Sequence record: MK327934.1
DNA from: Escherichia phage vB_EcoM_G2469
Length of the DNA: 64,000 bases
Reading direction: 5' to 3' (one strand)
The first letter of the stretch is position 1; the number at the start of each line of letters is the position of its first letter. Of the stretch, positions 1 to 64,000 are shown piece after piece. A model generated the notes under the pieces. It searched no databases. It was not told where the DNA came from and was given only the letters and a program-made list of their open reading frames with translations. The position numbers were made by a program, and so were the translations under genes.

Positions 1-1154
1 GAACGACCTTGTGGAATCACCTTGTTCTGCTCTTTAAGGCTATTAAAAATAATAGCATCCCATGTTTTAATTGGGCTAAACACAGATTGAATCTGTATCT
101 TAGCATAATAACCCATGTCCAAGCTCAAGTTGATGAACTGACGCTTAGCATCAATTTGCAATACACGATACACGTCGATAATGTTATAAGAAATATATCG
201 TTGGTGATTGCTTTCACGAAGCTTAGAAATAGGGCCGTCATATTTCAGTTTACCAACGTTCAATTCAAATTCTGAAATGTAATCCAGAGAATACGACGGT
301 TGATTGGTAAAAGAGAATTTTTTGTAAAGGTCAATGTAATCAAGAACAGAGATACCGAACAATGTAATGATTTCACGAGAACCATACATGTTTTCGATAA
401 CTTTAACACGAGTTTTACGATGCGGTGATAAACGTTTCGCAGTAGATTCGCCAAAAATATTCTTGATTCGGTTATACACATATGGAATATCAAATGACTC
501 AACGTTCCATCCAGTCAAAATGACAGGAGTTTTCTGTTGCCAGAAGTTGAGATATTCCATCAACAATTCTTTTTCGTTATCGAACGGCATATAAATGATT
601 TTATCGATAATTTCAGATGGAACTTCATCACCACCTTGTTCTTGAAGCTTAGCCGCAATTTCGATAGACCATTCTTCTACATTACCATATGGAGAATTCA
701 ATAGATCAAATACGTAGAACCTGTCGTCAATTGAGTCATAATGGGTGATAGCATCAATCGGATGTTTTGCTTGTGACGGCTCAGGGAACCCGTCTGGAGA
801 TGTTACTTCGATGTCGAAGTTAGCCACACGAATTTTTGTATGGTCGTATTTGATTTCATAGTTATAAGTGTCAGACAAATACGCCAATTTGAAATCGTCC
901 ATGCCAAGTGCTTCAAGTCCGATATCTTCCATGCGTTTAATCCATTGGGAGGCATCACGCATATTAGCGAACAACTTACGAGTACACGGCTTACCGTAGA
1001 TATCGAAATATTTCGTAGCCTGACTTTCTGGACAATGAGCAAACAGTGATGGTTTATATTCTACTTCACGAGTACGTTCACGGCCATTAGAATCGATGTA
1101 ACGTTCAAAAATTGAATCACCAATCTGTTCAACCGTTAAGTAAAATTCTTTCAT
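1..1154 (-). CDS. 43: DNA polymerase gp43, N-terminal portion (gene continues beyond window start)
   Basis: Minus-strand ATG at 1152-1154 opens a frame translating MKEFYLTVEQIGDSIFERYIDSNGRERTREVEYKPSLF...; open to position 1; matches T4/RB69 gp43 N-terminus from memory. Confidence 0.9.
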   Translation of the reverse strand, partial: MKEFYLTVEQIGDSIFERYIDSNGRERTREVEYKPSLFAHCPESQATKYFDIYGKPCTRKLFANMRDASQWIKRMEDIGLEALGMDDFKLAYLSDTYNYEIKYDHTKIRVANFDIEVTSPDGFPEPSQAKHPIDAITHYDSIDDRFYVFDLLNSPYGNVEEWSIEIAAKLQEQGGDEVPSEIIDKIIYMPFDNEKELLMEYLNFWQQKTPVILTGWNVESFDIPYVYNRIKNIFGESTAKRLSPHRKTRVKVIENMYGSREIITLFGISVLDYIDLYKKFSFTNQPSYSLDYISEFELNVGKLKYDGPISKLRESNHQRYISYNIIDVYRVLQIDAKRQFINLSLDMGYYAKIQIQSVFSPIKTWDAIIFNSLKEQNKVIPQGR

Positions 1155-1211
1155 TTAATTTCCTTTAGACGAGTTATTGTCTTTTGTTTGTTGATGAACT
1201 TATTATACTCC

Positions 1212-1229
1212 AAATGGGACCGAAGTCCC
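1212..1229 (-). promoter_or_regulatory. RNA hairpin GGGAC-UUCG-GUCCC between regA stop and gene 43 RBS (stabiliser/terminator or part of gp43 translational operator)
   Basis: Plus atgggaccgaagtcccat is a perfect 7-bp stem with a UUCG tetraloop on the transcribed strand, about 45 nt upstream of the gene 43 start. Confidence 0.4.
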
Positions 1230-1235
1230 ATTGCT

Positions 1236-1604
1236 TTAATTACCAATTGTATATTTTGCTTTCAAAGTCCAGTCATCTTTCTGTTTAAAAGAGATAACAC
1301 GGAAGTTATTAGTCAGGCCAAACAGATCTTCACGAGCAGAGTCTTCAATAACAATCAATCCCCAGTCTTCAAGCAACTGAGCAATCGAATCACGTCGCTG
1401 ATAGTCTTCACCATCAATATCAACCTGACGTCCGTCCATACGCAGCATTTCTTTAAAGTGGACGATGTAATATTTACCTTGCTTTTGTAGGATATGACAG
1501 GACTGATAAAGAACTTTATCCTTGTTATTAGCGATGCCCATACGGGTCAGAGTCTCTTTGACTTTCAGAAAATCTTCGGGGTTCTTCAATTTAATTTCGA
1601 TCAT
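1236..1604 (-). CDS. regA: translational repressor RegA
   Basis: ORF 1236..1613; from M4 reads MIEIKLKNPEDFLKVKETLTRMGIANNKDKVLYQSCHIL..., 122 aa, position between 43 and 62 as in T4. Confidence 0.9.
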   Translation of the reverse strand: MIEIKLKNPEDFLKVKETLTRMGIANNKDKVLYQSCHILQKQGKYYIVHFKEMLRMDGRQVDIDGEDYQRRDSIAQLLEDWGLIVIEDSAREDLFGLTNNFRVISFKQKDDWTLKAKYTIGN

Positions 1605-1606
1605 TT

Positions 1607-2170
1607 TTACCATTCCAATGCTAATTTTTTAAATTGTTTTTGTTCTTTCACATTTTTTGTAACTTCTTTGAGAAACTCATCAGTGACCATGGCCTTCAGT
1701 TCTTTAAGGACTATTGGCAACTTGTTATTTTTTTCAAGGAGCCGCTTATACTCGGTAGCATCATTCATGTTGATTGTGTAATGTTTCATCAACAGTTTGA
1801 TAACTAGTAACTCTGAAGTGTCTTCAACTAGTTTAGCCCATTTAGAGAATCGACGACCACGCGGAATTGCAGCCATCATATAGTTGAAGTGCGCTTCATC
1901 ACTTAATTCAGAACCGACTAAGTTCATCATGTAAACAGCTGGCATACATTCCGGGAACTGGGATAATGAGTTCTCAACCATAAATTTTGAGTAGTCGACC
2001 TGAGCAATTGACGTAGATTTCTTTTCATTAATAGCATTAATGATTTTAAAGAATTCATTCTCAGGTTTTTCTTTAAACATGTCAGCACATTTTTGAATCG
2101 CATCAGCGTCGTTAGACTTCCATGCAATTTGGTGCTCGTTAAGTTGGACGTCATCATCAAATAAGTTCAT
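1607..2170 (-). CDS. 62: clamp loader small subunit gp62
   Basis: 187-aa ORF, same size and position as T4 gp62; start overlaps gene 44 stop. Confidence 0.85.
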
Positions 2171-2171
2171 A

Positions 2172-3134
2172 TTATTTCCAAGTCAGTTCGCAGGTCAGTT
2201 GAAGAAGCATATACATAACATGTAATTCAATATTACTTGCTAATCCATGAAACTTATTGTTTTCGCCTGCAATTTCATAAAGCGAAATAATACTTTTACC
2301 AGGTGCAACTTGGTCATAACATTCTGAAACTAATTTATCGATGAACCATGAATAATCTGCGGCATATTTTGGAGCTAATGCACGAAGTTGTTTGATATCT
2401 TTATTTTTCATTGCTTCTATGACATCATCTACCGTGCCACGATCATTGGTTACAATCGACAAAATACCTGCATCAAGAACACCTTTAGACGAGTACTGGT
2501 CTAATTGACCAATTGTACGTCGAAAGTCCGGGAAGTTCTTTTTAACCAGAGCTGCAACAACTTTCATATCAGCGATTTCGATATTTTCGTTCTTACAGAT
2601 TTCAACCATGCGATGAATCATTTTCTTCATCATTGAGATTTTATCTTCTTCGGTTGGACGTCCGAATTCGATAACTCGACAACGACTACGTAACGGTTCG
2701 ATAATTCCATCGATGTTGTTGGCAGTAATAATAATAGAACAGTTACTAGAGAATTCTTCCATGAATGTACGAAGGTGACGTTGTGATTCAGCGAGGCCAC
2801 TACGGTCAAATTCATCAATAACAATAACTTTAGGCTTGCCTTCCATTGAGACTGAACGAGCGAATGCAGTTAATGGACCACGCACAAAATCAATCTTACA
2901 ATCAGAACCGTTGACGAACATCATTTCGGCATTGATATCATTACATAATGCTTTTGCTACGGTTGTTTTACCGGTACCAGGAGATGGAGAGTGTAAAATA
3001 ATATGAGGAAGTTTTCCTTTAGATACTAAAGACTTGAATGTTTCATGGTCATACGCAGGCAGAATACATTCGTCAATGGAAGAAGGACGATATTTCTGTT
3101 CTAGAATGTGTTCTTTGGAATTGATAGTAATCAT
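2172..3134 (-). CDS. 44: clamp loader ATPase subunit gp44 (AAA+)
   Basis: 320-aa ORF with Walker [11 protein letters not shown] and Walker B VIVIDEFD; T4 gp44-like. Confidence 0.9.
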
Positions 3135-3209
3135 GTAATTTTCCTCATTATCATTAAACTGGAGGATTTCTCCTCCATAATCGTATCACAATAAACGTAA
3201 AGCTTTGAC

Positions 3210-3966
3210 TTAGAAGTCGTGAGTAGAATCGGCTTCCATCGCAATAACATAACTTACTTGAGAGCTTTCAAACTTGGCTGCAACTTTATCACCAGCTCCC
3301 CACAACATTACTTTATAGTTACCTGGCTGGATTTTCATATTAGCCATATTGATTACGAAGTTAAAGTTGTTAGAACCATCATAATCGGTAAGAGTCAAAG
3401 AATACTTAGGACGAGTTAGTCCAGAATCTTCAACTTTATTATAGCCATTGATAACAATTTTACCATCTTTATTTGTAATAGCAATTGTATCAATCTGAAG
3501 ACCACGTGAAACTCGAAGTAATTGTTGAAGGTCTTCGGCTTTAATTTCAGTAATCACAGAAGCCACCGGGAATTGAATTGGCTTATTAGGAAAAACAATG
3601 GTGCTCTTGTCAGCGGCAGGCCAATAAACTGTGGAACGTGTATCTGCAATTTTAATATTGCCATCAGTGTGCATTGAAATTTCAGCATCATCAGACACTA
3701 GACTCAAAATGCTTAAGAAGCTATTCAAATCATAAAGTGCTATCATCAGACACTAGACTCAAAATGCTTAAGAAGCTATTCAAATCATAAAGTGCTACGT
3801 CAAAATCAATTTCATCAGAGATATTTGCTTCCGCATAAGTGGTGCCATTAACTGCACGAGTCATAATAAATTTACCTTGACTCAGCAGAATGCCGGAGTT
3901 AATAGAGGCGAAGTTTTTCAGAATAGCGATAGTATCTTTAGACAGTTTCATTTTATTTCCTTTCAA
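3210..3966 (-). CDS. 45: sliding clamp gp45, reading frame interrupted by a 55-bp tandem duplication; read as two ORFs 3730..3966 and 3210..3746
   Basis: N-fragment MKLSKDTIAILKNFASINSGILL...LSLVSDDSTL* and C-fragment MIALYDLNSFLSILSLVSDDAEISMHTDGNIKIAD...; removing one repeat copy restores a continuous 233-codon gp45. Confidence 0.85.
3688..3797. repeat. perfect direct tandem duplication, 2 x 55 bp
   Basis: 3688-3742 and 3743-3797 are identical (tcatcagacactagactcaaaatgcttaagaagctattcaaatcataaagtgcta); boundary ambiguous by 1 bp. Confidence 0.9.
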
Positions 3967-3993
3967 GACAATTAGAAGTTTATAACAAATTTA

Positions 3994-4410
3994 TTATGCA
4001 GCAACAATCTGCTTTTTAATAGCTTCAGGCAGTGATTCAATATATTCTGGAATTTTAGAAGCAACAATTTCGCCAGCTGCAATTAGTTGTTCGTCGGCAT
4101 CAACACAGTAGAAATCTTCTAGACGCTCAGAACCGTCTTTATCAAGAACTATTTTTCCGCCAGCTTCAATAGAATCTTTATAGTGCTTACGCATCAGATG
4201 AATCCACATATCAGATACATCATTATCAATAAAACCATAAATCATAAAACGAGTTTCTTGTGGCAAAGATTGGAGTTTTTTAGCACTTGCGTCATCACAA
4301 TGCAGGACCCATGCTTTACGAACACGATTATGGTTATGTGGGTTAGCGTCAGTACGGATAGAAGTAACTTTCAGATCAGCAGCAGTGAAACCTTTAGCAG
4401 TAGTAAACAT
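3994..4410 (-). CDS. rpbA: probable RNA polymerase-binding protein RpbA
   Basis: 138-aa ORF directly upstream of gene 45, position as T4 rpbA; named by synteny. Confidence 0.55.
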   Translation of the reverse strand: MFTTAKGFTAADLKVTSIRTDANPHNHNRVRKAWVLHCDDASAKKLQSLPQETRFMIYGFIDNDVSDMWIHLMRKHYKDSIEAGGKIVLDKDGSERLEDFYCVDADEQLIAAGEIVASKIPEYIESLPEAIKKQIVAA

Positions 4411-4422
4411 ATTATTTCTCTC

Positions 4423-4614
4423 TTATTCGTAGAAGTCGGTAACTGTCCATGCGGAATTGCGATTAGACATTATTTTATTATACTCATCTTTAAAAGCAGA
4501 TTTGAGCATTTGTTCAGTAACAATATGTTCTTCACCTGAAAACGTATTGGTCAAAACATATTTTTTAATTTCAGGGACAACGAGAAGATGTTGTCCGGTT
4601 GAATACTCCGCCAT
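4423..4614 (-). CDS. hypothetical protein (position of T4 45.2)
   Basis: 63-aa ORF between rpbA and gene 46 region. Confidence 0.5.
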   Translation of the reverse strand: MAEYSTGQHLLVVPEIKKYVLTNTFSGEEHIVTEQMLKSAFKDEYNKIMSNRNSAWTVTDFYE

Positions 4615-4638
4615 TATAAATCTCCGAGATTAAAGCAA

Positions 4639-4646
4639 TATAAATA
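4639..4646 (+). promoter_or_regulatory. T4-type late promoter TATAAATA for the plus-strand HNH gene
   Basis: Exact TATAAATA on the plus strand about 45 nt upstream of ATG 4692. Confidence 0.55.
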
Positions 4647-4691
4647 GGTTTATCAATTTATCTGTTGCTGTATCAAATAAGGATTTAGTAA

Positions 4692-5408
4692 ATGAATTAT
4701 AACTCAATATACGAAAAGCTTATCACCAATGCTAAATCAAGAAGTTTAGATGGTTATACAGAACGTCATCACATTATACCACAATGTTTAGGTGGAAGTG
4801 ATGATGCTTTAAACTTAGTAGACTTAACACCGGAAGAACATTATTTGGCACATCAACTGTTGGTAAAAATCCATCCAGATAATGCCTCTTTAATATATGC
4901 CGCTCGTATGATGACCATATCATCTCCTAAAGCAGATAGAAGCAAAAACAAATTATTTGGATGGCTTCGACGTAAGAATCAAGAAGTTCAAAAGAACAAA
5001 GAATTCACTGCTGAAACCCGTAAGAAAATGTCTGAGTCTGCAAAAAATAAACCAAAGATTACATGTCCACACTGCGGTTTAACCGGCACTGAAGGAAACA
5101 TGAGACGTTGGCATTTTGATAACTGTAAACAAGGCCCTACGCCTAAAATAGTAAAACTTGATCAAGAAACAAAAGATAAAATAATTAAAACCATGGCCAC
5201 GAAAATTTGGAAAGAAGATTCTTGCCCGTTTTGTGGCTTAACTACTAAGTTATCGGCGTTAAAGCCACATATAAAATTCTGTAAATCAAATCCTAACAGA
5301 AAGAAAAAAGAGGACAAGAAAATTAAATGTCCTCATTGCGATAAAATAGGGATCCCTGCTAATATGCATCGTTGGCATTTTGATAACTGTAAACATAAGC
5401 CTCATTAA
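4692..5408 (+). CDS. HNH endonuclease with three C-terminal zinc-finger-like repeats (putative free-standing homing endonuclease)
   Basis: HNH core ERHHIIPQCLGGSDDALNLVDLTPEEHYLAHQLL; three repeats of CPHCG...NMRRWHFDNC; only substantial plus-strand gene in the early block; AAGGA RBS upstream. Confidence 0.8.
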   Translation: MNYNSIYEKLITNAKSRSLDGYTERHHIIPQCLGGSDDALNLVDLTPEEHYLAHQLLVKIHPDNASLIYAARMMTISSPKADRSKNKLFGWLRRKNQEVQKNKEFTAETRKKMSESAKNKPKITCPHCGLTGTEGNMRRWHFDNCKQGPTPKIVKLDQETKDKIIKTMATKIWKEDSCPFCGLTTKLSALKPHIKFCKSNPNRKKKEDKKIKCPHCDKIGIPANMHRWHFDNCKHKPH

Positions 5409-7093
5409 GAGGCTTTCATTACAGTAAATCGTCCAACTTTGCTCATTTGCAAATGTTGTCCATAAGCTTGTGGGTCATGGTCTCTGTGACTAATTATAAA
5501 CACGTTTGCATCGGTTAGAGAGTTAAGAATTGTTGAAATAGCTTTAATACCTTCAGAATCAGTCGCGGAATCCATGACTTCGTCCATAATTAATGTATTG
5601 ATTCTAACACCAGAGACCTTTTCAGCGATATCTCGCCATGTAAACAACAATGCGATATCGATACGTGCCTTTTCACCTTGACTAAATGAAGCATAACTGA
5701 ATTCTTCACGTCCACGTGATTTTATAGATTCATTGAATTCTTCGTCAATAGAAAACACGTAATCAGCTTCCATGATTTTAAGATAATGGTTAATCTGCTT
5801 GTTGAACAGAGGCACATATTTTTTAATGATAGCACCTTTAATACCAGAATCTTTTAACATATCTGTGATAATACCACGATGGTATTTTTCAAGAACGATA
5901 TCCGATTTTGTTTTAATGATTTTATCAAGTTCTTTTTGAAGCAAAGCTATCTCATCGGCATGGTCGATAAATTCCGCCGAGGCTTGTTCTATTGCAGCTT
6001 TAACTTTCTTAGCTTTATCAATAGTGGCAATCATTGCTTGTTTCTTGGTACGAATATCAGATGCAATGTCCTGTTTAGTCTTAACATTAGCTCTATATTC
6101 GTCCACTAGGACACTCAGATTATCTCTGTGACAGGTAAGTTGCTCGAATGAGTGATTACATTCATGAAGCTTATCGGTAATCTTAGAGACAATAGGATCA
6201 CCCTGGTGCAACTGTGATGCACAAGTAGGACATGTGCCGCCATCATGATACATCTTAATAACTTTGTTATATGAGTCAATTTTAGATTTAATCAAGAATG
6301 CTTCTTGTCCTATCTTGTTGAATGCCTCAGTAGGGTCTTCATCAAGAACGATATTAAGTAGTCGCTCATTAGCTTCTTCTATTTCTGCTTTTAATGAACG
6401 AGCTTCTTTGGCTAGGTCGTCATACATATTCTGTAGACGCGCTACATTATCACCAGATAATTTCTTTTGACGTTCGATATTCTCGTTATAAATCTTAATT
6501 TGTTGGATAACACCATCTTTCTTGGCATCGAGAACTTGTCCCTGGGAATTAAGTTCTCGAACTTGAGACTTATTGATTTTATCCATTTCAGCGAGTGTGC
6601 CGACTTCTAAAAGGTCTTCGACAAGTTTTCTACGAGCAGGGGTGCTAAGAGCCATGAAAGGGGTATACCCTGCCGTCCCAAGCACAACTATTTGTTTAAA
6701 AGACGCGTATGACATTCCGATGCTACGTTCAAATTCTTCTTGGAAGTCACGACTGCTGGCAGATTCATCGAGACGAACACCATCAACGGAGATTTCGAAA
6801 ATATTGGGCTTTTGGCCACGTCTAATGAAGTATTTTTTATCATCGAATTCCATCCAAAGCTCAACTAAGAGCTCTTTCTTGTTCGTGCTATTAATGATTT
6901 GTCCTTTCTTAACATCACGAAATGGTTTACCGAAAAGTCCGAAAGTAATGGCTTCTAACATCGTAGATTTACCACCGCCGTTTTTACCTGTGATTAAGGT
7001 CTTTTGGACTTTATCTAATTGGATATCGATAAAATTTTGCCCAACAGACATTATATTTTTATAACGAACACGATTTAATTTAAATGTTTTCAC
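5405..7093 (-). CDS. 46: recombination endonuclease subunit gp46 (SbcC/Rad50-like ATPase)
   Basis: 562-aa ORF, Walker A GKNGGGKST, long coiled-coil, C-terminal signature; apparent GTG start at 7091-7093 directly after an in-frame stop. Confidence 0.9.
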   Translation of the reverse strand: MKTFKLNRVRYKNIMSVGQNFIDIQLDKVQKTLITGKNGGGKSTMLEAITFGLFGKPFRDVKKGQIINSTNKKELLVELWMEFDDKKYFIRRGQKPNIFEISVDGVRLDESASSRDFQEEFERSIGMSYASFKQIVVLGTAGYTPFMALSTPARRKLVEDLLEVGTLAEMDKINKSQVRELNSQGQVLDAKKDGVIQQIKIYNENIERQKKLSGDNVARLQNMYDDLAKEARSLKAEIEEANERLLNIVLDEDPTEAFNKIGQEAFLIKSKIDSYNKVIKMYHDGGTCPTCASQLHQGDPIVSKITDKLHECNHSFEQLTCHRDNLSVLVDEYRANVKTKQDIASDIRTKKQAMIATIDKAKKVKAAIEQASAEFIDHADEIALLQKELDKIIKTKSDIVLEKYHRGIITDMLKDSGIKGAIIKKYVPLFNKQINHYLKIMEADYVFSIDEEFNESIKSRGREEFSYASFSQGEKARIDIALLFTWRDIAEKVSGVRINTLIMDEVMDSATDSEGIKAISTILNSLTDANVFIISHRDHDPQAYGQHLQMSKVGRFTVMKAS

Positions 7094-7950
7094 TTAAATT
7101 TTTCCTCATGAATTCAGAAACTAAAGCCTGTAAAGAACTTTGTATAGGATATCCTAAATTGACTAAATTTTTAGAAAAAGTCACATATTTAGGTTTGTTC
7201 ATTTTAACCCATTCAACGTAAAGCATATCAAAATTTTCCCAATGATATCCTTTTCTTCTAGATTTCAAATGAGTGTCTCTAACTTTAGGATTTTTCCAAC
7301 TGCGTGAAACTCCAGCCGATAATGATTCTCTATATTCGGCTGTTTTAGATATTTTACGACAAGCATCCAAATGTTTTTGTTTATTAATAGGGTCACTAAA
7401 CCACTTTTGGGTCATAATAGAGACGGTTTCTTTAAATTCCTTTGAACTTGTCATAATTCTGTGTTTCTTTAAATTTTCCGGATTTTTAAACCATGCTTTT
7501 AAAGCTTGACTAATCTTAATTCTATTATCCTGATTGGAATAGTATAATGTCATTTTTATAGAATTAACTTTACAAACATTTTCGAATTCTAAAGAATACG
7601 CCTCGGCTATATTATTTAGTTCATGCGTTGTACAATTTAAATTAAATCGCCCGGTATACATTCTTTGAAGCGCGTTAATCATCTTATGGTTGCCAGTTTT
7701 TGCCAAAATGCTATGTGCAATAAAATGGTTATAATGACTTAAATGACACAAGTTCCATTTACATGTTTTAAAATCTGGAAAAATAGATTTTGGTAGTATA
7801 TGGTGAACCTGAGTCAGTCCTTTTACTTTATTAGTGGAATTAGTTTTTATAAAGTTTAAATACTCATCAAGTCCTTCCCACGAAGGGAAGGAGGTTTTAA
7901 GAATTTTATAAATTTGAGTTTCATAATCAGTCTTCGTCATTATACGCATC
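7080..7950 (-). CDS. HNH-like endonuclease with C-terminal NUMOD-like repeats (putative homing endonuclease)
   Basis: Motif VHHILPKS...WNLCHLSHYNHFIAH; repeats WFKNPENLKKH / WFSDPINKQKH / WKNPKVRDTHLK; overlaps gene 46 start and the upstream ORF. Confidence 0.6.
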
Positions 7951-8184
7951 CTCAATACACGCTTCAGCCATTTTAAGAATAGAGCCGGGAGTATCGTTGT
8001 CCATTATATTAAAGCTAAATTCAATAGCCCAGTCGGTGCAGACATGAACTGCTTTAACTTCATTGCCTTCAACGCGTAATGGCTCAATCCAATACTTGAT
8101 AGTGTTCTCGAATCCATCATCATCTTTAACGTCCATTTCAACTTCAAGCCCAAGCCCAGCATTGTTAAATTCATCTAAAGTCAT
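7927..8184 (-). CDS. hypothetical acidic protein (position of T4 46.1)
   Basis: 85-aa ORF between gene 47 and the HNH-like gene. Confidence 0.5.
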   Translation of the reverse strand: MTLDEFNNAGLGLEVEMDVKDDDGFENTIKYWIEPLRVEGNEVKAVHVCTDWAIEFSFNIMDNDTPGSILKMAEACIEDAYNDED

Positions 8185-9200
8185 TGTGTTGCCTCAATAT
8201 AAAGTTCGTTGGAATATTTGACCAGCGCTTCTCTGTCTTCGTCTGAGATATCTGGAATCGCGTCAATATATTCTTTAATGATATCTTGAAGTGATTTAAT
8301 CTCGATTTCCTGGTCGTCATCAAATTCAACACTATTATCAACTTTAGAAACCATACGAAGAGAGTGAACTACTTTTTCAAGTTCAGATTCAAACTTAGTC
8401 AACTCTGAATCAATTTCTGATACTATAACACGTACGGCTAGATTAGTATAATCAGAATAATTGATTTTGCCTTTAAACGGATAAGTGATTCGTCGATGCC
8501 ATGTTGTTTCATTAGGAATAAATTCCATACGTTCAACATCAGTGTCAAATACCCAGAATCCGCGCGGGTCGTTCTCATCACCTGCAGTAAGGGTCCATGG
8601 TGTCCCAATATATTTGACGTTAGCAGCTTCAGAGATTGTGTGGAAGTGGCCGGACCAGACTTGTTTATAGGTCTTTAAGAAATCAGGTTCAAGCCCATGA
8701 GACTTCATCCCTTTATAGAAATAAAAGCCATTCAGTTCCCAGTGACCAACACAATACGCTGCAGAAGAAGTCTTGATGTGCTCTAAGATTTCACCTGTAT
8801 TTTCTTCACACATCCATGGAACGATATCAATCAGACATCCGTCAAAATCTACAGTAGTCGGATGCTCATAAATAGTAAAGTTTTCAAATTGAGTTAACAA
8901 TTCAGAAACAGTGTTAGGTGTTATTGTATTCTTAAACGCCATGTCATGGTTTCCTATCGTGACATGAACGTGAATGCCTGCTTTAGAAATCATATCAACG
9001 ATTTCACGATTGAATTCCATTGTACGATGTGTTATTGCTTTACGGACGTCAAACCAATCACCGTACTGAATCCAAGTTTTAATCCCGTGTTTCTTAGAGT
9101 ATTCAATTGCTTGTCGAATACCATCACGTTGAATATCTTGAACCCATGGGTCGTCTTGTTTGACTCCGATATGGAAGTCGCCTAAGTGCAAAATTTTCAT
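8181..9200 (-). CDS. 47: recombination endonuclease subunit gp47 (Mre11/SbcD-like phosphoesterase)
   Basis: 339-aa ORF, MKILHLGDFHIG...GDWFD...GNHD calcineurin-like motifs. Confidence 0.9.
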   Translation of the reverse strand: MKILHLGDFHIGVKQDDPWVQDIQRDGIRQAIEYSKKHGIKTWIQYGDWFDVRKAITHRTMEFNREIVDMISKAGIHVHVTIGNHDMAFKNTITPNTVSELLTQFENFTIYEHPTTVDFDGCLIDIVPWMCEENTGEILEHIKTSSAAYCVGHWELNGFYFYKGMKSHGLEPDFLKTYKQVWSGHFHTISEAANVKYIGTPWTLTAGDENDPRGFWVFDTDVERMEFIPNETTWHRRITYPFKGKINYSDYTNLAVRVIVSEIDSELTKFESELEKVVHSLRMVSKVDNSVEFDDDQEIEIKSLQDIIKEYIDAIPDISDEDREALVKYSNELYIEATQ

Positions 9201-9245
9201 ATTATTTCCTCATTAGTTAATTCATTCTATCATCCGTTTATAAAG

Positions 9246-9270
9246 CAAAAAAGGAACTCCGAAGAGTTCC
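9246..9270 (-). terminator. intrinsic terminator (minus strand)
   Basis: Plus aaaaaaggaactccgaagagttcc: stem GGAACUC/GAGUUCC with UUCG loop followed by a U-run on the minus strand. Confidence 0.6.
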
Positions 9271-9273
9271 TAT

Positions 9274-9447
9274 CCACATAGTACACCGTACAGAGGCTCA
9301 TTTGAACTTTTAAATCGAATGGGCTTGTACGTAATAGTTCCTTCGGCTTTAGCTTTATCATAAGACTCTTTAAAACGTCTCATTCTTTCTGCTTTGCCTT
9401 TACGGATTTTATCGAAATTTTCAGAAGTCGGGATGTTCGTCATGCAT
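9274..9447 (-). CDS. hypothetical small protein (57 aa)
   Basis: Hand translation MTNIPTSENFDKIRKGKAERMRRFKESYDKAKAEG...; ends just before the terminator; below the ORF-track cutoff. Confidence 0.35.
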
Positions 9448-9482
9448 AATCATCTCTCAGAAAATACCTAAACCGATTTCTC

Positions 9483-9704
9483 TCATCGTTTCCACCATTT
9501 CTTAACTTGAAATGAATCGACCCACACGAGTTGTTTTGGGTCTGCCTTTACAATAGGCGGACAAATTTCTGTAATAGAACCGTCGTGATATTCCTTTTCA
9601 GAAATTTTAACACAAAGAGGACCTCCCAATTTAAGGGTGAACCCTGCGTTCAGCCTCAGACGTTTAAACTTTGTTTGAACTAGCGCCATTAATGATGTCC
9701 TCAA
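9483..9704 (-). CDS. hypothetical protein
   Basis: 73-aa ORF. Confidence 0.4.
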   Translation of the reverse strand: MRTSLMALVQTKFKRLRLNAGFTLKLGGPLCVKISEKEYHDGSITEICPPIVKADPKQLVWVDSFQVKKWWKR

Positions 9705-9987
9705 TAGCCTGACGAGTAGTAACCCACTGGATTTTAATTAACTTGTCATTGTATGGTTGTCGTAGAATATCCCGAGATTTCTTAATAGCATATTCGTAAG
9801 CTTCGAAGTTGTTTTGAATTGCTGCTTCTTGAGCATGAGCATAAAGACGGTTTAGTTCAAAACGATTCTTTTTAAGAATCTTTTCGGATTTTTTACGTGC
9901 TTCAGCTTCATTTTTCTTTTGGATTTCTTGTAGCATTTTAGCTACTGCATCTTCTGCTTCTTTATTTTCAATAATCTCGGTAGTCAT
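9664..9987 (-). CDS. hypothetical protein
   Basis: 107-aa ORF, lysine/glutamate-rich. Confidence 0.45.
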   Translation of the reverse strand: MTTEIIENKEAEDAVAKMLQEIQKKNEAEARKKSEKILKKNRFELNRLYAHAQEAAIQNNFEAYEYAIKKSRDILRQPYNDKLIKIQWVTTRQAIEDIINGASSNKV

Positions 9988-9988
9988 A

Positions 9989-10198
9989 TTATCTCATTAA
10001 ATTAAAATAAAAACGTCCATCCTCTTCAATACAGAACTCATATTCAACTGGAGTCCCGTTTATCGAAAATGACACGTCATGTGGGTTCAAAGGGTCGATG
10101 TCAAAATTAATTTTAAATTCACGACCCAACAGTTTTACCAAATAAGGGATTGCTTCGTCAAAAGGTTCTTCTAAGTAGTTAGAGATGTCAATTGTCAT
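9989..10198 (-). CDS. hypothetical protein (start trimmed to an internal Met to avoid overlap with gene 55)
   Basis: ORF 9989..10282 overlaps the gp55 C-terminus; internal [13 protein letters not shown] start is more plausible. Confidence 0.4.
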
Positions 10199-10763
10199 CC
10201 TCATATAAAAAATCCAAACTAGGCGAATCGCTAACAACTTCCTTCTTTTCAGCCCCAGGAGCTTTATAAGCGGATTCTTCATAATGCGTCATTTTATCGT
10301 AGATGTCTTGAATAAACGTTTCATCTACCAACGCTACCATATCATCGTCATGACTGTCGTAGACATTATGAACGAAGTAACTATATTTCTTTGCAACTTC
10401 CTTACGTTCTTTTTTGATACGTTGGACAAAAGCATTAAAACAAGCTCGAGTTATGTATGCATGTGGGTTATTGTACTTAGTTTCGTCGAAATTATGAAGT
10501 CCCTTAATAGAGGCTTCAATCCCATCTGCAATCATCTCCTGCTTCCAAGACTGGGTATATCCTGAAAAGTTGAAACGTTTGGACAGGCCTTCGGCGATAA
10601 GCATAATTGCTAAACCGATGGTATCATTCTGACGAATAATTTTGTTTGGGTCTTTATTATTTAAGAGCTCCTTTTTCCACTCGATTATAGCGGCGAGAAG
10701 CTCTTTATTATTCACATAGTTATTTTTAGGTTTTTGTTCAGTCATAAGTACCTCTTGGCTCAA
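10188..10763 (-). CDS. 55: late-transcription sigma factor gp55
   Basis: 191-aa ORF ...[72 protein letters not shown]..., matches T4 gp55. Confidence 0.9.
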
Positions 10764-10817
10764 TTCATAGGTCTATTATATCATAATATTTAGAGACCTA
10801 TCTTAAAGCACGAGATA

Positions 10818-11086
10818 CTATCGGAGCAAACAATAAGCCTGAAACACTTTTTCCATTAAACGTTTGAACTCATGGATATCGATATAAAGCTCAGTAAGAC
10901 CGGCATTATAAAGAAAATCTAAAAAGTTCTCATGTGTTTCGTTATAGTCGCCTTCGTTTAATTGAGATACATGAGTTTCCCAAAAACCAACACCTTTAAC
11001 GAATGGAAATACGTGACTTTCATGTATTCGTCAACATAAAATTCGCCCAGCTTTTCTTCAGTTATACTGATTCGAGTTAATTTCAT
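10818..11086 (-). pseudogene. small gene split between two reading frames (frameshift, pseudogene or sequencing error)
   Basis: ATG at 11084-11086 (ATGA-coupled to upstream ORF) reads MKLTRISITEEKLGEFYVDEYMK... then stops after 42 codons; a second frame continues ...ETHENFLDFLYNAGLTELYIDIHEFKRLMEKVFQAYCLLR* to 10818. Confidence 0.3.
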
Positions 11087-11310
11087 TCTAGTTCCTTTGC
11101 TGCTTCAAGAGCAGCATCCAGCGAATCAAATTGGTCAACGAAATCAATATTCAACGCATCGTCAACCGTAGCATATAACCACCATTGTTTGAATTCGTAT
11201 TCTAGAATAAATCCAGGACCTTCAATCTGAGGAAGACCTAGACTATTTGTACCAACTTCGTAACCAGCTAGACGCAGGTCATTAATCAAAGTTTCTGTTA
11301 ATACGCTCAT
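11083..11310 (-). CDS. hypothetical protein
   Basis: 75-aa acidic ORF. Confidence 0.45.
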   Translation of the reverse strand: MSVLTETLINDLRLAGYEVGTNSLGLPQIEGPGFILEYEFKQWWLYATVDDALNIDFVDQFDSLDAALEAAKELE

Positions 11311-11687
11311 TTTACCGCCTTAACAATTTTAAGGTCAACGAATTTTTTCTTACGTTGATTTTTCATACGACGGATAGTCTTTTCAGAGATTTCATGTTTC
11401 TGATAAGCTTTAGATTCAACACCAAATGCAGCAACGTCAAATTCAGAAAGAATATATTGTACTAGAATTTCACGAATAGAATTACGTCCAATTTTCTGGT
11501 CGTGTTTTTGCATGATTTCATAAAGACGGAATTCCCACGCATCAAGAACTTGAGGAGTAACAATATTGCCAGATTCCAGAAGAGCAACAACTTTATCGAA
11601 AGCGAAAGAATTAACTACGTTTTTGATTTTAGTAGACATATTATTTTCCTCGGTTATTTTATTATCCAACGAGAGAATTATACTCAT
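11307..11687 (-). CDS. hypothetical protein
   Basis: 126-aa ORF. Confidence 0.5.
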   Translation of the reverse strand: MSIILSLDNKITEENNMSTKIKNVVNSFAFDKVVALLESGNIVTPQVLDAWEFRLYEIMQKHDQKIGRNSIREILVQYILSEFDVAAFGVESKAYQKHEISEKTIRRMKNQRKKKFVDLKIVKAVK

Positions 11688-11705
11688 CTCTCAAGAGTTT
11701 GTATA

Positions 11706-11945
11706 CTATTTTTTAAGCATGAAAAGTAAGTAATTTGTATCACGTGGAGTAATATCAACACCCATATCAAAGATGCCTTTATAGATTGGGTATTTGTTTT
11801 CGGTTGTATCGAAGCTGAAACTATTTCCATCACAACTAACAGTAATAGCATCTGTTAAAATGTCATACTCAATCCTAACAATTGAATCCCCAATTTTAAC
11901 GTCGAGGTGTTTTTTGAATTTGATAAAATCTAATTCTTGGGCCAT
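11706..11945 (-). CDS. hypothetical protein
   Basis: 79-aa ORF. Confidence 0.45.
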   Translation of the reverse strand: MAQELDFIKFKKHLDVKIGDSIVRIEYDILTDAITVSCDGNSFSFDTTENKYPIYKGIFDMGVDITPRDTNYLLFMLKK

Positions 11946-12008
11946 GATATTTTCCTCATTTTAAGACGATAGGAAGATAATAACATGTCTTCCTATCGTT
12001 GTACATTA

Positions 12009-12209
12009 TTAACCGAACTTTTTAGCGCCTTTCCAGCCTTCGTACATAACTGCACAAGTCAGTAGTACAGCGTGCTGGCATTCTTTGTATTTGTAAATCC
12101 AGAACCAGCGTAAGAAGTCTTCATCCTCAACGCCGTTGAGTTTCATATTGGCAAAGAATTCGGCACGTTCTTCACGAAGCTTTTGCGATAACATAGATTC
12201 AGGATTCAT
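12009..12209 (-). CDS. hypothetical protein
   Basis: 66-aa ORF. Confidence 0.4.
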   Translation of the reverse strand: MNPESMLSQKLREERAEFFANMKLNGVEDEDFLRWFWIYKYKECQHAVLLTCAVMYEGWKGAKKFG

Positions 12210-12340
12210 TTTGTGTTCCAGGCCCCATTTTCATCGATGAACTTAATCCAGTCATTTACAGACCATTTAGTTGTATCACCCTTTGGATTAACATTTAAAG
12301 TATATAATCCCTGCTTAAAAAGCATTCGTTTGATATTCAT
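12206..12340 (-). CDS. hypothetical small protein (start trimmed to internal Met)
   Basis: ORF 12206..12433; internal start MNIKRMLFKQ avoids overlap with the upstream ORF. Confidence 0.3.
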   Translation of the reverse strand: MNIKRMLFKQGLYTLNVNPKGDTTKWSVNDWIKFIDENGAWNTK

Positions 12341-12347
12341 AATTTCC

Positions 12348-12641
12348 TCAACTGTAACGATAACATTCGTTAGCTTTACGTTTGGCTTCAGTATGAGAAG
12401 TATTATAATCATACTCTTCTTTACTGTAAACATCTTTTTTCAACTTACGAACTTCTTTGCGGAGTTGTCGATTCATTTCGTTCTTGACTTCAGAATCAAC
12501 GCCTTTCATACGTTTCCATTTATCTGAGCGGAAGATGTTTTCAACCATGTCTTTGTGGCTAACACCGTCAGGAGCTTTACGCTTACCAAAATAGTCGTAA
12601 TCGCGAACTTTCAAATCTTTACGACGATATGTTTTACCCAT
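12348..12641 (-). CDS. hypothetical basic protein
   Basis: ORF 12348..12668, probable start MGKTYRRKDLK; lysine/arginine-rich. Confidence 0.4.
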   Translation of the reverse strand: MGKTYRRKDLKVRDYDYFGKRKAPDGVSHKDMVENIFRSDKWKRMKGVDSEVKNEMNRQLRKEVRKLKKDVYSKEEYDYNTSHTEAKRKANECYRYS

Positions 12642-12648
12642 AAGTACC

Positions 12649-12897
12649 TCAGAGGTTGATTGATACAACGCGTTTGATAAAATTCACTTCACTTACTGAA
12701 AGGTCTTTAAGACCGATTGATTCTAAACGCTGAGTAAGCGTCAACATCGGGATATAATCCCAATGAGTTTTAGTTGCTTGATAAGTACGAACTCCATTAG
12801 CAATTTCAACGTTCAAATCGGAAATGGTAATGAATATCGGACGCTCGTCATTAACTTTAAGGGTTAGAACAACTTTCTTTGAATCTAAACTAATCAT
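12649..12897 (-). CDS. hypothetical protein
   Basis: 82-aa ORF. Confidence 0.4.
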   Translation of the reverse strand: MISLDSKKVVLTLKVNDERPIFITISDLNVEIANGVRTYQATKTHWDYIPMLTLTQRLESIGLKDLSVSEVNFIKRVVSINL

Positions 12898-13076
12898 GAC
12901 TTAATTTCCTTCGCAATTGAACAGAAGATACCACGGTCACAAAGCATTTCACCAATTTCTGGATATTTGATTGAACGGTACCAAACATCCAGGCTTGAAA
13001 CTCTGGTTATCTGTATGGCATTACCATTGACAGAATAGTACTGGTCAACCTTAATTTCTTTATCTTCAATTGTCAT
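12894..13076 (-). CDS. hypothetical protein (start at internal ATG 13074-13076)
   Basis: MTIEDKEIKVDQYYSVNGNAIQITRV...; the longer ORF 12894..13238 has an implausible N-extension. Confidence 0.4.
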   Translation of the reverse strand: MTIEDKEIKVDQYYSVNGNAIQITRVSSLDVWYRSIKYPEIGEMLCDRGIFCSIAKEIKS

Positions 13077-13242
13077 TTTATTTTCCTCTATAGTAGATGG
13101 TTTAATCTTAACACATCTATTGAGGATGTAAACTGTTTTATGAAAATATTTTTTGATTTGAGAGGGGCACAAGGAGATAGTGAAGTGAAGATTCCAATGG
13201 ATTATATTAGAAATGAGATAAAGAAGACCAGGCGGCACCTGG

Positions 13243-13566
13243 TCAATCTTCTATGATATCAGAGTCATATCCTAATGAAATCAAGGACTTTTTAAACTCT
13301 GCAATATTCTTTTGTTTCTTATCATTTAAAAATATGACAGGATAACGAATATTAAGTGAAGTGAATCCTGCACGTTTAGCAAGAGATACGATTAAAGGAC
13401 GGTCATATTCAATCTTACCATTATTAGTGAGGACTTTATAAAATGTATAAGGAGCATTGAGATCCTTTAAAAGTTTTGTAACAGCATAACATCCTGGACA
13501 ACGTCCTACTTCTTCAGGAATGCCATAGATTTCAATCTTGTTCTTTAAGTTCGAGTTTTGTTCCAC
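13243..13566 (-). CDS. nrdH: glutaredoxin-like protein, probable NrdH (start uncertain, possibly non-ATG)
   Basis: KIEIYGIPEEVGRCPGCYAVTKLLKDL... contains a CxxC redox motif; sits upstream of nrdG/nrdD. Confidence 0.5.
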   Translation of the reverse strand: MEQNSNLKNKIEIYGIPEEVGRCPGCYAVTKLLKDLNAPYTFYKVLTNNGKIEYDRPLIVSLAKRAGFTSLNIRYPVIFLNDKKQKNIAEFKKSLISLGYDSDIIED

Positions 13567-13849
13567 GAGAAATAATTCCTTGGTAAGCCCAATAAGGAGG
13601 ATTAACAGAATCCTCGCCAGAGTTTTCTTCAGGAAAATAAACCTGGATAACAAATCCAGATTCATCAAAGGTAAAATAAACCGTAGGCAATTCACCTAAC
13701 AATTCGGCACGAGCATTAATTTCTTCTAGATCTCGTTCACGTCCAGCCCAAAAACTAGGATTTAGATTACATTCGTAAAAATAATAGTCATTACCGAACA
13801 TATCAAAACCATTCCAACTCTCTACTACATACCGCTCAAAACTAATCAT
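13532..13849 (-). CDS. hypothetical protein
   Basis: 105-aa ORF. Confidence 0.45.
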   Translation of the reverse strand: MISFERYVVESWNGFDMFGNDYYFYECNLNPSFWAGRERDLEEINARAELLGELPTVYFTFDESGFVIQVYFPEENSGEDSVNPPYWAYQGIISRGTKLELKEQD

Positions 13850-13851
13850 AA

Positions 13852-14067
13852 TTAAGCCTTTTTATCAAGAACAGAATTCAGTTTATTAGTAATTTTGTCC
13901 AAACGTTCATTGAATTCGCTGGAGGATAAACCCTTTTCTGGAGAAATTAAACTAATCACGAAAAATACACCAGTAAAAGGAATAAGAAAAATAGCTCCAA
14001 CTGCCATAAACAAAAAGAACGTTACAGTTGTAAGAAAATCAGCTAAACCTTTACGAAATTTGTACAT
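13852..14067 (-). CDS. hypothetical membrane protein
   Basis: 71-aa ORF with hydrophobic segment TVTFFLFMAVGAIFLIPFTGVFFVISLI. Confidence 0.45.
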   Translation of the reverse strand: MYKFRKGLADFLTTVTFFLFMAVGAIFLIPFTGVFFVISLISPEKGLSSSEFNERLDKITNKLNSVLDKKA

Positions 14068-14177
14068 ATTTACCCTTAATTAACTAAGCATTGATAATCA
14101 TTAAACTATATTGCGAATAAAATTCTGGACCAAAACGAAAAATCATATCATTTATAGTATCCATAATGTAATTCAAT

Positions 14178-14648
14178 TTAATCATGTTTCCACACCCCAT
14201 CGGTATTTGACCAAAGTCGCTGATTATCTGATCCTCGCCACAGCTTTTTAGTCGGAAGATTTTTCTCATACTTCCCATCAATAATAACATCAACATATTT
14301 AAGCATTTCTAGTTGTTTAATATCTTCAAACTTATATCCTGTCCACAACCAAATGCTTTTATTGGGATAAAGATTTTTTACTGTTTGAGCAATGCAATGA
14401 ATAACATCTCGGTTATCAGGATAGAGAGGGTCACCTCCGGTTATAGTTAATCCTTCTATATAATCATTATTCAAACATTCAATTAATTGTTCTAGTGTTT
14501 CACCAGTGAATGGAACACCATTTCTAGCATTCCATGTTGATTTATTATAACACCCTTCGCATTTATGCAAACAACCCGTAACGAAAAGAACGACCCTGCA
14601 TCCGGGGCCATTCACAAAATCGCAAGGATAAAATCTATCATAATTCAT
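14178..14648 (-). CDS. nrdG: anaerobic ribonucleotide reductase activating protein NrdG (radical SAM)
   Basis: 156-aa ORF, CxxxCxxC motif GCLHKCEGC; adjacent to nrdD. Confidence 0.9.
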   Translation of the reverse strand: MNYDRFYPCDFVNGPGCRVVLFVTGCLHKCEGCYNKSTWNARNGVPFTGETLEQLIECLNNDYIEGLTITGGDPLYPDNRDVIHCIAQTVKNLYPNKSIWLWTGYKFEDIKQLEMLKYVDVIIDGKYEKNLPTKKLWRGSDNQRLWSNTDGVWKHD

Positions 14649-16462
14649 TGGTGTTTAACCCTATGCATGATTTCTTTATTTTTACCGAGATTAAATCCGC
14701 GTTCGTTCGGATTTCCCAAATAACCGCATGTTCTTCTTATGGTGTTCATCTTTTTAGGATCAGTTTCTCCACAGATAGAACAAACAAATCCGTTTTCAGT
14801 AGGAGTCATTTCATGGGTACTTCCACATGTAAAACATTTATCTACTGGCATATTAACACCAAAATAATCTAAATGTTGTGCAGCATAATCCCAGACGGCC
14901 TCAAGTCCTTTTAAGTTATTTTTCATATCAGGAAGTTCAACATAAGAAATGTGACCACCTGTCGCAATGAAATGATATGGCGCTTCACGAGAAATCTTTT
15001 CAAACGGAGTAATATTTTCTTCTACTGAAACGTGGAAACTGTTAGTGTACCAGCCTTTATCGGTAACATCTTTTACACTTCCATATTTTTCTGTATCGAG
15101 TTTACAGAAGCGATAACAAAGGTTTTCAGCAGGAGTAGAATACAAACTAAAAGCAAAACCAGTTCTTTCAGACCACTGTTTAAGATGAGCATTCATTTTA
15201 GTTAAAATTTCTTGTCCAATATCACGACCGACAAGAATATTCAATTCGTGAATACCAATGTATCCTAAAGACACTGAACTTCTACCGTTTTTAAATAACT
15301 CAATTATGTCGTCATCAGGTTTAAGACGAACCCCGAATGCACCTTCTTGGTAAAGAATAGGAGCAACAGTTGCTTTAACACCCTTTAAAGAACTAATTCT
15401 ACACATCAAGGCTTCAAAACACAGATCCATTCGTTCATTAAACAATTCGATAAATTTCTGTTCATTGAACTGTGTTCCAATATAAGAATCTAATGCGATA
15501 CGAGGAAGATTCAGTGTTACAACACCAAGATTATTACGTCCATCAAGAATTTCATTACCGGTTGAATCTTTCCACACACTCAAAAAACTGCGGCAACCCA
15601 TTGGAGAAACAGGAATAGATGAGCCGGTGATAGCTTTATTGTTCTTAGCTGAAATAATATCAGGATACATTCTTTTGCTTGCACATTCTAACGCAAGTTG
15701 TTTAATATCATAGTTCGGATCATCTTTATAAAGATTAACACCTTCTTCAACAAACATAACAAGCTTAGGGAAAATAGGAGTTATCCCATCACGACCAAGA
15801 CCTTTAATACGATTTTTCAGAATTGCTTTCTGAATCATTCGTTCAGTCCAGTCAGTTCCCGTACCAAATGTAATTGTTACAAAAGGCGTTTGCCCGTTTG
15901 AACTAAAGAGAGTGTTTACTTCATATTCATAAGCTTGGAATGCATCGTATACATCTTTTTCTGTTTTAGATTGAGCATAATTCAACGCATCAGCGATTTG
16001 CCATTTTTCTGCATCCTCAATATGTTTTGCATAGGTGCGTTTAACATAAGGAGAAAGTACTTTATCTACATTAGCAAAAGTCGTTCCGCCGTATTGGTGG
16101 GAAGCAACTTGTGCAGTAATTTGTGCCATAATTGCAGTAGCAACACCAATCGATTTAGGCGTTTCAATTTGAGCATTGCCTAATTTAAATCCGTTCTCAA
16201 GCATCCCCTTTAAATCGACTAAACAGCAATTAGTAAATGGAAGAGCAGGGGAATAATCAATATCGTGGAAATGGATAATTCCGCTTTCATGTGCTTTCAT
16301 AATAAAAGACGGGACCATATTTTTGGCAATGTGTTTAGACACAATACCAGCCATAAGGTCCCGTTGAGTTGGAAAAACACGAGAATCTTTATTAGCATTC
16401 TCGTTTAAAAGGTCTTTATTAGTTTTATTAATCAGTCCTTCAATTTCTTTTTCAATTTTCAT
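14645..16462 (-). CDS. nrdD: anaerobic ribonucleoside-triphosphate reductase NrdD, uninterrupted (no intron)
   Basis: 605-aa continuous ORF ending ...RRTCGYLGNPNERGFNLGKNKEIMHRVKHQ (glycyl radical region). Confidence 0.9.
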   Translation of the reverse strand: MKIEKEIEGLINKTNKDLLNENANKDSRVFPTQRDLMAGIVSKHIAKNMVPSFIMKAHESGIIHFHDIDYSPALPFTNCCLVDLKGMLENGFKLGNAQIETPKSIGVATAIMAQITAQVASHQYGGTTFANVDKVLSPYVKRTYAKHIEDAEKWQIADALNYAQSKTEKDVYDAFQAYEYEVNTLFSSNGQTPFVTITFGTGTDWTERMIQKAILKNRIKGLGRDGITPIFPKLVMFVEEGVNLYKDDPNYDIKQLALECASKRMYPDIISAKNNKAITGSSIPVSPMGCRSFLSVWKDSTGNEILDGRNNLGVVTLNLPRIALDSYIGTQFNEQKFIELFNERMDLCFEALMCRISSLKGVKATVAPILYQEGAFGVRLKPDDDIIELFKNGRSSVSLGYIGIHELNILVGRDIGQEILTKMNAHLKQWSERTGFAFSLYSTPAENLCYRFCKLDTEKYGSVKDVTDKGWYTNSFHVSVEENITPFEKISREAPYHFIATGGHISYVELPDMKNNLKGLEAVWDYAAQHLDYFGVNMPVDKCFTCGSTHEMTPTENGFVCSICGETDPKKMNTIRRTCGYLGNPNERGFNLGKNKEIMHRVKHQ

Positions 16463-16932
16463 TTTAAACTCTTTCTAAGCTGCTTTTTGAATGAAGCTAT
16501 TAATTGTGTTTTAGTATCAGATTCATTATATTCAAATCCTCTTTGAAGCATCTCGGTCATCATTTCCTCTTTACCTAGTCTTGAGAACTCTTTAGTTTTG
16601 TCTGGAACAAAATTAGGATGGATATTATTAGCAGAATAATCTTGTTTCAAATAAGCAAGAAGAGCTTCAAGCCATTCGAGGTAGTCGACATCACGACCTT
16701 TAAGACCAGAACGGTTGAACTTATGCTTCATTTGGCCTTCTGCTGCGTTGCACAGAGAACAGAGTAACCCACGAACTCTACCGGCTTTTGGCCCGTTTAA
16801 TTCATGGTCGTGGTCAAGATGGTTACCTTGAACATCAGGGTCTAATTCACGGTGGCAAATAGGACACTTACCATTCTGTGCATCATAAAATTTTTGTTTT
16901 TCTTCTTTATATTTTGCGCCTGATAATAACAT
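16459..16932 (-). CDS. 49: endonuclease VII (Holliday junction resolvase) gp49
   Basis: 157 aa, MLLSGAKYKEEKQKFYDAQNGKCPICHRELDPDVQGNHLDHDHELNGPKAG..., matches T4 endo VII. Confidence 0.9.
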   Translation of the reverse strand: MLLSGAKYKEEKQKFYDAQNGKCPICHRELDPDVQGNHLDHDHELNGPKAGRVRGLLCSLCNAAEGQMKHKFNRSGLKGRDVDYLEWLEALLAYLKQDYSANNIHPNFVPDKTKEFSRLGKEEMMTEMLQRGFEYNESDTKTQLIASFKKQLRKSLK

Positions 16933-16967
16933 GATAAACCCTTACCTTAAATAGATAAGGGTATTTA

Positions 16968-17393
16968 TTAACTTAAACGTCTTTCTAAATATTCAATGTA
17001 TTCTGCGGCTGCTTGCATCAGGTTACCTTCATAGCCGTCGTTATTTTCTTGTCCGGCTAATTTAGCTAATGCATAAGAAATTCGTTCACCTTCGAATTCA
17101 CCAAGTTTACTACCTAGCACATCCGCAATATCAGCCGAATCAATTTCTTCGAGTTCATCTATTGAATGTGATTCCCAGAAGCACCAAAGAGAAGTATCAC
17201 GGTCATAGATGCAAAGTTTCTCACCAGTATTCAACATCACTTCAATAATGCCATGGTCGCCATAACCATCTTCGGTCGTAGTACCAATTACCTTGATGAT
17301 TGTATCTTTCTTTAATTCAGGAAACTTATCTTGGAGTTCTTCGTCATCTTTAACAATCTTGAACCACTTACCACGTGTGTCAGAAATATTCAT
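16968..17393 (-). CDS. hypothetical acidic protein (occupies the position of T4 pin)
   Basis: 141-aa ORF downstream of gene 49. Confidence 0.4.
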   Translation of the reverse strand: MNISDTRGKWFKIVKDDEELQDKFPELKKDTIIKVIGTTTEDGYGDHGIIEVMLNTGEKLCIYDRDTSLWCFWESHSIDELEEIDSADIADVLGSKLGEFEGERISYALAKLAGQENNDGYEGNLMQAAAEYIEYLERRLS

Positions 17394-17394
17394 A

Positions 17395-17592
17395 TCAATA
17401 TCCTCTATAAAAGTTGCGATGCGTGCGTTTCGCTTTGCGAAGCTGACGTTTAGTTGGTCGAACCGTAAATGGTCGTCCGGAGAAAAAATTTGGTTCAGTT
17501 TTAATCAACACATACCAATCGTGTTCGCCACTTTTTAATAAACGGTATAACAATTTAACTTGCATAATAATCTCTTCCCATTTCCAAATCAA
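17395..17592 (-). CDS. hypothetical protein
   Basis: 65-aa ORF. Confidence 0.35.
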   Translation of the reverse strand: MIWKWEEIIMQVKLLYRLLKSGEHDWYVLIKTEPNFFSGRPFTVRPTKRQLRKAKRTHRNFYRGY

Positions 17593-17693
17593 TCATATCG
17601 TTTACTGTAGGTTCATCATAACACGTTTCTTCGTCGTTGTAAACTGTTTCGACGTCTGGCTCGACAGTTTCCCATCGAGCCGAATACCATGGT

Positions 17694-18050
17694 TTAGCCC
17701 CGGAGTTTATTGAGCTCTTCATAATCAATCCAGGATTCTAGCCCTGACGGCAGATCACATTCAATGTTCCACAGAAGCTCTTCAATGGCTTGCAGGCGAT
17801 TATATTCTTCAACGGTAATGGTAACCATTGGTGCAACCGGTTCTGCCTTTTTAACCATCATATCGTTCATCAGGACGTAAAGGCCATCACGAACGACAGT
17901 GTCGTTCCAACCCCATGATTTGGCTTCGTAAGCTAATGATGAAGGGAGCACATTTAAAACTTCAATAATAGTTGGAGCATCAGGACCAAGTTCATTGGCA
18001 CAAACTTCGTATACATCTTGGAAATCTTTAAGATTTAATGAATATGTCAT
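17694..18050 (-). CDS. hypothetical protein
   Basis: 118-aa ORF. Confidence 0.45.
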   Translation of the reverse strand: MTYSLNLKDFQDVYEVCANELGPDAPTIIEVLNVLPSSLAYEAKSWGWNDTVVRDGLYVLMNDMMVKKAEPVAPMVTITVEEYNRLQAIEELLWNIECDLPSGLESWIDYEELNKLRG

Positions 18051-18310
18051 TTAAAATATTCTCGTAGTTGGTCAAAGCCACCGATCGAAGTTCCATCAGG
18101 AGCAAACACCTGAGGCATCGTCAATCCAACATGTGTTTCACGTCCAAGCTTAGCCAGAAGCTCAGCAATTTTTTCTTCATCGAATACACCTTTTTCTGGC
18201 ATAACATTAATGAATTCGAACGGCTGTTTCTTAACAGTCAGCAATCGTTTCGCATTATCACAATAAATGCATTTATGAATAGTAGAGTCATACCCGTACA
18301 CTTTAAACAT
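18047..18310 (-). CDS. nrdC: thioredoxin/glutaredoxin NrdC
   Basis: MFKVYGYDSTIHKCIYCDNAKRLLTVKKQPFEFINVMPEKGVF..., matches T4 NrdC; an alternative ATG lies at 18323-18325. Confidence 0.9.
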   Translation of the reverse strand: MFKVYGYDSTIHKCIYCDNAKRLLTVKKQPFEFINVMPEKGVFDEEKIAELLAKLGRETHVGLTMPQVFAPDGTSIGGFDQLREYFK

Positions 18311-18716
18311 TATTTTTCCTTTCATCGATTAAATATGCAATGCCAAATACAATACATGTAATAAAACCTGTGATACAGATAGAAACCAACAACACTGTAC
18401 CAAAGAACCAAATCAAGTTATCTTTAGTAGTTTGTTTGATATCCATCTCACGAATTTCTATAGCTATCGTATCACCTTTATTCAGAAGCGTATAAAACGA
18501 CGGTGATACACGCCTGTCAAAAACTCGTCCTTGCTCATCTTTATAGACTGCAATAAATTCTAATTTAGAATATTTTCCTGTAGATTGGCCTGAGATTAAT
18601 TCCACTACCTCCACAGGAATTACTTTAGTTTCCATGTAAGTATTCTGACTGTTCCAAATGAATGGAATAATAGCAAAAACTAAAGCTGCGATAAAACAAC
18701 GAAGGCTATATCTCAT
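18303..18716 (-). CDS. hypothetical membrane protein
   Basis: 137-aa ORF with N- and C-terminal hydrophobic helices. Confidence 0.5.
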   Translation of the reverse strand: MRYSLRCFIAALVFAIIPFIWNSQNTYMETKVIPVEVVELISGQSTGKYSKLEFIAVYKDEQGRVFDRRVSPSFYTLLNKGDTIAIEIREMDIKQTTKDNLIWFFGTVLLVSICITGFITCIVFGIAYLIDERKNNV

Positions 18717-19021
18717 TATAATGTTCTCTCAAATTTGTGGAAGCATTTACGGCATTTCAATTTCAAGTTATCAGTGGTCCAGTTAACCAGTTGGACTTGG
18801 ATAGTTCCACATTCCGGGCATGGATGTTTTGCTGCCGATTTGGCAGCATTTTCACGTCGTTCAACCATTTTCATTATTTCGTTCCATGCCGGAGGAACGA
18901 ACTCTTCTTCACCGTGGATTTTATCTCGCTGAACAAATTCAATCTTTGAACTATCGTCAATAAACTTAACCAAGCGGTGATTAGTGTTCATATCAATATC
19001 CTCTAGAAGACGTAGGTTCAT
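18716..19021 (-). CDS. hypothetical zinc-ribbon protein
   Basis: 101-aa ORF with CPECG...CRKC motifs. Confidence 0.5.
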   Translation of the reverse strand: MNLRLLEDIDMNTNHRLVKFIDDSSKIEFVQRDKIHGEEEFVPPAWNEIMKMVERRENAAKSAAKHPCPECGTIQVQLVNWTTDNLKLKCRKCFHKFERTL

Positions 19022-19971
19022 TATAACACCTCAATGGCATTTCGTAAACCGTCCGCTTTCGCATTCAGAGCTTTTAATGATTTAGTTTGTTCTGCAATTT
19101 GGGCTTCGACTTCTTTCAGACGAGATTTGAGATATTCGCGTTCTTCAGCCATGATATCGACCTTTTCTGCTTTAGGTTCTTTAATAGGCTTAGGTTTATA
19201 CGTATTAGGGTTCTTCAGCTTAATTCGGGTACGAGAACTGTATAACATTGAACCGTTATCTTCGGATTCGTCGAACGTTTCAACAACATCCATAGTCTCT
19301 AACAATGTAATAAGTTTATAAGACAACGAACGAATAGTTTTGTTGTGCTTATTAATTTCTTCGGCTTTCATGGTACCGAGATTACGTGAGTAATAATAAG
19401 GAACCTGGATATCAATTGATAATGATGCGTTACCATTACCGGTTGGTTTGAATACTGCAGTAACCCAATCTTTAACATGAACTTTATTTGTACGACCATC
19501 ACCGCCTGTGAATAATTTACGAGAATGTTTAAAAAGCATATTCACTTGTTTATTGAATTCACAAGCAAATTTATCAGCGAATTTAGTTTCAGGAATGGTA
19601 GATAACCAATCAGCCAAATGAGTCTTTTTAACATCATTAACAATAGTGAATTCAACCAAATCGGTTTTAGATGTCACAGATTTAATAAAGCTCGGCTTCA
19701 TAAAGTTTTTAATGTTATCGCGAGCTACAGTAGAAGATAATAAACGAGAACGTTTGAACCATTGAAGCAGTGTCCCTAATGAATGAGAATACGCATTCTG
19801 AGTATCTTTACAGATATGATTTTCTTGGCCTGTGTATGTACCAAAATCGCGAAGAATACCACTTACTACATCTCGGTGTGGAACATCAAATCCTAGTGCG
19901 CCAGTAGCGCGCTGAGCATGAACGTTAGCGATAAGGCCGGCAAAGTATTCAATGTAATGTGAACGTGTCAT
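19021..19971 (-). CDS. hypothetical protein with C-terminal coiled coil
   Basis: 316-aa ORF. Confidence 0.5.
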   Translation of the reverse strand: MTRSHYIEYFAGLIANVHAQRATGALGFDVPHRDVVSGILRDFGTYTGQENHICKDTQNAYSHSLGTLLQWFKRSRLLSSTVARDNIKNFMKPSFIKSVTSKTDLVEFTIVNDVKKTHLADWLSTIPETKFADKFACEFNKQVNMLFKHSRKLFTGGDGRTNKVHVKDWVTAVFKPTGNGNASLSIDIQVPYYYSRNLGTMKAEEINKHNKTIRSLSYKLITLLETMDVVETFDESEDNGSMLYSSRTRIKLKNPNTYKPKPIKEPKAEKVDIMAEEREYLKSRLKEVEAQIAEQTKSLKALNAKADGLRNAIEVL

Positions 19972-20028
19972 AATATTTTCCTCTCGTTAAGATAAATTCA
20001 TTATACTCCAACCATCCTTGGTTGTACA

Positions 20029-21024
20029 TCATTCCTTAAGAAGTTTTACTACTTGAATAAGATTAGCTCGTTCTGTTTTATTTTTACCATTTAAGCCTGC
20101 TAATCGTGAGATTTCATCGTCAGTCTGTTGAATAGTTACATTAAGTTCGTTAATCAAAGCTTCAAAGTATTTGATTTGCTCAGCATGTTTTGATTCAAAT
20201 TTCTGAACAGGAATAACGTCTTGGTTCAGTTCATCAATAAGGTCTTTAAGAGCATCTTCTTGGTTGATATCATATTCAACTTCTTTTATTTCTTCAACGA
20301 GCTCGTCTTTATATCTAACGTCTTTTAGTCCTGGAGCTGGTCCTGAAATCTCTTCTTTAAGAGTACAAACATACCCAATACGGTATCCAACGCCGTCTCG
20401 CTTGATATCAACTTCGTCGATAAATCCACAATGTTTAAGTCCAGAGCCGATTATGTCAAAATATCCTTGACGTCGTCCTTCAAACGTTACACGAACTACT
20501 AAGACGGTTTTGCCACCGACCTTTTGAAGCTCACATTTATAAAAGTTTGTTGAACCTGAATAACATGGATGAGTTTTAAAGTTCATCTGACGATCTAGGC
20601 CCATTTGTAAACGTGCTGTTACGGCCATAAACCGTGTTTGGTTCTCGTTAAGATGAGCAACAATCCATTTCAAAGGCATTTTACCCTGTTCACGGCCGAA
20701 CAAATCAGTACGTCCTAGATTACGCAGGATGTTGTTAGAGTTAATCATCGACAGAACGTTAAGTTTATTCAGCGCGCTGAAGATTCCATCAGCCATTGAT
20801 TTTCCATAACCTTTACACGCTTTAATAAGTGCTCGCGGCAGATTAGTATAGATTTCAGACGGCATATGAAAATCAAATTTACTAGTCAGTAATTGATGAA
20901 CTTGGATAGCAATTTGCTCATAATTAAGTGCTCTGCGATCGTTATGGTCTTTAAACCATACTTTAATCTGTGAAGCACATAAACCGTTAATTTCATGTTT
21001 TACCGCATCAGATGTAATGCTCAT
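20029..21024 (-). CDS. hypothetical protein
   Basis: 331-aa ORF. Confidence 0.5.
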   Translation of the reverse strand: MSITSDAVKHEINGLCASQIKVWFKDHNDRRALNYEQIAIQVHQLLTSKFDFHMPSEIYTNLPRALIKACKGYGKSMADGIFSALNKLNVLSMINSNNILRNLGRTDLFGREQGKMPLKWIVAHLNENQTRFMAVTARLQMGLDRQMNFKTHPCYSGSTNFYKCELQKVGGKTVLVVRVTFEGRRQGYFDIIGSGLKHCGFIDEVDIKRDGVGYRIGYVCTLKEEISGPAPGLKDVRYKDELVEEIKEVEYDINQEDALKDLIDELNQDVIPVQKFESKHAEQIKYFEALINELNVTIQQTDDEISRLAGLNGKNKTERANLIQVVKLLKE

Positions 21025-21086
21025 AACTATTTCCTCAGATTGAATTGGAACTCAAAACCATTATAACCCGTCCTTGGGTAAAGCGT

Positions 21087-21614
21087 TTATGCGTGAACCG
21101 TCTTTAAACGTTCTTCAAATTTCCGAAGAGTACTAATACGTTCTGCTTTCTGTTTTGTATAGTTTGCAATACGTTCTGAAGTGAGAGCGTATCGTTCGTT
21201 TACTGTTTCTTTCATGAAGTCAGGGATTTCACGAGAAGCTTTAATTTCATCAAACTTATCGAGTACTGCCTGGTCTTCAGCAATTAAATTTTCGTACATC
21301 TCGATATCTTTCTTGATGAAGTCGATATCTTCCTGGGTTACTTTGGATAAACGAGATGCTTTATCCTTTTTGTACTGCTCGTTAGTTTCACGAGACCAGA
21401 ATAATGTACGTTTTTTGTTAGTGTTTTTGTAGACTTCCACAATTCCAACTGAATCGATGATAACAATCCAATTCCAGCGAGATTTGAAAATCTGACCTCC
21501 ATCTACGGTAATCTCGTTACCATAAGCAACGTCATTAAAGAACTTGCTTTGTGCTTCAGATTTAAATTTACCGTCGTTATAATTTACCAGGTTGAAAATA
21601 TCTTTAGCGTTCAT
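21087..21614 (-). CDS. hypothetical protein
   Basis: 175-aa ORF; promoter-like cassette upstream at 21630-21670. Confidence 0.5.
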   Translation of the reverse strand: MNAKDIFNLVNYNDGKFKSEAQSKFFNDVAYGNEITVDGGQIFKSRWNWIVIIDSVGIVEVYKNTNKKRTLFWSRETNEQYKKDKASRLSKVTQEDIDFIKKDIEMYENLIAEDQAVLDKFDEIKASREIPDFMKETVNERYALTSERIANYTKQKAERISTLRKFEERLKTVHA

Positions 21615-21672
21615 GTTTTACCTCCAGTAGTTGATAGGTCTATAATAACATAACCATAGACCTTGTAAACAA

Positions 21673-21960
21673 CTAAAAGAAACTTTTTTCGGTATTTTTT
21701 CCACTGAACCAAACAGACTTCGGGATTTTTTGTAATTTTTCAGATTTAAGTTTCTCTTCCTGTTCTTTCTTATATACACCCTTGTCGTACTGGAGCATCT
21801 CTATGGCATTCTTTTGCAAACGATCTAAGGTAATTAAGGCTTTAGTTTTTCCTTTCAAGGAAGAGTCCTGGCGAACCTCCTCACTATATTGCATCGTAGA
21901 ACTAACCATACGATGAGCATACAGTTCGACTGCGGCTTTAATTTTTTGCATAAAATCCAT
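21673..21960 (-). CDS. hypothetical protein
   Basis: 95-aa ORF. Confidence 0.4.
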   Translation of the reverse strand: MDFMQKIKAAVELYAHRMVSSTMQYSEEVRQDSSLKGKTKALITLDRLQKNAIEMLQYDKGVYKKEQEEKLKSEKLQKIPKSVWFSGKNTEKSFF

Positions 21961-22097
21961 AACATATCCTCTTTGATTTGTACATCATTATTTTAAATAT
22001 TTCTATGCCCTCAGTAGGTTCCTGGTGTCCTTCTTTGAGGTAAGCCATATGATTATTCATCTTTATGGCTTTTGTTACCTCAGAACTTCCTATAAGC

Positions 22098-23099
22098 TTA
22101 TTTCAGTAAAGTTACTTCAGAGATTTCTTCCCAACCATCTTTATCAGTTGAAATAAAATCTGCTACATAAAGAGCGGTACGTAATGATACATTGCGAAGA
22201 CGAGATACATTAGCCTTCATCCAGGACAATGCTTTATACGTTTCTGCATCCGTCAGACCACGTTTCTGCATCATGTCAGTAGATAATATTACATCTTCAA
22301 CTCGAACCATAATCTCTTCATTAGAGTGTACTCCAAGGTCGAGATACACTGAACGAGATACTAAAGCTTGAAGGTGTGGAGCAAGTTTCGAACCGCGTTC
22401 TAACTCTTTATCGATATCAACGTTTGTAATGAAAACGATAGTACCTTCAAACTCAAATTCTTTATCAATACCCTTATCATCGAGATAAGATGACGCAGTG
22501 CTCCAACAAACTTTGCGTTTATCTCCGGTATCTAATGCTGCTTTAAGAAGGTTCAAGATGTCCATATCTGAGAATACGTCAACGTCGTCGATTAAGAGAA
22601 CGCTGTCTGCATCACGGTTGAGCCAAAGTTGTTCGTAAAGGCCAATACCAGAGATTTTACCATTAATGCTTTTGTATTTGATGAAACCATTATCATTAGC
22701 ATTATTAAGTGCTTTATCCAGAGAATACGTCTTACCAATACCAGCTGCACCTGAAATAATGAGTGAACGAATTTTGCCATCGATAATGCCATTCGTCATC
22801 ATGTTCATTACTTTAAAGCGTTTGTTGATACGAGTTTTCATATCTTCGGTGCTTTCAACAACTGCAACCGGTGACGTCTCAACTCCTTCCATTACGATGT
22901 CTGATTTGAAGACCCATACTCCACGTTCAGAACCATCAATCATAACGAAAATTTTACCATCACCTAAGTGGGAACATTCAGGATTAAGCTTTGCCGGGAA
23001 CCATGTCTTTGTGGCAACATAAGAACCAGAGATTTCGTTATTACGATAGATACCTTTTTTGATTTGAACGTTGAACATTTTATTCTCCAATTTACTCAT
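22098..23099 (-). CDS. P-loop (AAA-like) ATPase, function unknown
   Basis: 333-aa ORF with Walker A GAAGIGKT and Walker B LLIDDVD. Confidence 0.6.
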   Translation of the reverse strand: MSKLENKMFNVQIKKGIYRNNEISGSYVATKTWFPAKLNPECSHLGDGKIFVMIDGSERGVWVFKSDIVMEGVETSPVAVVESTEDMKTRINKRFKVMNMMTNGIIDGKIRSLIISGAAGIGKTYSLDKALNNANDNGFIKYKSINGKISGIGLYEQLWLNRDADSVLLIDDVDVFSDMDILNLLKAALDTGDKRKVCWSTASSYLDDKGIDKEFEFEGTIVFITNVDIDKELERGSKLAPHLQALVSRSVYLDLGVHSNEEIMVRVEDVILSTDMMQKRGLTDAETYKALSWMKANVSRLRNVSLRTALYVADFISTDKDGWEEISEVTLLK

Positions 23100-23104
23100 T
23101 TCGT

Positions 23105-23145
23105 TTCGATAGGTCTATAATAACATGTTTAAAGCAAAAGTAAAC
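23105..23145 (-). promoter_or_regulatory. candidate early/middle promoter (GTTTAC -35, MotA-box-like TTTGCTTTA, -10 TATTAT)
   Basis: Minus strand reads GTTTACTTTTGCTTTAAACATGTTATTATAGACC upstream of ATG 23097-23099. Confidence 0.4.
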
Positions 23146-23147
23146 AA

Positions 23148-23367
23148 TTATTTGCGACGAGATTTTTTGGTAAGAGGTTGAAAGAACACTGCTTTACCGG
23201 CTGGGGTTAAGGTGACTCGTAATGCATTACCGATTCCTAAGGATGCTTTAACTAGACCTTTAGCTTTCAGTTCACCGAATGCTTGACGTTGGTCTGCATC
23301 ACGAGTGTTAACCATAAGACCTTTATCACCGGCTTCACGAATCATTTCTAACATTTTGGTTTTCATT
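23148..23367 (-). CDS. hypothetical small basic protein
   Basis: Probable start MKTKMLEMIREAGDKG...; the longer track ORF starts at GTG inside the promoter region. Confidence 0.4.
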
Positions 23368-23454
23368 TTGTTCTCCTCTTGTTTTGATAGGTCTATAATA
23401 ACATATCCTAAAAGCATGTACACTACTTTTTAAAAATATTTTAACCCCCTAAAG

Positions 23455-23470
23455 GGACCCGAAGGTCCCC
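23455..23470 (-). terminator. post-ORF UUCG hairpin (terminator or stabiliser)
   Basis: gggacccgaaggtccc immediately after the stop of ORF 23475..23756. Confidence 0.4.
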
Positions 23471-23474
23471 ACAT

Positions 23475-23756
23475 TTACTTATCGCACTTAGCAACATAAT
23501 TAGGCATATCACAGAATACGGAGCGAGTAACTACTCGGCCCTTTGACCATGCTTCAGTTGCTTGTCCGGCCGTGCTATTAATATAGCTTGATCTGATATT
23601 CTCAATACCCTGAGAATGTGATGCATTTACCGAACCATTGGAAGGCCCAGAAGACTGGTTACCACCAGCTCCTGCACTACCGCCGGCTGGACCTGTGGTA
23701 GCACCAACAGAGAATGCCATCATTACTGCGAATAAACCAATTACTAATTTTTTCAT
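23475..23756 (-). CDS. secreted Gly/Ser-rich low-complexity protein
   Basis: Signal peptide MKKLVIGLFAVMMAFSVGA then GPAGGSAGAGGNQSSGPSNGS. Confidence 0.55.
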   Translation of the reverse strand: MKKLVIGLFAVMMAFSVGATTGPAGGSAGAGGNQSSGPSNGSVNASHSQGIENIRSSYINSTAGQATEAWSKGRVVTRSVFCDMPNYVAKCDK

Positions 23757-23787
23757 ATTTACCTCAAGTTAATGGTTATTTATCTAC

Positions 23788-24777
23788 TTATTTATAGTAA
23801 GAATTATGATTTTCGAGATAGACTTGTTCAAGGAAGTCATCCCAGAAACTCATATCTACTTTTTGTTGCATACCGTTCTTAGCGGCTTGTTCTGATGCTT
23901 GTTCAACTTGGTCAACGATATCTTCTAGGAATTCTTGTACAGTTTTAAACGTATGTTTACCAAGCTTAACATCAAGAATAAATGGAGCGTCCTGAAGTGG
24001 GTAAACCAGGTCGCCGGTTTTGTAAATTTCCAGTAGTTGAAGTCCACCACGACATGCATGACTCAATGCTTTCCAGTCAATACCTTCGTTAGCTTCTGCC
24101 TTACGAGCACGTTCACCATAGTTCTCTTCCAGTTTAACCAGGATGGCATTGAACTCTTTATTGGTTAACGTATCTTGGAATTTACGGTCTAACAGATTAT
24201 AGAATGTTTGCTTACCTGTTTTCTCGTTTTCGGTTTCAACCCACGAAGCAAATTCACCTACAGGCAGAACATTCTTCATATGTGATAAACGAATTACTGC
24301 ACCATTATCAAAGTATCGTCCCCATTCATTAGAACGTTTAAGGGCTTGACGAAGAACAGCCAGTCGAGAACCCTTGACACCGTATTTAGAAGCTTGCTTA
24401 CGGACATACCCTAAATAAGATTTCATGTTAGTGGTATAGAAACGAGACCTGTTATCTTGAATATACTTCCATACATCAGGCAAATCAGATTTAACTACTA
24501 GACTTTGTGGAGTGTGAAGCATGTCTAATGCGACGGTTTCACCATCCGCAGCTAGTTTAAAGAAATATTTGAGACTATACAACTCATGGTCCACGTCGTC
24601 TTTTGTGTTCTTAGAAGATGTGTTATTCGTGTTCTTGCTCATGTGTTCTTTAACGTTACCGGTCAAGATATCACGAGCATGAGGGACATAAATTTCTTTA
24701 AAATCGACGTCAGATTCAGGAGTAGACGTTCCATAAAGGTGGCTACCAAAGTAGCCTTTCATAATTGTTTTCATCAT
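23788..24777 (-). CDS. predicted nucleotidyltransferase (Pol-beta superfamily fold), function unknown
   Basis: 329 aa; N-terminal signature GSHLYGTSTPESDVDF (hG[GS]x9-13 DxD). Confidence 0.5.
   Translation of the reverse strand: MMKTIMKGYFGSHLYGTSTPESDVDFKEIYVPHARDILTGNVKEHMSKNTNNTSSKNTKDDVDHELYSLKYFFKLAADGETVALDMLHTPQSLVVKSDLPDVWKYIQDNRSRFYTTNMKSYLGYVRKQASKYGVKGSRLAVLRQALKRSNEWGRYFDNGAVIRLSHMKNVLPVGEFASWVETENEKTGKQTFYNLLDRKFQDTLTNKEFNAILVKLEENYGERARKAEANEGIDWKALSHACRGGLQLLEIYKTGDLVYPLQDAPFILDVKLGKHTFKTVQEFLEDIVDQVEQASEQAAKNGMQQKVDMSFWDDFLEQVYLENHNSYYK
23789..23796 (-). promoter_or_regulatory. T4-type late promoter TATAAATA (minus strand)
   Basis: Plus tatttata 33 nt upstream of ATG 23754-23756. 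Confidence 0.45.
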
Positions 24778-25247
24778 TTAGCCTTATATTCAAGAGTAGG
24801 ACAGACTTTTTCTTTACGAGCTTTAAGGTATTCGCCTATTAATGATTTCTTACATTCAATAGGCTCAAGTCCATTTTTAATTCGTTCTTGGTTTTGTGCA
24901 ATGAGCTCAATTTCTTTATAATATTTTCTGTCGTTATATTTGTCTAACAACCAAGACGGACCAATTACCAACCCGGTAGAAATAAAAGCCATGACTGCTA
25001 CAATTAAAACGCCTACACCAATTGAAGCTGGAACTAATGTCCATAGACTGCTAAAAACAAAGAATTTAGTTAAAATTTCATGGCCAATGATTGTGACTGC
25101 TGCTAAAATCGCAAATCCAATAATTGAAACAGCTAATACCGGGATTAGCGTTTTCCAAAAATAAGCACACAACGTTTTCGGACGATTCCATGTACTATTG
25201 AACGCGGCATAAATTTTAAAGTGCCAAGAGTTTTCATTGATAATCAT
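24774..25247 (-). CDS. hypothetical membrane protein
   Basis: 157-aa ORF with two or three hydrophobic segments. Confidence 0.5.
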   Translation of the reverse strand: MIINENSWHFKIYAAFNSTWNRPKTLCAYFWKTLIPVLAVSIIGFAILAAVTIIGHEILTKFFVFSSLWTLVPASIGVGVLIVAVMAFISTGLVIGPSWLLDKYNDRKYYKEIELIAQNQERIKNGLEPIECKKSLIGEYLKARKEKVCPTLEYKAK

Positions 25248-25256
25248 AATAATTCC

Positions 25257-25799
25257 TTATTTCAAAGTTGGGATAATAGAATCGAGATAAGCTTTAAGAG
25301 CAACTGCTTCATCTTTGTCTAATGTAATGATATGTTGACGAAGGTCATCAATTTGGCGAATAACTACGACATCACCGTCTTCATAAGAAGGATTAACGCC
25401 TAGGACTGTTGTATAGTCAGGGCGGTCCTGATTTGTAATAAAAGCATTACGGCATTTAGCCCATTGAAGTTTTGCCTTTTTGGCTGTTTCAGATTCCATT
25501 AATTCTTTCACCTTAGTGACGAATGTTTTCCAATTATTGATAGAAAGGCATTCATCTTCTGTTTCGATATTAACCCCACTATAAAGACCGTGATAAAAAC
25601 GAACTTGAAGGTCTTCATCAATGTTAATTACAGATGCATGGCCGGGCGGATTGAGTTTCAAAATCTTGTCCAGTTCCATAGGAAGAATAGTAACAGCATC
25701 ATCTTCTTGTGTCAGAACGTAAGCATAACCACGTTTTTCGATACATAAATCGCCAAACAACTCGGTTGTTTCAATTACAGTTTTCATATTATTCACCAA
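25257..25799 (-). CDS. hypothetical protein
   Basis: 180-aa ORF. Confidence 0.5.
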   Translation of the reverse strand: MVNNMKTVIETTELFGDLCIEKRGYAYVLTQEDDAVTILPMELDKILKLNPPGHASVINIDEDLQVRFYHGLYSGVNIETEDECLSINNWKTFVTKVKELMESETAKKAKLQWAKCRNAFITNQDRPDYTTVLGVNPSYEDGDVVVIRQIDDLRQHIITLDKDEAVALKAYLDSIIPTLK

Positions 25800-26094
25800 T
25801 TAAAGTTTCAACAAAATTCACCAAAGCATCCTGGCAAGCATCAACCTGATTTTCATAAAAGTCTCCGTTATCATTTACCGCGTGATAAGCTACATCATTC
25901 AAATCTGAATCGGCTTCACGTAGGTCACGGATAAGGTCCATCAATTTATTAGCTTGTTCACGGGTCATTTTACCATACTCGTTTCAATAAGATTCACTAT
26001 GCCGTTTACCATGTTATAAGTAAACATCGGATAATTGTATTGTATCACAACGTATACGATAAGCAAAAGTTTCATTTTGTTCTCCATTTGTTTT

Positions 26095-26133
26095 GATAGG
26101 ACTACTATAACATAGTCCTATCAAGATGTAAAC
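26095..26133 (-). promoter_or_regulatory. early-promoter cassette: GTTTAC -35, -10 inside the palindrome GATAGGACT-N10-AGTCCTATC
   Basis: Plus gataggactactataacatagtcctatcaagatgtaaac; small ORFs start at 26074 downstream. Confidence 0.45.
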
Positions 26134-26366
26134 TACCGATTATGTTTTAAATGTTGATAAAGTTCTTCAACTTGTTTAGGGTCCAAAACAATTAGGTCAT
26201 TTTCTTGGCGAAGATAAATCCATCCCTTATCTCCAGGACCATTTTTACAAAACATCACCACCATATCATCATCTTCAGCGCTTTCAGGTAAAAGTTCAAG
26301 TACACCGTCTTCAGATTTTCCAGTATAATCGTAAAGCATAATATCCTCACATAATCTCGTTAACAT
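26133..26366 (-). CDS. hypothetical protein
   Basis: 77-aa ORF. Confidence 0.45.
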   Translation of the reverse strand: MLTRLCEDIMLYDYTGKSEDGVLELLPESAEDDDMVVMFCKNGPGDKGWIYLRQENDLIVLDPKQVEELYQHLKHNR

Positions 26367-26526
26367 ACATTTGCAATTCGGTGTGGGCGTCAGCCATCTT
26401 TTTCATAGCTCTGTTAATGTCGATGTCTCCATCTTCGCAACCATGAGCATTTTCCCAATCAGATACCGCATTAGCGTACTCTTCAATCAAAAACATTAAC
26501 TTAGAAATTTTTTCTTTACGTGACAT
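26347..26526 (-). CDS. hypothetical small protein (start MSRKEKISKL)
   Basis: ATG at 26524-26526 preceded by a GAGGAGAA RBS; the longer track ORF begins inside the promoter. Confidence 0.4.
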   Translation of the reverse strand: MSRKEKISKLMFLIEEYANAVSDWENAHGCEDGDIDINRAMKKMADAHTELQMYVNEIM

Positions 26527-26593
26527 AACGTTCTCCTCTAGTAAGTAAGGTTTACTATAACACAACCTGAGGAGAAGTAAACTGATAGATGCC

Positions 26594-26621
26594 AAAAAGC
26601 CCCGACCTTTCGGAAGGGGCT
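26594..26621 (-). terminator. intrinsic terminator (minus strand)
   Basis: Plus aaaaagccccgacctttcggaaggggct: GC-rich stem with GAAA loop followed by a U-run on the minus strand. Confidence 0.65.
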
Positions 26622-26627
26622 AGTAAA

Positions 26628-26930
26628 TTAGATAGATGTAGGCTCTAATTTTATTTTCATGAACTCGGCAAATTGTCTGGCAGTTTTTATGCCTTGTTCA
26701 TGACATTCAAATGCATCATCACAGGGACTATTTTTGTAATGCTTTGCCATATACTTATAGAATTTTTCAGAATTCTCGACATTTTGAATTTCAAACAAAG
26801 TATATACGTTTTTAATCCCTGATTCCATAAAGTTATCAAAATATGGGTCGATATATGCAGTACCAACGATAGGAGTTGTTGCTGCAAAAAACCCCAGCAT
26901 CGCCATGACAGCTATCGCTCTTAAGGCCAT
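26628..26930 (-). CDS. secreted protein, function unknown
   Basis: 100 aa with signal peptide MALRAIAVMAMLGFFAATTPIVGTA. Confidence 0.5.
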   Translation of the reverse strand: MALRAIAVMAMLGFFAATTPIVGTAYIDPYFDNFMESGIKNVYTLFEIQNVENSEKFYKYMAKHYKNSPCDDAFECHEQGIKTARQFAEFMKIKLEPTSI

Positions 26931-26942
26931 ATAGGCCTCCTG

Positions 26943-27155
26943 TTAATTTTGGCCAGTATTTATTTTTCGCCTTTGGACGGCCTTAACATCTGTGAGGTAT
27001 TTTTCCAGCTTGCGCTTGCGTGTATAATCAGCTTTAGAACCAGTTTGACGGATATCCTCGTTTAAATGAGAAATAGAATGTCCTAATTCTCTTCGGATTT
27101 CATCCAATTGGGTTACAGTAAGATTACGAAGTTGTCTTTCGTTTAATTGCTGCAT
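26943..27155 (-). CDS. hypothetical protein
   Basis: 70-aa ORF. Confidence 0.4.
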
Positions 27156-27182
27156 ATATACCTCTTGGTTAGATATTAGTAT

Positions 27183-27764
27183 TTATAACAACCCTGTCAA
27201 ATCGTTCCAATGCTTCCGGCATAATGACACATATCTATCGGTATCACCAATTTCAATTTGACTGCCATCTGTAATTGGAAGTCCGTCTTCCGTGACTCTA
27301 GCTACCATTGTGGCCTTTTTACCGCAATGACAGACACCTTTAAGTTCAACAAGCTTATCGGCAATAGCCATTAATGCTTGAGAACCTTCAAATAGATTAC
27401 CTTTAAAATCTGTTCGTAGTCCATATGCCATTACCGGCACATTGTATACGTCAACAATACGACTAAGTTGATACACCTTTTCAGTAGTTAAGAACTGAGC
27501 TTCGTCAACAAATACGCAGTGAATATCCTTTTGTGCTGCAGCCCATTTATAGAATTCAAAGATATCCATGTCTTTTGTAATTATATTGGCGTCCTGACGA
27601 ATACCAATACGAGAGACTATTTCACCTTTTGAATCGCGAGTATCAATAGCCGGTTTAAGAACTAATACACCCATGCCACGTTCTTTATAGTTATGTGCGG
27701 CAGTAAGTAATGAAGCAGACTTACCAGCGTTCATAGCGGCATAGGTAAAAATTAAACTAGCCAT
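27183..27764 (-). CDS. tk: thymidine kinase
   Basis: 193 aa, P-loop YAAMNAGKS, C-terminal CHCGKKA...CRKH zinc motif. Confidence 0.9.
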   Translation of the reverse strand: MASLIFTYAAMNAGKSASLLTAAHNYKERGMGVLVLKPAIDTRDSKGEIVSRIGIRQDANIITKDMDIFEFYKWAAAQKDIHCVFVDEAQFLTTEKVYQLSRIVDVYNVPVMAYGLRTDFKGNLFEGSQALMAIADKLVELKGVCHCGKKATMVARVTEDGLPITDGSQIEIGDTDRYVSLCRKHWNDLTGLL

Positions 27765-27773
27765 AAGAGTCCC

Positions 27774-27956
27774 TTATAGTGAATTCACGTAGTCAATGAG
27801 TTCTTGTTCTTTCCTGTCAAATGATTCCAACAATGCTTGATATTCTTCGTCCGTCAAAGGAGCATATTCATCATACGCATTGGTGGCTGCTTGCTCATCC
27901 AATAGGTCATGGATAAGTTCAAACAGTTTAGTTTTCTCTTCTTTAGTCAATTTCAT
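27774..27956 (-). CDS. hypothetical acidic protein
   Basis: 60-aa ORF. Confidence 0.4.
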   Translation of the reverse strand: MKLTKEEKTKLFELIHDLLDEQAATNAYDEYAPLTDEEYQALLESFDRKEQELIDYVNSL

Positions 27957-28165
27957 TTAGGTTCACCTTCTTTAACGAAATCTGGGTAAGGGTAAAATCC
28001 TGAGTAAAACCCTTCACCTTTATGATTGCTACAACCTTTGTTCGAACAGTAACACCAATAATCAAAATCACAAGCCATTTCGTCATTGCATAAAGCAAAA
28101 ACTACAGGCCATTCGCATTTTTCGCATTTAGCACCTGTAAGAATTTTTGTTTGACTCATAGCCAT
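27953..28165 (-). CDS. hypothetical Cys-rich small protein
   Basis: 70-aa ORF with about 10 Cys (CEKCEWP...CSNKGCSNHKGEGF). Confidence 0.45.
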   Translation of the reverse strand: MAMSQTKILTGAKCEKCEWPVVFALCNDEMACDFDYWCYCSNKGCSNHKGEGFYSGFYPYPDFVKEGEPK

Positions 28166-28383
28166 GTCACCTTTAAGCAGTATTCTTCTACATGCTGTTT
28201 ACGACCTTTCTTATCAATAAAGGTATATTCAACGAATGTTCCGATGTAGTCTTTATCTACATCATGTGGACTATTAATTGGACATTTGGTACGACAAATG
28301 CGTTCCCATTGACGAATAATTACTGCCTTATTCTTTGGATCGTATGGATGTGGATAATGTATATTCATAATAACGGTTCCCAA
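28156..28383 (-). CDS. hypothetical protein
   Basis: 75-aa ORF. Confidence 0.4.
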   Translation of the reverse strand: MGTVIMNIHYPHPYDPKNKAVIIRQWERICRTKCPINSPHDVDKDYIGTFVEYTFIDKKGRKQHVEEYCLKVTWL

Positions 28384-28862
28384 TCAACAATCACAATTTC
28401 TAGTTTAGTAGAATACGTATCTAAAATCTCTTCGATGACATCCCAGTTTCCACCACCAATACCTGCACCAATTCTTGGCATATAAATTACAGGCTTTATT
28501 ATCTTATTCTTTCCGAATTCATTTAATTCTATTATACAATTCATTAAAGCAGAGTACTCAAAATTAGGTCCCGGCTCAAACTGTGTATAAAGATTAAAGC
28601 AATAAGCTTTATGGGTCTTAAAATATTTTTCATAAACCGAATAAGTCCCGAGTTTAGACTTGTCTCCGAATTCGGTTTGAAGTTTATCGGCTTCTAAAAT
28701 TTTTGGATAAGCCTTTGCTAATTGGCCTGCTACACCGGCGCCCATTGTATGAAAACAATTACACCCATGAGCAATATTATTACCTTTAGAAAACAGGGCG
28801 ACAATATCGCCCTTGATATAGTTTTTAATCACTTGCTGCAAGTCCTCTATTATAAGAGTCAA
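28365..28862 (-). CDS. macro-domain-like protein (predicted ADP-ribose binding/hydrolase)
   Basis: 165 aa; motifs IAHGCNCFHTMGAGVAGQLAKAYP and MPRIGAGIGGGNWDVIEEIL resemble macro domain signatures. Confidence 0.5.
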   Translation of the reverse strand: MTLIIEDLQQVIKNYIKGDIVALFSKGNNIAHGCNCFHTMGAGVAGQLAKAYPKILEADKLQTEFGDKSKLGTYSVYEKYFKTHKAYCFNLYTQFEPGPNFEYSALMNCIIELNEFGKNKIIKPVIYMPRIGAGIGGGNWDVIEEILDTYSTKLEIVIVDWEPLL

Positions 28863-29172
28863 CTAGACGGTCCACCATAGAATTGCATGCTGCCTTATCT
28901 TTAGGTTCCGCCACCGAGCATTCTAATATTTGCCATTTTTTATAGTATCTTTTAATTAAGGTAGACGCCTTGAACCTACTAGACGCCCCATCTTTTTCTC
29001 CGTCTTTATACGCGTATAACAATTTTTGTGAAAAATCTACTTTACACTCTTGACTTTTACCACAATAATCAGACGCCGTTCTGTTTGTATACTCCGTTAC
29101 ATCAGTATATGTAGTATTAGCAAGAGCGTTAAATGAAACCAAGCTAACTATTAAAGCCAACATTTTGGTCAT
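28825..29172 (-). CDS. secreted Cys-containing protein, function unknown
   Basis: Signal peptide MTKMLALIVSLVSFNALA; 115 aa. Confidence 0.5.
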   Translation of the reverse strand: MTKMLALIVSLVSFNALANTTYTDVTEYTNRTASDYCGKSQECKVDFSQKLLYAYKDGEKDGASSRFKASTLIKRYYKKWQILECSVAEPKDKAACNSMVDRLVDSYNRGLAASD

Positions 29173-29711
29173 TCTTTTATTTCCAGTAGTTTATTTGATT
29201 TAAGGTAATTAGCCTTTTCTAGGACTTCAGAAGCATATTTACTTCCAGCACTTGTCTTCCATCCCGCATTATATGAGGATATAGCTTTTCTTATATCCCC
29301 GTTATGTATATTTAACCAATAAGAAAATTCGATATAAGCCCATCTGGCCGAATTAGACCGCTTAGATAGCATTTTCTTAATTTGGGCATCAGTCATATTA
29401 TAACCAAGTTGGTTAATTCTTGCCCTCATTGTTGGTAGATAATTTTGGAACATTCCATACGCATGGTGACCTTTCTTATCTTTAAGATTAATACCGGCAG
29501 ATGATTCCTGCCATAGTATTGCGGCCATTATGTATCCAAGTCCTTTCTTATGCATATTTTCATGCGTTTTAAATTTTCCGTCCTTAGAAAACTGTTCCCC
29601 AAACTGATAAGCATAATTCAAGTTATCGAGTTGGACATTACTAAAAGTATGCTCGGAGCTATGTGCTGATAACGAAAGAGCAAATAGACCAGCGAGTAGT
29701 GCTTTTCTCAT
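29169..29711 (-). CDS. secreted lytic transglycosylase-like protein (SLT domain)
   Basis: Signal peptide MRKALLAGLFALSLSAHS; motifs WQESSAG, AYGMFQ, SYNAGW. Confidence 0.55.
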   Translation of the reverse strand: MRKALLAGLFALSLSAHSSEHTFSNVQLDNLNYAYQFGEQFSKDGKFKTHENMHKKGLGYIMAAILWQESSAGINLKDKKGHHAYGMFQNYLPTMRARINQLGYNMTDAQIKKMLSKRSNSARWAYIEFSYWLNIHNGDIRKAISSYNAGWKTSAGSKYASEVLEKANYLKSNKLLEIKE

Positions 29712-29719
29712 GTTTACCT

Positions 29720-30178
29720 CTAGATTTTAATCACTGCTTTAGAAGCTTTTCCTGGTAGTCGTTTACTGTTAATAATAGCCATTCTGCATTGAAGAGTCTT
29801 CATTTTGAATGCCGGATTTTCGCGACAAACTGTAAGTCCTAACCAAAGATTTCCATCAGTTATTTCTAAACGGCCTGGGCGATATTCGACACCTTCGACA
29901 AAATCTTCATCAACATCTGGACGTGCCGGCATTGATAAAAATTCTGTAACTTCTTTAACATGATTTTTTACTTTATGAAATAATTCAAAAACGTAATTCT
30001 CATCTATTTCTCTCTGGATGGCACGATCTAAGAGATGTTGAGAATACTTGATATGAAAGCCTGGTAGTCCAAGAGACTTTGCAGCATCTTTTATACCGGC
30101 ATTTATTTTGCGGAACTCCGTTTCAAAGATTCGACGGAGTTTATTACGGCGGATAAAAACTTCCGAATTGATAGTCAT
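29720..30178 (-). CDS. regB: site-specific RNA endonuclease RegB
   Basis: From ATG 30176-30178: MTINSEVFIRRNKLRRIFETEFRKINAGIK...PGRLEITDGNLWLG..., matches T4 RegB. Confidence 0.85.
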   Translation of the reverse strand: MTINSEVFIRRNKLRRIFETEFRKINAGIKDAAKSLGLPGFHIKYSQHLLDRAIQREIDENYVFELFHKVKNHVKEVTEFLSMPARPDVDEDFVEGVEYRPGRLEITDGNLWLGLTVCRENPAFKMKTLQCRMAIINSKRLPGKASKAVIKI

Positions 30179-30185
30179 TTTGATT

Positions 30186-30235
30186 TCTCCTCTAGTTGAC
30201 AAGTCTATAGTAACACAACTAGAGGAGAAGTAAAC
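30186..30235 (-). promoter_or_regulatory. regB promoter with 13-bp inverted repeat pairing the promoter spacer with the RBS
   Basis: -35 GTTTAC (plus 30230-30235); arms 30186-30198 and 30216-30228 are perfect reverse complements; the downstream arm contains the GAGGAGA RBS. Confidence 0.5.
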
Positions 30236-30239
30236 TACT

Positions 30240-30455
30240 TTATTGATAAAATGGAGTTAAAGCCCAAGATTCTTTAGATACTATATTGGCGAAATGCCTC
30301 ATCTCTTCAATTTGGCGACGACGCTGGTCAGCATAGTCTTCTTCGCCTTCTTCCTTACAATCTTCAAGGTCTTCTTCAAGATACTTTAAGTATTCACTAC
30401 AAATTTTGTTGACCTTTTCTTGGAAGTCCAATAACCCAGTAATAGTAGAAGCCAT
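30240..30455 (-). CDS. hypothetical acidic protein
   Basis: 71-aa ORF. Confidence 0.45.
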   Translation of the reverse strand: MASTITGLLDFQEKVNKICSEYLKYLEEDLEDCKEEGEEDYADQRRRQIEEMRHFANIVSKESWALTPFYQ

Positions 30456-30721
30456 TAGTATTTTTCCTCAGGTCGAAATACTGCACGACATGCCCACATA
30501 CTGGCTTCTTTTAGATGTTGCTTAGCGTACTTAAGAGCCTGCACTGCATCCATATCTTCTTTGGTTTGTTGCTCTGTTTCATTTTCTTTCAAGATATATG
30601 CTTCTTCAATCAGAGCATCAAACAACAATCCAAGACGGACTTCAGCATCTTTAATAGCGTTCACTTTACCAATTTTATCATCGGTATGCGGCTTGTAACC
30701 TTTAATATCTTCAATCGACAT
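30455..30721 (-). CDS. hypothetical protein (start at internal Met MSIEDIKGYKP)
   Basis: ORF 30455..30889 trimmed; 88 aa. Confidence 0.4.
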   Translation of the reverse strand: MSIEDIKGYKPHTDDKIGKVNAIKDAEVRLGLLFDALIEEAYILKENETEQQTKEDMDAVQALKYAKQHLKEASMWACRAVFRPEEKY

Positions 30722-30935
30722 AAGGAATTTCCTCATCTGTGGCAAGGTCATATTCGACCAATTGGATAGGCTCATTAATACCATATCCACGTACAGTGAT
30801 ATCAGTTGTCGGATAGTTTCCAGTAATATCACCCGTTCTAAATGCTTCAATGAATGATTGCTCGCCTGAGCAACTAAACCAGGCGGCAAAACATTTTAAA
30901 ACATCTTCAGACCCTTCTATAATCAATTTAGCCAT
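30711..30935 (-). CDS. hypothetical protein
   Basis: 74-aa ORF. Confidence 0.45.
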   Translation of the reverse strand: MAKLIIEGSEDVLKCFAAWFSCSGEQSFIEAFRTGDITGNYPTTDITVRGYGINEPIQLVEYDLATDEEIPYVD

Positions 30936-31297
30936 TATAGACTCTCAGTAAAGGTGCGAGCGATAACGTCACGCTGCTGTTCCGGAGTCAGAGAGTTAAA
31001 GCGAACTGCATAACCGGATACACGGATGGTCAGCTGCGGATATTTTTCCGGATGCTTAACTGCATCTTCCAGAGTTTCACGACGCAGAACGTTAACGTTC
31101 AGGTGTTGACCACCTTCAATTTTAACTTTAGGTTGATGTTCAATTTCAATTTCACGGGCATTCAAACCGTAGAAAATTTCCGGGTCTACAATAGCGTCTT
31201 CTTTAAAAGTCTTAGAGACAATAATCCGGGCTTGAGTACCATCTTCAAAATAAATAGTGCCTTTATGTGCACCTTCAAGAATTTGATATGCTTTCAT
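30935..31297 (-). CDS. autonomous glycyl radical cofactor (GrcA/YfiD-like; T4 Y06I-type)
   Basis: 120 aa; C-terminal [62 protein letters not shown] is a glycyl radical domain, near-identical to E. coli GrcA as recalled. Confidence 0.85.
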
Positions 31298-31303
31298 ATA
31301 ACC

Positions 31304-31612
31304 TCAGTTAGAAAATAAATTTATCCAAGTTTTTTCTTTAATCAAAAATGGGTCGGAATTAAACGCCATTAAACTTTGAGTGATTAATCCCTTAAATGGC
31401 CCATCAATAAATTCCATTTTGAAATGCGGAATACTAGTCATCAACCGTGCATTAGGAGCAGTACAAAGAACCTGCTGCCCTGCGAACGGTCCTTTAGTCA
31501 AACGGTATCGTTTAGGTTTAAAATGGTAAATCTCGTAATTTTCTACAAGAGCCATTTTATTGCATACTGGGCTGTTATAACAATATTCAAAAACTTCAAT
31601 AGTGGTCATCAT
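31304..31612 (-). CDS. hypothetical protein
   Basis: 102-aa ORF. Confidence 0.45.
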   Translation of the reverse strand: MMTTIEVFEYCYNSPVCNKMALVENYEIYHFKPKRYRLTKGPFAGQQVLCTAPNARLMTSIPHFKMEFIDGPFKGLITQSLMAFNSDPFLIKEKTWINLFSN

Positions 31613-32148
31613 TGCATTCCAATCACAAAAAATTGAGGACGAGCATTACCGCCGATGCAATATTTGCTTTTGCAACAGTGTTGGACTGTTTTAATATGTA
31701 CATTGTAAATCTTATCCATATCAGGAGCTTTAATAGGCTCGTCAATTATGTACAGAATACGAGAAAGCGTTAATCCACGGAATTTAGAACCTTCATTGCC
31801 AATAAAACTACGAACAGAATCAGTAAATAAACGGAATCGAATATCGTCGCTAGAATAACGAGAAAATTCTTTTTTAATGTTGCCGGCAGAAATTTTAGCA
31901 TAAGCTGAAGTATTAGAAAGAACAATAACTGTTCCACCATCATACAGCCAATTAACAGCAAAATTAGTTACTGCGGTCGATTTACCTGATTGTCTGCCGC
32001 CGTCTAAACGAAGTGTACAGTACTGCTTGAGTACGTCTTCAAATGGTGGGACATAACCGTTCTTACAAATTTCTTCTACTCTAGCATCAGAATGGTGTGT
32101 AAAAGCATTCATCAGGGATAGATAAGGACCAGTTAAAAATGTTCTCAT
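31609..32148 (-). CDS. hypothetical P-loop protein
   Basis: 179-aa ORF with GGRQSGKST Walker A-like motif. Confidence 0.5.
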   Translation of the reverse strand: MRTFLTGPYLSLMNAFTHHSDARVEEICKNGYVPPFEDVLKQYCTLRLDGGRQSGKSTAVTNFAVNWLYDGGTVIVLSNTSAYAKISAGNIKKEFSRYSSDDIRFRLFTDSVRSFIGNEGSKFRGLTLSRILYIIDEPIKAPDMDKIYNVHIKTVQHCCKSKYCIGGNARPQFFVIGMQ

Positions 32149-32261
32149 TTAGTTTCTCTTTTAGGTTGGGCCATTCCGTGGCGCATGAATTGTCCATTTC
32201 TGTATTTACCCCTCCAAGTAATTATGAATATACTATCACAATTCTAGGAGAAAGTAAACTG

Positions 32262-32564
32262 TTATTTACCTTTAATTACTTTAGCTGCTTCGATAGCCGC
32301 TTGCTGAAGGTCATCCATAGACATACCGAATTTAGAAGCAAAGTTATCAATTTTCTTTTCGACAGCATTCAAAGGCTTGGCCTGTTTACCTTCATTAGCG
32401 CCAGGAAGAGCGAGAATACGCTCTTTGTCAATATAAAGGCTTACAAGTTTCTTACGGTCTTTATCGGACAAATCATGAAATGAATGGGCCTTTTTATTTA
32501 TAGCGGCTTCTAATTTACCTGCACTCACTCGCGCTTCAGTAATAAATTCTTGATATGTTTTCAT
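32262..32564 (-). CDS. ipII: internal protein II-like (capsid-targeting sequence MKTYQEFITEA)
   Basis: 100 aa, N-terminal CTS, basic. Confidence 0.6.
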   Translation of the reverse strand: MKTYQEFITEARVSAGKLEAAINKKAHSFHDLSDKDRKKLVSLYIDKERILALPGANEGKQAKPLNAVEKKIDNFASKFGMSMDDLQQAAIEAAKVIKGK

Positions 32565-32605
32565 ATGTTTCCTTTAAATGTAAATAGGTCCGAGTATTAG
32601 CTTTA

Positions 32606-33184
32606 TTAGGAATTACGGGCTGCATTAGCAACGGCGTAAGCGTACTGAACATTAGCGTCTTTAAACGTGCCCTTAGTTGTATCTAGTTCTACCTTAAAAC
32701 CGCCTTTAGCCATAACATCGGCAAATTCTTTACGGAAAGCCATTGCATCAAGACCTTTCCATGATGATTTATGCTTGGCAAATTCAAGACCTGCGAAGTT
32801 GACAGCTTTAGCTAATTTATTATCAATGACCCATTTACCTGCTTTAGGCACAAACTTCGGACCTTTTTGTTTAGAGAACAGTTTTAAATTCCAGCGACGA
32901 AGGTCACTGTCGGCTTTAACAAAAGCTGCGTCTAAGTTACTAGCAACAACATCTTCAATATGAGCAAATTTAAGTCCGTCAACTTCAATATTTAGATCAT
33001 TACGCCAGCGTAGTCCTTCCCAAGCGAAGGCTTTAAAGTCGGAAGCCTTTGTAGCTAAGTACCGTTCAATAGGAGCTGTTTTAGGGTCAAAGCCGTTTCC
33101 GCCACGATAATTCCACTCGTCCTTATTAATGCCTTGAGCTTTTCCTGCAAAGGCTTCGGCGATAAATTCTTTATATGTTTTCAT
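32606..33184 (-). CDS. ipIII: internal protein III-like
   Basis: 192 aa, N-terminal MKTYKEFIAEA. Confidence 0.6.
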   Translation of the reverse strand: MKTYKEFIAEAFAGKAQGINKDEWNYRGGNGFDPKTAPIERYLATKASDFKAFAWEGLRWRNDLNIEVDGLKFAHIEDVVASNLDAAFVKADSDLRRWNLKLFSKQKGPKFVPKAGKWVIDNKLAKAVNFAGLEFAKHKSSWKGLDAMAFRKEFADVMAKGGFKVELDTTKGTFKDANVQYAYAVANAARNS

Positions 33185-33247
33185 TTTTGTTTCCTTGTTT
33201 GTTTTGATAGAGTAATTATACCATATTAATACTTAAGCGTAAACAAT

Positions 33248-33508
33248 TTAAGCTTTACCGCCAGAAATAATTCCGAAGTTGTTAAAATCGTATCCAATAT
33301 CGTCAACATCTACTTTAGGACTTACTACAACATAAGCAATTTCACTACGTTTTGCATAGGTGTTGATTTCTTTACCATCGCCACCTAAGAAAGAATACCC
33401 ATTACGTTTTAATGAGCCAAAGTCTTCGGCATCACCAATGAAAGCTTTAACTTTAAATTTAGGACCTTTGGCATCTGCTTCAGCGATAAATTCTTGATAC
33501 ATTTTCAT
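33248..33508 (-). CDS. internal-protein-like small protein
   Basis: 86 aa, N-terminal MKMYQEFIAEA. Confidence 0.5.
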   Translation of the reverse strand: MKMYQEFIAEADAKGPKFKVKAFIGDAEDFGSLKRNGYSFLGGDGKEINTYAKRSEIAYVVVSPKVDVDDIGYDFNNFGIISGGKA

Positions 33509-33514
33509 TTTTCC

Positions 33515-33928
33515 TTAGTAAATTGATTTACCATAGTATTTGTACCAAGTCGGACGTTGAGCAATTTTTTCATCTAAGCGTGCTTGACTTATCGCAATGG
33601 ACGCTTCAGACGGGACGTAATTATTACGAAATTCTATAGGAATGTCGGAAATATCCTGGACAGTCGTGTCCTTGATTTTGAAACCACGTTTCAAACATTC
33701 GGCTATTAGCTCGATTTGACGTAAACGTAAAAATTCGAGTTTGTCGTAAAAGAATGTTACGTGACCTGTGCCTAAGATAAATGTTGGAGAGATTTTAAAA
33801 TCCTTTACACGTTTACCGTTTTGAACATGTTTACGGACTGCACCAAATACGCGTGGTAATTCACGATACTCAGCCATAAGATGTTGGTCGGTCAGTTCAG
33901 AAACAAGTGTTAAATTGATACGGGTCAT
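33515..33928 (-). CDS. denV: endonuclease V (pyrimidine dimer DNA glycosylase) DenV
   Basis: [35 protein letters not shown]..., 137 aa, matches T4 DenV. Confidence 0.9.
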
Positions 33929-33931
33929 AAT

Positions 33932-33985
33932 TTCCTCCAAGTAGTTGATGAATGTATAGTATCAAAGTCCTTGGAGGAAGTAAAC
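33932..33985 (-). promoter_or_regulatory. denV promoter with 10-bp inverted repeat (TTCCTCCAAG/CTTGGAGGAA) linking spacer and RBS
   Basis: -35 GTTTAC (plus 33980-33985); arms 33932-33941 and 33970-33979. Confidence 0.5.
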
Positions 33986-33986
33986 A

Positions 33987-34268
33987 CTATTTTTCTGAAG
34001 CGCCTGAAATATATTTTTCAAGACGCTGTTTCATCAACGAGCCGTTCTTAGCGATTTCTTCCGGTTTATCGCACATACGCAACAATGCTTCAAGCTTAAC
34101 GATATCACTGGTGCGCTCAAATTTGCGAGTATCTATCTTACTAGCAAGTTCAGAAATACGTGCTAATAGACTTTCGGCTTCAACCAAAGCTGCACCTAGC
34201 TTAGTTGCAAATGTGTCAGTAGCTTCGTTAAGAATAGATTCTGATAAAAATTCACTATATGTTTTCAT
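33987..34268 (-). CDS. internal-protein-like small protein
   Basis: Start [11 protein letters not shown] (CTS-like); 93 aa. Confidence 0.45.
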
Positions 34269-34753
34269 ATATACGCTTTCCAAGTTCCTGTTTTAAATGT
34301 TGAGATTACGCGTTTCGCGCGATTAGGTGTCTGACGATACCATTTAGATTGGGCTAGATTTACTGCCGCTTCGTCCCAACGTTTCTGTTGAAGCATACGA
34401 AGAGAATTAGTAAAACCGGCGACGCCTGCTACACCCATTTGGAAGACCATATTGACCAATGCACAACGACGAACCGCATCTAAAGAATCATATACCGGTT
34501 TAAGTTTAGCATTACCCAAGATTCCGCGAACGGCTTTATCAACGTCTTCATTAAATAGCTTTTCAGCCTCATCAAGGGTAATTGTACCGTTGCATTTACG
34601 ACCGATCATTCTGTCAAGTTCAGCTTTAGCTACGGCTAAAGACGGGTTCTTTGTTACCAAATGGCCTATGCCAATCGTCCAAAAGCCTTCAGTGTCTTTG
34701 TATAAAGTCAGTCTAAGACCTTCGTCATTACGAAGCATTTCAAATATATTCAT
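34265..34753 (-). CDS. e: endolysin (T4 lysozyme)
   Basis: [32 protein letters not shown]..., matches T4 lysozyme. Confidence 0.95.
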
Positions 34754-34781
34754 AATACCTCCCACGTTTATAGGAGGTATT
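34754..34781 (-). promoter_or_regulatory. hairpin sequestering the gene e RBS (9-bp stem AATACCTCC/GGAGGTATT)
   Basis: Perfect inverted repeat immediately upstream of ATG 34751-34753; the downstream arm contains GGAGG; loop and upstream flank carry late-promoter-like TATAAA motifs. Confidence 0.55.
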
Positions 34782-34787
34782 TATTAC

Positions 34788-35246
34788 TTATAGGAGGGTA
34801 GTGAGCACCTTATATAATGATTTGCCCATTACATATTCCCATTGAGAAGGTTTAATTAAAGCGAATGCATCAAATTCAGGAATCTGTCGTCCGTCTGGGA
34901 ATGTATGATAGGAATTACAAACACTGTTTCTGAATTGCTCGTGCTCTACAGGGATGGTATATTGGAACAGATGAATATTCTTATTGTCTGAGTAATGATG
35001 TTCACCTAGGTCTTTCAGGAAGGCAGGGTCATATTGTGTAAACCCAGTTTCTTCTTCGCATTCACGAATAGCGGCTTCAATAGGAGATTCGCCAGGTTCG
35101 ACACGGCCTTTAGGAATATCCCACCGATGAGCTAAAGAACCTTTAGGACGAGAACCAGTTACACGGCCCATGAATAATTCTTTATCTTCGGTAAGGAAAA
35201 TAATACCAGCTGATAGTTCTTTCACTTTATTTTTCTTACTCATCAT
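34788..35246 (-). CDS. nudE: Nudix hydrolase NudE
   Basis: 152 aa, Nudix box GRVEPGESPIEAAIRECEEETG. Confidence 0.85.
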   Translation of the reverse strand: MMSKKNKVKELSAGIIFLTEDKELFMGRVTGSRPKGSLAHRWDIPKGRVEPGESPIEAAIRECEEETGFTQYDPAFLKDLGEHHYSDNKNIHLFQYTIPVEHEQFRNSVCNSYHTFPDGRQIPEFDAFALIKPSQWEYVMGKSLYKVLTTLL

Positions 35247-35487
35247 CTCGGTCCCATGATTTGGCCATTAATTCGGACATAAATTCTTCAATGCGCGTTT
35301 CTTTAGATGGACTTTCACTATTAGAGACCGCAAGTTTGTAATCTGCAATAGGACAGAACATATCAAGGTCCATATTAAGATCGTCTTTGATTTTTTCTTC
35401 TGACACATCTTTATCGTATGTGTACAGATAACTATCACATGATTCTGATTTAATGTAAATTGCTATACTCATCTCAAATTCCTGCAT
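35236..35487 (-). CDS. hypothetical acidic protein
   Basis: 83-aa ORF. Confidence 0.45.
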   Translation of the reverse strand: MQEFEMSIAIYIKSESCDSYLYTYDKDVSEEKIKDDLNMDLDMFCPIADYKLAVSNSESPSKETRIEEFMSELMAKSWDRDDE

Positions 35488-35867
35488 TCGGTAATAAAAC
35501 GTTCAACTTCATTATTCTTGGCCTTTATCTTGTCTTTACGTTCCTGTAAACTACTTTTAACAAGATTAATAATGATGCCTACAGTACCTCCACCAATAAT
35601 ACCACCAATAATACTTACGATAGTAGATGCTAATAAGATAGCGATAATATCTAGTATAGCAAAGGCACTTACTTTAGTACTAAAAAACCACACTGACGGT
35701 ACAAATATAATCCATCCTGTTATCCATTGGCACTTATTGAAAAACTTTTCAAGCTCAGCTTGAGTTGTTCGTATTACTTCATCGATAGGTTGATATCCAT
35801 TAATGTATCTGTTCACGATAATACCTGCTGGCTGGTTGATTTTAAATTCTTGGCAAATATGTTTCAC
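35469..35867 (-). CDS. hypothetical membrane protein
   Basis: 132 aa with hydrophobic, Gly-rich transmembrane segments. Confidence 0.5.
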   Translation of the reverse strand: MKHICQEFKINQPAGIIVNRYINGYQPIDEVIRTTQAELEKFFNKCQWITGWIIFVPSVWFFSTKVSAFAILDIIAILLASTIVSIIGGIIGGGTVGIIINLVKSSLQERKDKIKAKNNEVERFITECRNLR

Positions 35868-35948
35868 TAAGTAGGATGGACATCCTGTCCAATCTACTGA
35901 ATAATACGAAATACCTTCGTTGATTAGACCAATATGTTTTGTTAATCA

Positions 35949-36635
35949 TTACCAGCCTTCCATAGGGAATTCCAGATAAACTTGAGCGTTGACACGAATT
36001 TCATTGGTAATCTTTTTAACTCGGTCTGTATTACGAGATACACGTCCGAACCAACGCCATCCGTTACTAATTGCACGAGAACCAGTGTGCCATGTTTGCC
36101 AATCAAACTGAAGAAGAGTACGGTCTGGAGCTTCCCATTTCTCTAGTTCACCTTTTTCAATTTTTTCGAGGACTTCTTTGTGCCACTGACGATAGATAAG
36201 TTCGCCATCAGGAATCTGACTGAACTCTGCAGTTCCTGTTGCAAAATGAGTAGGACACACATCAGCGTTAACAAGACCAAGAATATGTTCAGACAAATAG
36301 CGAGGATTGTCATAATCTGGTTGTCCTGCTGTAATAAAGTGTTGACCGACTGGAATATCAGGGCGTGGTATGTCGTCATGGTGATATCCAGGAATAGCAG
36401 GATACCAACCAGGCATCAGCATGTGGACTCGTGAATCAAATACTACATCAGAGTCTTTCCAATCGTCAGGAAGATTTTGGATAAAGCTACGAGTAATTGG
36501 GCCGCCATTATCAAAAGCAAAATTCAAATCGCAGTTAAAGAACATAGGCTCGTTTTTAATCTGGTTGTTTTTAATCGCATGAGCAAAACCACCTACTGCA
36601 CGAGCTTGACTATTAAACACTTTAGAACTATTCAT
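35949..36635 (-). CDS. hypothetical protein
   Basis: 228-aa ORF. Confidence 0.5.
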   Translation of the reverse strand: MNSSKVFNSQARAVGGFAHAIKNNQIKNEPMFFNCDLNFAFDNGGPITRSFIQNLPDDWKDSDVVFDSRVHMLMPGWYPAIPGYHHDDIPRPDIPVGQHFITAGQPDYDNPRYLSEHILGLVNADVCPTHFATGTAEFSQIPDGELIYRQWHKEVLEKIEKGELEKWEAPDRTLLQFDWQTWHTGSRAISNGWRWFGRVSRNTDRVKKITNEIRVNAQVYLEFPMEGW

Positions 36636-36636
36636 A

Positions 36637-36942
36637 TTATTTTCCTCGACATTCTTTAATGAAATTTTCTAGATTGGTAGATTCAATAGCTTTTTTACGA
36701 GCTTCTGCGTGTTCTTCTTCTGACAATTTACATTTATAATTGACCCAGACATTATGGTCGAAACTAGTCGTGGCATATAATAACAAAGCTCCGACGAATA
36801 ATAAAAACGGTGATAAGAATACAAAACCAGGAACACCATCCATACTGTAAGCCTTTTGTAATACTGCAACAGAAAGAGTTGCGTAAAAAAGTGATGCAAA
36901 TATTGTTAAAAGACCAATTCGGTTGGTTTCGCCTAATTTCAT
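36637..36942 (-). CDS. hypothetical membrane protein
   Basis: 101 aa, two hydrophobic helices. Confidence 0.5.
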   Translation of the reverse strand: MKLGETNRIGLLTIFASLFYATLSVAVLQKAYSMDGVPGFVFLSPFLLFVGALLLYATTSFDHNVWVNYKCKLSEEEHAEARKKAIESTNLENFIKECRGK

Positions 36943-37012
36943 AATATTCTCCTCATGTTTTGGTAGGACTACTATAACATAGTCCTATAATTGTGTAAAC
37001 AGTTTTGCGAAA

Positions 37013-37969
37013 TTATTTGAAAGGTTTTACCATATGGAAATTTTGTTTGAAACGTTTGACGTAATCGTCATGTCCTAAGCTTTGGTACATACTTACTACT
37101 TTGCTGTAGTTTTCCCAGGCGTATTCACGGAACCAACCGGAGGTGATGCTTGTGCAGACTTTTTCTAATGCCATCATGAAACTGGCTTCAGGGTTAATTT
37201 TAAAGTCATTAGGAATCTGAGAACGTTCTAATGCTAGTACACATGATTCTTCATATACACCGGCCAATTTGACCATTTCTGGTAACGATTCGAACTTCTC
37301 GCGTGAGGTCATGACTTCAGAACCGTCTTTCATATAAAATGTATAAGCCGGACGGTCTGTTAGTGCAATGGCTTCATGAATAGTATCATGGTCATATGTA
37401 TAGATGTCATCTTTAAAGAACGCACTTTTAGAAGTGTCAAGAACCGGGTGAGCATAGTTCAAGGTTTCTTTCTGGCGTTTCAGCATAATTTCAGTAAGTT
37501 CATCGTTCAGTGTAACACCTTTACCACGAAGATACTGAATATGGTTCATAGTCTTTAAAAAGAATGGATTATTTTTCTTGAAACGATGAGACATCTTAAT
37601 TGCAAGGCACATCTCAGGAGTTGCCCAGTAAAACCCGTTCAAACGGTCTTTAGTCAAATTTTTCTTGGCGTATTTTAAAAGGTCATAAGAAGACGTGAAA
37701 TCTTCAGGAGTGAGTTCACCAACTAATTCACGGACATTAGTGATTGCCGGAACAATATATGCTTCAAAATGAGTTTCGCGTCCATTATGGAAGCATTTGA
37801 AAACTTGGACATCAGGGTTATCTTGGTGAACATATACACCCATCATTTGATTTTTGAATGCATTCCAAGAACATTGGTCCGCAATAAAGTCCCAATCACT
37901 ATTTTTGATAGCGCTAGAATCAATAAGACCGTGATAGTGAAGTGCACGAGAACCAATAACCAACATCAT
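37013..37969 (-). CDS. hypothetical protein
   Basis: 318-aa ORF. Confidence 0.5.
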   Translation of the reverse strand: MMLVIGSRALHYHGLIDSSAIKNSDWDFIADQCSWNAFKNQMMGVYVHQDNPDVQVFKCFHNGRETHFEAYIVPAITNVRELVGELTPEDFTSSYDLLKYAKKNLTKDRLNGFYWATPEMCLAIKMSHRFKKNNPFFLKTMNHIQYLRGKGVTLNDELTEIMLKRQKETLNYAHPVLDTSKSAFFKDDIYTYDHDTIHEAIALTDRPAYTFYMKDGSEVMTSREKFESLPEMVKLAGVYEESCVLALERSQIPNDFKINPEASFMMALEKVCTSITSGWFREYAWENYSKVVSMYQSLGHDDYVKRFKQNFHMVKPFK

Positions 37970-37997
37970 AATATTTTCCTCGGATTAATTCATTAAC

Positions 37998-38249
37998 TTA
38001 AATTTCACGACATGCGATATTATATTCATCCCAGAGGTCATCATGTGAAGCCTCTACCAAAGGAACGATTGTACCGTTTATGTCTTCATTATAAGGGCAA
38101 ATTGTACAGTGCGCATCTTCGAATCGGATGCCTTTGTGTTCAGATTTTTTATAACGCATATCGAATATCTTTGCAAACTTTTCACGAGTAATGGTTTTAC
38201 CAACCACTTTGGTTCCGATACTTTCGTAATAAATCATTGTGGACTCCAT
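37998..38249 (-). CDS. hypothetical protein
   Basis: 83-aa ORF. Confidence 0.45.
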   Translation of the reverse strand: MESTMIYYESIGTKVVGKTITREKFAKIFDMRYKKSEHKGIRFEDAHCTICPYNEDINGTIVPLVEASHDDLWDEYNIACREI

Positions 38250-38256
38250 TTGTTTT

Positions 38257-38295
38257 GATAGGACTACTATAACATAGCCCTATCTTGTTGTAAAC
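38257..38295 (-). promoter_or_regulatory. early-promoter cassette with palindrome around the -10
   Basis: Plus gataggactactataacatagccctatcttgttgtaaac. Confidence 0.4.
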
Positions 38296-38299
38296 TGTT

Positions 38300-38497
38300 T
38301 TAGCAAGAATAACTAGATGATACCCAGCCTTGAACAGTGATACTATTGTGGGATAATGAGATCGCGTCCTGGAGATTCAGACCTGCGTTATCTTCAATCC
38401 ATAATGTAACTTCTTCGCGTTCTTCTGTTGCAATTTGGAACAGGTTTTCCAGGGCAGCTACTGCCGTACGTACAGCACAATCTAATTCACGAGACAT
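38300..38497 (-). CDS. small protein, paralog family with C-terminal G-W-V-x-S-S-x-x-C
   Basis: 65 aa ending GWVSSSYSC. Confidence 0.45.
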   Translation of the reverse strand: MSRELDCAVRTAVAALENLFQIATEEREEVTLWIEDNAGLNLQDAISLSHNSITVQGWVSSSYSC

Positions 38498-38506
38498 ATG
38501 ATTTCC

Positions 38507-38779
38507 TTAACAAGTGTGAGAAGATGCAACCCAACCGCCATCTTCAAGGCTCAGGTTGTAGTCGTATTGGTAAACGTCGGCCCATTCAGCATAGCCGTTT
38601 TTTGTACAACGTTCAAGATCGGCTTTAAGATGTCCGGGTGAATGATAGGTTCCACCCATACCATAAGCTGGGTACAAGTCGAATGTTGTGTTTTGTTTAT
38701 CAGCAATTTCTTTGGCAGCCTCAATAGCTGCATAGATTTTTGCTACAGCTTCAGCCAGTTCGGTTTGTTCTTTAGACAT
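38507..38779 (-). CDS. small protein, same paralog family
   Basis: 90 aa ending GGWVASSHTC. Confidence 0.45.
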   Translation of the reverse strand: MSKEQTELAEAVAKIYAAIEAAKEIADKQNTTFDLYPAYGMGGTYHSPGHLKADLERCTKNGYAEWADVYQYDYNLSLEDGGWVASSHTC

Positions 38780-38788
38780 AATGATTCC

Positions 38789-39094
38789 TTAGCACAACGC
38801 TGAAGACGAAACCCAAGCACCTTCAGTAATAACGTAACCATTACCTTCACGCTTAACATCGCCACCATTATTTTCAATTTCATTTTTCATCCACTGGGAT
38901 ACGATTTCACCCTTAGGATAATAAGTACGACCGCTACCATAATCACCTACAGAAAATGATACGGCATATTGGTCTGCGATCTTTGTTGCTTCTTCTTCAA
39001 TACGTTCAGCTTGATTCAGAAGTTTATAAATTGCATCTGAAGCGGATTTGGCATCATTAAACTCTGGTACTTTAATTTCAATAATCTTACTCAT
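38789..39094 (-). CDS. small protein, same paralog family
   Basis: 101 aa ending GAWVSSSALC. Confidence 0.45.
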   Translation of the reverse strand: MSKIIEIKVPEFNDAKSASDAIYKLLNQAERIEEEATKIADQYAVSFSVGDYGSGRTYYPKGEIVSQWMKNEIENNGGDVKREGNGYVITEGAWVSSSALC

Positions 39095-39192
39095 TTTCTA
39101 CATTCCTTAATAAAGTTTTCTATTGTTTCATTTTCACGTCTAGCTAGGAGTTCATTATAACTAATCATTTGAGAAGCGTAAACAGCATAAAT

Positions 39193-39615
39193 TCAGTTCA
39201 GGCTTTTGCATCTTATTTCCTTAACGAATTCCATAGCTTCTTCATATTCATACTTTTTAACAGCTTCATCATACTGAGCTTTGGCTTTCGCGCACTGAAC
39301 TTTCCATTCACGAACTCGAGCTCTGTGATGACGGCCTTGGTACCAATATCCCACCAAGTTAATAGGCATTAATAAAAATGGCACAATAAACGACCCGGCT
39401 ATAATAAGTAAAAACACTGCATCAGACGATATAACTTCACTAGAATCTAAAACAGCTCCTATAATCATAAAGATTAAAAATGCTAAAGCTAAAATAGGGC
39501 CAAATAGTACTTCATTTGGGATTAATTTACGCTTGTATTCGTATGCCCAGGGCTTAATTGGCATGTACAGGGTTGGCTTTGACATATTCTCTACATTCCA
39601 TAATAAATTGCTCAA
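39193..39615 (-). CDS. hypothetical membrane protein
   Basis: 140 aa with hydrophobic core segments. Confidence 0.45.
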   Translation of the reverse strand: MSNLLWNVENMSKPTLYMPIKPWAYEYKRKLIPNEVLFGPILALAFLIFMIIGAVLDSSEVISSDAVFLLIIAGSFIVPFLLMPINLVGYWYQGRHHRARVREWKVQCAKAKAQYDEAVKKYEYEEAMEFVKEIRCKSLN

Positions 39616-40177
39616 GGATTAAATTGTTAGTGAAATTAGGACTAACAACCATAGTTTCATAAAGCGCATCAATAGCACTTAAAGCATCAACTCTTTTAAG
39701 CAAAGGCTTGCCTTCATACATAGTTTCAGAATCGATGATTAACGTAAAGTAATATTTTTTATTATCGACTAGAACTTCCGTATCGATATAAAACATATTA
39801 GACCTCAGAAGCTTATCTCTAAAACCATAATAATCTTCAGAGCGTTCGCTGATATATTCCCATTCAGTGTTTAAACAACAAACAGACCATGTAGGAGCAA
39901 CGAAATCAGTGAATCTAATATCATGGTCTGCAACTAGTTTAGCAATAGCTCCGATATCATGAATCATAATACCTGGGGCTAATAAAGATTTTCTGCTATG
40001 GCTAGCCGTTTTCTCAGTAGTCTCATAAGAAGACGACCAGTACCATTTACGTCCAGTTGCAACATATCGTAATGAATCAACTAAAGACGTAGGTGGATTT
40101 ACCTTATTTCGGAACTCTTCGAACATTGAGTCAATATCATTATTTTGGTTTCGCATGTTAACTCCTTTATTATCCAA
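39554..40177 (-). CDS. hypothetical protein
   Basis: 207-aa ORF. Confidence 0.45.
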   Translation of the reverse strand: MDNKGVNMRNQNNDIDSMFEEFRNKVNPPTSLVDSLRYVATGRKWYWSSSYETTEKTASHSRKSLLAPGIMIHDIGAIAKLVADHDIRFTDFVAPTWSVCCLNTEWEYISERSEDYYGFRDKLLRSNMFYIDTEVLVDNKKYYFTLIIDSETMYEGKPLLKRVDALSAIDALYETMVVSPNFTNNLILEQFIMECREYVKANPVHAN

Positions 40178-40205
40178 AAGGAGGACCGGAGTCCTCCGTA
40201 TTATT

Positions 40206-40814
40206 TTATTTCAAAGAGTTAATATATTCTTGTACATCAGCAGAAGTGGTTTCGACGCCAGCTGGAGTGCCATTGAACGTTTCAACACGAGTCAGAGTGT
40301 CTTCGATATCAACCTTAGTCAGTGCAGCGATTTCAATTACATCATCAGCCGTAGAGATACCAAGGGCATTGGCTGCTCGAGTTTCACGAATGTATTCGAG
40401 TTTGATTGCCAGATTCTGACGAGCATCATCAAGTTCAACCACCTTACGAGCAATTTCAATTCGCATAGCGGCGTACCCGTCAGCTTTTGTATTAAGTTGT
40501 TCGGCAGTTCGACGATACAGAAGACCAAGCTTAGCATGCATAGTAACATCTTGTCCTTCGGCCAGGAGCTTACGAATTTCACGTTCCTTAGAAGCGGCTT
40601 GCTTGTTCTTTTCATTAACAAGTTCGCGAATACGTTTTTCTTCATTAATAGATTTAACAGAAGCCGTTTTTAGTTCTTTGATTTGGGTAATCAACTTATC
40701 TGCAGCTGCGTTATACTGTTCTTCGACAGTCAGATTTTTAGCCATAGCAGTACCCAGTTTAGTGCGGATGAATTCAACAAGTTTCTTCAGTGTGTTCATA
40801 TTATTACCTTTCAA
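40206..40814 (-). CDS. hypothetical coiled-coil protein (weak PspA/IM30-like character)
   Basis: 202 aa, long predicted helical/coiled-coil region. Confidence 0.4.
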
Positions 40815-40869
40815 TTGGTGGTTTATTATCCAACGAGAGCATTATACTCTGCTCTCAAGAGTTTGTAAA

Positions 40870-41097
40870 TTATTTTTTAATCAAATTGACATAAAACTTG
40901 GCGTCTTCGGGGTGCATGCCTTCGCAGTATTCTTCAACCATGAACTTCTTAATAGCTTCATAAGGACCACTCAGATTAAGCTCAGTTGTCCAGAACTTGG
41001 AATCTTGGGCTGAATCGATACGAACTTCAGGGTGACGGTTGCGAATAACTTCTTCGGTGTATTCATAATCAACGACATCAATACTAACTGTAGCCAT
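40870..41097 (-). CDS. hypothetical protein
   Basis: 75-aa ORF. Confidence 0.45.
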   Translation of the reverse strand: MATVSIDVVDYEYTEEVIRNRHPEVRIDSAQDSKFWTTELNLSGPYEAIKKFMVEEYCEGMHPEDAKFYVNLIKK

Positions 41098-41376
41098 TTT
41101 GTTTTCCTCTTGATTTGATAGGACTACTATAACATAAACTTACTTAGATGTAAATTATTTCAACGTCACCTTTAGCTGCTTTATAACCTTCAGCCCAAGA
41201 TACAACAGAGTTTTTATCTGAGGATTCAAATTCAGGCATTGGACTTTCACCAATATTCACACAGTATGTTTCTTCATTTTCATCGAACCAAATAATTAAA
41301 GTAGTCATTTTGTTTACTCCTCTGTAGTTGATAAGTCTATAGTATCACCATCCTTGGTGCTTGTACATCATTATTT

Positions 41377-41682
41377 TTAATTTTTCCAACTTAACAACTT
41401 GTAGTGTCCTTCATTCATACGTGGTTTATCCCAAGAAATACTAATATATGATTCGCTGTCAATAGAAGTCGCCGGGTTTTTCTCTACCGTAAGACCTTCA
41501 CTTTCCAGCCATTCAATAGTATTTGCGCATAAATCAGAAGAACACCTAATCGGAAACCGGCAAGATTTTTCACCTTTAGCTGCAGTGTTATACATCTTTT
41601 CTAAAATACGCTTTTGCACGTTTTTAAAAATAGTTTCAGCAGATTCTTCAGATTTTTTATTCAGTTCAGTGTAAAGACTCAT
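41377..41682 (-). CDS. hypothetical protein
   Basis: 101-aa ORF. Confidence 0.45.
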   Translation of the reverse strand: MSLYTELNKKSEESAETIFKNVQKRILEKMYNTAAKGEKSCRFPIRCSSDLCANTIEWLESEGLTVEKNPATSIDSESYISISWDKPRMNEGHYKLLSWKN

Positions 41683-41770
41683 AATATTCTCCTCATGTTT
41701 TGATAGGTCTATAGTAACACATCTAGGGAAGAAGTAAACAACTTTTTCAGTAAGTTATAGACCCCCTAAA

Positions 41771-41786
41771 GGGGACCGAAGTCCCC
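41771..41786 (-). terminator. post-ORF UUCG hairpin (terminator or stabiliser)
   Basis: ggggaccgaagtcccc just after the stop of ORF 41792..42418. Confidence 0.4.
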
Positions 41787-41791
41787 ATTCT

Positions 41792-42418
41792 TTACTTACG
41801 AGTTTTTGCATACTGAGCAGCGTCAGCAGCCAAACGACCTGCCTGACGAAGTTTTTCTTTAATCGCATCGTGAAGTGGTTGAGTGTACTTCAAACCTTCG
41901 ATAGTCAAATAAAGACGATAAAGGTCCGGGGTATCAAGGTTGTTGATATGTTGGCCATTACGAAGAATATTGAATTCACGAACGAGTGAAGATGTATCGG
42001 ATTCAATATCACGAACAAGCGAAGATAGTTGTTTATATTTTTTTTCCAGACTAGAAGTATCAAACTTAAGAGCAGGAGCTTTAGGAGTTGCTTTTACTTC
42101 AGGCTTAGGCTCAGGTTTTGCTATTGCTTTAGGGGTCGCAGGTTTAGGAATGGAAGGAGTAGGTTTTACTTTAGGCGAACCCGATTTAGCAGAAACACCA
42201 CCACTAACAATATCTTTGAATGCTTTAGAAGCTCTGTAATATTCTTTTTGGCTGGAAGTGTCGATACCGTACATGGCTTGAACGTTTTTGAAAAACTCTG
42301 TACTAGTTTTTGTACCAGAAATAGCATCGTAAGCAGCTTGCCATTTCTCTTTTGTCATACGTACACCGGCTTCGGTGATTACTTCCGTTTCGGCTAAAAA
42401 TTCATTAAAAGTATACAT
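41792..42418 (-). CDS. internal-protein-like protein with Pro/Lys-rich linker
   Basis: 208 aa, N-terminal MYTFNEFLAETE (CTS-like); late promoter upstream. Confidence 0.5.
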   Translation of the reverse strand: MYTFNEFLAETEVITEAGVRMTKEKWQAAYDAISGTKTSTEFFKNVQAMYGIDTSSQKEYYRASKAFKDIVSGGVSAKSGSPKVKPTPSIPKPATPKAIAKPEPKPEVKATPKAPALKFDTSSLEKKYKQLSSLVRDIESDTSSLVREFNILRNGQHINNLDTPDLYRLYLTIEGLKYTQPLHDAIKEKLRQAGRLAADAAQYAKTRK

Positions 42419-42453
42419 CGATGGTCCTTAGAAAGTAGGTTTATTGTTTACTA

Positions 42454-42461
42454 TATTTATA
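42454..42461 (-). promoter_or_regulatory. T4-type late promoter TATAAATA (minus strand)
   Basis: Plus tatttata about 36 nt upstream of ATG 42416-42418. Confidence 0.5.
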
Positions 42462-42462
42462 C

Positions 42463-42491
42463 AAAAAAGCCCCAACCTTTCGGAAGGGGCT
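42463..42491 (-). terminator. intrinsic terminator (minus strand)
   Basis: Plus aaaaaagccccaacctttcggaaggggct; near-duplicate of the 26594-26621 terminator. Confidence 0.6.
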
Positions 42492-42531
42492 ATATACCTT
42501 GTCGGGGTTCCACCTGCTAAGGCAAGTGTTT

Positions 42532-42625
42532 GTACGAAACGCCGGGATTCGAACCCGGTTATTAAGTAGTTGACGCTACTCAATATTTTTAAAAGGCCAT
42601 ATCTCGACCATATCCGAACGTTCCG
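42532..42625 (-). ncRNA. tRNA-like element (canonical T-arm plus acceptor-like stem; degenerate tRNA or stable small RNA)
   Basis: Minus strand has CCGGG-TTCGAAT-CCCGG followed by CGTTTCG that can pair with CGGAACG about 85 nt upstream; D and anticodon arms do not fold canonically. Confidence 0.3.
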
Positions 42626-42793
42626 TCAAAAACGCTACTCGGCTTACGGCAAAGATATTTCCTCGAATCGATAATTCGGTGCGCCGTTTCTGCTGTGATA
42701 TAAGGGGGCATTAACAAAACATAAAGATTTATTAATGCCAGTCCTTACTCAGGGAACATCAGTCCGACGACTTACCGGTAGCGACCCGGCTTC

Positions 42794-43138
42794 TTATTTT
42801 GGCATATCATCAATTTGCTCTCGACGCCGACGCCATAGATTAATCGCTTCATAAACACATTCTGCGTTTGGTATATGACGGCAATAATATAATGATTCGC
42901 GTTTCTGGAATCGATGTTGCAATGGGATTTCGTTTAAAAGGTCTTTACGGTCAAAGTATTCAAAACTAGTTAACCTGGAACGGTTTTTAATGAACTTCCA
43001 ATGACCAAATTCATTTTGAACATAGATGTAATCTGCATGTTGGTATAACAAATTAATCAATCGGTCTGAAATAACTGTATCATGTTCGTTAAAATAAAAC
43101 GTTAAATCATGAACTACTAAGTAAACATTACCTTTCAT
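42794..43138 (-). CDS. hypothetical protein
   Basis: ORF 42794..43186 trimmed to internal start MKGNVYLVVHDL so it does not overlap tRNA-Arg. Confidence 0.4.
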   Translation of the reverse strand: MKGNVYLVVHDLTFYFNEHDTVISDRLINLLYQHADYIYVQNEFGHWKFIKNRSRLTSFEYFDRKDLLNEIPLQHRFQKRESLYYCRHIPNAECVYEAINLWRRRREQIDDMPK

Positions 43139-43156
43139 ATTTTCCTCACTTAAAAT

Positions 43157-43233
<77 letters not shown>

Positions 43234-43333
43234 ATGATGCGGCTTTGGGTGTTTCAGTGTTACTCGTTTGTAGGTTCTACTTTTAACCCTTATTCGAACA
43301 ACTTACCTACCTAAGAGCGTACTCACCGCGAAT

Positions 43334-43408
43334 TGGTGGCCCTGGCTGGTTTCGATCCAGCTACCTATCAGTTATGAGCTGACAGCTCTCCCATTGAGCT
43401 ACAGGGCC
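43334..43408 (-). tRNA. tRNA with CAU anticodon (Met, or Ile if C34 is modified)
   Basis: Hand fold GGCCCTG-TA-GCTC-AATGGGA-GAGC-T-GTCAG-CTCATAA-CTGAT-AGGTA-GCTGG-ATCGAAA-CCAGC-CAGGGCC-A-CCA. Confidence 0.7.
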
Positions 43409-43504
43409 TAAATAACTTTCTATTATGAAAGGCACTTGAGGGAGCACCTTTGGTAATAGAGGGTAGATTAATAATAACACATAATTCTTAAAGCAAATTA
43501 CGTT

Positions 43505-43795
43505 TTACCGTACCATATTAATGTAGTTATATTCAATGCAACGTAATTTCAAAGGGTTCTTGAAAATATCATATTCAAGAGGGCCTTTTTCTGTTTCAAT
43601 AAAGAAATCAAAGTTAACTGTGTTAAATTTAACGTCTTCACAGAGTAATTTAACTTGTGAAGATGAACGGTCGATATAAACCTTTTCAACCTCAAAGATA
43701 GTCAGAATACCGTAGTCATTAACCAGTGCTTTAGCTGCACGTTGGTCGCTTTCATATCCGTTCTCAATGGACGATACTTTAGCATAAAGAATCAT
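43505..43795 (-). CDS. hypothetical protein
   Basis: 96-aa ORF. Confidence 0.45.
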   Translation of the reverse strand: MILYAKVSSIENGYESDQRAAKALVNDYGILTIFEVEKVYIDRSSSQVKLLCEDVKFNTVNFDFFIETEKGPLEYDIFKNPLKLRCIEYNYINMVR

Positions 43796-44154
43796 GAATG
43801 TTCCACCATTTCAAAGGTATGAGCATCAACAATATGATACCAGTCAAAATTTTCTTCCGCGTTTTTATAAATTTCGCGAAGAGCTTCAACAGTTTTTCCT
43901 GTAGCAACAAGATCGTCAATACCACCAAGAGGATAACAGTAATAACCAGCAAACAGAAGGAAATTAATAGTTTCTGTAGGTTCTGGATGCAGAACACCGT
44001 TATCATCTACCACTTCAAAGAAAGTGTAAGAAGGAGTACAAGTTTTAATCCAAACCCATGCTTGGGCTGCTGAATCAAATGGTCTGCGTATCAAACGACA
44101 ATCAGGGTCTTTAGAAGGATTTGCGTCAAAATCTGCATATACATGATATTTCAT
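43792..44154 (-). CDS. hypothetical protein
   Basis: 120-aa ORF. Confidence 0.5.
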   Translation of the reverse strand: MKYHVYADFDANPSKDPDCRLIRRPFDSAAQAWVWIKTCTPSYTFFEVVDDNGVLHPEPTETINFLLFAGYYCYPLGGIDDLVATGKTVEALREIYKNAEENFDWYHIVDAHTFEMVEHS

Positions 44155-44361
44155 TTACTCACCTTTTGCAATTTTATCCATAACGATAGCGATTAAGCCG
44201 ATTAGAAATGCTACTACCAATGAGATAGAATTTTCTGTTGTTGTCAGTAGTCCACAAATGAATCCTACAAACATCGAAAAACTAAAAGCCATTGAAGCAA
44301 TTACTACAGCAACATTACGAATCAGTTCAGCGCGTTTCATTTTATTTCTCCATTTACTCAT
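44155..44361 (-). CDS. hypothetical membrane protein
   Basis: 68 aa, two hydrophobic helices. Confidence 0.45.
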   Translation of the reverse strand: MSKWRNKMKRAELIRNVAVVIASMAFSFSMFVGFICGLLTTTENSISLVVAFLIGLIAIVMDKIAKGE

Positions 44362-44409
44362 TTGTTTTGATAGGACTACTATAACATATCCCTATAGGCT
44401 TGTATACCT

Positions 44410-44673
44410 TTATTTCAAATATATTGCGTATTTTTTATAGCCACCAGGCTCGTGTCGAAGACCTTTATCATTCGCAAAACGTTGAATGTTATTGAACTGA
44501 TTTTCATCAAGTTCGGATGTGTCAAATACGAAAAAGTTTCGTTTGTTACCAAGCGTGATATGCGGAGTTAAGTCAATGTTATACAAATTAAGAATATCAG
44601 CAATAACCTGATTGACCGCTTTGTTAATTTTCACACCAGATGATTCTGAGATGAATTCGTTGAAAGTTTTCAT
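44410..44673 (-). CDS. internal-protein-like small protein
   Basis: Start MKTFNEFISES (CTS-like). Confidence 0.45.
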   Translation of the reverse strand: MKTFNEFISESSGVKINKAVNQVIADILNLYNIDLTPHITLGNKRNFFVFDTSELDENQFNNIQRFANDKGLRHEPGGYKKYAIYLK

Positions 44674-44696
44674 TTTAGGTTCCATTTGGTTGTTTT

Positions 44697-44735
44697 GATA
44701 GGACTACTATAACATAGTCCTATCGTGTTGTAAAT
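44697..44735 (-). promoter_or_regulatory. early-promoter cassette with perfect palindrome GATAGGACT-N10-AGTCCTATC
   Basis: Plus gataggactactataacatagtcctatcgtgttgtaaat. Confidence 0.45.
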
Positions 44736-45046
44736 TATTTTATGCCTTTAGAAGAAATGGTATTTTGGCGTTTAACCCCTGTTTGTGAAAAATCGTGGTT
44801 ATCGATTTGGTCGACTCGCATAACACCAAATGCAGATTTAATTTTAGCCTTTGAACCTTTTTTGATACTAATTATCATATAAGTATCATTTTTCTTATAT
44901 TCGAAATTTGTTACTTCAACGCCTTGATTAGAAATTGACTTAATAATAGCATTAGCGTATTCATCATCTAACGGACCGGTGGTGTTAATAATAAAATTTT
45001 TATCGGCTTTAGTAGCTTCAGCGATAAACTCTTGATAAGTTTTCAT
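44735..45046 (-). CDS. internal-protein-like protein (ipI position)
   Basis: 103 aa, N-terminal MKTYQEFIAEA. Confidence 0.5.
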   Translation of the reverse strand: MKTYQEFIAEATKADKNFIINTTGPLDDEYANAIIKSISNQGVEVTNFEYKKNDTYMIISIKKGSKAKIKSAFGVMRVDQIDNHDFSQTGVKRQNTISSKGIK

Positions 45047-45125
45047 TTGTTTTTTCCGTTTGGTTTGTGATTTGATATGATGATAGTATCACACCATCAT
45101 CCTTATGTAAACTGTTTTGTGAAAA

Positions 45126-45811
<686 letters not shown>

Positions 45812-45815
45812 TTTA

Positions 45816-46550
45816 TTACCTTAAGATTGTTTCAATTTTAGAATAAAGCTCTTCTAAAGAGCCGTCGTTTGTAATAACTAAATCGCCTTCTTCAATAGGC
45901 AACCCAGCTTCTGTAATATGTTTATCAGTGGATTCCGTACCAGAGCGAACAACATGAATAACTGTAGCACCCATCGCTCTAGCGGTTTCCATTTCATGGA
46001 CTTGACGTGTATCGGTTACAACATAGTAATCGAAATCACTTCCAATATAATCCATATAGTTTAATGCAAAAAGCTTAACCCAATACATACGGTCAAATAA
46101 ATTAACGACAACATCCGTACCGAGGGCTTGCATAAGACGGCGGATTGACCATGTGTCGTTGATATTATTTATAGCTTCACGCAGGGCTTCATATGGTTTA
46201 ATATCTAGATACGAATATCCACCTTCTAACGATGATAATACTTTAACATTATTAATTGGTAAATATTGACTTTGCAAATAAATTAGCGCTTCTTCCAATA
46301 ATTCAATAACATCCAACTTATTGATATTTAATGGCGTTTCACGGTCATATCCGATACCTTCAAAGTATTCGTATTTCAACTCTGTGAATACATCAGGATT
46401 TTCAGCATGCCTACGTCCCCAGGCTATTGCTAGAGCGTCTTTAATTGGATATGCTAATTGGTATTTTACGGATTTAAAGTTTGAATTGATGTAATCAGCA
46501 GTAGTGTCTTTACCACTACGTTTGATGCCACTTAAAAAGATTAGCTCCAT
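45816..46550 (-). CDS. 1: deoxynucleoside monophosphate kinase gp1
   Basis: 244 aa, P-loop GIKRSGKDT; ...RLMQALGTDVVVNLFDRMYWVKLFA... matches T4 gp1. Confidence 0.9.
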   Translation of the reverse strand: MELIFLSGIKRSGKDTTADYINSNFKSVKYQLAYPIKDALAIAWGRRHAENPDVFTELKYEYFEGIGYDRETPLNINKLDVIELLEEALIYLQSQYLPINNVKVLSSLEGGYSYLDIKPYEALREAINNINDTWSIRRLMQALGTDVVVNLFDRMYWVKLFALNYMDYIGSDFDYYVVTDTRQVHEMETARAMGATVIHVVRSGTESTDKHITEAGLPIEEGDLVITNDGSLEELYSKIETILR

Positions 46551-46603
46551 AGGTTTTCCTCATATAATTTATGAGTGATTATAACATACGGAGCTAGAAG
46601 CGA

Positions 46604-47194
46604 TTAACGCAAGGAAGGGTGTCTAGAAATGGATTTAGATTCGGCTGCTTGACGAGGCTGTTGAGATACAATGACTTCGCCATCTTTTTCTATCGTCATA
46701 TACGCATAGTGAATAGTTGCTACGCACGTAACGGCAGGGTCAGAGTCTTCGGTGTAACTAAATTCAATTTCACTCAAATCAGAAATCCATGGTTTATAGA
46801 AATTTGCCGTCAAAACTACTTCTGTCTTATTGTTGTTTAAAATGTGCAAAGTAACAAACTCAGGACCATCGGAGTGTGCAGTATTATGCCCAGTTATATA
46901 GTTATTAGTGCTGAGCATCCATTTATACATGTTCATCCAGGACGTCATGTCTTCATCAACTATAAATCGTACAACAAAAGGGTCATATTCAAATGTGGTG
47001 CCTGCACGCATTGCACGTCCTAACCCCATTGTGCCTGTCACAGTTTCAACAACAGGAATTCTCACACCTGGCAATGGTGCCGTTTGGGCATTGAGCACAA
47101 AACCTGAAGTTCGTGTACTATCTGGGATATCCACAACAAAGTTTGTTATATTTGTTTGGTTAAAAATCTGTCTCGTTGGACGAGTCATAAGCAC
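46604..47194 (-). CDS. 3: tail completion / sheath stabiliser protein gp3
   Basis: 196-aa ORF; position between genes 1 and 2 as in T4. Confidence 0.7.
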   Translation of the reverse strand: MLMTRPTRQIFNQTNITNFVVDIPDSTRTSGFVLNAQTAPLPGVRIPVVETVTGTMGLGRAMRAGTTFEYDPFVVRFIVDEDMTSWMNMYKWMLSTNNYITGHNTAHSDGPEFVTLHILNNNKTEVVLTANFYKPWISDLSEIEFSYTEDSDPAVTCVATIHYAYMTIEKDGEVIVSQQPRQAAESKSISRHPSLR

Positions 47195-47290
47195 CTCAAA
47201 AACGCTTTAATAAAAATGCAGTATAATGGTTTTAGGTCTCTTCCATTAATCTGGTTCAACAGAATATCAGAAGAACGGAAGAGAATAGAA

Positions 47291-48112
47291 TTAAGATTTC
47301 CAAACAGTATTCGCAGAGAAACGTTTTCCTTTTGACATAAACTGCTGAGTAGGTAACATGATTATGTTAGCCCAGTCTTTAGGAGCTATTTCTGTTATTG
47401 TTCCTCTAATGTGGCCTGGCAGGTATGCTTTAATCATTTTGTCAGCACCTTGAAATCCTTTCACCTTGCTCCAGTCTATCTTCAACTTTGTGTTATTAGT
47501 AATAGTAGTTGTGCTAGCATATTGCTTCAGCAATTCTTCAAGAAACTGTTGACGTGCTTTAGGCGGGATATAGTGCAAGTTTAACCCATACATCAAATTA
47601 TGTTTACCTAATCCTAAATAAATAATCAAAGGATATCTGTCCCAGTATGGCAGAGTATCTTTATGTTTAGCATCATACACGTAAGTATAAATTTTGCCTG
47701 GTGTAGGCTTGACTACTTTATGACCTTTTACACTTTTCTTAATTGTTTCAACAAACCACTTAGATGATTTGTTGTTTACTGCTGCGCCTTCATTTCTAAT
47801 CTTTTCTCGTATTGAACTGCGAAACGAGTTTATCATCAGAAGTTGACGTTCTTGCTTATTGAGTTTATTTTTAGGTTTAGATTCAAGCGTTTCAATTTTC
47901 TGTGCAGTCTTAATAGATGTTGCATATCTAGTCATTGCAGATGTAAACGACGAGTATTTTATTCCTTTTGATTCTGCAAATGCTTTTGCAGTGATTCCTT
48001 TCTCTTTAGCTTTCTTGTATTCTAATCCTATCTCAATCCATTTTCTTTCATTCATAGACTGAGCAATCTTAGGGGCTTGTACGCCTTCAGATATAATTTG
48101 GAATATGCTCAT
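47291..48112 (-). CDS. 2: DNA end protector protein gp2
   Basis: 273-aa ORF, size and position as T4 gp2. Confidence 0.75.
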
Positions 48113-48114
48113 AA

Positions 48115-48564
48115 TTACCCCTTGTATCCGAGTTTTCTAAGACCATCTTCGGTTAGAACTCGAAATTTTATATTTCTCTTTTCAGCAACGGCAGAAGCGG
48201 CTTTCCATTTGTCACAGTTCACAGACCACGTGTAGATTTCATTCATATAACGTTTCTTAGCCGCAGTTGTAAGATTCACCGGTTTAATAGGTGGCTGAGT
48301 TTCTTTCTTTGGTTTTATTTCTACAAAAAACTCTTGACCTGATGCATCTTTCATCCATATGTCCATATAGTATCGACGTTTCTTACCTTCAGCATTACAA
48401 AAATATGGAATTACTGCCGTTTCGCTGCCCCATGCAATAATTTCTGGATTTTTATCCAACCATTCGAAAAAGAATTTTTCCCAGTTTGAACGATACGTTA
48501 TTTTGGTATGGTCTCCACGGTATTTTTTTAAATTTTTTGGGACCCATTTACCAGAGTAGGCCAT
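48115..48564 (-). CDS. 4: head completion protein gp4
   Basis: Start [18 protein letters not shown] at ATG 48562-48564 with GGAGGA RBS; 150 aa as T4 gp4. Confidence 0.8.
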
Positions 48565-48575
48565 GTTGTCCTCCT

Positions 48576-48583
48576 TATAAATA
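48576..48583 (+). promoter_or_regulatory. T4-type late promoter TATAAATA for gene 53
   Basis: Exact TATAAATA about 43 nt upstream of the gene 53 start. Confidence 0.55.
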
Positions 48584-48590
48584 GTATTAT

Positions 48591-48598
48591 TATTTATA
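48591..48598 (-). promoter_or_regulatory. T4-type late promoter TATAAATA (minus strand) for gene 4
   Basis: Plus tatttata 27 nt upstream of gene 4 ATG; divergent from the gene 53 promoter. Confidence 0.55.
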
Positions 48599-48625
48599 CC
48601 AATTTCATATTGGAAGGAGACTATC

Positions 48626-49201
48626 TTGTTATTTACATTCTTCGACCCAATAGGATATAGTGCTAAAACAGTTAATAAGAATGCACCTACTATTCCTATG
48701 ACAGACATATTTCGTAACTATAAAGAGTACTTTAAGCGTGTGGCTGCCAATTATAGATTACGTTCTTATTACATTAAAGGCTCTCCACGTCCTGAAGAAC
48801 TAGCAAACATAATTTATGGCAACCCTCAATTATACTGGGTCCTTTTGATGTGCAATGATAACTACGACCCGTATTATGGTTGGATTACATCTCAGGAAGC
48901 AGCGTATCAAGCTTCTATTCAGAAATATGCTAATGCCGGTGGAGACCAAATTCTTTATCATATTAACGAGAACCGTGAGAAATTTTACAATTTGGTTTCA
49001 TATCCAGACGAGCCTTTAGTGTGGTACGATAAAGGTGATGAAGCTCGTAAGTATCCGCAATATAAAGGACCTTTAGCTGCAGTAGATACTTATGAAGCGG
49101 CTATATTGGATAATGAAAAACTTCGTAAAATAAAAATTGTTGCAAAAGAAGATATAAACTCGTTTATTACTGATTTGATTCGTGAGATGGAGATTGCATA
49201 A
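48626..49201 (+). CDS. 53: baseplate wedge protein gp53 (apparent TTG start)
   Basis: (M)LFTFFDPIGYSAKTVNKNAPTIPMTDIF... matches T4 gp53; no in-frame ATG before the conserved N-terminus; AAGGAGA RBS. Confidence 0.85.
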   Translation: MLFTFFDPIGYSAKTVNKNAPTIPMTDIFRNYKEYFKRVAANYRLRSYYIKGSPRPEELANIIYGNPQLYWVLLMCNDNYDPYYGWITSQEAAYQASIQKYANAGGDQILYHINENREKFYNLVSYPDEPLVWYDKGDEARKYPQYKGPLAAVDTYEAAILDNEKLRKIKIVAKEDINSFITDLIREMEIA

Positions 49202-50934
49202 TGGAAATGATTAGCAGTAGCCTTAATTGGTTCGTGGGTGTTGTCGAGGACAGAATGGACCCATTAAAACAAGGGCGAGTTCGAGTGCGAGTAGTTGGGC
49301 TTCATCCCGCGCAGAGAGTACAAGGCGATGTGCAGGGTATTCCTACAGAAAAACTTCCATGGATGACTGTTATTCAACCTATTACGTCTGCATCAATGTC
49401 AGGTATTGGTGGTTCTGTTACAGGTCCTGTTGAAGGAACTCGAGTATATGGTCATTTCTTAGACAAATGGAAAACAAACGGGATTGTACTTGGTACATAT
49501 GGCGGAATCGTACGTGAAAAGCCTAATAGACTTGAAGGTTTTTCAGACCCGACAGGCCAGTATCCGCGACGTTTAGGTAATGATACGAACGTATTAAACC
49601 AAGGTGGTGAAGCTGGTTATTATTCGAACTCTAACGTAATTCAAGATAACAACTTAGATTATGGTATAAACCCAGACGATACAGATTTAGCAAATATTCC
49701 AGAAGATGATGACCCTAATTTTACAATAACAGAAATGTTACGTCGTGACGAAGGTCTTCGTGATAAAGTGTATTGGGACCATCTCGGGTATCCTACCGTA
49801 GGTATTGGACACCTTATCGTAATGGAAAAGACCCGAGATATGTCTCGAATTAATAAATTGTTATCTGACCAAGTAGGGCGTGAAGTAACAGGAAATCCAG
49901 GGACTATTACATTAGAAGAAGCAACAGCGTTATTTGAGAAAGACCTTGCTAAGATGCAGAAAGACATTCGTTCTAATTCTAAAGTAGGTCCTGTTTATGC
50001 TAAAATGAACAGGTCTCGTCAAATGGCATTAGAAAACATGTGTTTCCAAATGGGCGTTGGTGGTGTAGCAAAATTCAATACTATGCTTAACGCAATGGCC
50101 ATAGGTGATTGGAAAACTGCATACAAATCTGGGCGCGATTCATTATGGTTCCAACAGACTAAAGGACGCGCTTCACGTGTAACAACAATTATTTTAACCG
50201 GTAACATGGAATCATACGGTGTTCCTGTTAAAACACCGCCTTCACCAGGAGTTGGTGCCGATTTAGTTACTAGAAATACCGATCCAGAAGACCCAGCTGG
50301 TCCTCCTGTTCCATTAGATTCACGCATCCTTTTTAAAGAACCTGAATCAAGTTATCGTGGTGAGTATCCATACGTTCATGCTATGGAAACAGAAAGTGGT
50401 CATATCCAAGAATTTGACGATACTCCAGGTAATGAACGTTATCGCTTAGTTCATCCAACAGGGTCATATGAGGAAGTTTCTCCGTCTGGGCGTCGTACTC
50501 GTAAAACTGTAGAAGACCTTTTTGACATCACTAATGGTGATGGGAACTTCTTGATTTCTGGCGATAAGCTTGTTAACGTTGGTGCTAATGAAATATATTA
50601 TAACATGGCAGACCGCCTCCATCAAATAGACGGCAATGACACAATCTTTATTCGTGGTAACCAATCTAAAACTGTTGAAGGCGATGGAACTCTTTACGTT
50701 AAGGGTAATATCAAAATAGTTGTTGATGGAAATGCAGATATTCTTGTTAAAGGTGATGCTAAAACTCAGGTCGAAGGGAATCATGATTACACCGTCAACG
50801 GAAACGTTAAATGGACTGTTAATGGTAATGTTGATATGACTGTTGCCGGTGATTGGGCAGAAACAATGTCTACAATGAGCTCAGTAGCTTCAGGACAATA
50901 CACTGTTGACGGATCTCGTATTGATATCGGGTAA
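49201..50934 (+). CDS. 5: baseplate hub/cell-puncturing protein with tail lysozyme domain gp5
   Basis: 577 aa, MEMISSSLNWFVGVVEDRMDPLKQGRVRVRVVGLHP..., lysozyme-like segment DEGLRDKVYWDHLGYPTVGIGHL, C-terminal repeats. Confidence 0.95.
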   Translation: MEMISSSLNWFVGVVEDRMDPLKQGRVRVRVVGLHPAQRVQGDVQGIPTEKLPWMTVIQPITSASMSGIGGSVTGPVEGTRVYGHFLDKWKTNGIVLGTYGGIVREKPNRLEGFSDPTGQYPRRLGNDTNVLNQGGEAGYYSNSNVIQDNNLDYGINPDDTDLANIPEDDDPNFTITEMLRRDEGLRDKVYWDHLGYPTVGIGHLIVMEKTRDMSRINKLLSDQVGREVTGNPGTITLEEATALFEKDLAKMQKDIRSNSKVGPVYAKMNRSRQMALENMCFQMGVGGVAKFNTMLNAMAIGDWKTAYKSGRDSLWFQQTKGRASRVTTIILTGNMESYGVPVKTPPSPGVGADLVTRNTDPEDPAGPPVPLDSRILFKEPESSYRGEYPYVHAMETESGHIQEFDDTPGNERYRLVHPTGSYEEVSPSGRRTRKTVEDLFDITNGDGNFLISGDKLVNVGANEIYYNMADRLHQIDGNDTIFIRGNQSKTVEGDGTLYVKGNIKIVVDGNADILVKGDAKTQVEGNHDYTVNGNVKWTVNGNVDMTVAGDWAETMSTMSSVASGQYTVDGSRIDIG

Positions 50935-50937
50935 TAT

Positions 50938-51453
50938 ATGGCACAAATACTTCCTTTAAATACCGACTTAGGAGAAGACATGGAAGGGGCGTCTATTGAC
51001 GTCCTTTTTACTCCACAGTTAGAAACAACCGAAACTTTAGTGTCAATAAATATAACAGATTATGAACCGACACAAGGCATTACGGTAGATGGTAATCGTT
51101 TATATGGAACATATGAAAGTGTGTTTAGCTTTTCTTCGGATGCATTGAAATACCGATTAAATGATGATTTTGAAACCGCATCTTCATGGGATGATTTACC
51201 AAAAGATGAATCCACACAGTTATATTTGTGGAGAGCTCCTCAGAATCTTCGTAAAGTGTTTAGTTATACGGTTGAAATGATTTATAACCACCAAGAAGAA
51301 AGTTCATCAGGCGGTTCTAGAAGTGACTCTGGTACAGAACCTCCACCGGCTCCAGTACAAAAAACTCTTACTAAAGTTTATACAAAAACTATAGTAGGAA
51401 ATTGGAGCAAATGGGCTCATCAATTACGAAACTATGTTTATGAGAGGCCGTGA
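50938..51453 (+). CDS. 5.1: baseplate-associated protein gp5.1
   Basis: 171-aa ORF directly after gene 5. Confidence 0.6.
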
Positions 51454-51455
51454 AA

Positions 51456-51749
51456 ATGTCTGGATTAAGTTACGACAAGTGCGTTACAACAGGTCATGAA
51501 GCATGGCCTCCTACTGTAATAAATGCTTCCCAATCTAAAGTGTTCACCGGCGGTATTCCTGTTCTTGTGGCAGGAGACCAAATAACACCTCATACAGAAA
51601 TTAAAAACCCATACGAGACTCATGGAGGTGTTACTGAACCTCGTACATCTAAAGTATACGTCACCGGTAAAAAGGCCGTTCAAATGGCTGACCCAATTTC
51701 ATGCGGGGATACTGTTTCTCAGGCCTCGTCAAAAGTCTTTATCAAATAG
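51456..51749 (+). CDS. 5.4: PAAR-like spike tip protein gp5.4
   Basis: [19 protein letters not shown]...; 97 aa. Confidence 0.75.
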
Positions 51750-51757
51750 GAATTAAA

Positions 51758-53731
51758 ATGGCAAACACTCCTGTAAATTATCAGTTAGTCAGAACAGCGA
51801 ATGCTATTCCCGAGATTTTTATCGGGGGCACATTTGCCGAAATCAAACAGAACATTATTGAATGGCTCAATGGGCAGAATGAATTTCTTGATTATGATTT
51901 TGAAGGTTCGCGTTTAAACGTATTGTGTGACCTTTTAGCATATAACACTCTTTACATCCAACAGTTTAGTAATAGCGCAGTGTATGAAAGTTTTATGCGC
52001 ACTGCAAACTTGCGTAGTTCTGTTGTACAAGCGGCTCAAGATAACGGATATCTGCCTTCATCTAAATCAGCAGCACAAACAGAAATTATGCTCACATGTA
52101 CGGATGCATTAAATAGAAACTATATCACCATTCCACGTGGCACTCGTTTCTTAGCATACGCTAAAGATACTTCTGTTAACCCGTATAACTTTGTTTCTAC
52201 TGAAGATGTCATTGTAGTTAAAGACAAAAATAACCAATATTTTCCACGTCTTCGATTAGCTCAAGGACGTATTGTTCGCACTGAATTAACATTTGATAGA
52301 TTAAAACCTATCATTATTCGTGATAAGAATATTGACCGTAATTTGGTTAAGTTGTATGTTGACGGAGCAGAATGGATTAACTGGACTCGTAAGTCGATGG
52401 TTCACGCTGGTTCTACGTCAACAATCTATTATATGCGTGAAACAGTTGATGGGAACACCGAATTTTATTTTGGTGAAGGCGAAATCTCTATTAACACATC
52501 AGAAGGTGCGTTAACATCTAACTATATTGGTGGCCTTAAACCTGTTCAGGGTTCTAAAATCGTAATTGAGTATATTTCTACTAATGGCGCAGATGCTAAC
52601 GGTGCTGTAGGATTTTCTTATGCTGATACATTAGCTAATATCACGGTAATCGATATTAATGAGAACCCTAGCAATAACCCAGACTTTGTCGGGGCTGATG
52701 GTGGCGGTGACCCTGAAGATATTGAACGTATTCGAGAATTAGGCACAATTAAACGCGAAACTCAACAACGTTGTGTAACCGCTTCCGACTATGACACATT
52801 CGTCTCTGAGCGGTTTGGTTCTATTATTCAAGCGGTTCAAACATTCACAGATTCATCTAAACCAGGGTACGCATATATTGCTGCTAAGCCTAAATCTGGA
52901 TTGTATTTGACTTCTGTTCAACGCGACGACATCAAAAACTATTTAAATGATTATAACTTAGGGACTATTACACCTGTTGTTATTTCGCCTGATTATTTGT
53001 TTATCAAAATGAATATCAAAGTTACATACGCGTTGAATAAACTTCAAGAATCAGAGCAATACCTTGAAGGGCAGATTATTAATAAAATAGACCGTTATTA
53101 TATTGAAGATGTAGAAATTTTTAACTCATCGTTTGCAAAATCTAAAATGCTAACTTATGTCGATGATGCAGATATTTCTATTATTGGTTCTTCGGCTACT
53201 ATTCAAATGGTTCGCGAAGTACAAAACTTTTATAAAACGCCTGAGGCCGGTATTAAATACAATAATCAGATTAAAGATAGATCGATGGAATCTAATATAT
53301 TCTCGTTTGATTCGCACAGACCTAATCCAGAAAATGCAAACGAAACTATTAAATATGGTGTTCGCATAGTATCTTCTGACCGTAATGACCGTGGCATAGG
53401 TCAAGTTATTATTGGTCCATTTGCAGACGGCGATGTTGTTGAAAACGAAAATATACAACCTTATACAGGTAATGATTTTAATAAACTTACTGTTACTGAC
53501 GGACGAAACAAATACTATTCAATTGGTGAAGTGAATTATCCTGCCGATTCGATTTATTGGAACATTGCTAAAATCGACCTCACTTCAGATCGTTTTGAAG
53601 TTCAAACAATTGAACTTTATTCCGACCCTGCAGATGATATTATTTTTACAAAGGATGGTTCTTTAATCGTATTCGAAAATGACTTACGTCCTCAGTACTT
53701 AACTATAGATTTGGAGCCTATTTCACAATGA
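51758..53731 (+). CDS. 6: baseplate wedge protein gp6
   Basis: Start MANTPVNYQLV after an AGGA RBS; about 658 aa. Confidence 0.9.
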   Translation: MANTPVNYQLVRTANAIPEIFIGGTFAEIKQNIIEWLNGQNEFLDYDFEGSRLNVLCDLLAYNTLYIQQFSNSAVYESFMRTANLRSSVVQAAQDNGYLPSSKSAAQTEIMLTCTDALNRNYITIPRGTRFLAYAKDTSVNPYNFVSTEDVIVVKDKNNQYFPRLRLAQGRIVRTELTFDRLKPIIIRDKNIDRNLVKLYVDGAEWINWTRKSMVHAGSTSTIYYMRETVDGNTEFYFGEGEISINTSEGALTSNYIGGLKPVQGSKIVIEYISTNGADANGAVGFSYADTLANITVIDINENPSNNPDFVGADGGGDPEDIERIRELGTIKRETQQRCVTASDYDTFVSERFGSIIQAVQTFTDSSKPGYAYIAAKPKSGLYLTSVQRDDIKNYLNDYNLGTITPVVISPDYLFIKMNIKVTYALNKLQESEQYLEGQIINKIDRYYIEDVEIFNSSFAKSKMLTYVDDADISIIGSSATIQMVREVQNFYKTPEAGIKYNNQIKDRSMESNIFSFDSHRPNPENANETIKYGVRIVSSDRNDRGIGQVIIGPFADGDVVENENIQPYTGNDFNKLTVTDGRNKYYSIGEVNYPADSIYWNIAKIDLTSDRFEVQTIELYSDPADDIIFTKDGSLIVFENDLRPQYLTIDLEPISQ

Positions 53732-56700
53732 CAGTAAAAGCGCCAGCAGTCACAAGTCTCAGAATATCCAAGTTGTCCGCTAACCAAGTTCAAATACGCT
53801 GGGATGACGTTGGTGCTAATTTCTACTATTTCGTAGAAATCGCTGAGACTAAAACGGCAGACGGGGGAATAATTCCCCCTGCCAGCTACAGATGGATAAA
53901 TTTAGGATATACTCCTAATAGCAACTGGTTCGAAAGTAGCTTAGACCCATTAACTTCTTATATTATTCGTGTATCAACTGCCGCCGAAGGCTTCGAGAGA
54001 TCTGATTGGGTATATACCGAAATATTTGAATCATTTCAGACTAACGCGTATACATTTCAACATATGATTGAAATGCAATTGGCTAACACTTTTATTAGAG
54101 AAAAATTTACAAATAACAACATGGCTTATGTCGATTTTAATAACGACACTATAATGGCAGCTCTAATGAATGAATCGTTCCAATTTAGCCCTGCTTATGC
54201 GGATATTTCATCTATTAAAAATTTCATTATTGGCGAAAATGAGTATCATGAAATTCAAGGTTCGATTCAACAGGTGTGTCATGATATAAACCGTGTTTAT
54301 TTGATGGAATCCGAAGGAATTCTTTATTTGTTTGAACGGTATCAGCCTGTGGTTAAAGTCTCTAATGATAAGGGACAAACCTGGAAATCGGTTAAATTGT
54401 TTAATGACCGTGTAGGGTACCCTGTATCAAGAACAGTGTATTACCAGACAGGTTATACCACGTATGTTCTTGGGTATGATAAATTATTTTACGGCCGTAA
54501 ATCAACTGACGTTCGTTGGTCTGCTGATGATGTGAGATTTAGTTCCCAAGATATAACATTTGCTAAAATCGGCGACCAGTTAAATTTAGGATATGATGTA
54601 GAAATATTTGGTAACTATGCATCATTACCTGCTAACGTATCACGTATTGCAGAAGCTATCGTTTGCAATGACGATTATGTATACGTTGCTGCTCGAGATA
54701 AAGTTCGTTTTATTAAAACTAGTAATGCCCCTATCGATTCAGACCCGTTATCTCCGACATATTCCGAACGTTTGTTTGAACAAGAAACATTTAACATCAC
54801 AGGTAACCCTAAGGCAGTTTGTTATAAAATGGATTCTGTCGGTGGTAAAATATTTGCACTGATTATCGGTGAAGTTGTTAATCTTAACGATGACCCGAGG
54901 ACCACTCCTATTGTTGATTCTGCTGATAAGGGTGTTTACGTTCTAGACCATGATGCTGGCACATTTAAACGTGTGTTTGGTAATACTGAAGAAGAACGTC
55001 GTCGTATTGAACCTGGGTACACCAGTATGTCTACTGATGGTGTTGAGTTATCTATTTCATCTAGTAATTTTAAATTTCTAGAATCTGATATTGTTGATGA
55101 CCCAAAAACACAAATCAAGTACGGTTTAATCGGTGCTGTTAAATATGAGTATCCTAGTGAATGGCTGGCTGATAAACATTATCATATGATGGCATTTATT
55201 TCAACTGAAGACTCTCAATGGGAATCGTTCACTCCCCAACCAATGGAATACTATGCTGAGCCATTCTTTAGTTATTCTAGAAAGTCTGGTACTCGTTGTT
55301 GGATTAATAACTCAGACAAAGCCGTTGTAATTTATTCTGATTTACTTTACACTAAGGTTATTGAGAATCATCCACTTAGTTCTTTAGACCGTGAAGTTCA
55401 TGAATATTGGAAGGATGGCGACTGTACAATAGTGATGCCTAACGTAGATTTCACCGGATTTAAAAAATATGCATCCGGCATGATTTTCTATAAATCATCA
55501 GGTGAGATTATTTCTTATTATGATTTTAGTTATCGTGTTAGAGATAATGTTTCTATAATTTGGAAGCCTACTAATATATTCTTAACAGCATCGTTACAAA
55601 ACCAAGAAAAAGATACCACATGGACTCCTGTAGAAGAGAACGGCATTGCGGACCCAGATTTACGACCATTGCTCACTACAATGATGCCGGAGTCTTATCT
55701 TTTAGATAATACAAACTTCGAAGCATTCTGCGAGGCTTATATTCAGTATCTTTCTGACGGCTATGGGACCCATTATAACAACCTTTTAAATCTTATTAAA
55801 AATCAATATCCGCGCGAAGAACATGCGTGGGAATACTTATGGTCTGAGATTTATAAACGAAACATTTACTTAAACGCCGAAAAACGCGATTTAGTGTCTC
55901 GTTTCTTTGAATCAAGAAGTTATGACTTCTATTCAACTAAAGGAACTGAAGCATCATATAAATTCTTGTTTAAAGTGCTTTATAACGAAGATGTTGAAAT
56001 TGAAATTGAATCTAGTTCCGGGACCGAATATGATATCATCATTGAATCTGATTCGTTGACAGAAGATTTGGTCGGACAAACCATATATACCGCGACAGGA
56101 CGTTGTAATGTGACGTATATCGAGAGAAGTTACTCTAAAGGTAAATTACAATGGACTGTAACAATTCACAACCTTTTAGGACGTTTAATCCAAGGTCAAG
56201 AAGTTAAAGCTGAAAGACTCCCGGGTTTTGAAGGTGAAATTGTTCGTGGTATTAAAGGTAAAGAGCTTTCTCAGAACAACATCGATTACATAAATCGTGG
56301 TAGAGCATACTACGTAATGAAGATTAAATCTAAACTTCCATCATCTCGTTGGAAATCAGACGTATTACGTTTTGTTCATCCGGTTGGATTTGGATTTATC
56401 GCAATTACCCTTCTCACAATGTTTATTAACACCGGATTAACACTTAAACATGTTGAAACCATTATTAATAAATACAAAAACTATAAGTGGGATTCTGGAT
56501 TACCGACTAAATATGCAGACCGAGTGGCTAAATTAGACCCACAAGGAAATGTTGAGTTTAACCCTATTACAGGTGAAGCGATATACGAAATAGGCCCTAT
56601 GGCTGGTCAAGATTATCCATTGCCTGAAGATTATAACGCTGAAAACAATAACTCCATATTTCAAGGTCAACTTCCATCGGAACGACGTAAACTGATGAGC

Positions 56701-56826
56701 CCATTATTTGATGCGTCCGGAACAACATTCTCTAGATTTAGAGATTTGGTTGAACAACGGTTAATCGATAATGTAGGAAATCCAAGAGACCCCGTGAATC
56801 CACCACAGGTTAAATTAGATGAATGA
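53728..56826 (+). CDS. 7: baseplate wedge initiator gp7
   Basis: 1032-aa ORF, same length and position as T4 gp7. Confidence 0.9.
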   Translation: MTVKAPAVTSLRISKLSANQVQIRWDDVGANFYYFVEIAETKTADGGIIPPASYRWINLGYTPNSNWFESSLDPLTSYIIRVSTAAEGFERSDWVYTEIFESFQTNAYTFQHMIEMQLANTFIREKFTNNNMAYVDFNNDTIMAALMNESFQFSPAYADISSIKNFIIGENEYHEIQGSIQQVCHDINRVYLMESEGILYLFERYQPVVKVSNDKGQTWKSVKLFNDRVGYPVSRTVYYQTGYTTYVLGYDKLFYGRKSTDVRWSADDVRFSSQDITFAKIGDQLNLGYDVEIFGNYASLPANVSRIAEAIVCNDDYVYVAARDKVRFIKTSNAPIDSDPLSPTYSERLFEQETFNITGNPKAVCYKMDSVGGKIFALIIGEVVNLNDDPRTTPIVDSADKGVYVLDHDAGTFKRVFGNTEEERRRIEPGYTSMSTDGVELSISSSNFKFLESDIVDDPKTQIKYGLIGAVKYEYPSEWLADKHYHMMAFISTEDSQWESFTPQPMEYYAEPFFSYSRKSGTRCWINNSDKAVVIYSDLLYTKVIENHPLSSLDREVHEYWKDGDCTIVMPNVDFTGFKKYASGMIFYKSSGEIISYYDFSYRVRDNVSIIWKPTNIFLTASLQNQEKDTTWTPVEENGIADPDLRPLLTTMMPESYLLDNTNFEAFCEAYIQYLSDGYGTHYNNLLNLIKNQYPREEHAWEYLWSEIYKRNIYLNAEKRDLVSRFFESRSYDFYSTKGTEASYKFLFKVLYNEDVEIEIESSSGTEYDIIIESDSLTEDLVGQTIYTATGRCNVTYIERSYSKGKLQWTVTIHNLLGRLIQGQEVKAERLPGFEGEIVRGIKGKELSQNNIDYINRGRAYYVMKIKSKLPSSRWKSDVLRFVHPVGFGFIAITLLTMFINTGLTLKHVETIINKYKNYKWDSGLPTKYADRVAKLDPQGNVEFNPITGEAIYEIGPMAGQDYPLPEDYNAENNNSIFQGQLPSERRKLMSPLFDASGTTFSRFRDLVEQRLIDNVGNPRDPVNPPQVKLDE

Positions 56827-57823
56827 TTCAAGTGTTATCTATCGTGCAATAGTTACATCAAAATTTAGAACAGAAAAAATGCTGAATTTTTATAATTCAG
56901 TTGGGGATGGAGATGATAAGAACTCCATTTATATTACGTTTGGACGTTCAGAGCCTTGGGCGTCAAATGAAAATGAGGTGGGCTTCGCCCCACCTTATCC
57001 TACAGATTCTGTTCTTGGTGTTACTGATATGTGGACCCATATGATGGGCACCGTTAAAGTTTTACCTTCAATGTTAGATTCTGTTATTCCTAGACGTGAT
57101 TGGGGAGATGTGCGATATCCAGACCCTTACACGTTTAGAATTAACGATATAGTCGCATGTAATACTGCTCCGTACAACGCGACAGAAGTTGGAGCCGGTT
57201 GGTTAATTTACCGTTGTTTAGATGTCCCTGACGTAGGGCTCTGTTCAATAGAATCTTTAGATAATAAAGATGAATGTCTTAAATTGGGTGGTAAATGGAC
57301 TCCGTCTGTTCGTTCTATGTCTCCTCCTGAAGGCAGAGGCGATGCTAATGGGGTTATCGAAACCGGTGATGGATATATTTGGGAATATCTTTATGAGATT
57401 CCTGCCGATGTGTCAATTAACCGTTGCACTAACGAATATCTTGTAGTTCCATGGCCGGAAGAAATTAAAGAAGACCCTACGCGTTGGGGATACGAAAATA
57501 ACTTAACTTGGCAACAAGATGACTATGGCTTGATTTATCGTGTTAAAGCTAATACGATGCGGTTTAAAGCATATTTTGATTCTGTTTATTTCCCTGAGGC
57601 AGCTTTGCCTGGTAACAAGGGTTTTAGACAGATATCAATTATCGCAAACCCGTTAGAAGCTAAGAAAAATCCAAATGACCTTAATGTTAAAGCAGAAAAG
57701 GATTATTACGACCCTAGAGACCTGCAACGTCATTCTGGTGAAATGATTTATATGGAAAACCGACCACCTGTTATTATGGCAATGGACCAAACAGAAGAAA
57801 TTAACATTTTGTTTATGTTTTAA
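56819..57823 (+). CDS. 8: baseplate wedge protein gp8
   Basis: 334-aa ORF, as T4 gp8. Confidence 0.9.
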   Translation: MNDSSVIYRAIVTSKFRTEKMLNFYNSVGDGDDKNSIYITFGRSEPWASNENEVGFAPPYPTDSVLGVTDMWTHMMGTVKVLPSMLDSVIPRRDWGDVRYPDPYTFRINDIVACNTAPYNATEVGAGWLIYRCLDVPDVGLCSIESLDNKDECLKLGGKWTPSVRSMSPPEGRGDANGVIETGDGYIWEYLYEIPADVSINRCTNEYLVVPWPEEIKEDPTRWGYENNLTWQQDDYGLIYRVKANTMRFKAYFDSVYFPEAALPGNKGFRQISIIANPLEAKKNPNDLNVKAEKDYYDPRDLQRHSGEMIYMENRPPVIMAMDQTEEINILFMF

Positions 57824-57826
57824 TTA

Positions 57827-57850
57827 GGGAGCCTTCGGGCTCCCAATTTT
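57827..57850 (+). terminator. intrinsic terminator after gene 8
   Basis: gggagccttcgggctccc (7-bp stem, UUCG loop) followed by aattttg. Confidence 0.65.
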
Positions 57851-57853
57851 GTA
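57846..57853 (+). promoter_or_regulatory. T4-type late promoter TATAAATA for gene 9
   Basis: Exact TATAAATA about 43 nt upstream of ATG 57896. Confidence 0.6.
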
Positions 57854-57895
57854 TCTATAAATAGAATATAATATCGGACAACAAAAGGCAGAATT

Positions 57896-58768
57896 ATGGC
57901 ATTTTTTAAGCAAACTCCTAAACAATTAATCGATACTGGCGAAATTGGTAATGCCTCAACAGGTGATATCTTATTCGACGGTGGTAATAAAATAAATGAC
58001 GATATCAACGCTATTTACAATGCATTTGGCGATCAACGTAAAATGGCCGTAGCAGATGGAACCGGACCTACAGGTCAAACTATTCATGCCACAGGATATT
58101 ATCAAAAAGGAAAGGCTGTTGATTATCAAACTCCTATTAAACCCGGCACCATGCATGATATTGATGCTTCTGATGGTGGTGTGATTGTTATTATTGACCG
58201 TCCTGAATTAGGTGACTCGGTAGAATTCATAAACTCTAATGGGTCTATTTCTGTTAACAATCCTTTAAGTATCCAAGTAACTGATGGTTCAATTAAAGGT
58301 GTTCTTAATAATCTTGTTATTTCCACCCCTTATACCCATGTTGTTCTTCGTTGTGTTGAACTTAATGGGCCGACTTCAGTATGGAATTATTCTACTGATA
58401 GCATGTTTGGGCAGAAAGAATCTCCTGTCGATGGAACTTGGAGTCTTACAGGAAACACAGTTTCTATTCCTCTGTTTTATCGCACGGATTATAACATGGC
58501 TAAATTGCTTGTTACATGCCAATCCGCTGACGGTAGAAAAATAAAAACATGCGAAATAAATATTCTAATAGATACAATTAACTCAGAAGTTCTTTCTACC
58601 GAATTTGCAGTAATGCGAGTTGGTAATGTAGATGAAACCGACGAGATTGCTAATATTAGCTTTAGTATTATTAACAACTTTGCTACTATGACGATTACAT
58701 CAGATATTATTGGATTACGTGCAGCAGTTAAAATTATCTCAACTCAGAAAATTGGGGTCGCTCAATAA
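57896..58768 (+). CDS. 9: baseplate wedge / long tail fiber socket protein gp9
   Basis: 290-aa ORF, as T4 gp9. Confidence 0.9.
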   Translation: MAFFKQTPKQLIDTGEIGNASTGDILFDGGNKINDDINAIYNAFGDQRKMAVADGTGPTGQTIHATGYYQKGKAVDYQTPIKPGTMHDIDASDGGVIVIIDRPELGDSVEFINSNGSISVNNPLSIQVTDGSIKGVLNNLVISTPYTHVVLRCVELNGPTSVWNYSTDSMFGQKESPVDGTWSLTGNTVSIPLFYRTDYNMAKLLVTCQSADGRKIKTCEINILIDTINSEVLSTEFAVMRVGNVDETDEIANISFSIINNFATMTITSDIIGLRAAVKIISTQKIGVAQ

Positions 58769-60573
58769 TGAAACAAAATATTAAAATTGGTAACGTCGTT
58801 GATGACGGACAAGGCGATTACCTTCGTCGAGGTGGTGAAAAGATAAATGAGAACTTTGACGAAATCTATTATGAATTAGGTGATGGTGAAGTTCCTTATG
58901 CCGCTGGCGCATGGAAGACTTATGATGCGGCTGATGGTCTTAATCTTAAGGCTGCTTGGGGTAAATCTTATGCAATTAATACTACTTCTGGACGGGTTTC
59001 GGTAAATCTTCCTAAAGGGACAATTGCAGACTATAATAAAGTTATTCGTGCTCGTGACGTATTTGCAACTTGGAACATTAACCCTGTTACTTTAATTCCG
59101 GCAAACGGAGACACGATTAAAGGTTCTTCATCTCCGGTAGAAATTAACGTTCAGTTCTCTGATTTAGAATTAGTTTATTGTGCTCCTGGACGTTGGGAAT
59201 ACATCAAGAACAAACAAATTGACAAAATAGTTAGCTCTGACATTAGTAACGTTGCTCGTAGAGAATATCTGGTTGAAACCCAAGGTCAGACCGATTTCAT
59301 GGATGTTTTTAATGGAACCTCTTATAACGTTAACAACATTCGCGTAAAACATCGTGGCAACGAATTGTATTATGGCGATGTATTCAGTGATAATAGTGAT
59401 TTTGGTTCTCCAGGCGCTAATCCTGGTGAACTGGTTGCACTTGATGGATTTAATATTAGATTACGCCAACCATGTAATGTTGGGGACACTGTACAAATTG
59501 AGACATTCCTAGATGGTGTTTCTCAGTGGCGTAGTTCATATACTCGTCGCCAAGTTCGCATTTTAGATAGTAAATTGACTGCTAAAAAGTCTATTGATGG
59601 AAGTATTTACGTCACTGATTTGAGTACGTTCCGGTCTATTCCATTTACAGCATTTGGTATTAATCCTACAGAACCACCTAACCCGAATTCGTTAGAAGTT
59701 CGCTTCAATGGTATTCTCCAAGAATTAGCTGGTACTGTTGGAACTCCTATTTTCCGTTGTGAAGGTGTGGATGCTGATTCTGAAGAGTCATGCGCTAATC
59801 TCGGTGGGACATGGACCCAATCGTATACAGATTATGCGATTGAATATACTGATAATATCCCTAGCGCAATTCTGTTTGACCGTCAATTTGAAGACCAAGA
59901 CATTATTACCATCACATGGTTTAATAACGATTTAGGAACTCTTCTTGAAATGGAAGAAATCCTTGATGTCGCTGATGAGAAATATGTTTCTCAAGGGTCT
60001 AACATTGAAATTACTGGTGACGTTGCATTAACCGATTTCGATAAAATTGGATGGCCTAATGTAGAACCTGTTCCTAAGTATGAACGTGAATTCTCGACTA
60101 TCTCAGCAATATTTGATACAATTTATCCTGTTGGGACTATTTACGAAAATGCGGTTAACCCTAATAATCCGGCCACTTATTTAGGTTTTGGTTCGTGGAA
60201 AATTTGGGGACAAGGCAAAGTATTAGCAGGTTGGAATGACGACGCGTCGGATCCTAATTTTGCATTAAATAATAATGACCTTGACGTCAATGGTAACCCT
60301 ACTCATACCGCAGGTGGTACTGTTGGTGTAACAACCGTCACATTAGAAAATGCTGATTTACCGGCTACACAAACCGATGAAAAGGTTCTTATTTCTGATG
60401 ATAATGGTACAGTAATTATAGGCGGTTGCCAATATGACCCGGATGAAGAAGGTCCTATTTACACTAAATATCGTGAAGACCATGCAAAGACTAACGGATC
60501 TCATGTTCCAGCGCGTTCTATAACTAATATTCAGCCATCTATAACTGTATACCGTTGGGTAAGGATTGCATAA
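58768..60573 (+). CDS. 10: baseplate wedge protein gp10
   Basis: 601-aa ORF, as T4 gp10. Confidence 0.9.
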
Positions 60574-61232
60574 TGACTGTACTTAATACAAAGGCGGGAG
60601 TTATTTCCCGTCATGCTGATTTTTTGAATTACAGAAAAAATCCAGCTCAAATTGATGTTTTAAACAACCAAGCTGTAGGTTCCGTGACTATTTCTCAGTT
60701 AGCTCGTGGTTTTTATGACGCTAACGTAGAATCTGCAATAAATGATGTCCATAATATGGCACGAGCCGATATTGGTACTGTTGTCACAAACACTTCAGGC
60801 GTATCGCCTGAAGGTACAGCACAAGTTGATTATTGGACTTTTTCTGGTGATGTTCTCGACGATACTTTGGCCCCTGGAACGCCGGTCGTTATTAACGTAT
60901 TTGGACTTGCTGTTAAAGCAACAATCGGTATGACTGATAACGAATTAACGGCACAAGTTCGTATAGCTTTACAAGAAGCCATTGCTAATCAAATCGCTAT
61001 TTCTTCTTATAAAGACCATCCATCCGAAGGTAATAAACTTCAGGTGACATATTTAGATAACCAACGTCATGTGTTGCCAACATATGCTTCGTTTGGTGTA
61101 ACAATTTCGCAAGAAATTTTGTCTGAAGCAAAATCCGGATACGGAACATGGAATTTATTGGGTGCCCAAACGGTTACTCTTGATAACCATGATACTCCTA
61201 CCGTTTTCTACCACTTTGTGAGAGCCTCATGA
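60573..61232 (+). CDS. 11: baseplate wedge / short tail fiber attachment protein gp11
   Basis: Start MTVLNTKAG overlapping the gene 10 stop; 219 aa. Confidence 0.85.
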
Positions 61233-62812
61233 GTAATAACAATACATACCAACACGTTTCAAATGAATCTATTTACGTTGAATTCGACCCTACGGGGTCG
61301 AATTTTCCAGACACAGTCACTAATGTCCAAGCCGCATTAGCTGCCATTTCTCCTTCAGGTGTTAATGGCGTACCGGAAGCAACAACTACTACACCTGGAA
61401 TTATTCAAATAGCTACTCCACAAGAAGTTATTGATGGATTAGATAATAGTAAAGCTGTTACTCCAGCATCACTGAATGCTCGTCTACAATATCCTAATGC
61501 AACCGAAACTCAATATGGCTTAACTCGTTATGCTACTGAAGATGAAGCAGTAACAGGAACTATTGACGATGCATCAATTACTCCGCTTAAATTGAATCAA
61601 AAAATAGACGATGTATTTCAGACAAAAGTGTCAACAGAAGCAACAAATGGTGTAATTAAAATTTCAACTTCTGCTGCGGCATTAGCCGGTTCTGACGATA
61701 CAACGGCAATGACCCCGTTAAAAACGCAACAATTAGCAATTAAACTTATTTCGCAAATTGCTCCAAATAATAGTGACGCCACCGAATCTATTACCGGTGT
61801 TGTTCGTTTGGCTACAGTTGCTCAAGCGCAACAAGGCACCCTGCGTGAAGGCTATGCAATTTCACCTTATACCTTTATGAATTCAGTAGCATCAGAAACT
61901 AATAAAGGTGTCGTTAAACTAGGGACACAGACAGAAGTAAATAGTAACAACTCTTCAGTTGTAGTGACCGGCGCAACATTAAACGGACGTGGTGCTACAA
62001 CTTCTTTACGTGGAGTTGTTCGTTTAACTACACAAGTGGGTAGCCAATCAGGCGGTGATGGTTCTTCTGCCCTTGCTTGGAATGCTGATGTTATCCACCA
62101 ACGAGGCGGCCAAACTATTAATGGCACGCTTCGCATTAATAATACGTTGACGGTTGGTTCTGGTGGTGCTAATATAACTGGTAATGTCAATATGACTGGT
62201 GGTTATATTCAAGGCAATCGTATTGTGACTCAAAACGAATTAGACCGAATTCTTCCAGTTGGCGCTATTACAATGTGGGCTGCAGATAGTTTACCGAGTT
62301 CTGATTGGCGCTTCTGTCATGGCGGGACCGTTTCTGCTTCAGAATGTCCGGTATATGCTTCCAGAATTGGGACACGATATGGCGGTAGTTCTTCTAACCC
62401 GGGCTTGCCTGATATGCGTGGATTATTTGTTCGTGGCTCAGGTCGTGGCTCTCACTTAACAAATCCAAATGTTAATGGTAATGACCAGTTTGGTAAGCCT
62501 AGATTAGGTGTAGGTTGTACTGGTGGATATGTTGGTGAAGTACAGAAACAACAGATGTCTTATCATAAACACGCTGGCGGATTTGGTGAGCATGATGATT
62601 CTGGAGCATTCGGTAATACCCGTAGATCAAATTTTGTTGGTACACGTAAAGGACTTGACTGGGATAACCGTTCATACTTCACCAATGACGGATATGAAAT
62701 TGACCCGGCATCACAACGAAATTCCAAATATACATTAAATCGTCCTGAATTAATTGGAAATGAAACACGTCCGTGGAACATTTCTTTAAACTATATCATT
62801 AAGGTAAAATAA
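61229..62812 (+). CDS. 12: short tail fiber protein gp12
   Basis: 527-aa ORF, as T4 gp12. Confidence 0.9.
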
Positions 62813-64000
62813 TGGCTGATATAACTCTGGTAGATTTACCATATGTTGACGGCCCGCCAGACGCGGGTCAGAGTCGTATTGAATGGATTAAAAACGATGA
62901 AGAAATAACAGGTGCTGACACAAAATACGGTTCTGAAGGTGTAATGAACCGCCCTATTGTTGAAGTTCAACGTAACGTAGAAGCGTTAGATGTTAATATT
63001 AAAACTATAGCATCTTCTTTGAATACGGCCAATGAAGATATCAAAGCTATTCAAGGTATTTTAGATGTTTCTGGGGACGTTGATGCTCTTGCACAGATAG
63101 GCCAGAACACCCAAGATATTGATGTCATTAAAGTCACAGTTCAAACCCATGCTAGTGAATTGAATGATTTGAATGAACATATTGATGCGAATACTGATGA
63201 TATTGGTGTTTATAATCAGGAAACAGATTCAGTTTATAGAACGGTTCGTAACGACCTGCTTTGGATTAAAAACGAATTAGGACAATATACTGGCCAAGAT
63301 ATTAATGGGGTTCCTACTCCAGGAAATGATAGCACTGGTATGAAACGCCGTATTATGACTAATAGCTCCGTAATTGTTGACCATGGTGTTCGATTAACTG
63401 ATTTAGAAACTAAATTTGCTGATTCTGACGTCGGCTCTTTAACTATTGAAGTCGAACACTTGCGCGAAGAAATGGGGCCTCGTACTTCTTTCACTACTCC
63501 AGTGTTTAGTCGTCTTTCCAGTATTGATTTAACTTTGTCGCGTCAAAATGCTGACTTGGATGGCATTAAACAGTCTATTGGGTATCCTAATACGACTTCT
63601 ATTATTACTACAACTAATGCGAATAGTTCAGCAATAAACGACATTAATCTTGAGCTCAATCAATCCGGTGGTATTAAACCTCGTTTGACTACAGTAGAAA
63701 CTGCCATTGGCGCTGATGATTTGCCTACTACAATCCAAGGACGTATTAAACTCAATACTGATGCTATCGGAGCATTGAACACTGTTGTCGGCTCTGATTC
63801 TTCGTCAGGATTGCGTTTTAATGTGTCATGGTTAAATAACGTAGTTGGTGTTGACGCTTCAGGTGGGAAACCGGAACCAGACGGCTCTTTGCTTTATCGT
63901 ACTCGAGAGCTCGAAGGAACTATCGGTGGGCTGAGTAATGACATTCAGAACATTCAAACCGATGTTGGGACTAATTCCACAGGAATTAAGGGTTCTGTAA
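62812..64000 (+). CDS. wac: fibritin (whisker antigen control) Wac, N-terminal part (continues beyond window end)
   Basis: From ATG 62812: [43 protein letters not shown]..., matches T4 fibritin N-terminus; open to window end. Confidence 0.9.
   Translation, partial: MADITLVDLPYVDGPPDAGQSRIEWIKNDEEITGADTKYGSEGVMNRPIVEVQRNVEALDVNIKTIASSLNTANEDIKAIQGILDVSGDVDALAQIGQNTQDIDVIKVTVQTHASELNDLNEHIDANTDDIGVYNQETDSVYRTVRNDLLWIKNELGQYTGQDINGVPTPGNDSTGMKRRIMTNSSVIVDHGVRLTDLETKFADSDVGSLTIEVEHLREEMGPRTSFTTPVFSRLSSIDLTLSRQNADLDGIKQSIGYPNTTSIITTTNANSSAINDINLELNQSGGIKPRLTTVETAIGADDLPTTIQGRIKLNTDAIGALNTVVGSDSSSGLRFNVSWLNNVVGVDASGGKPEPDGSLLYRTRELEGTIGGLSNDIQNIQTDVGTNSTGIKGSV

Follow-up and report, generated by a model that had tools for sequence, protein, structure and literature searches.

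A perfect 55-bp tandem repeat that splits the sliding-clamp gene 45 of a T4-like phage sequence is most likely an assembly artefact

The window (the whole stretch of 64,000 nucleotides that was analysed) contains a Mosigvirus (RB69-like) region in which gene 45, the gene of the sliding clamp, is situated between gene 44 (2172-3134) and rpbA (3994-4410). The same neighbours are found in RB69 and in phage EP32a. The coding sequence of gene 45 is interrupted by a tandem repeat of 55 bp. The features of the locus are listed in Table 1.

The repeat is reported by Tandem Repeats Finder as a single array at 3687-3797 having a period of 55, 2.0 copies, 100% matches, no indels and a score of 222. Direct string comparison shows that positions 3687-3741 and 3742-3796 are the same letter for letter. 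On the coding strand the unit reads ALYDLNSFLSILSLVSDD, which corresponds to the last base of the V52 codon followed by codons 53-70. One further base, an A found at 3687, 3742 and 3797, stretches the identity to 111 bases. Owing to this extra A, the identical copies given as 3688-3742 and 3743-3797 in an earlier note, which was made from the letters of this DNA, are confirmed in a register that is shifted by one base and is equally valid. The left neighbours of the two copies are unlike, being C at 3686 and T at 3741. The homology past the 55-bp unit is therefore 1 bp only, which is at chance level, and microhomology of several base pairs was not found at the end-points of the duplication. 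The number of perfect 55-bp tandem copies expected by chance in 64 kb is 64000 x 4^-55, or about 5e-29, which excludes a chance origin. Tandem Repeats Finder detected no second repeat of this kind in the 64 kb window. The sole other array that it reported is a perfect 12-bp x 2.1 tandem repeat, CCACCAATAATA, at 35590-35614, which is in frame (a multiple of three) and probably trivial.

Table 1. Coordinates of the repeat, of gene 45 and its fragments, and of the nearby homing-endonuclease inserts in the window
Feature	Position	Strand	Description
Gene 45 (sliding clamp)	3210..3951	-	228 aa once one 55-bp copy is removed
gp45 N-fragment	3730..3951	-	Residues 1-70 + S-T-L-stop, 73 aa; stop TGA at 3730-3732
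gp45 C-fragment ORF	3210..3746	-	M-I + residues 53-228, 178 aa; begins MIALYDLNSFLSILSLVSDD...
Repeat copy 1	3687..3741		Unit ATCATCAGACACTAGACTCAAAATGCTTAAGAAGCTATTCAAATCATAAAGTGCT; minus strand: final base of codon V52 + gp45 codons 53-70
Repeat copy 2	3742..3796		Sequence the same as copy 1
Junction of copies 1 and 2			Reads ...AAAGTGCT / ATCATCAGAC...
Shine-Dalgarno core AGGA	3958..3961	-	6 nt before the native start codon of gene 45, ATG at 3949-3951
Homing-endonuclease insert 1	4610-5415 (ORF 4692-5408)	+	238 aa, free-standing; phrog_655, E=6.9e-67
Homing-endonuclease insert 2	7093-7918 (ORF 7080-7940)	-	286 aa; same family, phrog_655, E=4.5e-31

The length of the unit equals 3 x 18 + 1, and reading consequently shifts by +1 after the first copy, the frameshift following codon 70. 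As 55 cannot be divided evenly by three, gp45 looks to gene callers like two ORFs. The N-terminal ORF spans 3730..3966 on the minus strand, and its last residues are LSLVSDDSTL followed by the stop. Its protein matches positions 1-73 of the 116 positions of the Pfam DNA_PPF model (E=4.6e-17). The C-terminal fragment matches the Pfam gp45-slide_C model with E=8.6e-45 and also positions 55-115 of DNA_PPF. Jointly the two fragments hold all gp45 residues, with an overlap of 18 residues. The break falls at position 73 of 116 in the Pfam model of the N-terminal domain and not in the inter-domain linker.

The ATG at which the C-terminal fragment restarts (3744-3746) is located 14 nt upstream of the stop codon of the N-terminal fragment. 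It is an out-of-frame ATG contained within the GAT GAT codons of D69-D70, and it is present in both copies of the repeat. The ATG of the second copy enters the gp45 frame because of the +1 shift; its equivalent in copy 1 opens a junk ORF at 3554..3691. No core of at least 4 nt derived from AGGAGG was found within 20 nt upstream of the restart ATG.

When one copy of the repeat is removed, the protein is 228 amino acids long and 100% identical to the crystallised gp45 of RB69 (PDB 1B77/1B8H). The repaired protein also gives a full-length match to T4 gp45 (E=7.8e-118) and contains both Pfam domains, DNA_PPF and gp45-slide_C, a two-domain full-length product being obtained only after the removal of one copy. 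The earlier note had asked for this alignment to a reference gp45. Its description of the locus as a perfect 55-bp duplication with a frameshift and two overlapping gp45 ORFs, 3730..3966 and 3210..3746, is borne out by the ORFs, and so is the spacing of 14 nt between ATG and stop. Removal of one copy does restore continuity, as the note had stated, but the continuous gp45 is 228 amino acids long when it is read from the ATG at 3949-3951; the 233 codons quoted there are counted from an in-frame TTG further upstream. The restart ATG was said to be created at the junction of the repeat, which is not the case, since it is a pre-existing ATG that occurs in each copy.

The double copy was sought in other sequences. 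A query of 851 nt spanning the locus matched 199 phage records, and in the best 40 of these (98.5-99.3% identity) the match is 796 nt long, corresponding to one copy. One copy each is also present in 26 relatives and public contigs that were fetched. The alignments of the relatives to the window break at 3742, where they overlap by 55-56 nt in the relatives' own coordinates. A 90-nt query centred on the junction gave, among the matches listed, only two-piece hits that collapse onto 56 nt per record, and no contiguous match across the junction was found with this query among 50,697 phage records at E<=1e-25. In scans of IMG/VR and of JGI metagenomes, the 55-mer occurs once each in two IMG/VR contigs and in two genome-length metagenome contigs. 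A 37-mer spanning the junction is not present in IMG/VR, and a scan of GTDB genomes did not find the 55-mer. The four public contigs found to contain it hold one internal copy each, and none has it at both termini.

Twenty independent contigs from NCBI, ENA and Logan encode proteins identical to the homing-endonuclease neighbours of gene 45 in the window. These contigs are 96-98% identical to the window, and all 20 have an intact 228-aa gp45. Neither of the two gp45 fragments was found as a called product in an index of 153 billion gene positions. Gene 45 is an uninterrupted gene of 228 codons in every relative examined, showing that the split arrangement is not conserved, and a literature search for a split or duplicated gene 45 found no paper. 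The possibility raised earlier that a reference phage carries the same duplication was thus not seen among the relatives examined, all of which are single-copy.

The quality of the remaining sequence was assessed by comparing the window with its nearest full-length relative, Mosigvirus mar005p1 (about 97% identity). The comparable ORFs are cleanly intact in 83 of 90 cases. Among the seven flagged ORFs, six are either antisense or depart from the relative in nothing but their predicted start or length, and gp45 is the sole conserved gene that is split in two within the 64 kb. The remaining indels relative to mar005p1 are intergenic or, in divergent stretches, compensate each other in pairs, and none lies beyond position 45068, in the final 19 kb of the window. 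A generally error-prone sequence was considered as an explanation of the split gene and rejected on these grounds. As judged from the sequence, the duplication is a single isolated lesion in DNA that is otherwise clean.

The best matches in the phage collection as a whole are about 97% identical to the window, and megablast found nothing matching it in the collections of E. coli genomes and plasmids. The exact NrdD (605 aa; 14645-16462) and gp7 (1032 aa; 53728-56826) proteins of the window have no record in the index of 153 billion genes.

The length of the repeat, 55, is equal to a k-mer size used by a common assembler, in the SPAdes/metaSPAdes series. In both metaSPAdes and short-read SPAdes, 55 is the default largest k (21, 33, 55). 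The ends of metaSPAdes and MEGAHIT contigs have been reported to overlap by exactly the largest k, with 55 being a member of the SPAdes k series (COBRA, PMC10914622). SPAdes has left a slight overlap between the start and the end of a circular replicon, and such end overlaps need to be removed (PMC5481147); in another case the ends of a circular SPAdes contig were described as "overlapping by 55 bp" (PMC8851603). Identical termini are routinely used to call circularity (PMC5332604).

These observations suggest how the repeat could have arisen. A T4-like genome is circularly permuted and would assemble as a cycle. A de Bruijn-graph assembler would cut this cycle at some arbitrary site, in this case within gene 45, to write a linear contig whose initial k bases (k = 55) recur at its other end. 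If the overlap were left untrimmed when the contig was subsequently closed, or given a new conventional start, or treated as circular and read through its ends, the two end copies would become adjacent and form a perfect internal tandem repeat of 55 bp. Guidelines call for T4-like genomes to be re-opened after rIIB (PMC8785237), as a result of which an untrimmed end overlap would move into the interior of the sequence. There is a precedent in short-read SPAdes/Shovill assemblies of phages containing internal repeats of about 79 bp, which Sanger sequencing showed to be artefacts in most of the phages having them (PMC10438801).

The second 55-bp copy is thus very probably an artefact of assembly or finishing and not phage DNA. 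The points in favour of an artefact are the exact length of 55, the 100% identity of the copies, the lack of a double copy elsewhere, the clean repair of gene 45 and the occurrence of a single lesion. The homology of 1 bp beyond the unit fits an artefact and is unlike what slippage would rely on. The analysis demonstrated directly that the repeat exists, that it is unique among the sequences searched, that gene 45 can be cleanly repaired and that the remaining window is intact; the assembler history, for its part, we infer from the length of the repeat. Against an artefact it may be said that a real spontaneous duplication could measure 55 bp by coincidence. It is most likely that the actual phage carries the unit once and makes a normal clamp of 228 residues, and that the 55-bp duplication is not a real feature.

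A real but non-functional duplication, arising spontaneously as a tandem duplication in a defective genome or in a sub-population caught by the consensus, is very unlikely. Spontaneous mutations of T4 are known to include tandem duplications that shift the frame, and the sequence as given does contain the duplication. The window is otherwise of high quality, so that random sequencing noise is not the cause. A genome of this kind might survive through complementation by co-infecting wild-type phage in a high-titre lysate, or it might represent dead DNA in a metagenome. However, a stock that is being propagated should not come to be dominated by genomes with a lethal frameshift in an essential gene: T4 lacking its clamp and clamp-loader genes does not propagate unless a helper plasmid is provided (PMC8121543). 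The flanking homology, moreover, is limited to the single base pair, the length coincides exactly with an assembler k, and no other genome or contig searched has the duplication. Slippage and illegitimate recombination usually use several bases. Repair after a cut by one of the homing endonucleases, whose genes are 0.9 and 3.3 kb away, was also considered as the source of a duplication and was set aside, because it leaves viability, the exact k length and the missing microhomology unexplained.

It is less probable still that the duplication is both real and tolerated. The clamp would then be made by termination and reinitiation as two pieces (residues 1-70 with S-T-L, and M-I with residues 53-228), each carrying the duplicated segment 53-70, and the pieces would have to reassemble into a functional trimeric ring for the phage to be viable. 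The ATG and the stop are indeed close, at 14 nt, and a close overlap of ATG and stop can permit translational coupling in bacteria and phages; the fragments together do cover every residue of gp45, with the 18-residue overlap. Nevertheless, AGGA precedes the native start at -6, but the 20 nt next to the restart ATG contain no AGGAGG-like core of at least 4 nt, and the cut lies inside the N-terminal domain instead of at the linker. Since no relative examined has the arrangement, selection for it is not indicated; nor does the 100% identity of the copies suggest persistence, and the literature search returned no paper on such a gene 45.

The repeat could also stem from an artefact of another type, namely two contigs that were broken at a branch of the graph in a strain mixture and were concatenated untrimmed, or an insertion made during polishing or gap closing. 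The join of two contigs predicts the same 55-bp k-mer signature (PMC10914622), and the presence of two homing-endonuclease inserts that are combined in none of 20 related contigs could hint at a mixed sample. On the other hand, no switch in the similarity of the window to 27 related loci is seen from one side of the junction to the other, a result that also speaks against a chimera of two strains joined at this point, and these phages are normally mosaic in their content of homing endonucleases. This origin of the repeat is given very little credence.

Of the three options offered in the earlier note, the evidence thus favours the assembly artefact, given that the double copy is unique and that its length is a standard k. 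The headline of that note, a biological lesion in an essential gene, is unsupported, no other sequence searched having the double copy. The coupled reinitiation that it had also proposed lacks a ribosome-binding site and would leave the clamp cut within a domain.

The repeat can be compared with several known systems. It resembles the end overlaps left by de Bruijn-graph assemblers (SPAdes/metaSPAdes and MEGAHIT) in being a perfect direct repeat of length k (55), in having an arbitrary position and in being absent from relatives. Such overlaps are situated at the two termini of a contig, however, whereas here the copies are adjacent and in the interior, suggesting a later closing or rotation of the contig, or a circular read-through. 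The repeats of about 79 bp in przondoviruses (PMC10438801) are likewise short, assembler-sized and contained within SPAdes/Shovill phage assemblies, but in those T7-like genomes they are found in the terminal-repeat region or close to it. The present repeat has a different k (55 as against about 79), and it interrupts an essential gene in a T4-like genome that is circularly permuted.

Essential genes of T4-like phages that are naturally split or recoded share with gene 45 of the window that a replication-related essential gene is seen as two ORFs. Examples are the split topoisomerase genes 39/60, with the translational bypass of gene 60, and genes interrupted by homing-endonuclease genes or introns. 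Natural split genes are conserved among relatives and have an intervening element or a defined recoding signal. In gene 45 of the window, by contrast, only the gene's own 55 bases are duplicated, and there is neither an intervening element nor a ribosome-binding site nor a relative sharing the arrangement. Compared with the gp45 structures of RB69 and T4 (PDB 1B77, 1CZD), the repaired ORF matches, and the version in the window is frameshifted after codon 70.

The main consequence of the repeat concerns the quality of the data. If it were deposited as it is, the genome would be 55 bp too long and the clamp gene would appear as two CDSs or as a pseudogene. A mis-annotated clamp could mislead comparative studies, inferences about essential genes or a "defective phage", and protein databases. 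A perfect internal tandem repeat having the length of an assembler k (55, 77, 99, 127 or 141) may serve as a cheap general flag of error in phage and plasmid records. Were the duplication real and tolerated, it would mean that a replication clamp works as two overlapping fragments, a natural case of fragment complementation; nothing in the present analysis supports this.

The two homing-endonuclease genes near gene 45 belong to the same family. Compared with RB69 and EP32a, insert 1 is additional DNA that separates gene 45.2 from gene 46, and its gene is transcribed in the direction opposite to all of its neighbours. Its 238-aa product has no Pfam hit above threshold, and an identical protein is present in at least 26 blocks of public assemblies. 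Insert 2 takes the place that the DUF5487 (gp46.1) gene has in relatives and overlaps the start of gene 46. It is not present in RB69, EP32a or mar005p1, nor in ten of the 20 related contigs that were fetched; an identical 286-aa endonuclease was found in at least 27 blocks. Ten of these 20 contigs carry one of the endonuclease genes and ten the other, and none has both, while in the window both are present and flank gene 46. This combination may be ordinary mosaicism, or it may hint that the sample was mixed.

In the related phage PP400782.1, a 296-aa ORF has been inserted at 4449-5339, separating gp45 from rpbA and sharing 4 nt with the gp45 start. It has no Pfam hit and probably encodes one more mobile endonuclease at this locus. 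Several related contigs have nrdD divided between two gene calls, on either side of GIY-YIG (SegE-like) or NUMOD-containing ORFs (L019, 615-3478; L022, 432-3294; L023, 1377-3474), which is likely to be due to interruption by an intron or a homing endonuclease. The nrdD gene of the window (14645-16462) is a single ORF of 605 amino acids.

Follow-up and report, generated by a model that had tools for sequence, protein, structure and literature searches.

A putative Mob-type HNH homing endonuclease gene with three I-TevIII-like zinc fingers on an 806-bp cassette between genes 45.2 and 46 of a Mosigvirus

MobE is the only Mob endonuclease of phage T4 to have been characterised: it makes an HNH-dependent nick in phage lacking its gene, and the flanks are co-converted (PMC2790892). 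The endonuclease genes of T4 are co-oriented with their neighbours, segD excepted (PMC2988022, section 9). For I-TevIII, zinc binding, the DNA-binding role of the fingers and dimerisation were all shown experimentally (PMC1865063). The DNA analysed here (the window; 64,000 nucleotides of Escherichia phage vB_EcoM_G2469, MK327934.1) comes from a Mosigvirus, that is, an RB69-like T-even phage, and one open reading frame (ORF) in it quite likely encodes a working homing endonuclease of the T-even Mob HNH class, its gene being free-standing and lying at the 45.2/46 junction within an 806-bp cassette. This kind of mobile phage gene is already known, as is the label ‘homing endonuclease' in several GenBank relatives; searches on the 45.2/46 endonuclease locus in the literature library used found no paper describing it.

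The cassette at the 45.2/46 junction

The gene, its cassette and its two neighbours are positioned in the window as follows.

4423..4614, minus strand: gene 45.2, the left neighbour (63 aa)
4610..5415, no strand assigned: inserted cassette of 806 bp, delimited by aligning the window with the empty RB69 site and the filled a20 site
4692..5408, plus strand: endonuclease coding sequence (238 aa), ATG start, ORF intact
5405..7093, minus strand: gene 46, the right neighbour (562 aa), Rad50/SbcC-like recombination nuclease subunit, convergent with the endonuclease gene

The 238-aa plus-strand ORF that a preliminary description of the sequence had reported was found at 4692..5408, together with the string quoted there (HHIIPQCLGGSDDALNLVDLTPEEHYLAHQLL). 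It had been called the only substantial plus-strand gene of its block, and the annotation of phage F2, a close and apparently collinear relative, agrees: the sole other opposite-strand gene in the block of ~48 kb encodes a 38-aa hypothetical protein. T4, as had been claimed, is without a gene here, its 45.2/46 spacer measuring 55 bp, and alignment of the window with RB69 and a20 showed that the RB69 spacer of 54 bp was replaced exactly by the cassette. A search for paralogues within the window gave just a weak match of the N-terminus (28% over 70 aa, E 0.002) with a second endonuclease gene, which lies beyond gene 46 at 7080-7955. That gene is distributed independently of the cassette: gene 46 is flanked in some phages by both endonuclease genes, in others by only one of them or by none.

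In a variable-column map of eight filled and six empty Mosigvirus loci, fixed differences between the two groups were located only at 4610-4615 and 5408-5415. The ends of the cassette are precisely fixed. No flank polymorphism outside 4610-5415 is fixed between the cassette-bearing and the empty loci, so that neither a clean tract of co-conversion nor a signature of immunity is seen. A synonymous change of a Leu codon at 5450-5452 (CTT to TTG), found in five of the eight cassette loci, was considered as a marker of immunity or co-conversion and rejected, as it occurs also in JK36 and JK45, both of which lack the cassette.

Predicted domains of the encoded protein

The protein matches PHROG 655 ‘homing endonuclease' (E 7e-67), has 2533 homologues at E<=1e-5 and gives an AlphaFold2 model with a mean pLDDT of 93. 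Its predicted parts are these.

4692..4994, plus strand: Mob-type HNH (beta-beta-alpha-metal) catalytic domain, residues 1-101 (BLASTP, family profile, predicted structure)
5064..5126, plus strand: zinc finger 1, CPHCGLTGTEGNMRRWHFDNC, residues 125-145, CX2CX12HX3C (motif scan)
5223..5282, plus strand: zinc finger 2, CPFCGLTTKLSALKPHIKFC, residues 178-197, CX2CX11HX3C (motif scan, predicted structure)
5328..5390, plus strand: zinc finger 3, CPHCDKIGIPANMHRWHFDNC, residues 213-233, CX2CX12HX3C (motif scan, I-TevIII alignment)

The N-terminal domain is of the type that defines the T-even Mob family. BLASTP aligned the protein with T4 MobB (43.5% over 131 aa, E 1e-24), T4 MobD (E 7e-24), RB3 MobE (44% over 95 aa, E 2e-21) and T4 MobC (E 3e-18); each match starts at residue 1, and the matches cover the N-terminal 95-150 aa at 36-44% identity. 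The HNH motif residues are H26/H27, N41, H50 and H54. Across 68 homologues H27, N41, H50 and H54 do not vary, and the pair HH26-27 is invariant or nearly so. The motif residues lie in the order His...Asn...His on a predicted strand-strand-helix core, as is characteristic of the HNH superfamily: in the AlphaFold2 model, strands 24-27 and 42-45 are followed by a helix at 47-60, with a pLDDT of 95.

The window protein itself remains below the Pfam HNH threshold (HNH_5, 13.5 bits vs a cut-off of 27.5), matches none of the NCBIfam HNH models and, in a single-protein sequence search of the PDB, found nothing significant (the best match being a LapB zinc-ribbon region, E 0.14). Because it falls under the Pfam thresholds, the HNH call uses evidence from family-level profiles. 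A search of the PDB with the family profile retrieved the HNH domain of McrA (E 0.0028), aligned across HH..N..H (HHVIP..GG..N..H in McrA); Pfam HNH (PF01844) was matched by 41 of the 68 homologues at E<=0.01 (best 2.9e-5), and NUMOD3 by 32 of them. The identification of the N-terminus as an HNH domain, and with it the earlier claim of an HNH endonuclease, is thus supported by the profile matches, the Mob homology (E 1e-18 to 1e-24) and the match to PHROG 655.

Three fingers follow, all fitting CX2CX11-12HX3C and each predicted as strand-strand-helix (in finger 1, strands at 122-124 and 131-133 and a helix at 134-144). Three repeats of CPHCG...RWHFDNC had been described; the number holds, but CPHC...RWHFDNC is found only in fingers 1 and 3, the middle one reading CPFCG...PHIKFC. 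Finger 1 is retained in every orthologue compared, and its region (5041-5140) holds ten differences between allele groups, all of them synonymous between the window and a20. The ligands of finger 3 (C213, C216, H229 and C233) are invariant in the 68 homologues.

The fingers form a tandem C-terminal array with sequence homology to the DNA-binding domain of I-TevIII: residues 163-236 align with 196-266 of RB3 I-TevIII (37% over 76 aa, E 7e-10 in a two-sequence database), finger 2 with its zinc finger 1 (C211-C231) and finger 3 with its zinc finger 2 (C242-C263). In a tblastn search of a phage collection, the last 87 aa matched the I-TevIII of several phages, T4 and RB5 among them (E 5e-5 to 2e-4), and PHROG 12324 and 27406 were matched as well. 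By homology to I-TevIII, the fingers are expected to bind zinc and DNA, and the protein may dimerise. The protein is a chimera of a Mob-type HNH N-terminus and an I-TevIII-type zinc-finger C-terminus. An orthologue of I-TevIII was rejected as a classification, the gene being free-standing and its N-terminal domain without an I-TevIII alignment.

Expression signals and rebuilt neighbour signals

The cassette carries candidate signals for its own gene and for both neighbours.

4610..4625, minus strand: cassette-rebuilt start of gene 45.2, with ATG at 4612-4614 and a GGAG ribosome-binding site (RBS; complement of 4622-4625)
4613..4638, minus strand: possible T4 middle (MotA-type) promoter read from the sequence, TTGCTTTAA at 4630-4638, 12 nt, and TATAAT at 4613-4618
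4639..4646, plus strand: T4-type late promoter consensus TATAAATA (gp55-dependent -10 element), exact match
4679..4683, plus strand: Shine-Dalgarno sequence AAGGA, 8 nt before the ATG, read from the sequence
5397..5415, no strand assigned: cassette-borne hairpin AAGCCTC-ATTAA-GAGGCTT (RNA fold)
5405..5415, minus strand: cassette-derived end of gene 46, comprising its final three codons and the stop (..VMKAS* vs ..VMTVS* in RB69)

The exact late-promoter motif described earlier is present, with 45 nt between its end (4646) and the ATG of the endonuclease gene, a placement suitable for a T4-type late promoter. Its significance is due to position and conservation and not to frequency: TATAAATA has nine matches in the window against 8.2 expected, and at least nine were seen in 44 of 100 shuffles, which is no enrichment. 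All three plus-strand copies in the window sit 32-45 nt upstream of a long plus-strand ORF. In a20, IME281, FL08 and Roth77 the orthologous gene is likewise preceded by the motif, at a distance of 41-53 nt; four of five lineages (that of the window included) show this relative placement, and the site in Cronuts is degenerate (CCTAAATA). On this evidence, TATAAATA would drive the endonuclease gene. A consensus scan of 4300-5700 gave no sigma-70 promoter signal beyond chance. In the aligned 5′-untranslated regions (5′-UTRs), AGGA is retained in IME281, FL08 and Roth77, and a motif TTTATC..CGCTGTATCAAA is common to several lineages.

Two further candidates in this region were rejected. RNA structure hiding the RBS was not found in the 5′-UTR, whose fold (−7.2 kcal mol−1, z −0.07) is that of a shuffled sequence. 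Operator mimicry of the I-TevI kind was sought by local alignment of 4620-4695 with the empty sites of RB69 and T4 on both strands, in which 99-290 of 300 shuffles scored equally; the sole 9-mer in common is the complement of the MotA box.

The rebuilt start of gene 45.2 contains an extra Ala codon (MAEY, vs MEY in RB69 and T4), which is found also in Tequatrovirus FL08, a carrier of the gene. At the other edge, the hairpin encloses the overlapping stops of the endonuclease gene (5406-5408, plus strand) and gene 46 (5405-5407, minus strand). The RNA fold of 5370-5450 has −23.4 kcal mol−1 (z −4.5), a value equalled by none of 200 shuffles; an equivalent hairpin is found in IME281, and the Roth77 version is changed on both arms (AGACCTC/GAGGTCT). 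It may mark the transcript ends of the two convergent genes or act much like a terminator; a consensus terminator scan called no intrinsic terminator in 4300-5700, the hairpin included. More speculatively, a minus-strand MotA-type promoter could lie at 4613..4638, back to back with the late promoter. The spacers of the T4 and RB69 empty sites, which the cassette replaced, hold a MotA box plus TATAAT, an element that the annotation of phage SA79RD calls ‘similar to phage T4 middle promoter'; in the IME281 and FL08 cassettes the MotA-type promoter is not conserved. Together, the rebuilt signals (the 45.2 start and RBS, the gene 46 end, the hairpin and possibly the middle promoter) would limit the cost of the cassette to the phage.

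Distribution, alternative readings and relation to known systems

The preliminary description had placed the gene between 45.2 and 46 on the opposite strand, had described such genes as typically absent from close relatives and had proposed a comparison of the 45.2-46 junction; both the placement and a sporadic rather than uniform presence were confirmed. Of the 243 records matching the region, 13 carry the cassette; they stem from 11 different phages, out of about 150 close relatives, and the share among sampled Mosigvirus records is ~8%. RB69 and T4 are empty at 45.2/46. Such a free-standing position between conserved genes, with absence from some relatives, is that of the Mob family. Genes 98-100% identical at the same locus were found in GenBank in FL31, a20, NRG-P0074, NHEP10, F2, ESCO47 and 348Ecol098PP, labelled by pipeline annotation only as ‘homing endonuclease', ‘putative homing endonuclease' or ‘HNH nuclease'; the same gene is a ‘hypothetical protein' in G2285 and was not called in ST0.

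Beyond these, four other sampled lineages (Dhakavirus IME281, Tequatrovirus FL08, Pseudotevenvirus Cronuts and Klebsiella phage Roth77) have orthologues with 45-68% protein identity, likewise antisense at 45.2/46, and the gene adjoins gene 46 also in RB33, teqhal, phT4A and others. The gene is not unique to its source phage: one orthologous lineage occupies this junction in five lineages or more. The dN/dS against orthologues is 0.011-0.323, and among Mosigvirus alleles 0.01-0.02 (13-20 synonymous vs 1 non-synonymous change); the protein is therefore under purifying selection. A signature of horizontal transfer is provided by ESCO47, where identity to the window is 81-86% in genes 45, rpbA and 45.2 but reaches 97-99% within the cassette and stays at 96-98% across gene 46, the step from 83 to 98% falling exactly at the left edge of the cassette. 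A further one is seen in mar005p1, where the flanks are 98% identical to the window and the 3′ third of the endonuclease gene only 59%, pointing to a swap of the region of fingers 2-3.

The earlier reading as a free-standing HNH homing endonuclease is upheld by the Mob homology, the PHROG 655 match, the sporadic presence and the position-conserved late-promoter consensus, and the gene is probably functional and expressed late, with nuclease activity and mobility being expected from its sequence. Under the proposed mechanism, gp55-directed RNA polymerase would initiate a few bases past 4646 late in infection and produce a monocistronic message. The zinc-finger array and the NUMOD3-like helices between the fingers would bind a long site at or near the empty 45.2/46 junction of a co-infecting phage free of the cassette, where the tethered HNH domain might nick, as MobE does, or as a dimer cut both strands, as I-TevIII does. 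Recombinational repair would then copy the cassette with some flanking donor DNA, and the donor would be immune because the cassette replaced the spacer that would hold the target site.

It is unlikely that the gene was instead domesticated as a nuclease kept for competition, cutting related co-infecting phages (marker exclusion) or satellites. A long stay at one site, shared by five lineages whose proteins are 45-68% identical, would be better explained in this way than by repeated selfish invasion, and the strong purifying selection and the replacement signals that the cassette carries for its neighbours are in line with it; in other phages, moreover, endonuclease genes lie in clusters close to essential genes and delimit exchanged stretches of DNA (PMC10448857). 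Yet presence in ~8% of sampled Mosigvirus records fits a generally useful gene poorly, no defence-related domain was found in the protein, and the cleavage and repair would be the same, so that the difference lies in the selective rationale and not in the biochemistry.

Counting against the homing reading, a long-standing presence at one locus in several genera is also compatible with vertical descent and repeated losses. In a further reading, which we regard as quite unlikely, the gene belongs to an old ‘resident' endonuclease lineage locked antisense to the Straboviridae 45.2/46 junction, its late promoter, hairpin and rebuilt signals having become part of the regulation of the locus. If so, the cassette could shut down or process the transcripts of gene 46 to gene 45 late in infection, its loss would be costly, and the three-finger array would be a distinct, retargetable module for reading DNA (compare the mar005p1 swap).

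A decaying or catalytically dead relic, kept only because the start of 45.2, the end of gene 46 and their regulatory signals would be lost with it, is very unlikely. The cassette does supply the start codon and RBS of 45.2 and the last codons of gene 46, embedded host promoters favour the retention of such genes (PMC2988022, section 9), and T4 I-TevIII is itself a truncated relic (PMC1865063); but the ORF is full length in all 11 cassette phages, orthologues retain every HNH motif residue along with the 12 zinc ligands, and the dN/dS among Mosigvirus alleles given above speaks against decay.

Highly improbable, too, is a main product that is an antisense RNA against the early/middle transcripts of genes 46, 45.2, rpbA and 45, or a zinc-finger repressor binding its own promoter region, for late tuning of replication and recombination genes: the antisense orientation kept in all orthologous loci, the conserved 5′-UTR motif TTTATC..CGCTGTATCAAA and the autorepression of I-TevI at its own late promoter (PMC2988022) speak for it, but the promoter/UTR has no significant similarity to the empty sites, the 5′-UTR folds no better than shuffles, the hairpin at 5397-5415 would tend to halt the transcript before it runs far into gene 46, and neither function needs the conserved catalytic motif.

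Read as a homing endonuclease gene, the locus leaves the current understanding of homing elements unchanged and adds a clean natural example to the T-even catalogue. Near-identical phage pairs with and without the cassette, such as a20 and RB69, are usable for mapping the target site of an HNH enzyme, and could show whether a Mob-type enzyme nicks or cuts and how the cassette spares its neighbours.

The closest known systems are the T4 Mob endonucleases, I-TevIII of phage RB3 and, in orientation, T4 segD. Like T4 MobB, MobC, MobD and MobE, the protein has an N-terminal Mob-type HNH domain (MNYxxIY...HHIIPxCxGGxDDxxNLVxLTxxEH) and its gene is free-standing between conserved genes with a sporadic distribution; that the C-terminal domain differs by member is a feature of the Mob family (PMC2790892). 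The three CCHC zinc fingers are absent from those four T4 proteins, however, 45.2/46 is not among the T4 Mob insertion sites, and the gene runs antisense to its neighbours with a late-promoter consensus of its own, whereas mobE is promoterless (PMC2988022).

As in RB3 I-TevIII, the HNH domain is at the N-terminus and a zinc-finger DNA-binding domain at the C-terminus (PMC1865063); fingers 2 and 3, with a CK(S/L)NPNR linker, align to I-TevIII 196-266, and the spacing CX2CX11-12HX3C matches its CX2CX12-13HX3C. I-TevIII, by contrast, lies in the nrdB group I intron, has two fingers rather than three and has an HNH of the type HHKDGNRENN, no N-terminal part being aligned by BLASTP, whereas the present gene is free-standing at 45.2/46 with a Mob-type HNH. 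The protein exemplifies domain shuffling, a Mob-type HNH being joined to I-TevIII-type fingers with a third finger added. In its antisense, free-standing placement the gene resembles T4 segD (PMC2988022, section 9). The arrangement is rare in that segD, the one antisense case in the T4 review, is of the GIY-YIG family and without an identifiable promoter of its own (PMC2988022), whereas here a conserved TATAAATA stands 45 nt upstream.

Position of the cassette and its neighbours

The open reading frame (ORF) lies in the gene order regA, 62, 44, 45, rpbA, 45.2, [ORF], 46, in which all other genes are on the minus strand, and Mosigvirus (RB69-like) phages are 98–99% identical to this region. The locus is composed of:

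4423-4614, minus strand: gene 45.2, left neighbour of the ORF
4692-5408, plus strand: endonuclease ORF (ATG start, 238 aa)
5405-7093, minus strand: gene 46, right neighbour of the ORF

That it is the sole substantial plus-strand gene of its block, as the preliminary description proposed, was supported via phage F2, a close relative that is apparently collinear with the window and was used for the block-wide strand check: the F2 homologue is the only opposite-strand gene >38 aa in a ~48-kb co-oriented block. The taxonomy line of the F2 record (MN864145.1/NC_054913.1) reads Tequatrovirus, a classification that looks wrong because the sequence is 97.8% identical to the Mosigvirus window and the gene content is RB69-type.

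In an alignment of the window with RB69 (empty site) and a20 (filled site), 806 bp (window 4610-5415) stand in place of the 54-bp 45.2/46 spacer of RB69. T4 is likewise empty, with a 55-bp spacer only, in line with the preliminary description. The predicted absence from relatives was also borne out: besides RB69 and T4 being empty, the cassette is present in 13 of the 243 phage records matching the region (11 distinct phages). Flank identity is 90% or more in ~150 of the records. Between eight filled and six empty Mosigvirus loci, fixed differences were found only at the two edges of the cassette, and no flank polymorphism was fixed between genomes with and without it.

Both neighbours are rebuilt by the cassette, which supplies the start codon and GGAG ribosome-binding site of 45.2, adds an Ala codon to it (MAEY vs MEY) and provides the three codons with which gene 46 ends (KAS* vs TVS*). 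The ORF stop codon (5406-5408) overlaps that of gene 46 (5405-7, minus strand), and both lie inside a hairpin:

5397-5415, no strand assigned: hairpin AAGCCTC-ATTAA-GAGGCTT

The extended fold (5370-5450) reaches −23.4 kcal mol−1 (z −4.5), and IME281 has an equivalent hairpin, as does Roth77, where both arms are altered. The 3′ coding end of the endonuclease (..RWHFDNCKHKPH*) resembles that of gene 46 on the opposite strand (..VGRFTVMKAS*), each in its own sense (GTTGG..GAT.ACTGTAA..AAGCCTC..TTAA), and jointly they form an inverted repeat (5370-5437) extending beyond the cassette-borne 7-bp hairpin. This repeat could be a coincidence of two coding sequences that are each under constraint, or could be tied to how the cassette settled at the junction.

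Two further peculiarities were observed nearby. Gene 45 (minus strand) contains a perfect 55-bp tandem duplication (3687-3797; 2.0 copies, 100% match) that shifts the frame of this essential sliding-clamp gene (178 aa in the ORF list instead of 228). It occurs in none of 197 related records, which match the 301-bp query over a 246-bp span, and it reflects either an error in assembly or sequencing or a genuine mutant allele. In G2285 (locus L011, 3109-3998, corresponding to window ~3900-3990), 849 extra bp, which hold a pair of hypothetical ORFs (120 and 184 aa), separate gene 45 from rpbA, another variable insertion near the cassette.

Domain composition of the putative endonuclease

The HNH string quoted in the preliminary description is present in the 238-aa translation, which matches PHROG 655 'homing endonuclease' (E 7e-67). 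No Pfam or NCBIfam model scored above threshold for the single protein (HNH_5, 13.5 bits vs a cut-off of 27.5). Membership of the HNH class is supported at the family level, as a profile of 68 homologues, compared with PDB, matched the HNH domain of McrA (E 0.0028, alignment spanning HH..N..H), and 41 and 32 of the 68 matched Pfam HNH and NUMOD3, respectively. The N-terminal 95–150 residues match T4 MobB (43.5%, E 1e-24), MobD (E 7e-24) and MobC (E 3e-18), and RB3 MobE (44%, E 2e-21). Mob proteins have the N-terminal HNH domain in common and differ in their C-terminal domains, and the site-specific nick of MobE is abolished without its HNH motif (PMC2790892).

Three Cys-X2-Cys...His-X3-Cys modules follow:

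residues 125-145: zinc finger 1
residues 178-197: zinc finger 2
residues 213-233: zinc finger 3

The three CPHCG...RWHFDNC repeats described earlier were slightly overstated: three modules exist, of which the first and third read CPHC...RWHFDNC and the middle one CPFCG...PHIKFC. Residues 163-236 align with 196-266 of RB3 I-TevIII (37% identity), covering both I-TevIII zinc fingers and their linker. Those fingers (CX2CX12-13HX3C) bind zinc and are required for DNA binding, and I-TevIII acts as a dimer, cleaving at distances of 14 and 16 bp from the insertion site (PMC1865063). From the Mob matches and the I-TevIII alignment, the protein is therefore a chimera of a Mob-type HNH domain and I-TevIII-type fingers, with one finger more than I-TevIII. 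In confident AlphaFold2 models (pLDDT 93 at full length, 95.5 for residues 1-101), the HNH motif and every finger adopt a strand-strand-helix arrangement.

Indications of mobility and of selection

The 45.2/46 junction also houses orthologues (45–68% identical), again antisense, in Dhakavirus IME281, Tequatrovirus FL08, Pseudotevenvirus Cronuts and Klebsiella phage Roth77, and orthologues adjoin gene 46 in further phages, among them RB33, teqhal and phT4A; more distant homologues (30–37%) sit elsewhere, for example at neck or head-completion genes and nrdA. ESCO47 is 81–86% identical to the window in genes 45, rpbA and 45.2, yet 97–99% in the cassette and 96–98% in gene 46; therefore an exchange boundary coincides with the left edge of the cassette. 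In Mosigvirus mar005p1, identity is 98% in the flanks and 97% in the 5′ part of the gene (97–98% for the rest of gene and flanks), while the last third with fingers 2-3 (locus L013 ~5240-5509, window 5141-5415) is only 59% identical, a swap of the DNA-binding end at the same locus.

A second endonuclease gene was found:

7080-7955, minus strand: free-standing HNH gene with MobD-like C-terminus, directly upstream of gene 46, in place of gene 46.1

F2 and SQ17 carry versions of this second gene with 99.7% identity to it. Both genes are carried by the window and F2, only the second by SQ17, only the first by a20, NHEP10, ST0, G2285, ESCO47 and mar005p1, and neither by RB69; two endonuclease genes with independent distributions thus flank gene 46. 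These patterns agree with published accounts of nuclease genes that border exchanged DNA (PMC10448857).

None of the motif residues and none of the 12 zinc ligands is lost in the orthologues. dN/dS is 0.011–0.017 among Mosigvirus alleles (13–20 synonymous vs 1 non-synonymous change) and 0.13–0.32 between lineages. Two allele groups (window, NHEP10, ST0, G2285 and ESCO47 vs a20, F2 and mar005p1) differ by 10 substitutions (10%) over a 100-bp patch covering finger 1 (5041-5140), compared with 1–3% elsewhere in the gene. The window–a20 changes there are all synonymous. This patch, which looks like gene conversion, points to recombination between alleles under constraint.

Candidate transcription signals and proposed homing

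The expected late-promoter motif ~45 nt upstream of the gene is present and exact:

4613-4638, minus strand: TTGCTTTAA, 12 nt, TATAAT, in the Mosigvirus cassette
4639-4646, plus strand: TATAAATA, late-promoter octamer, 45 nt upstream of the start codon
8 nt before the ATG, plus strand: AAGGA, read from the sequence

TATAAATA shows no enrichment over the window (9 matches vs 8.2 expected); despite this, its position is informative, as all three plus-strand copies lie 32–45 nt upstream of a long plus-strand ORF. In a20, IME281, FL08 and Roth77 it recurs 41–53 nt ahead of the orthologous start codon (the Cronuts copy is degenerate), and this conservation, across proteins only 57–68% identical, is the best evidence for its use. 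A 5′-UTR motif, TTTATC(N3-4)CGCTGTATCAAA, is kept over the same range of protein identity in the window (4652-4691) and three loci with an orthologue (L003, L004 and L006), the window copy being partly duplicated (TTTATCAATTTATCTGTTGCTGTATCAAA). No significant RNA fold or similarity to the empty site was found in the 5′-UTR (4652-4691), nor any operator-like copy of the empty site at the endonuclease promoter.

In RB69 and T4, the empty site includes a hairpin as well as a MotA-box with TATAAT, annotated in SA79RD as terminator and middle promoter, respectively. The minus-strand element at 4613-4638 may be a candidate substitute middle promoter, a speculative reading because it is unconserved in other lineages.

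Following late transcription, the endonuclease would be made and its finger array would bind an extended site in a co-infecting phage, at the empty junction or close to it; the HNH domain would nick, or cut as a dimer, and repair would copy the cassette from the donor, itself protected because the cassette replaced the spacer.

The observation in the preliminary description is confirmed and its interpretation supported. The gene is an unremarkable, though neatly arranged, representative of a known class, a putative homing endonuclease, already recognised by database annotation. That annotation is inconsistent among relatives: 'homing endonuclease' or 'HNH nuclease' in a20, NRG-P0074, NHEP10, F2, ESCO47, FL31 and 348Ecol098PP, 'hypothetical protein' in G2285 and uncalled in ST0. 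Its minor interest lies in the chimeric domains, in the pairing of antisense orientation with a late promoter, and in one gene lineage having persisted at a single junction in five phage lineages. Endonuclease-specific promoters in T4 are middle or late, and T4 endonuclease genes are all co-oriented with their neighbours save the promoterless segD (PMC2988022, section 9); thus the combination of antisense orientation and a dedicated late promoter, although foreseen by that review (PMC2988022), is uncommon. Like segD, the present gene is antisense, whereas unlike segD it has a conserved TATAAATA.

Follow-up and report, generated by a model that had tools for sequence, protein, structure and literature searches.

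A probable MobD-like homing endonuclease gene takes the place of gene 46.1 beside recombination gene 46 in Escherichia phage vB_EcoM_G2469

We analyzed 64,000 nucleotides of Escherichia phage vB_EcoM_G2469 (MK327934.1), referred to here as the window, at the locus between genes 47 and 46. A minus-strand open reading frame (ORF) lies there, co-oriented with genes 47, 46.2 and 46, and at its longest spans 7080–7955 and 291 codons with a TTG start (ORF list), in agreement with the 291-aa protein of the preliminary description. The locus comprises:

7927–8184, minus strand: gene 46.2 homolog, the upstream neighbor (Pfam T4_Y03C, E = 2.5e-44; T4 gp46.2, 55.6% identity, E = 1.8e-33)
7949–7953, minus strand: GAGGA Shine-Dalgarno sequence; the identical sequence precedes 46.1 in JK45, RB69 and ST0
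7919–7940, minus strand: gene 46.1 remnant, which is the upstream insert junction (ATG, codons 2–7 (MTKTDYE) and one further base)
7080–7940, minus strand: free-standing MobD-like HNH homing endonuclease gene (probable), 286 aa from ATG 7940 (ORF list, PHROG 655, BLASTP against T4 MobD, F2 and pEK20 annotation)
7094–7918, minus strand: insert-specific DNA, missing in insert-free Mosigvirus genomes (GC 30.1% versus 37.3% for the window)
5405–7093, minus strand: gene 46, Rad50/SbcC-like recombination nuclease subunit, the downstream neighbor (Pfam AAA_23, SMC_N and Rad50 zinc hook; annotation of relatives)
4692–5408, plus strand: second HNH homing endonuclease gene, converging on the gene 46 3' end (PHROG 655, E = 6.9e-67)

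The preliminary description had placed the end of the gene at 7950, which is off the codon boundary; the longest ORF begins at TTG 7955. This TTG overlaps the Shine-Dalgarno sequence at 7949–7953, which is located 8 nt upstream of ATG 7940, and the latter codon is both the annotated endonuclease start in phages F2 and pEK20 and the gene 46.1 start in phages without the insert. Judging from this context, ATG 7940 is the likely start of a 286-aa protein, and the GAGGA reads as the resident 46.1 translation-initiation region, now serving the endonuclease gene. The overlaps described earlier at both ends are borne out, amounting to 14 nt with gene 46 (7080–7093) and, given the ATG 7940 start, 14 nt with the upstream ORF (7927–7940). 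The frame is not a chance ORF, because it has relatives at 42–56% identity and because codon changes among four near-identical gene copies are 7 synonymous versus 2 non-synonymous.

The local gene map had to be amended on two points. The upstream ORF, previously taken as 46.1-like, is a 46.2 homolog according to its Pfam T4_Y03C and T4 gp46.2 matches, and the endonuclease gene is not wedged between gene 46 and a 46.1-like ORF but replaces 46.1. Gene 46.1 (DUF5487) is missing from the window apart from its first seven codons, which now open the endonuclease ORF; a tblastn search of the window with JK45 gp46.1 matched residues 1–7 only, at 7940–7920. Alignments of insert-bearing with insert-free phages are identical up to the end of the 46.1 remnant and unrelated beyond it, and in RB69, JK45 and ST0 the endonuclease gene's place is occupied by 46.1. 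The insert ranks among the 0.2% of 825-nt windows with the lowest GC content. From its sequence context, the endonuclease gene appears as a cassette in the 47–46.2–(46.1)–46 transcription unit.

Two HNH genes flank gene 46 (5405–7093), as had been proposed, the other one being on the plus strand at 4692–5408 and encoding a protein with 43.5% identity to T4 MobB across its N-terminal 130 aa. Six phages (SQ17, phiEC1, PNJ-9, pEK20, AV112 and AV113) carry the minus-strand endonuclease gene without the plus-strand HNH gene, and three (G2285, FL31 and a20) the reverse. Because many phages have one alone, each of these two genes is an element in its own right.

The minus-strand protein has a three-part architecture:

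7701–7814, minus strand: HNH (beta-beta-alpha-metal) core, residues 43–80 (TQVHHILPKS...WNLCHLSHYNHFIAH; H46, H47, N63, H72 and H76)
7269–7535, minus strand: three tandem repeats of ~30–35 aa each, residues 136–160, 166–190 and 200–224, predicted helical hairpins
7101–7256, minus strand: C-terminal domain common to T4 MobD (RRKGYHW..D.LY..W.K.N.PK..F......LGYP), with the BLASTP alignment extending to residue 277

Family assignment came from profile and pairwise searches. The endonuclease matched PHROG 655 ‘homing endonuclease’ (E = 2.7e-31, residues 6–282) and phrog_12434 ‘HNH endonuclease’ (E = 2.8e-12), and T4 MobD aligned at 29% identity over 241 aa (BLASTP, residues 43–277, E = 4e-20), with alignments of T4 MobB and MobC confined to the HNH core (about 40–53 residues). 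We recovered 1340 relatives at E ≤ 1e-5, with NUMOD3 in most and Pfam HNH in some. The endonuclease itself had no Pfam HNH or NUMOD match, Pfam and NCBIfam scans returned only sub-threshold irrelevant matches (for example, GerD and DUF1543) and defence-system models (PADLOC) gave 0 matches. Proteins 100% and 99% identical in phages F2 and pEK20 are already named ‘MobD-like homing endonuclease’ or ‘HNH endonuclease’, and literature searches (46/47-locus homing endonuclease, ‘MobD-like’, Mosigvirus homing endonucleases) retrieved no work on it.

The HNH-like motif noted earlier (VHHILPKS...WNLCHLSHYNHFIAH) is present, and profile matches and invariant residues agree with it. Across a 121-sequence family alignment, H46, H47, P50, H72 and H76 never vary, N63 is kept in at least 90% of sequences, and all of these residues are present in the window protein. 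Searched against the PDB, the family profile matched the HNH motifs of McrA (6ghc, E = 5e-4) and a group II intron maturase (6me0, E = 2e-3) as well as Cas8f-HNH fusions (E = 0.012–0.015), with all of these matches aligning along the HH...N...H segment, and the relatives P0020 and P0021 pass the Pfam HNH and HNH_4 cut-offs. No solved relative emerged from a profile restricted to the close subfamily, and fold searches with the endonuclease retrieved no nuclease, I-HmuI included. The AlphaFold model has strands at 43–47 and 64–68 followed by a helix at 69–82, with pLDDT above 95. Position 44, two residues ahead of HH, is Q in the endonuclease and in its Melville and P0003 relatives and E in at least 90% of relatives.

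Downstream of the core, W-[FK]-x-[ND]-P-x(3-4)-[KT]-H motifs occur at residues 150, 180 and 215 (286-aa form), in a region modeled by AlphaFold as helices across 137–231. The three 25-aa units gave a sum-of-pairs BLOSUM62 score of 93, which was reached by 0 of 300 shuffles (20.6 ± 8.5, maximum 45); of the three NUMOD-like repeats claimed earlier, the repeats are therefore real, whereas their affinity to NUMOD3 is weak. We considered filing them as NUMOD3 and set this aside because of the weak unit HMM and hhalign results: a NUMOD3 unit HMM (179 relatives' units) scored the endonuclease at 4.0 bits, with 9 of 500 shuffles doing equally well, and hhalign aligned one unit (SKEFKETVSIMTQ; P = 6e-4, probability 29%). 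At E ≤ 1, Pfam NUMOD3 (PF07460), whose units follow h-S-x-E-T-K-x-K-I-S-x-x-x-x-G, had no match in the endonuclease or in T4 MobD; one relative (P0013) has W-x-N-x-E type units and canonical NUMOD3 together. Nor did the endonuclease match Pfam PF22083 or PF07453 (NUMOD4/I-HmuI_NUMOD-like and NUMOD1), modules that occur in one distant relative (P0016). The C-terminal domain has nine invariant columns in the subfamily (W234, D238, L240, Y241, W244, P250, F255, G263 and P265) and is modeled as three helices at lower confidence (pLDDT about 60–65). The repeat region is presumably an extended DNA-binding region, and the C-terminal domain is probably a DNA-binding module.

Signals for expression and a distinctive stretch of gene 46 lie at and beyond the 3' end of the endonuclease gene:

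7201–7225, minus strand: T4 middle-promoter-like site (MotA box TGCTTTA followed by TAAAAT), within the endonuclease gene and 108 nt 5' of the gene 46 start
7091–7107, minus strand: GAGGA (7103–7107), inside the endonuclease 3' end, then the gene 46 GTG start (7091–7093); insert-free phages use ATG
6989–7093, minus strand: first 105 nt of gene 46, with 16 substitutions versus the common insert-free allele, accompanying the endonuclease gene
7028–7060, minus strand: recoded 33-nt patch, gene 46 nt 34–66, with 63.6% identity to the JK45 allele versus 94–99% on either side

The middle-promoter pattern gave 14 matches in the window versus 3.3 expected. The site at 7201–7225 is present in all four insert-bearing phages, with none between 47 and 46 in insert-free phages, and from its sequence it is possibly a promoter; a similar site lies upstream of gene 47 (9224–9247). 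No late-promoter TATAAATA was found within or near the endonuclease gene, and sigma-70-type promoters and terminators were not enriched in 6800–9400. By these searches, the endonuclease gene itself reads as a promoter-less cassette. Some phage endonuclease genes are known to have an RNA hairpin that masks the ribosome-binding site; here, the region 7900–8000 folds no better than shuffles (z +1.1).

Copies at >95% identity were found in 9 phage records out of about 130 Mosigvirus-type records, and the full-length ORF is kept at 99% in these nine phages. Most Mosigvirus records, including RB69, JK45 and ST0, have 46.1 rather than the endonuclease gene. Across the four insert-bearing phages, the endonuclease gene is 99.4–99.8% identical and gene 46 nt 1–114 are 99–100% identical, on backgrounds where gene 47 is 86% identical. 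Between the window and PNJ-9, for example, identity is 99.76% in the endonuclease gene and 99.1% in gene 46 nt 1–114, versus 86.3% in gene 47 and 93.9% in the remainder of gene 46. Conversely, PNJ-9 (with the gene) and ST0 (without it) are 99.8% identical over the upstream 1260 nt but 85.1% in gene 46 nt 1–114. These comparisons establish that the endonuclease gene and the gene 46 tract have spread horizontally together.

Substitutions in the tract fall at gene 46 nt 1, 7, 34–66, 96 and 105, and the tract is present in 15 of 130 records. The tract is not confined to phages with the endonuclease gene, since a wider search revealed five insert-free carriers; it may therefore be a pre-existing allele and not a conversion tract. 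These five phages also have the patch, with differing upstream end points. As the place where the enzyme recognizes or cleaves DNA, the patch at 7028–7060 is the strongest candidate, here presumably in resistant form. That it is the cleavage site of this MobD-clade enzyme, with the five insert-free carriers as natural resistance alleles, is a tentative proposal to which we give somewhat less than an even chance. If true, resistance alleles would arise from repair that converts the cut site without copying the gene, the MobD branch would gain its first target assignment, and the Mosigvirus population would display the sensitive, invaded and resistant stages of a gene-drive cycle at one locus. 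The cassette may also be hard to lose, because signals for essential gene 46 (ribosome-binding site, start codon and perhaps a middle promoter) now lie on it.

Several known systems resemble the endonuclease. T4 MobD likewise has an N-terminal HNH core, central short repeats and the C-terminal GxHW..D.LY..W.K.N.PK..F......LGYP domain, and it is also free-standing, co-oriented with its neighbors and overlapping its upstream gene. The two differ in site (nrdC.11/mobD.1 for MobD, 46.1/46 for the endonuclease), in an extra N-terminal segment of ~25 aa in the endonuclease, in its IFPDFKTCKW, which replaces the GG.DD loop of the HNH motif, and in the residue before HH, where MobD keeps E but the endonuclease has Q. 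MobD gives no mechanistic template, because a review gives no determined activity and no known target for it (PMC2988022). T4 Mob proteins consist of an HNH domain and a distinct C-terminal region, and ORF overlaps and dependence on upstream promoters are typical of their genes (PMC2988022). MobE and MobA are inserted between genes, target a conserved neighbor and are inherited with flanking markers (PMC2988022). Like the endonuclease, they combine an HNH domain with a distinct C-terminal DNA-binding region and overlap the upstream gene, but their likeness is confined to the HNH core (assessed here against MobB, MobC and MobD), their targets are nrdB and gene 39 rather than the presumed target gene 46, and their nicking has been demonstrated, whereas the endonuclease is known here from sequence. 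I-HmuI-type HNH nickases also join an HNH nuclease to an extended, mostly helical DNA-binding region, but they are intron-encoded, while the endonuclease is free-standing and has no NUMOD1, NUMOD3, NUMOD4 or I-HmuI_NUMOD-like Pfam match.

Together, we consider it highly probable that this ORF is a free-standing gene for an HNH homing endonuclease in the T4 Mob family and that MobD is the nearest T4 paralog; as such, the gene is nothing out of the ordinary among selfish mobile nuclease genes of the T4 ‘Mob’ type, a class already known. The core of the earlier reading, an HNH homing endonuclease in a layout reflecting homing around gene 46, is upheld by the PHROG match, the conserved residues, the patchy presence, the near-identical cassette on diverged backgrounds and the linked gene 46 tract, and sequence comparison establishes the family membership, the intactness of the catalytic residues and the patchy distribution. 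In relatives, gp46/47 is annotated as the nuclease for recombination in T4-type phages, and the endonuclease gene is in the same operon. T-even phages recombine at high frequency, and gp46/47 processes breaks in homing. We infer the enzymatic activity, the form of cleavage (nick or double-strand break) and the exact target by analogy. For its translation, the endonuclease would use the ribosome-binding site and start codon of 46.1, and the 3' end of its gene would supply the GAGGA and GTG start for essential gene 46. During mixed infection with a related phage lacking the gene, the enzyme would bind via its helical-repeat and C-terminal regions, as MobA, MobE and I-HmuI suggest, and would nick or cut the insert-free allele near the 46.1/46 junction, most probably at gene 46 nt 34–66. 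Recombination-dependent repair would then use the donor genome as template and copy the endonuclease gene together with the ~105 nt of gene 46 next to it; the donor's own allele would escape cutting because the site is recoded.

Other explanations deserve weighing. The gene could be a decayed or domesticated relic that no longer cuts, persisting because essential gene 46 now has its ribosome-binding site, its start codon and perhaps a middle promoter on this DNA. The position of the gene 46 GAGGA and GTG start inside or at the end of the ORF, the MotA-box-like site at 7201–7225, the replacement of E44 by Q and the lack of a direct Pfam HNH match are all consistent with this, and embedded promoters are reported to favor retention of such genes (PMC2988022). 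All five metal-binding and catalytic residues are intact, however, the ORF is 99% conserved in nine phages with mostly synonymous codon changes, and the cassette recently crossed between backgrounds differing by 14% in gene 47, so we regard a relic as unlikely.

Slightly less probable than a relic is a passenger that spreads by ordinary homologous recombination, a frequent process in T-even phages, or that is mobilized in trans by another nuclease, such as the product of the plus-strand HNH gene 1.7 kb away. Trans homing is documented in T4, where MobE mobilizes the defunct I-TevIII (PMC2988022). Against a passenger, the two HNH genes occur separately (six phages with the minus-strand gene alone, three with the plus-strand gene alone), and the common tract is short, adjoins the minus-strand gene and stops short of running through gene 46. 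We find it very improbable that the protein is instead a sequence-specific DNA-binding regulator or exclusion factor on an HNH-like scaffold: although two thirds of the protein consist of the helical-repeat and C-terminal regions and fold searches retrieved no nuclease, the family shows no variation in the catalytic H-H...N...H-x3-H residues, its profile finds active HNH domains, defence-system models found nothing and the gene is distributed as a mobile element is.

The RB69 type strain was reported to be without homing endonuclease genes (PMC2993671), but such genes do occur in RB69-like phages. Natural alleles of three kinds, sensitive, invaded and patch-only, offer a concrete candidate target for the Mob clade to which T4 MobD belongs. 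In line with site specificity, related genes at 42–56% identity lie directly 5' of gene 46 in Tequatrovirus PP01, Gelderlandvirus Melville and a metagenomic T4-like contig; an IMG/VR scan, which is not informative on close relatives, had 0 of 80 distant relatives adjoining gp46 or gp47. The PP01-type (42–45% identity) and Melville (55–56%) genes align over almost the full length, share the three-part architecture and are placed and oriented alike, their 3' ends reaching or overlapping the start of gene 46. They differ upstream: the PP01 type lies between a retained 46.1 and gene 46, and its opening six codons are those of T4-type gene 46; the Melville type lies between 47 and 46, without 46.1 or 46.2; and the window type takes the place of 46.1, whose first seven codons form its beginning. 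In Mosigvirus NRG-P0074, a PP01-type gene is flanked by Tequatrovirus sequence inside a Mosigvirus genome and came with gene 46 nt 1–114 that are nearly those of PP01 (1 mismatch).

The window represents a T-even-type phage genome nearest to the RB69-like (Mosigvirus) coliphages, with positions 5000-9500 matching Escherichia phage F2 over their full length at 98.4% identity. The ORF and its HNH-like motif were both found at 7080-7955, within the following gene order:

8181-9200, minus strand: gene 47, first in transcription order
7927-8184, minus strand: homologue of gene 46.2 (Pfam T4_Y03C, E 2.5e-44; 55.6% identity to T4 gp46.2)
7080-7955, minus strand: the ORF in question, between the 46.2 homologue and gene 46
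5405-7093, minus strand: gene 46, downstream of the ORF
after gene 46, minus strand: 45.2, rpbA, 45 and 44

The order in T4 is 47, 46.2, 46.1, 46, with no additional gene, and the upstream neighbor, taken in the preliminary description for a 46.1-like gene, is by its identity to T4 gp46.2 the 46.2 gene instead. The start of the ORF also needs correction: TTG 7955 overlaps the GAGGA at 7949-7953, and we favored ATG 7940, which lies 8 nt 3' of the GAGGA and at which the annotations of F2 and pEK20 begin the gene, so that the protein is most likely 286 aa long. With this start, the proposed overlaps at both ends hold (14 nt with 46.2 and 14 nt with gene 46).

In RB69, JK45 and ST0, exactly this position is occupied by gene 46.1 (DUF5487, 240 nt). 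Insert-bearing phages, which carry the endonuclease gene, and insert-free phages, which carry 46.1, are identical through ATGACGAAGACTGATTATGAAA, comprising the 46.1 start and six further codons, and are then unrelated as far as the gene 46 start; tblastn of gp46.1 against the whole window recovered residues 1-7 only. The endonuclease gene has thus replaced the body of 46.1, whose ribosome-binding site and start codon it uses. Gene 46 begins with ATG in insert-free phages but with GTG in the window, where a GAGGA within the final codons of the ORF precedes it by 9 nt.

The window protein matched the PHROGs families phrog_655 ('homing endonuclease', E 2.7e-31, residues 6-282) and phrog_12434 ('HNH endonuclease'), and aligned with T4 MobD at 29% identity over 241 residues, C-terminal region included (BLASTP, E 4e-20); MobB, MobC and the plus-strand HNH protein of the window were alignable over the HNH core only. 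A profile search returned 1,340 relatives at E ≤ 1e-5, most with Pfam NUMOD3 and a few with Pfam HNH. Among 121 aligned relatives, H46, H47, P50, H72 and H76 were invariant and N63 nearly so, while two residues before HH the window protein has glutamine, as opposed to glutamate in at least 90% of relatives. The profile of these 121 relatives matched the HH...N...H segments of McrA (6ghc, E 5e-4), a group II intron maturase (6me0, E 2e-3) and Cas8f-HNH fusions. Like the glutamine before HH, two search results are weak points: Pfam and NCBIfam scans of the window protein itself gave no direct match, and fold searches gave no significant match. AlphaFold (pLDDT 86 overall and 92.5 over residues 1-104) predicted two N-terminal helices, a beta-beta-alpha unit at 43-82, helical hairpins from there through residue 231 and a final three-helix region of lower confidence. 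Overall, phrog_655, the full-length MobD similarity and the conserved HH...N...H residues sustain the HNH homing endonuclease reading, and by sequence the protein belongs to the MobD-like clade of the T4 Mob family, a label already in public records.

The three repeats that had been described are present and exceed chance: the top-scoring set of three 25-aa units (136-160, 166-190 and 200-224) scored 93, compared with 20.6 ± 8.5 for shuffles, none of which (0/300) reached that score. Every repeat is a helix pair, and together they occupy the last three hairpins (137-231) of the model. Direct tests of their proposed NUMOD affinity gave weak results: Pfam NUMOD3 matched neither the window protein nor MobD, a NUMOD3-unit HMM scored 4.0 bits on the window protein (equalled by 9 of 500 shuffles) and hhalign aligned one unit (P 6e-4). 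Because one relative (P0013) combines W-x-N-x-E units, as in the window protein, with canonical NUMOD3 units in a single array, common descent is suggested; 'NUMOD3-like' is at most a plausible description.

At the population level, the gene behaves like a homing endonuclease gene, and several comparisons point to its mobility. Copies above 95% identity occurred in nine phage records only. Between the window and PNJ-9, identity was 99.76% for the endonuclease gene and 99.1% for gene 46 nt 1-114, versus 86.3% for gene 47 and 93.9% for the remainder of gene 46, and PNJ-9 shared 99.8% identity with insert-free ST0 over the upstream 1,260 nt but just 85.1% over gene 46 nt 1-114. The GC content of the insert (30.1%) falls within the bottom 0.2% for windows of that size, and four compared copies differed by 7 synonymous and 2 non-synonymous codon changes.

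Relative to the common insert-free allele, gene 46 of the window carries 16 substitutions in nt 1-105, 12 of them within nt 34-66 (63.6% identity to JK45, 82% to T4), and diverges by ~1.8% beyond. A search with nt 1-114 returned 130 records, 115 with JK45-type and 15 with window-type sequence. The endonuclease gene is present in 10 of the latter, one of them a RefSeq duplicate, and absent from the other five (G2285, WFL6982, WFK, ESCO47 and PTE-Eco05). In the three of these five examined (G2285, WFL6982 and ESCO47), 46.1 is intact and gene 46 starts with ATG, and the upstream end of the tract varies (at nt 7, G2285 has A and the other two have T). This pattern fits cleavage within nt 34-66 followed by repair that would sometimes convert the site without reaching the gene, for which an account of SegG, with its distant cleavage site, offers precedent (cited in PMC2988022); it also fits a tract representing an older allele in which the endonuclease gene first landed. 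Under both readings, the JK45/RB69 form of nt 34-66 is the best candidate target.

As to the site specificity of the clade, other T4-like lineages carry relatives with 42-56% identity immediately upstream of gene 46: between 46.1 and 46 in Tequatrovirus PP01-type phages, and between 47 and 46 in Salmonella phage Melville and a metagenomic T4-like contig. Unlike this clade, MobD lies elsewhere in T4, and 0 of 80 distant relatives from IMG/VR were near gp46 or gp47. The PP01-type ORF (2932-3820 of the PP01 sequence, L005) opens with GTGAAGAATTTTAAACTT, identical to the start plus six codons of gene 46 in T4 (5968-5985 of the T4 sequence, L004), and a recoded second copy, ATGAAATCATTTAAACTT, gives gene 46 a new start after the insert; both the window-type and PP01-type lineages thus borrow resident start regions. 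Mosigvirus NRG-P0074 carries, within Mosigvirus sequence, a ~1.4 kb Tequatrovirus-type patch (L002, 2450-3990) holding the 3' half of 46.2, 46.1, the PP01-type gene and gene 46 nt 1-114 (1 mismatch to PP01). This is a transfer between genera and looks like a homing event. Separately, a more distant relative with 39% identity in the N-terminal half (P0004) adjoins a DNA polymerase B gene with an intein-splicing domain on Logan contig SRR20950736_282 (L094), so that selfish elements of two kinds are neighbors there.

We found no late-promoter TATAAATA in or near the ORF, and the MotA-dependent middle-promoter pattern TGCTTNA-N(11-13)-TANNNT occurred 14 times in the whole window (3.3 expected; no shuffle reached 14), for example:

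9224-9247, minus strand: middle-promoter-like site just upstream of gene 47
7201-7225, minus strand: second middle-promoter-like site, within the ORF, 108 nt before gene 46
4613-4637, minus strand: MotA-type site
5919-5943, minus strand: MotA-type site

Most of the 14, including that upstream of gene 47, are probably real middle promoters. Given the site upstream of gene 47, the simplest view is that the endonuclease gene is expressed within the 47-46 transcript; a comparable arrangement is described for several mob and seg genes of T4 (PMC2988022). The site at 7201-7225 occurs in insert-bearing phages only and, with a chance expectation of ~0.02 in an equal-sized stretch, is suggestive at most. 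A terminator-like hairpin (AGGAACTCTTCGGAGTTCCT, then a T run; 9252-9271, minus strand) lies between an a-gt.2-like ORF and gene 47, and a terminator is annotated at the equivalent site of NRG-P0074.

The overall interpretation in the preliminary description was essentially right and the finding is real; the gene is an ordinary, already annotated element. A review lists MobD with activity 'not determined' and target 'unknown' (PMC2988022), and the literature library that we searched returned no paper on an endonuclease gene residing at the gene 46 locus. RB69 was predicted in a 2010 review to be without homing endonuclease genes (PMC2993671), whereas the RB69-like window phage carries at least two.

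The plus-strand HNH gene (4692-5408) is on the strand opposite to all its neighbors, with a perfect T4 late-promoter TATAAATA at 4639-4646 (plus strand), 46 nt ahead of its ATG. Among its T4 paralogues it is closest to MobB, with 43.5% identity across the N-terminal 130 residues, and its C-terminal half contains three CxxC...(W)H/K..C zinc-ribbon-like modules. The minus-strand sliding-clamp gene 45 contains a perfect 55-nt tandem duplication (3687-3741 = 3742-3796) that causes a frameshift and divides the gene between two ORFs, 3730-3966 and 3210-3746, each encoding ALYDLNSFLSILSLVSDD. All 153 matching phage records (153/153) have a single copy of the unit, and the duplication could reflect an assembly artefact, a defective variant or an edit; a genuine duplication would mean that an essential gene is broken.

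Follow-up and report, generated by a model that had tools for sequence, protein, structure and literature searches.

Why should the early promoter of a phage gene carry a sequence complementary to the Shine-Dalgarno (SD) region of that same gene? The question is raised by three genes of the T4-like Escherichia phage vB_EcoM_G2469 (MK327934.1), regB, denV and the ORF at 26347-26526, all on the minus strand of the 64,000-nt stretch of DNA analysed here (the window). An earlier note had described an arm pair at each of them and proposed that the mechanism known from T4 lysozyme is here generalised. Direct inspection of the sequence showed exact reverse complementarity of the two arms in all three pairs, at the coordinates given below, and the complementarity is confirmed at regB, at denV and, weakly, at ORF 26347-26526. 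The regB helix, given in the note as a perfect 13 bp, is indeed perfect and is in fact 14 bp long. The regB and denV sites are arranged as follows.

30230..30235, minus strand: -35 hexamer GTTTAC of the regB early promoter (sequence and regex scan)
30216..30229, minus strand: regB 5' arm (anti-SD) TTCTCCTCTAGTTG, exact reverse complement of 30185-30198
30207..30212, minus strand: regB -10 hexamer TACTAT, inside the hairpin loop (sequence and regex scan)
30185..30198, minus strand: regB 3' arm CAACTAGAGGAGAA, reverse complement of the 5' arm, with the SD GAGGAG within it
29720..30178, minus strand: regB coding sequence, 152 aa, ATG at 30178 (ORF list, T4 annotation)
33980..33985, minus strand: -35 hexamer GTTTAC of the denV early promoter (sequence and regex scan)
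33970..33979, minus strand: denV 5' arm (anti-SD) TTCCTCCAAG, exact reverse complement of 33932-33941
33956..33961, minus strand: denV -10 hexamer TACTAT (sequence and regex scan)
33932..33941, minus strand: denV 3' arm CTTGGAGGAA, reverse complement of the 5' arm, with the SD GGAGG within it
33515..33928, minus strand: denV coding sequence, 137 aa, ATG at 33928 (ORF list)

At regB the 5' arm directly follows the -35 hexamer and takes up 14 nt of a promoter spacer of 17 nt, while the 3' arm lies downstream of the expected transcription start; at denV an arm of 10 nt opens an 18-nt spacer. The duplex energies of the arms are -23.1 kcal/mol for regB and -18.8 kcal/mol for denV. When 114 gene starts of the window, called crudely, were ranked by the duplex between the upstream sequence and the translation initiation region (TIR), regB (-23.3 kcal/mol) came first and denV (-19.0 kcal/mol) second. 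Both are stronger than the experimentally validated hairpin of gene e, which the same scoring places at -12.8 here and -11.9 in T4. Chance was assessed by placing random window k-mers in the spacer, or by composition-preserving shuffles of the spacer, and pairing these with the TIR. None of 5000 random k-mers paired equally well at either gene, and the shuffles gave P = 0.001 for regB and 0.0016 for denV.

The third site is weaker, and the scan for early promoters also brought up a fourth site, absent from the earlier note, and a partial case.

26594..26621, minus strand: intrinsic terminator GCCCC..GGGGC plus T run, just upstream of the promoter at 26582
26577..26582, minus strand: -35 hexamer GTTTAC before ORF 26347-26526 (sequence and regex scan)
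26569..26576, minus strand: 5' arm TTCTCCTC, 8 bp, exact reverse complement
26531..26538, minus strand: 3' arm GAGGAGAA, reverse complement of the 5' arm and SD of ORF 26347-26526
26347..26526, minus strand: 59-aa ORF, phrog_2758, ATG at 26526 (ORF list)
13128..13133, minus strand: -35 hexamer GTTTAC of the fourth site (regex scan)
13114..13126, minus strand: 5' arm region of the fourth site TCCTCaatAGATG, two short helices
13084..13099, minus strand: 3' arm region of the fourth site, CATCT..GAGGA, with the SD within it
12894..13076, minus strand: gene of the fourth site, a 60-aa ORF, phrog_2283, ATG at 13076
32254..32259, minus strand: -35 hexamer of the partial case (regex scan)

The site at ORF 26347-26526 ranks fifth of the 114 gene starts (-14.8 kcal/mol), and its cassette nearly copies that of regB. 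In the chance test P was 0.004-0.02 for random k-mers and 0.02-0.09 for shuffles of the spacer; because about 20 promoters were examined, the 8-bp match is not significant alone, so that the exactness of this pair stands and its excess over chance does not. Its only relatives are 97% identical, with no divergent ones among them, and the intrinsic terminator just upstream of its promoter is a further reservation about this site. For the fourth site P(E) was 0.004-0.012, and its relatives (loci L162-L167) carry different arms, TCTCCTCAcGTGT/ACACaTGAGGAGA. The partial case has two nested elements, an inner hairpin that covers the -10 hexamer and, around it, a UCUCC:GGAGG helix; the same cassette is found before denV in another phage (locus L035).

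RNA folding predictions were made for a long, read-through RNA and for a short RNA with an assumed start about 7 nt past the -10 hexamer. In the long RNAs the SD, and at regB the 3' arm that contains it, is predicted to be paired in both the minimum free energy (MFE) and centroid structures and in the short RNAs to be open, which agrees with the structural logic of the earlier note. The predicted probability that the SD is unpaired was 0.01 in the long and 0.78 in the short RNA for regB, 0.00 and 0.52 for denV, 0.01 and 0.63 for ORF 26347-26526, and 0.10 and 0.53 for the partial case. Across the window sites the range was 0.00-0.27 on read-through RNA versus 0.52-0.78 on RNA from the gene's own promoter, and at eight T4 sites 0.00-0.01 versus 0.27-0.81; other early genes showed no difference (0.47 long, 0.55 short). 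Measured against shuffled sequences, the predicted fold of the long denV RNA, with its SD paired, had z = -5.1, and that of the short RNA had z = +2.2, a structure weaker than that of the shuffles.

The word "generalised" proved too strong. A regex promoter scan of the window found strong pairing between spacer and own TIR at only 4 of 20 early-type promoters, and of 42 pairs of early promoter and gene in T4, eight have the design (alc, ndd.4, nrdC.8, regB, alt.-3, denV, motB.2 and modB). Pairing of this kind is thus a feature of a subset of early promoters and not a rule. Compared with the T4 early promoters overall, it is enriched at regB (13 of 18 lineages) and denV (13 of 16). Many early promoters carry a different hairpin, in which the spacer pairs with positions -7 to +2 and the SD is never touched, and a general tendency of early promoters to form stem-loops could be the source of part of the signal. 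We looked for a relation between the design and the absence of upstream terminators, and none was shown.

Comparison across the Tevenvirinae supports the view that pairing between SD and arm at regB and denV is under selection, since related phages keep the complementarity with quite different sequences. About 20 different arm pairs occur at the two genes, among them TTCTCCTCTAGTTG, TTTTCCTCTTGACTG, TTTCTCCTCTTTATG, ATCTCCTTTTAGT, ATCCTCTCTG, ATCCTCATTTG, TCTCCGTTTG and TTCCTCCAAG. In many relatives the 5' arm has shifted onto the -10 hexamer and discriminator (GATGTCTTCC/GGAGGACATC, ATGTCCTCC/GGAGGACAT, ATGATTATC/GATAATCAT); its partner is still the SD or start region, and its position is still before the expected start site. 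The upstream sequences pair with their cognate TIR at -15.7 kcal/mol for regB (19 upstream lineages) and -14.4 kcal/mol for denV (18 upstream lineages), compared with -9.5 and -9.3 kcal/mol for non-cognate TIRs (p <= 2e-5 for each). Generic complementarity between anti-SD and SD therefore offers no explanation, and the arms reach past the SD core into lineage-specific flanks. Some results weaken the case. The strand test had only a modest outcome: of 30 lineages, 22 favour the sense strand (p = 0.02), and the ratio of internal G.U to A.C is 9:3. Column-wise covariation was not significant in the only alignment that stays in register, and RNAalifold gave no consensus on the plain alignment; the support comes from different cassettes, each of them self-complementary. 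These promoter cassettes are exchanged between genes, and the same one may stand before different genes in different phages, so that independent origins are fewer than lineages. RegB here is 78% identical to RegB of loci L005-L009, where the sequence before regB matches that of T4 exactly. The most distant regB relatives, at 40% identity, do not have the design.

These observations suggest that the hairpins probably tie translation to the promoter of origin, such that only transcripts of a gene's own early promoter yield its product. The 3' arm would serve as the gene's SD region, and the 5' arm as an anti-SD placed inside the sigma-70 early promoter of the same gene. This arm occupies the spacer by the -35 hexamer here, or the -10 and discriminator in other phages; both geometries put it upstream of the expected transcription start. 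A polymerase coming from an upstream promoter, whether by early read-through or from middle or late promoters, would copy both arms, and the SD would be locked in a helix of 10-15 bp that presumably blocks translation. RNA begun at the embedded promoter would start between the arms and leave the SD free. At regB and denV the upstream genes stop 1-5 nt before the -35 hexamer without a terminator, so read-through appears structurally unavoidable. Translation would then last only while the gene's own early promoter fires, in T4 for the first 2-3 minutes, and the gene would be silent on the longer RNAs that cross it later. The purpose may be brief, dose-limited expression, for example of the RegB nuclease; the regB early promoter is turned off at 2-3 min, and RegB synthesis has been described as tightly controlled (PMC3014915). 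In a T4 denV mutant with a RegB-sensitive context, the SD was efficiently cut at 3 min (PMC1702504), and it is therefore accessible on bulk early RNA. We consider this function rather likely on the basis of the complementarity, its placement, its excess and maintenance, and the predicted folds. A second effect is conceivable, as an untranslated gene on read-through RNA may invite Rho-dependent termination, in which case the hairpin would also insulate transcription units.

Hairpins that occlude an SD and are opened by upstream ribosomes are an established means of translational coupling in RNA phages and operons. Here, too, a ribosome on the upstream gene could melt the hairpin and make downstream translation proportional to upstream translation instead of silencing it, and in the window and most relatives the upstream stop codons lie 1-5 nt before the -35 hexamer and 7-11 nt before the 5' arm. 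However, the -35 hexamer always intervenes between stop codon and helix. Given the position of the ribosomal helicase, unwinding by a terminating ribosome extends only about 5-7 nt beyond the stop, which would miss the first regB base pair and barely reach that of denV. Coupling also gives no reason for a 5' arm that precedes the gene's own start site in either geometry, and we regard it as unlikely.

The helix might instead protect RNA, hiding the GGAG of the SD from RegB and from single-strand-specific host RNases so that long polycistronic RNAs survive for their downstream genes, with silencing of the hairpin gene a side effect. RegB cuts only single-stranded GGAG and is easily inhibited by secondary structure, and in T4 there are 16 intergenic GGAG motifs that are located in stable structures and escape cleavage (PMC1702504); all 3' arms here contain GGAG, GAGG or a similar motif. 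The denV SD of T4, however, already resists RegB through its 3' context and yet has the hairpin (PMC1702504). An arm within the leader would shield equally well, which leaves the placement upstream of the start unexplained, and most GGAG-type SDs of early genes have no hairpin. Protection as the main role thus seems quite improbable to us.

We attach similarly little probability to the hairpins being stem-loops of mobile promoter-early stem-loop (PeSL) cassettes, acting as attenuators, terminators or DNA recombination sites and overlapping the SD incidentally. T4-type phages are known to have such cassettes, whose stem-loops cover the -35 and -10 boxes or lie between them, and one stem-loop reduced downstream lacZ expression like a strong terminator (PMC2839356, PMC4122927). 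One cassette precedes different genes in different phages, and the SD takes no part in the stem-loops of many promoters here. Against this, the 3' arms are not followed by a U-tract (AAUCAAAAUG at regB, AUUAUG at denV) and are therefore not intrinsic terminators, DNA cruciforms are unlikely with loops of 17-27 nt, and in none of five published positions does the stem-loop pair with the SD (PMC2839356). Furthermore, the 5' arm relocates between lineages while its 3' partner stays at the SD, and SD pairing is enriched at regB and denV relative to early promoters in general. Chance or common descent, by which a pyrimidine-rich spacer and a purine-rich SD would be complementary by composition and jointly inherited, could account for the 8-bp site (26569-26576/26531-26538) and for a generic CTCC:GGAG match of about -9.5 kcal/mol between non-cognate partners, but is rejected at regB and denV, where it is very improbable given the k-mer and shuffle tests (only about 0.1% of shuffles matched the observed pairing), the cognate advantage and the arms' extension into lineage-specific flanks.

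The hairpins are thus best read as the logic of T4 lysozyme and IS10, apparently applied to sigma-70 early promoters. In the searchable literature and reviews, a body that excludes the main T4 genome review, we found no earlier description of the early-promoter cases. The likeness to lysozyme drawn in the earlier note is apt, and gene e of the same window has this layout, with CCCTCC and ACCTCC opposite GGGAGGT. RBS-sequestering hairpins with an internal late promoter are described for T4 e (lysozyme), soc, 49 and I-TevI (PMC3014915), and also for segB and Aeh1 mobE (PMC3014915, PMC2988022). As is predicted here, the SD and/or AUG of these genes is in a helix on upstream-initiated RNA, and a promoter between or over the arms yields a shorter, translated RNA that lacks the 5' arm. 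Those genes use the gp55 late promoter TATAAATA and are silent early and expressed late, whereas at sites of the regB and denV type the promoter is a sigma-70 early one, whose spacer or -10/discriminator is itself the 5' arm; because of this the predicted timing is reversed, with expression early only.

PeSL cassettes (Arbiol et al. 2010; Comeau et al. 2014) are compact units in which an AT-rich region and a strong sigma-70-type early promoter are joined to a stem-loop and to an SD with its start codon, and are thought to shield the gene from upstream transcription (PMC2839356, PMC4122927). They are exchanged between genes and phages, as cassettes are here. Their published stem-loops, which precede the promoter, lie inside it or directly follow it, were read as terminators and recombination sites, with the SD separate and unpaired, whereas here the SD itself forms the 3' arm, a U-tract is missing and it is translation that the stem-loop is predicted to affect. 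RegB autoregulation of regB has the same SD target and restricts RegB synthesis once the first minutes have passed (PMC3014915); it works by cleavage of single-stranded GGAG on open RNAs, whereas the targets of the hairpin would be the other part of the RNA population, the long RNAs that RegB is unable to cut.

A further parallel in logic is found in a transposon, IS10/Tn10, under the name "protection from external promoters" or fold-back inhibition. Davis, Simons and Kleckner (1985) reportedly found that sequence upstream of the element's own start pairs with the transposase translation signals on read-in transcripts, which leaves RNA begun at its own sigma-70 promoter as the only kind translated. 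A later source, which cites that paper, states that the IS10 translation signals are sequestered in secondary structure (PMC13181058). IS10 is a transposon with the device at a single locus, whereas here the design recurs across many phage genes and genera.

The window is Tequatrovirus DNA, and all the genes under discussion lie on its minus strand. Over 26000-34500 it shares 98.5% identity with Escherichia phage AV115, and 80% or more of this query is covered in 139 records. The earlier note had reported complementary arms at regB, denV and ORF 26347-26526, and all three pairs are exact reverse complements; only the length of the perfect regB helix needed correction, from 13 to 14 bp (30216-30229 with 30185-30198). 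Read along the coding strand, each site consists of GTTTAC (the -35), a spacer starting TTCTCCTC or TTCCTCC, TAnnnT (the -10), a stretch of ~10-25 nt, the Shine-Dalgarno (SD) region GAGGAGAA or GGAGGAA, a further 3-7 nt and ATG. The promoter scan gave the early-type spacing GTTTAC-N17/18-TAnnnT; the promoters at these sites are strong, sigma-70-like and early, the DNA before them is AT-rich, and SD and ATG follow within ~100 bp. The late-promoter motif TATAAATA does not occur at the early-promoter hairpin sites, and no Rfam family matched window 25800-35200 at E <= 1. The -35 and -10 hexamers flank or contain the 5' arm, which is the anti-SD, and with the transcription start placed from the position of the -10 the 3' arm, which is the SD region, begins ~2-10 nt past the expected start.

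Every GTTTAC-type promoter in the window was scanned, and the duplex between its spacer and its own translation initiation region (TIR) was calculated. Strong pairing was found in 4/20 early promoters, one of them absent from the first list.

Early promoters of the window with strong spacer:TIR pairing (all minus strand)
regB: spacer:TIR duplex of -23.1 kcal/mol
denV: spacer:TIR duplex of -18.8 kcal/mol
26582 site, before ORF 26347-26526: spacer:TIR duplex of -14.3 kcal/mol
Fourth site, -35 at 13128-13133, ATG 13076: spacer:TIR duplex of -10.8 kcal/mol

The remaining early promoters of the window gave duplexes of -0.7 to -7.8 kcal/mol, and partial or decayed versions of the design are seen at two more promoters (-35 at 32259 and 41739). 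By strength of the upstream:TIR duplex, regB and denV rank first and second of 114 gene starts (crude calls, both strands); gene e of the window, the experimentally established paradigm, reaches -12.8 kcal/mol. When 5000 random k-mers from the window were set in the spacer position of regB or denV, none paired equally well with the TIR, and composition-preserving spacer shuffles matched the pairing in only 0.1-0.16% of cases.

RNAs initiated upstream, which would carry both arms, were folded from 45-60 nt upstream of the -35, and short RNAs, which lack the 5' arm, from the expected start. At all four window sites the SD is predicted to be paired in the long RNA, in both the MFE and the centroid structure, and unpaired in the short RNA. 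In the ensemble, the SD core at these sites is unpaired with a probability of 0.00-0.27 (long) versus 0.52-0.78 (short), compared with means of 0.47 and 0.55 for the other 16 early genes of the window; the denV short RNA has less structure than its own shuffles (z = +2.2). The predicted folds therefore agree with the earlier proposal that read-through seals the ribosome-binding site and that RNA from the embedded promoter leaves it open. As a whole the proposal is partly supported, strongly for regB and denV and weakly for the third site, and its functional side is a prediction. Start site, read-through RNAs, block to translation and biological purpose are all inferred. The transcript isoform probably decides translation, so that translation of each gene would be confined to RNA from its own early promoter.

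The genes upstream of regB and denV end 4 nt and 1 nt before the respective -35 with no terminator between, and gene e, the internal-protein gene and denV follow one another without an intervening terminator. A true terminator was found only at the 26582 site, where a strong intrinsic terminator (26594-26621, minus strand) lies directly upstream of the promoter and downstream of a rI-like ORF (26628-26930; rI by position and size only). As this terminator abuts the promoter, terminator, promoter and anti-SD stand in series there. Hairpins set against upstream terminators gave 0/8 versus 6/29 in T4, and 1/3 versus 0/18 in the window, figures that show no clear relation between the hairpins and a lack of upstream terminators. 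Translational coupling with the upstream gene would suit the closeness of the stop codons to the helix; however, the -35 hexamer itself holds stop codons 7-11 nt from the helix, and we consider coupling unlikely.

The helix might instead protect long RNAs from RegB or other RNases. RegB requires its GGAG single-stranded (PMC1702504). T4 denV is RegB-resistant in any case, and protection would leave the position of the 5' arm before the start site unexplained, which makes this reading improbable. The regB early promoter is shut off after 2-3 min, with RegB cleaving its own SD (PMC3014915). In a T4 denV variant with a RegB-sensitive 3' context the SD was cut efficiently at 3 min (PMC1702504); the SD must therefore be open on bulk early RNA, as the transcript-isoform model expects.

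Little credence can likewise be given to a terminator or recombination module of the promoter-early stem-loop (PeSL) kind. No U-tract follows the helix, the next bases being AAUCAAAAUG at regB and AUUAUG at denV, and neither was returned by the terminator scan; the published stem-loop positions exclude the SD (PMC2839356), whereas here the SD remains the constant partner. An intrinsic terminator at the helix was dropped as a candidate because a following U-tract is lacking. Chance is hardly credible as a general explanation and could apply only to the 8-bp site before ORF 26347-26526, where P = 0.004-0.09 is not significant alone because ~20 promoters were examined.

A second and commoner class of promoter hairpin ('type B') is also present in the window, in which the spacer pairs with ~-7 to +2, just after the -10. 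These hairpins never touch the SD, would form on read-through RNA only, and fit the published PeSL subclass in which the stem-loop overlaps the -10.

Type B promoter hairpins
-35 at 44735, 38295, 37000, 26133, 40870, 45112 and 21670, and the promoter before ATG 11945: minus strand
Stems: ATAGGACTAtgtTATAGTAGTCCTAT (four copies, one with a G.U pair); GAGAGCA/TGCTCTC; ATGATG/CATCAT
Further stems: AGGTCTAT/ATAGACCT; GATAGGAAGA/TCTTCCTATC

The regB and denV loci were gathered from viral and metagenomic contigs, and their lineages take in Gelderlandvirus (STML-198), Winklervirus (CHI14), Risoevirus (Cronus) and one Enterobacter phage. The window is itself distinct from T4: its RegB shares 78% identity with the allele of the collected loci L005-L009, where the DNA upstream of regB is the same as in T4, and the gene content of its denV-regB interval is unlike T4's. 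Downstream of denV (31600-33510) the window has a 192-aa ORF and an 86-aa ORF, both close in size to the internal head proteins of T4, where T4 has vs.8-vs.3; the altered gene content is compatible with a hyperplastic region. In most of the ~17 distinct regB leaders the SD pairs with an arm embedded in the promoter, and the arm sequence is lineage-specific. The same pattern was found for denV, with the 5' arm placed over the -10/discriminator rather than in the spacer in many of the denV lineages and in one of the regB lineages. In both geometries the SD is the invariant element and the 5' arm still precedes the expected start.

Paired arms in relatives (5' arm/3' arm)
regB, window: TTCTCCTCTAGTTG/CAACTAGAGGAGAA
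regB, T4 itself: TTTTCCTCTTGACTG/CAGTTAAGAGGAGAA
regB, other lineages: TTTCTCCTCTTTATG/CATAAAGAGGAGAAA; ATCTCCTTTTAGT/ACTAAAAGGAGAT; ATCTCCTGTAG/CTACAGGAGAT; TCTCCTGTAAG/CTTACAGGAGA
regB, further lineages: ATCCTCTCTG/CAGAGAGGAT; ATCCTCATTTG/CAAATGAGGAT; CTCCTCTTG/CAAGAGGAG; CCTCCTTT/AAAGGAGG
denV, T4: TCTCCTGTAG/CTACAGGAGA
Arms over the -10/discriminator: GATGTCTTCC/GGAGGACATC; ATGTCCTCC/GGAGGACAT; AGTAGTCTTC/GGAGACTACT; ATGATTATC/GATAATCAT

A role of the CTCC spacer in promoter function was ruled out, as it is absent from most early promoters and the spacers are ordinary wherever the arm lies over the -10/discriminator. Pairing with the own TIR was far stronger than with the TIR of other lineages, both for regB (-15.7 versus -9.5 kcal/mol, 19 lineages) and for denV (-14.4 versus -9.3 kcal/mol, 18 lineages; p <= 2e-5 in each permutation test), which rules out generic anti-SD:SD complementarity as the explanation. 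The design is kept in 13/18 regB and 13/16 denV lineages versus 8/42 T4 early promoters (Fisher 1.4e-4 and 2e-5, the lineages being phylogenetically non-independent); regB and denV thus retain the pairing through cassette replacement far more often than early promoters generally. In the most distant regB relatives (40% identity) the pairing is absent, and a terminator upstream takes its place. At four denV loci from 345-380 kb phage contigs (L041, L044, L047 and L048) the -35 TTGAC forms part of an intrinsic terminator hairpin (such as GGGTTGACTTCGGTCAGCCCTTTTTGCTATAAT), which lies ~70-30 nt before the ATG and leaves the SD unpaired; judged by sequence, this is a fused terminator-promoter, another apparent solution to read-through. 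Relatives of the fourth window site (ATG 13076) carry different arms, and the 26582 site is uninformative in this comparison because the sole relatives it has are 97% identical to it.

For 12 regB leaders in a plain MAFFT alignment, RNAalifold returned no consensus structure, because the register of the helix varies relative to the -35 and the ATG; the arms begin 0-5 nt from the -35, so that they share no column register for alignment. In an in-register alignment of eight cassettes (A3) the register is clearly right, with 77.7% of cells paired versus <=62.5% when the partner is slid. Column-wise covariation in A3 was not significant (0.214 versus 0.186 in shuffles, 98/500 of which reach it), and one clean GC/CG swap was seen. 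A symmetric strand test found the sense strand better in 22/30 lineages (p = 0.02), with internal G.U:A.C pairs at 9:3 in sense and 5:5 in antisense, which gives modest support to a sense RNA. A count of 21:3 for G.U versus A.C was dropped as skewed by the folding algorithm.

One ~60-nt promoter-leader cassette with both arms precedes denV in T4 (L001 8354-8416) and at L020, and regB at L133/L107. The window cassette at 32195-32259 (-35 at 32259) also precedes denV at another collected locus (L035), and the 26582 cassette (26524-26582) is approximately a copy of the window regB cassette (30176-30235). As one cassette stands before different genes, the arms move as a unit in modular shuffling, and their diversity is thus partly due to replacement of whole cassettes that were already self-complementary rather than to stepwise compensatory mutation.

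A census of early promoter-gene pairs in the full T4 reference genome, with a cut-off of <= -14 kcal/mol, found the design at 8/42 pairs: alc, ndd.4, nrdC.8, regB, alt.-3, denV, motB.2 and modB, the 5' arm of modB sitting over the -10. By the same measure the late-promoter hairpins of T4 gave -11.9 (e), -17.2 (49), -9.6 (I-TevI) and -6.0 (soc). Predicted SD accessibility rises at all eight sites from 0.00-0.01 in the long RNA to 0.27-0.81 in the short. The design thus recurs, but at some early genes only, and is not a property of early promoters. The suggestion that the T4 lysozyme mechanism has been generalised goes too far for a design limited to 4/20 window and 8/42 T4 early promoters. In T4 (AF158101), alc (~136275) and alt.-3 (123032) have an identical 30-nt upstream promoter segment, aagtccctcgtgttgtgttatagtagtctt, each copy of which pairs with its own TIR; the alc helix of ~19 bp is long enough for RNase III to be considered.

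T4 is a textbook case of timed gene expression. How its early protein synthesis stops is still incompletely understood (PMC3014915), and mismatches in timing between transcripts and proteins have been noted without explanation (PMC9697503). It is possible, and we put it forward tentatively, that a recurrent and evolutionarily maintained 'translational insulator' is written into a subset of Tevenvirinae early promoters, in which the promoter's own spacer or -10/discriminator would double as the anti-SD. Each such cassette would then be translated from its own promoter only, blind to heavy early, middle and late read-through, and its arms would co-travel when cassettes shuffle between genes. The design may be preferentially retained where a gene product has to be transient or limited in dose (RegB, Alc, ModB, DenV), and the hairpin, together with RegB, which would destroy the open short RNAs, could give a two-pronged shut-off of immediate-early proteins. 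If this is true, the promoter-encoded anti-SD would amount to a simple instruction in cis, 'translate me only from my own promoter', by which dense co-oriented early genes with tandem strong promoters would escape additive or prolonged expression, toxic RegB, Alc and ModB would be kept transient, and shuffled cassettes would stay self-contained. Protein output would then be mispredicted from RNA abundance for these genes, and engineering would gain a compact, portable ~60 nt part that keeps the translation of a gene independent of transcripts arriving from upstream.

Searchable full text and the accessible T4 reviews contained no account of early promoters with anti-SD arms. As far as could be checked, the early-promoter version has apparently not yet been described as a class, and older T4 papers may mention it, perhaps in the work of G. 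Mosig.

Among known systems, an intrinsic terminator requires a GC-rich stem and a U-run, whereas the window regB and denV helices have no U-run. The PeSL cassette of T4-type phages has the same layout of promoter, SD and ATG and the same exchange between genes and variable loci. Its stem-loops have been described in the upstream AT-rich region, over the -35, between the -35 and -10, over the -10 and just before the start (PMC2839356). Here, the 5' arm likewise occupies the spacer or overlaps the -10, but it is the SD that serves as the 3' arm, at a distance of 20-30 nt downstream, so that both the stem-loop positions and the function proposed for PeSL differ. IS10 reportedly enjoys 'protection from external promoters', as Davis and colleagues are said to have described in 1985 (a study cited in PMC13181058). 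Its fold-back inhibition shares the principle that sequence upstream of the element's own start pairs with the TIR; IS10 is a transposable element controlling its transposase, whereas the design here concerns regB, denV and small phage ORFs.

The closest working likeness is probably with the hairpins of T4 e, soc, 49 and I-TevI, in which the SD and/or start codon is paired on upstream-initiated RNA and the promoter is placed so that its transcript starts between the arms (PMC3014915; PMC2988022). In the window, gene e (ATG 34753) has CCCTCC (34793-34798) and ACCTCC (34773-34778) facing the SD GGGAGGT (34757-34763) within 34751-34798, minus strand, with the arms lying among the late-promoter-like motifs TATAAGTA and AATAAATA; this is the known lysozyme arrangement, and it serves as an internal positive control. 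In the e/soc/49/I-TevI class the internal promoter is late (gp55, TATAAATA) and translation is late-only, whereas the window sites are of the early type; because the internal promoter is early and not late, the timing would be the reverse of that class.
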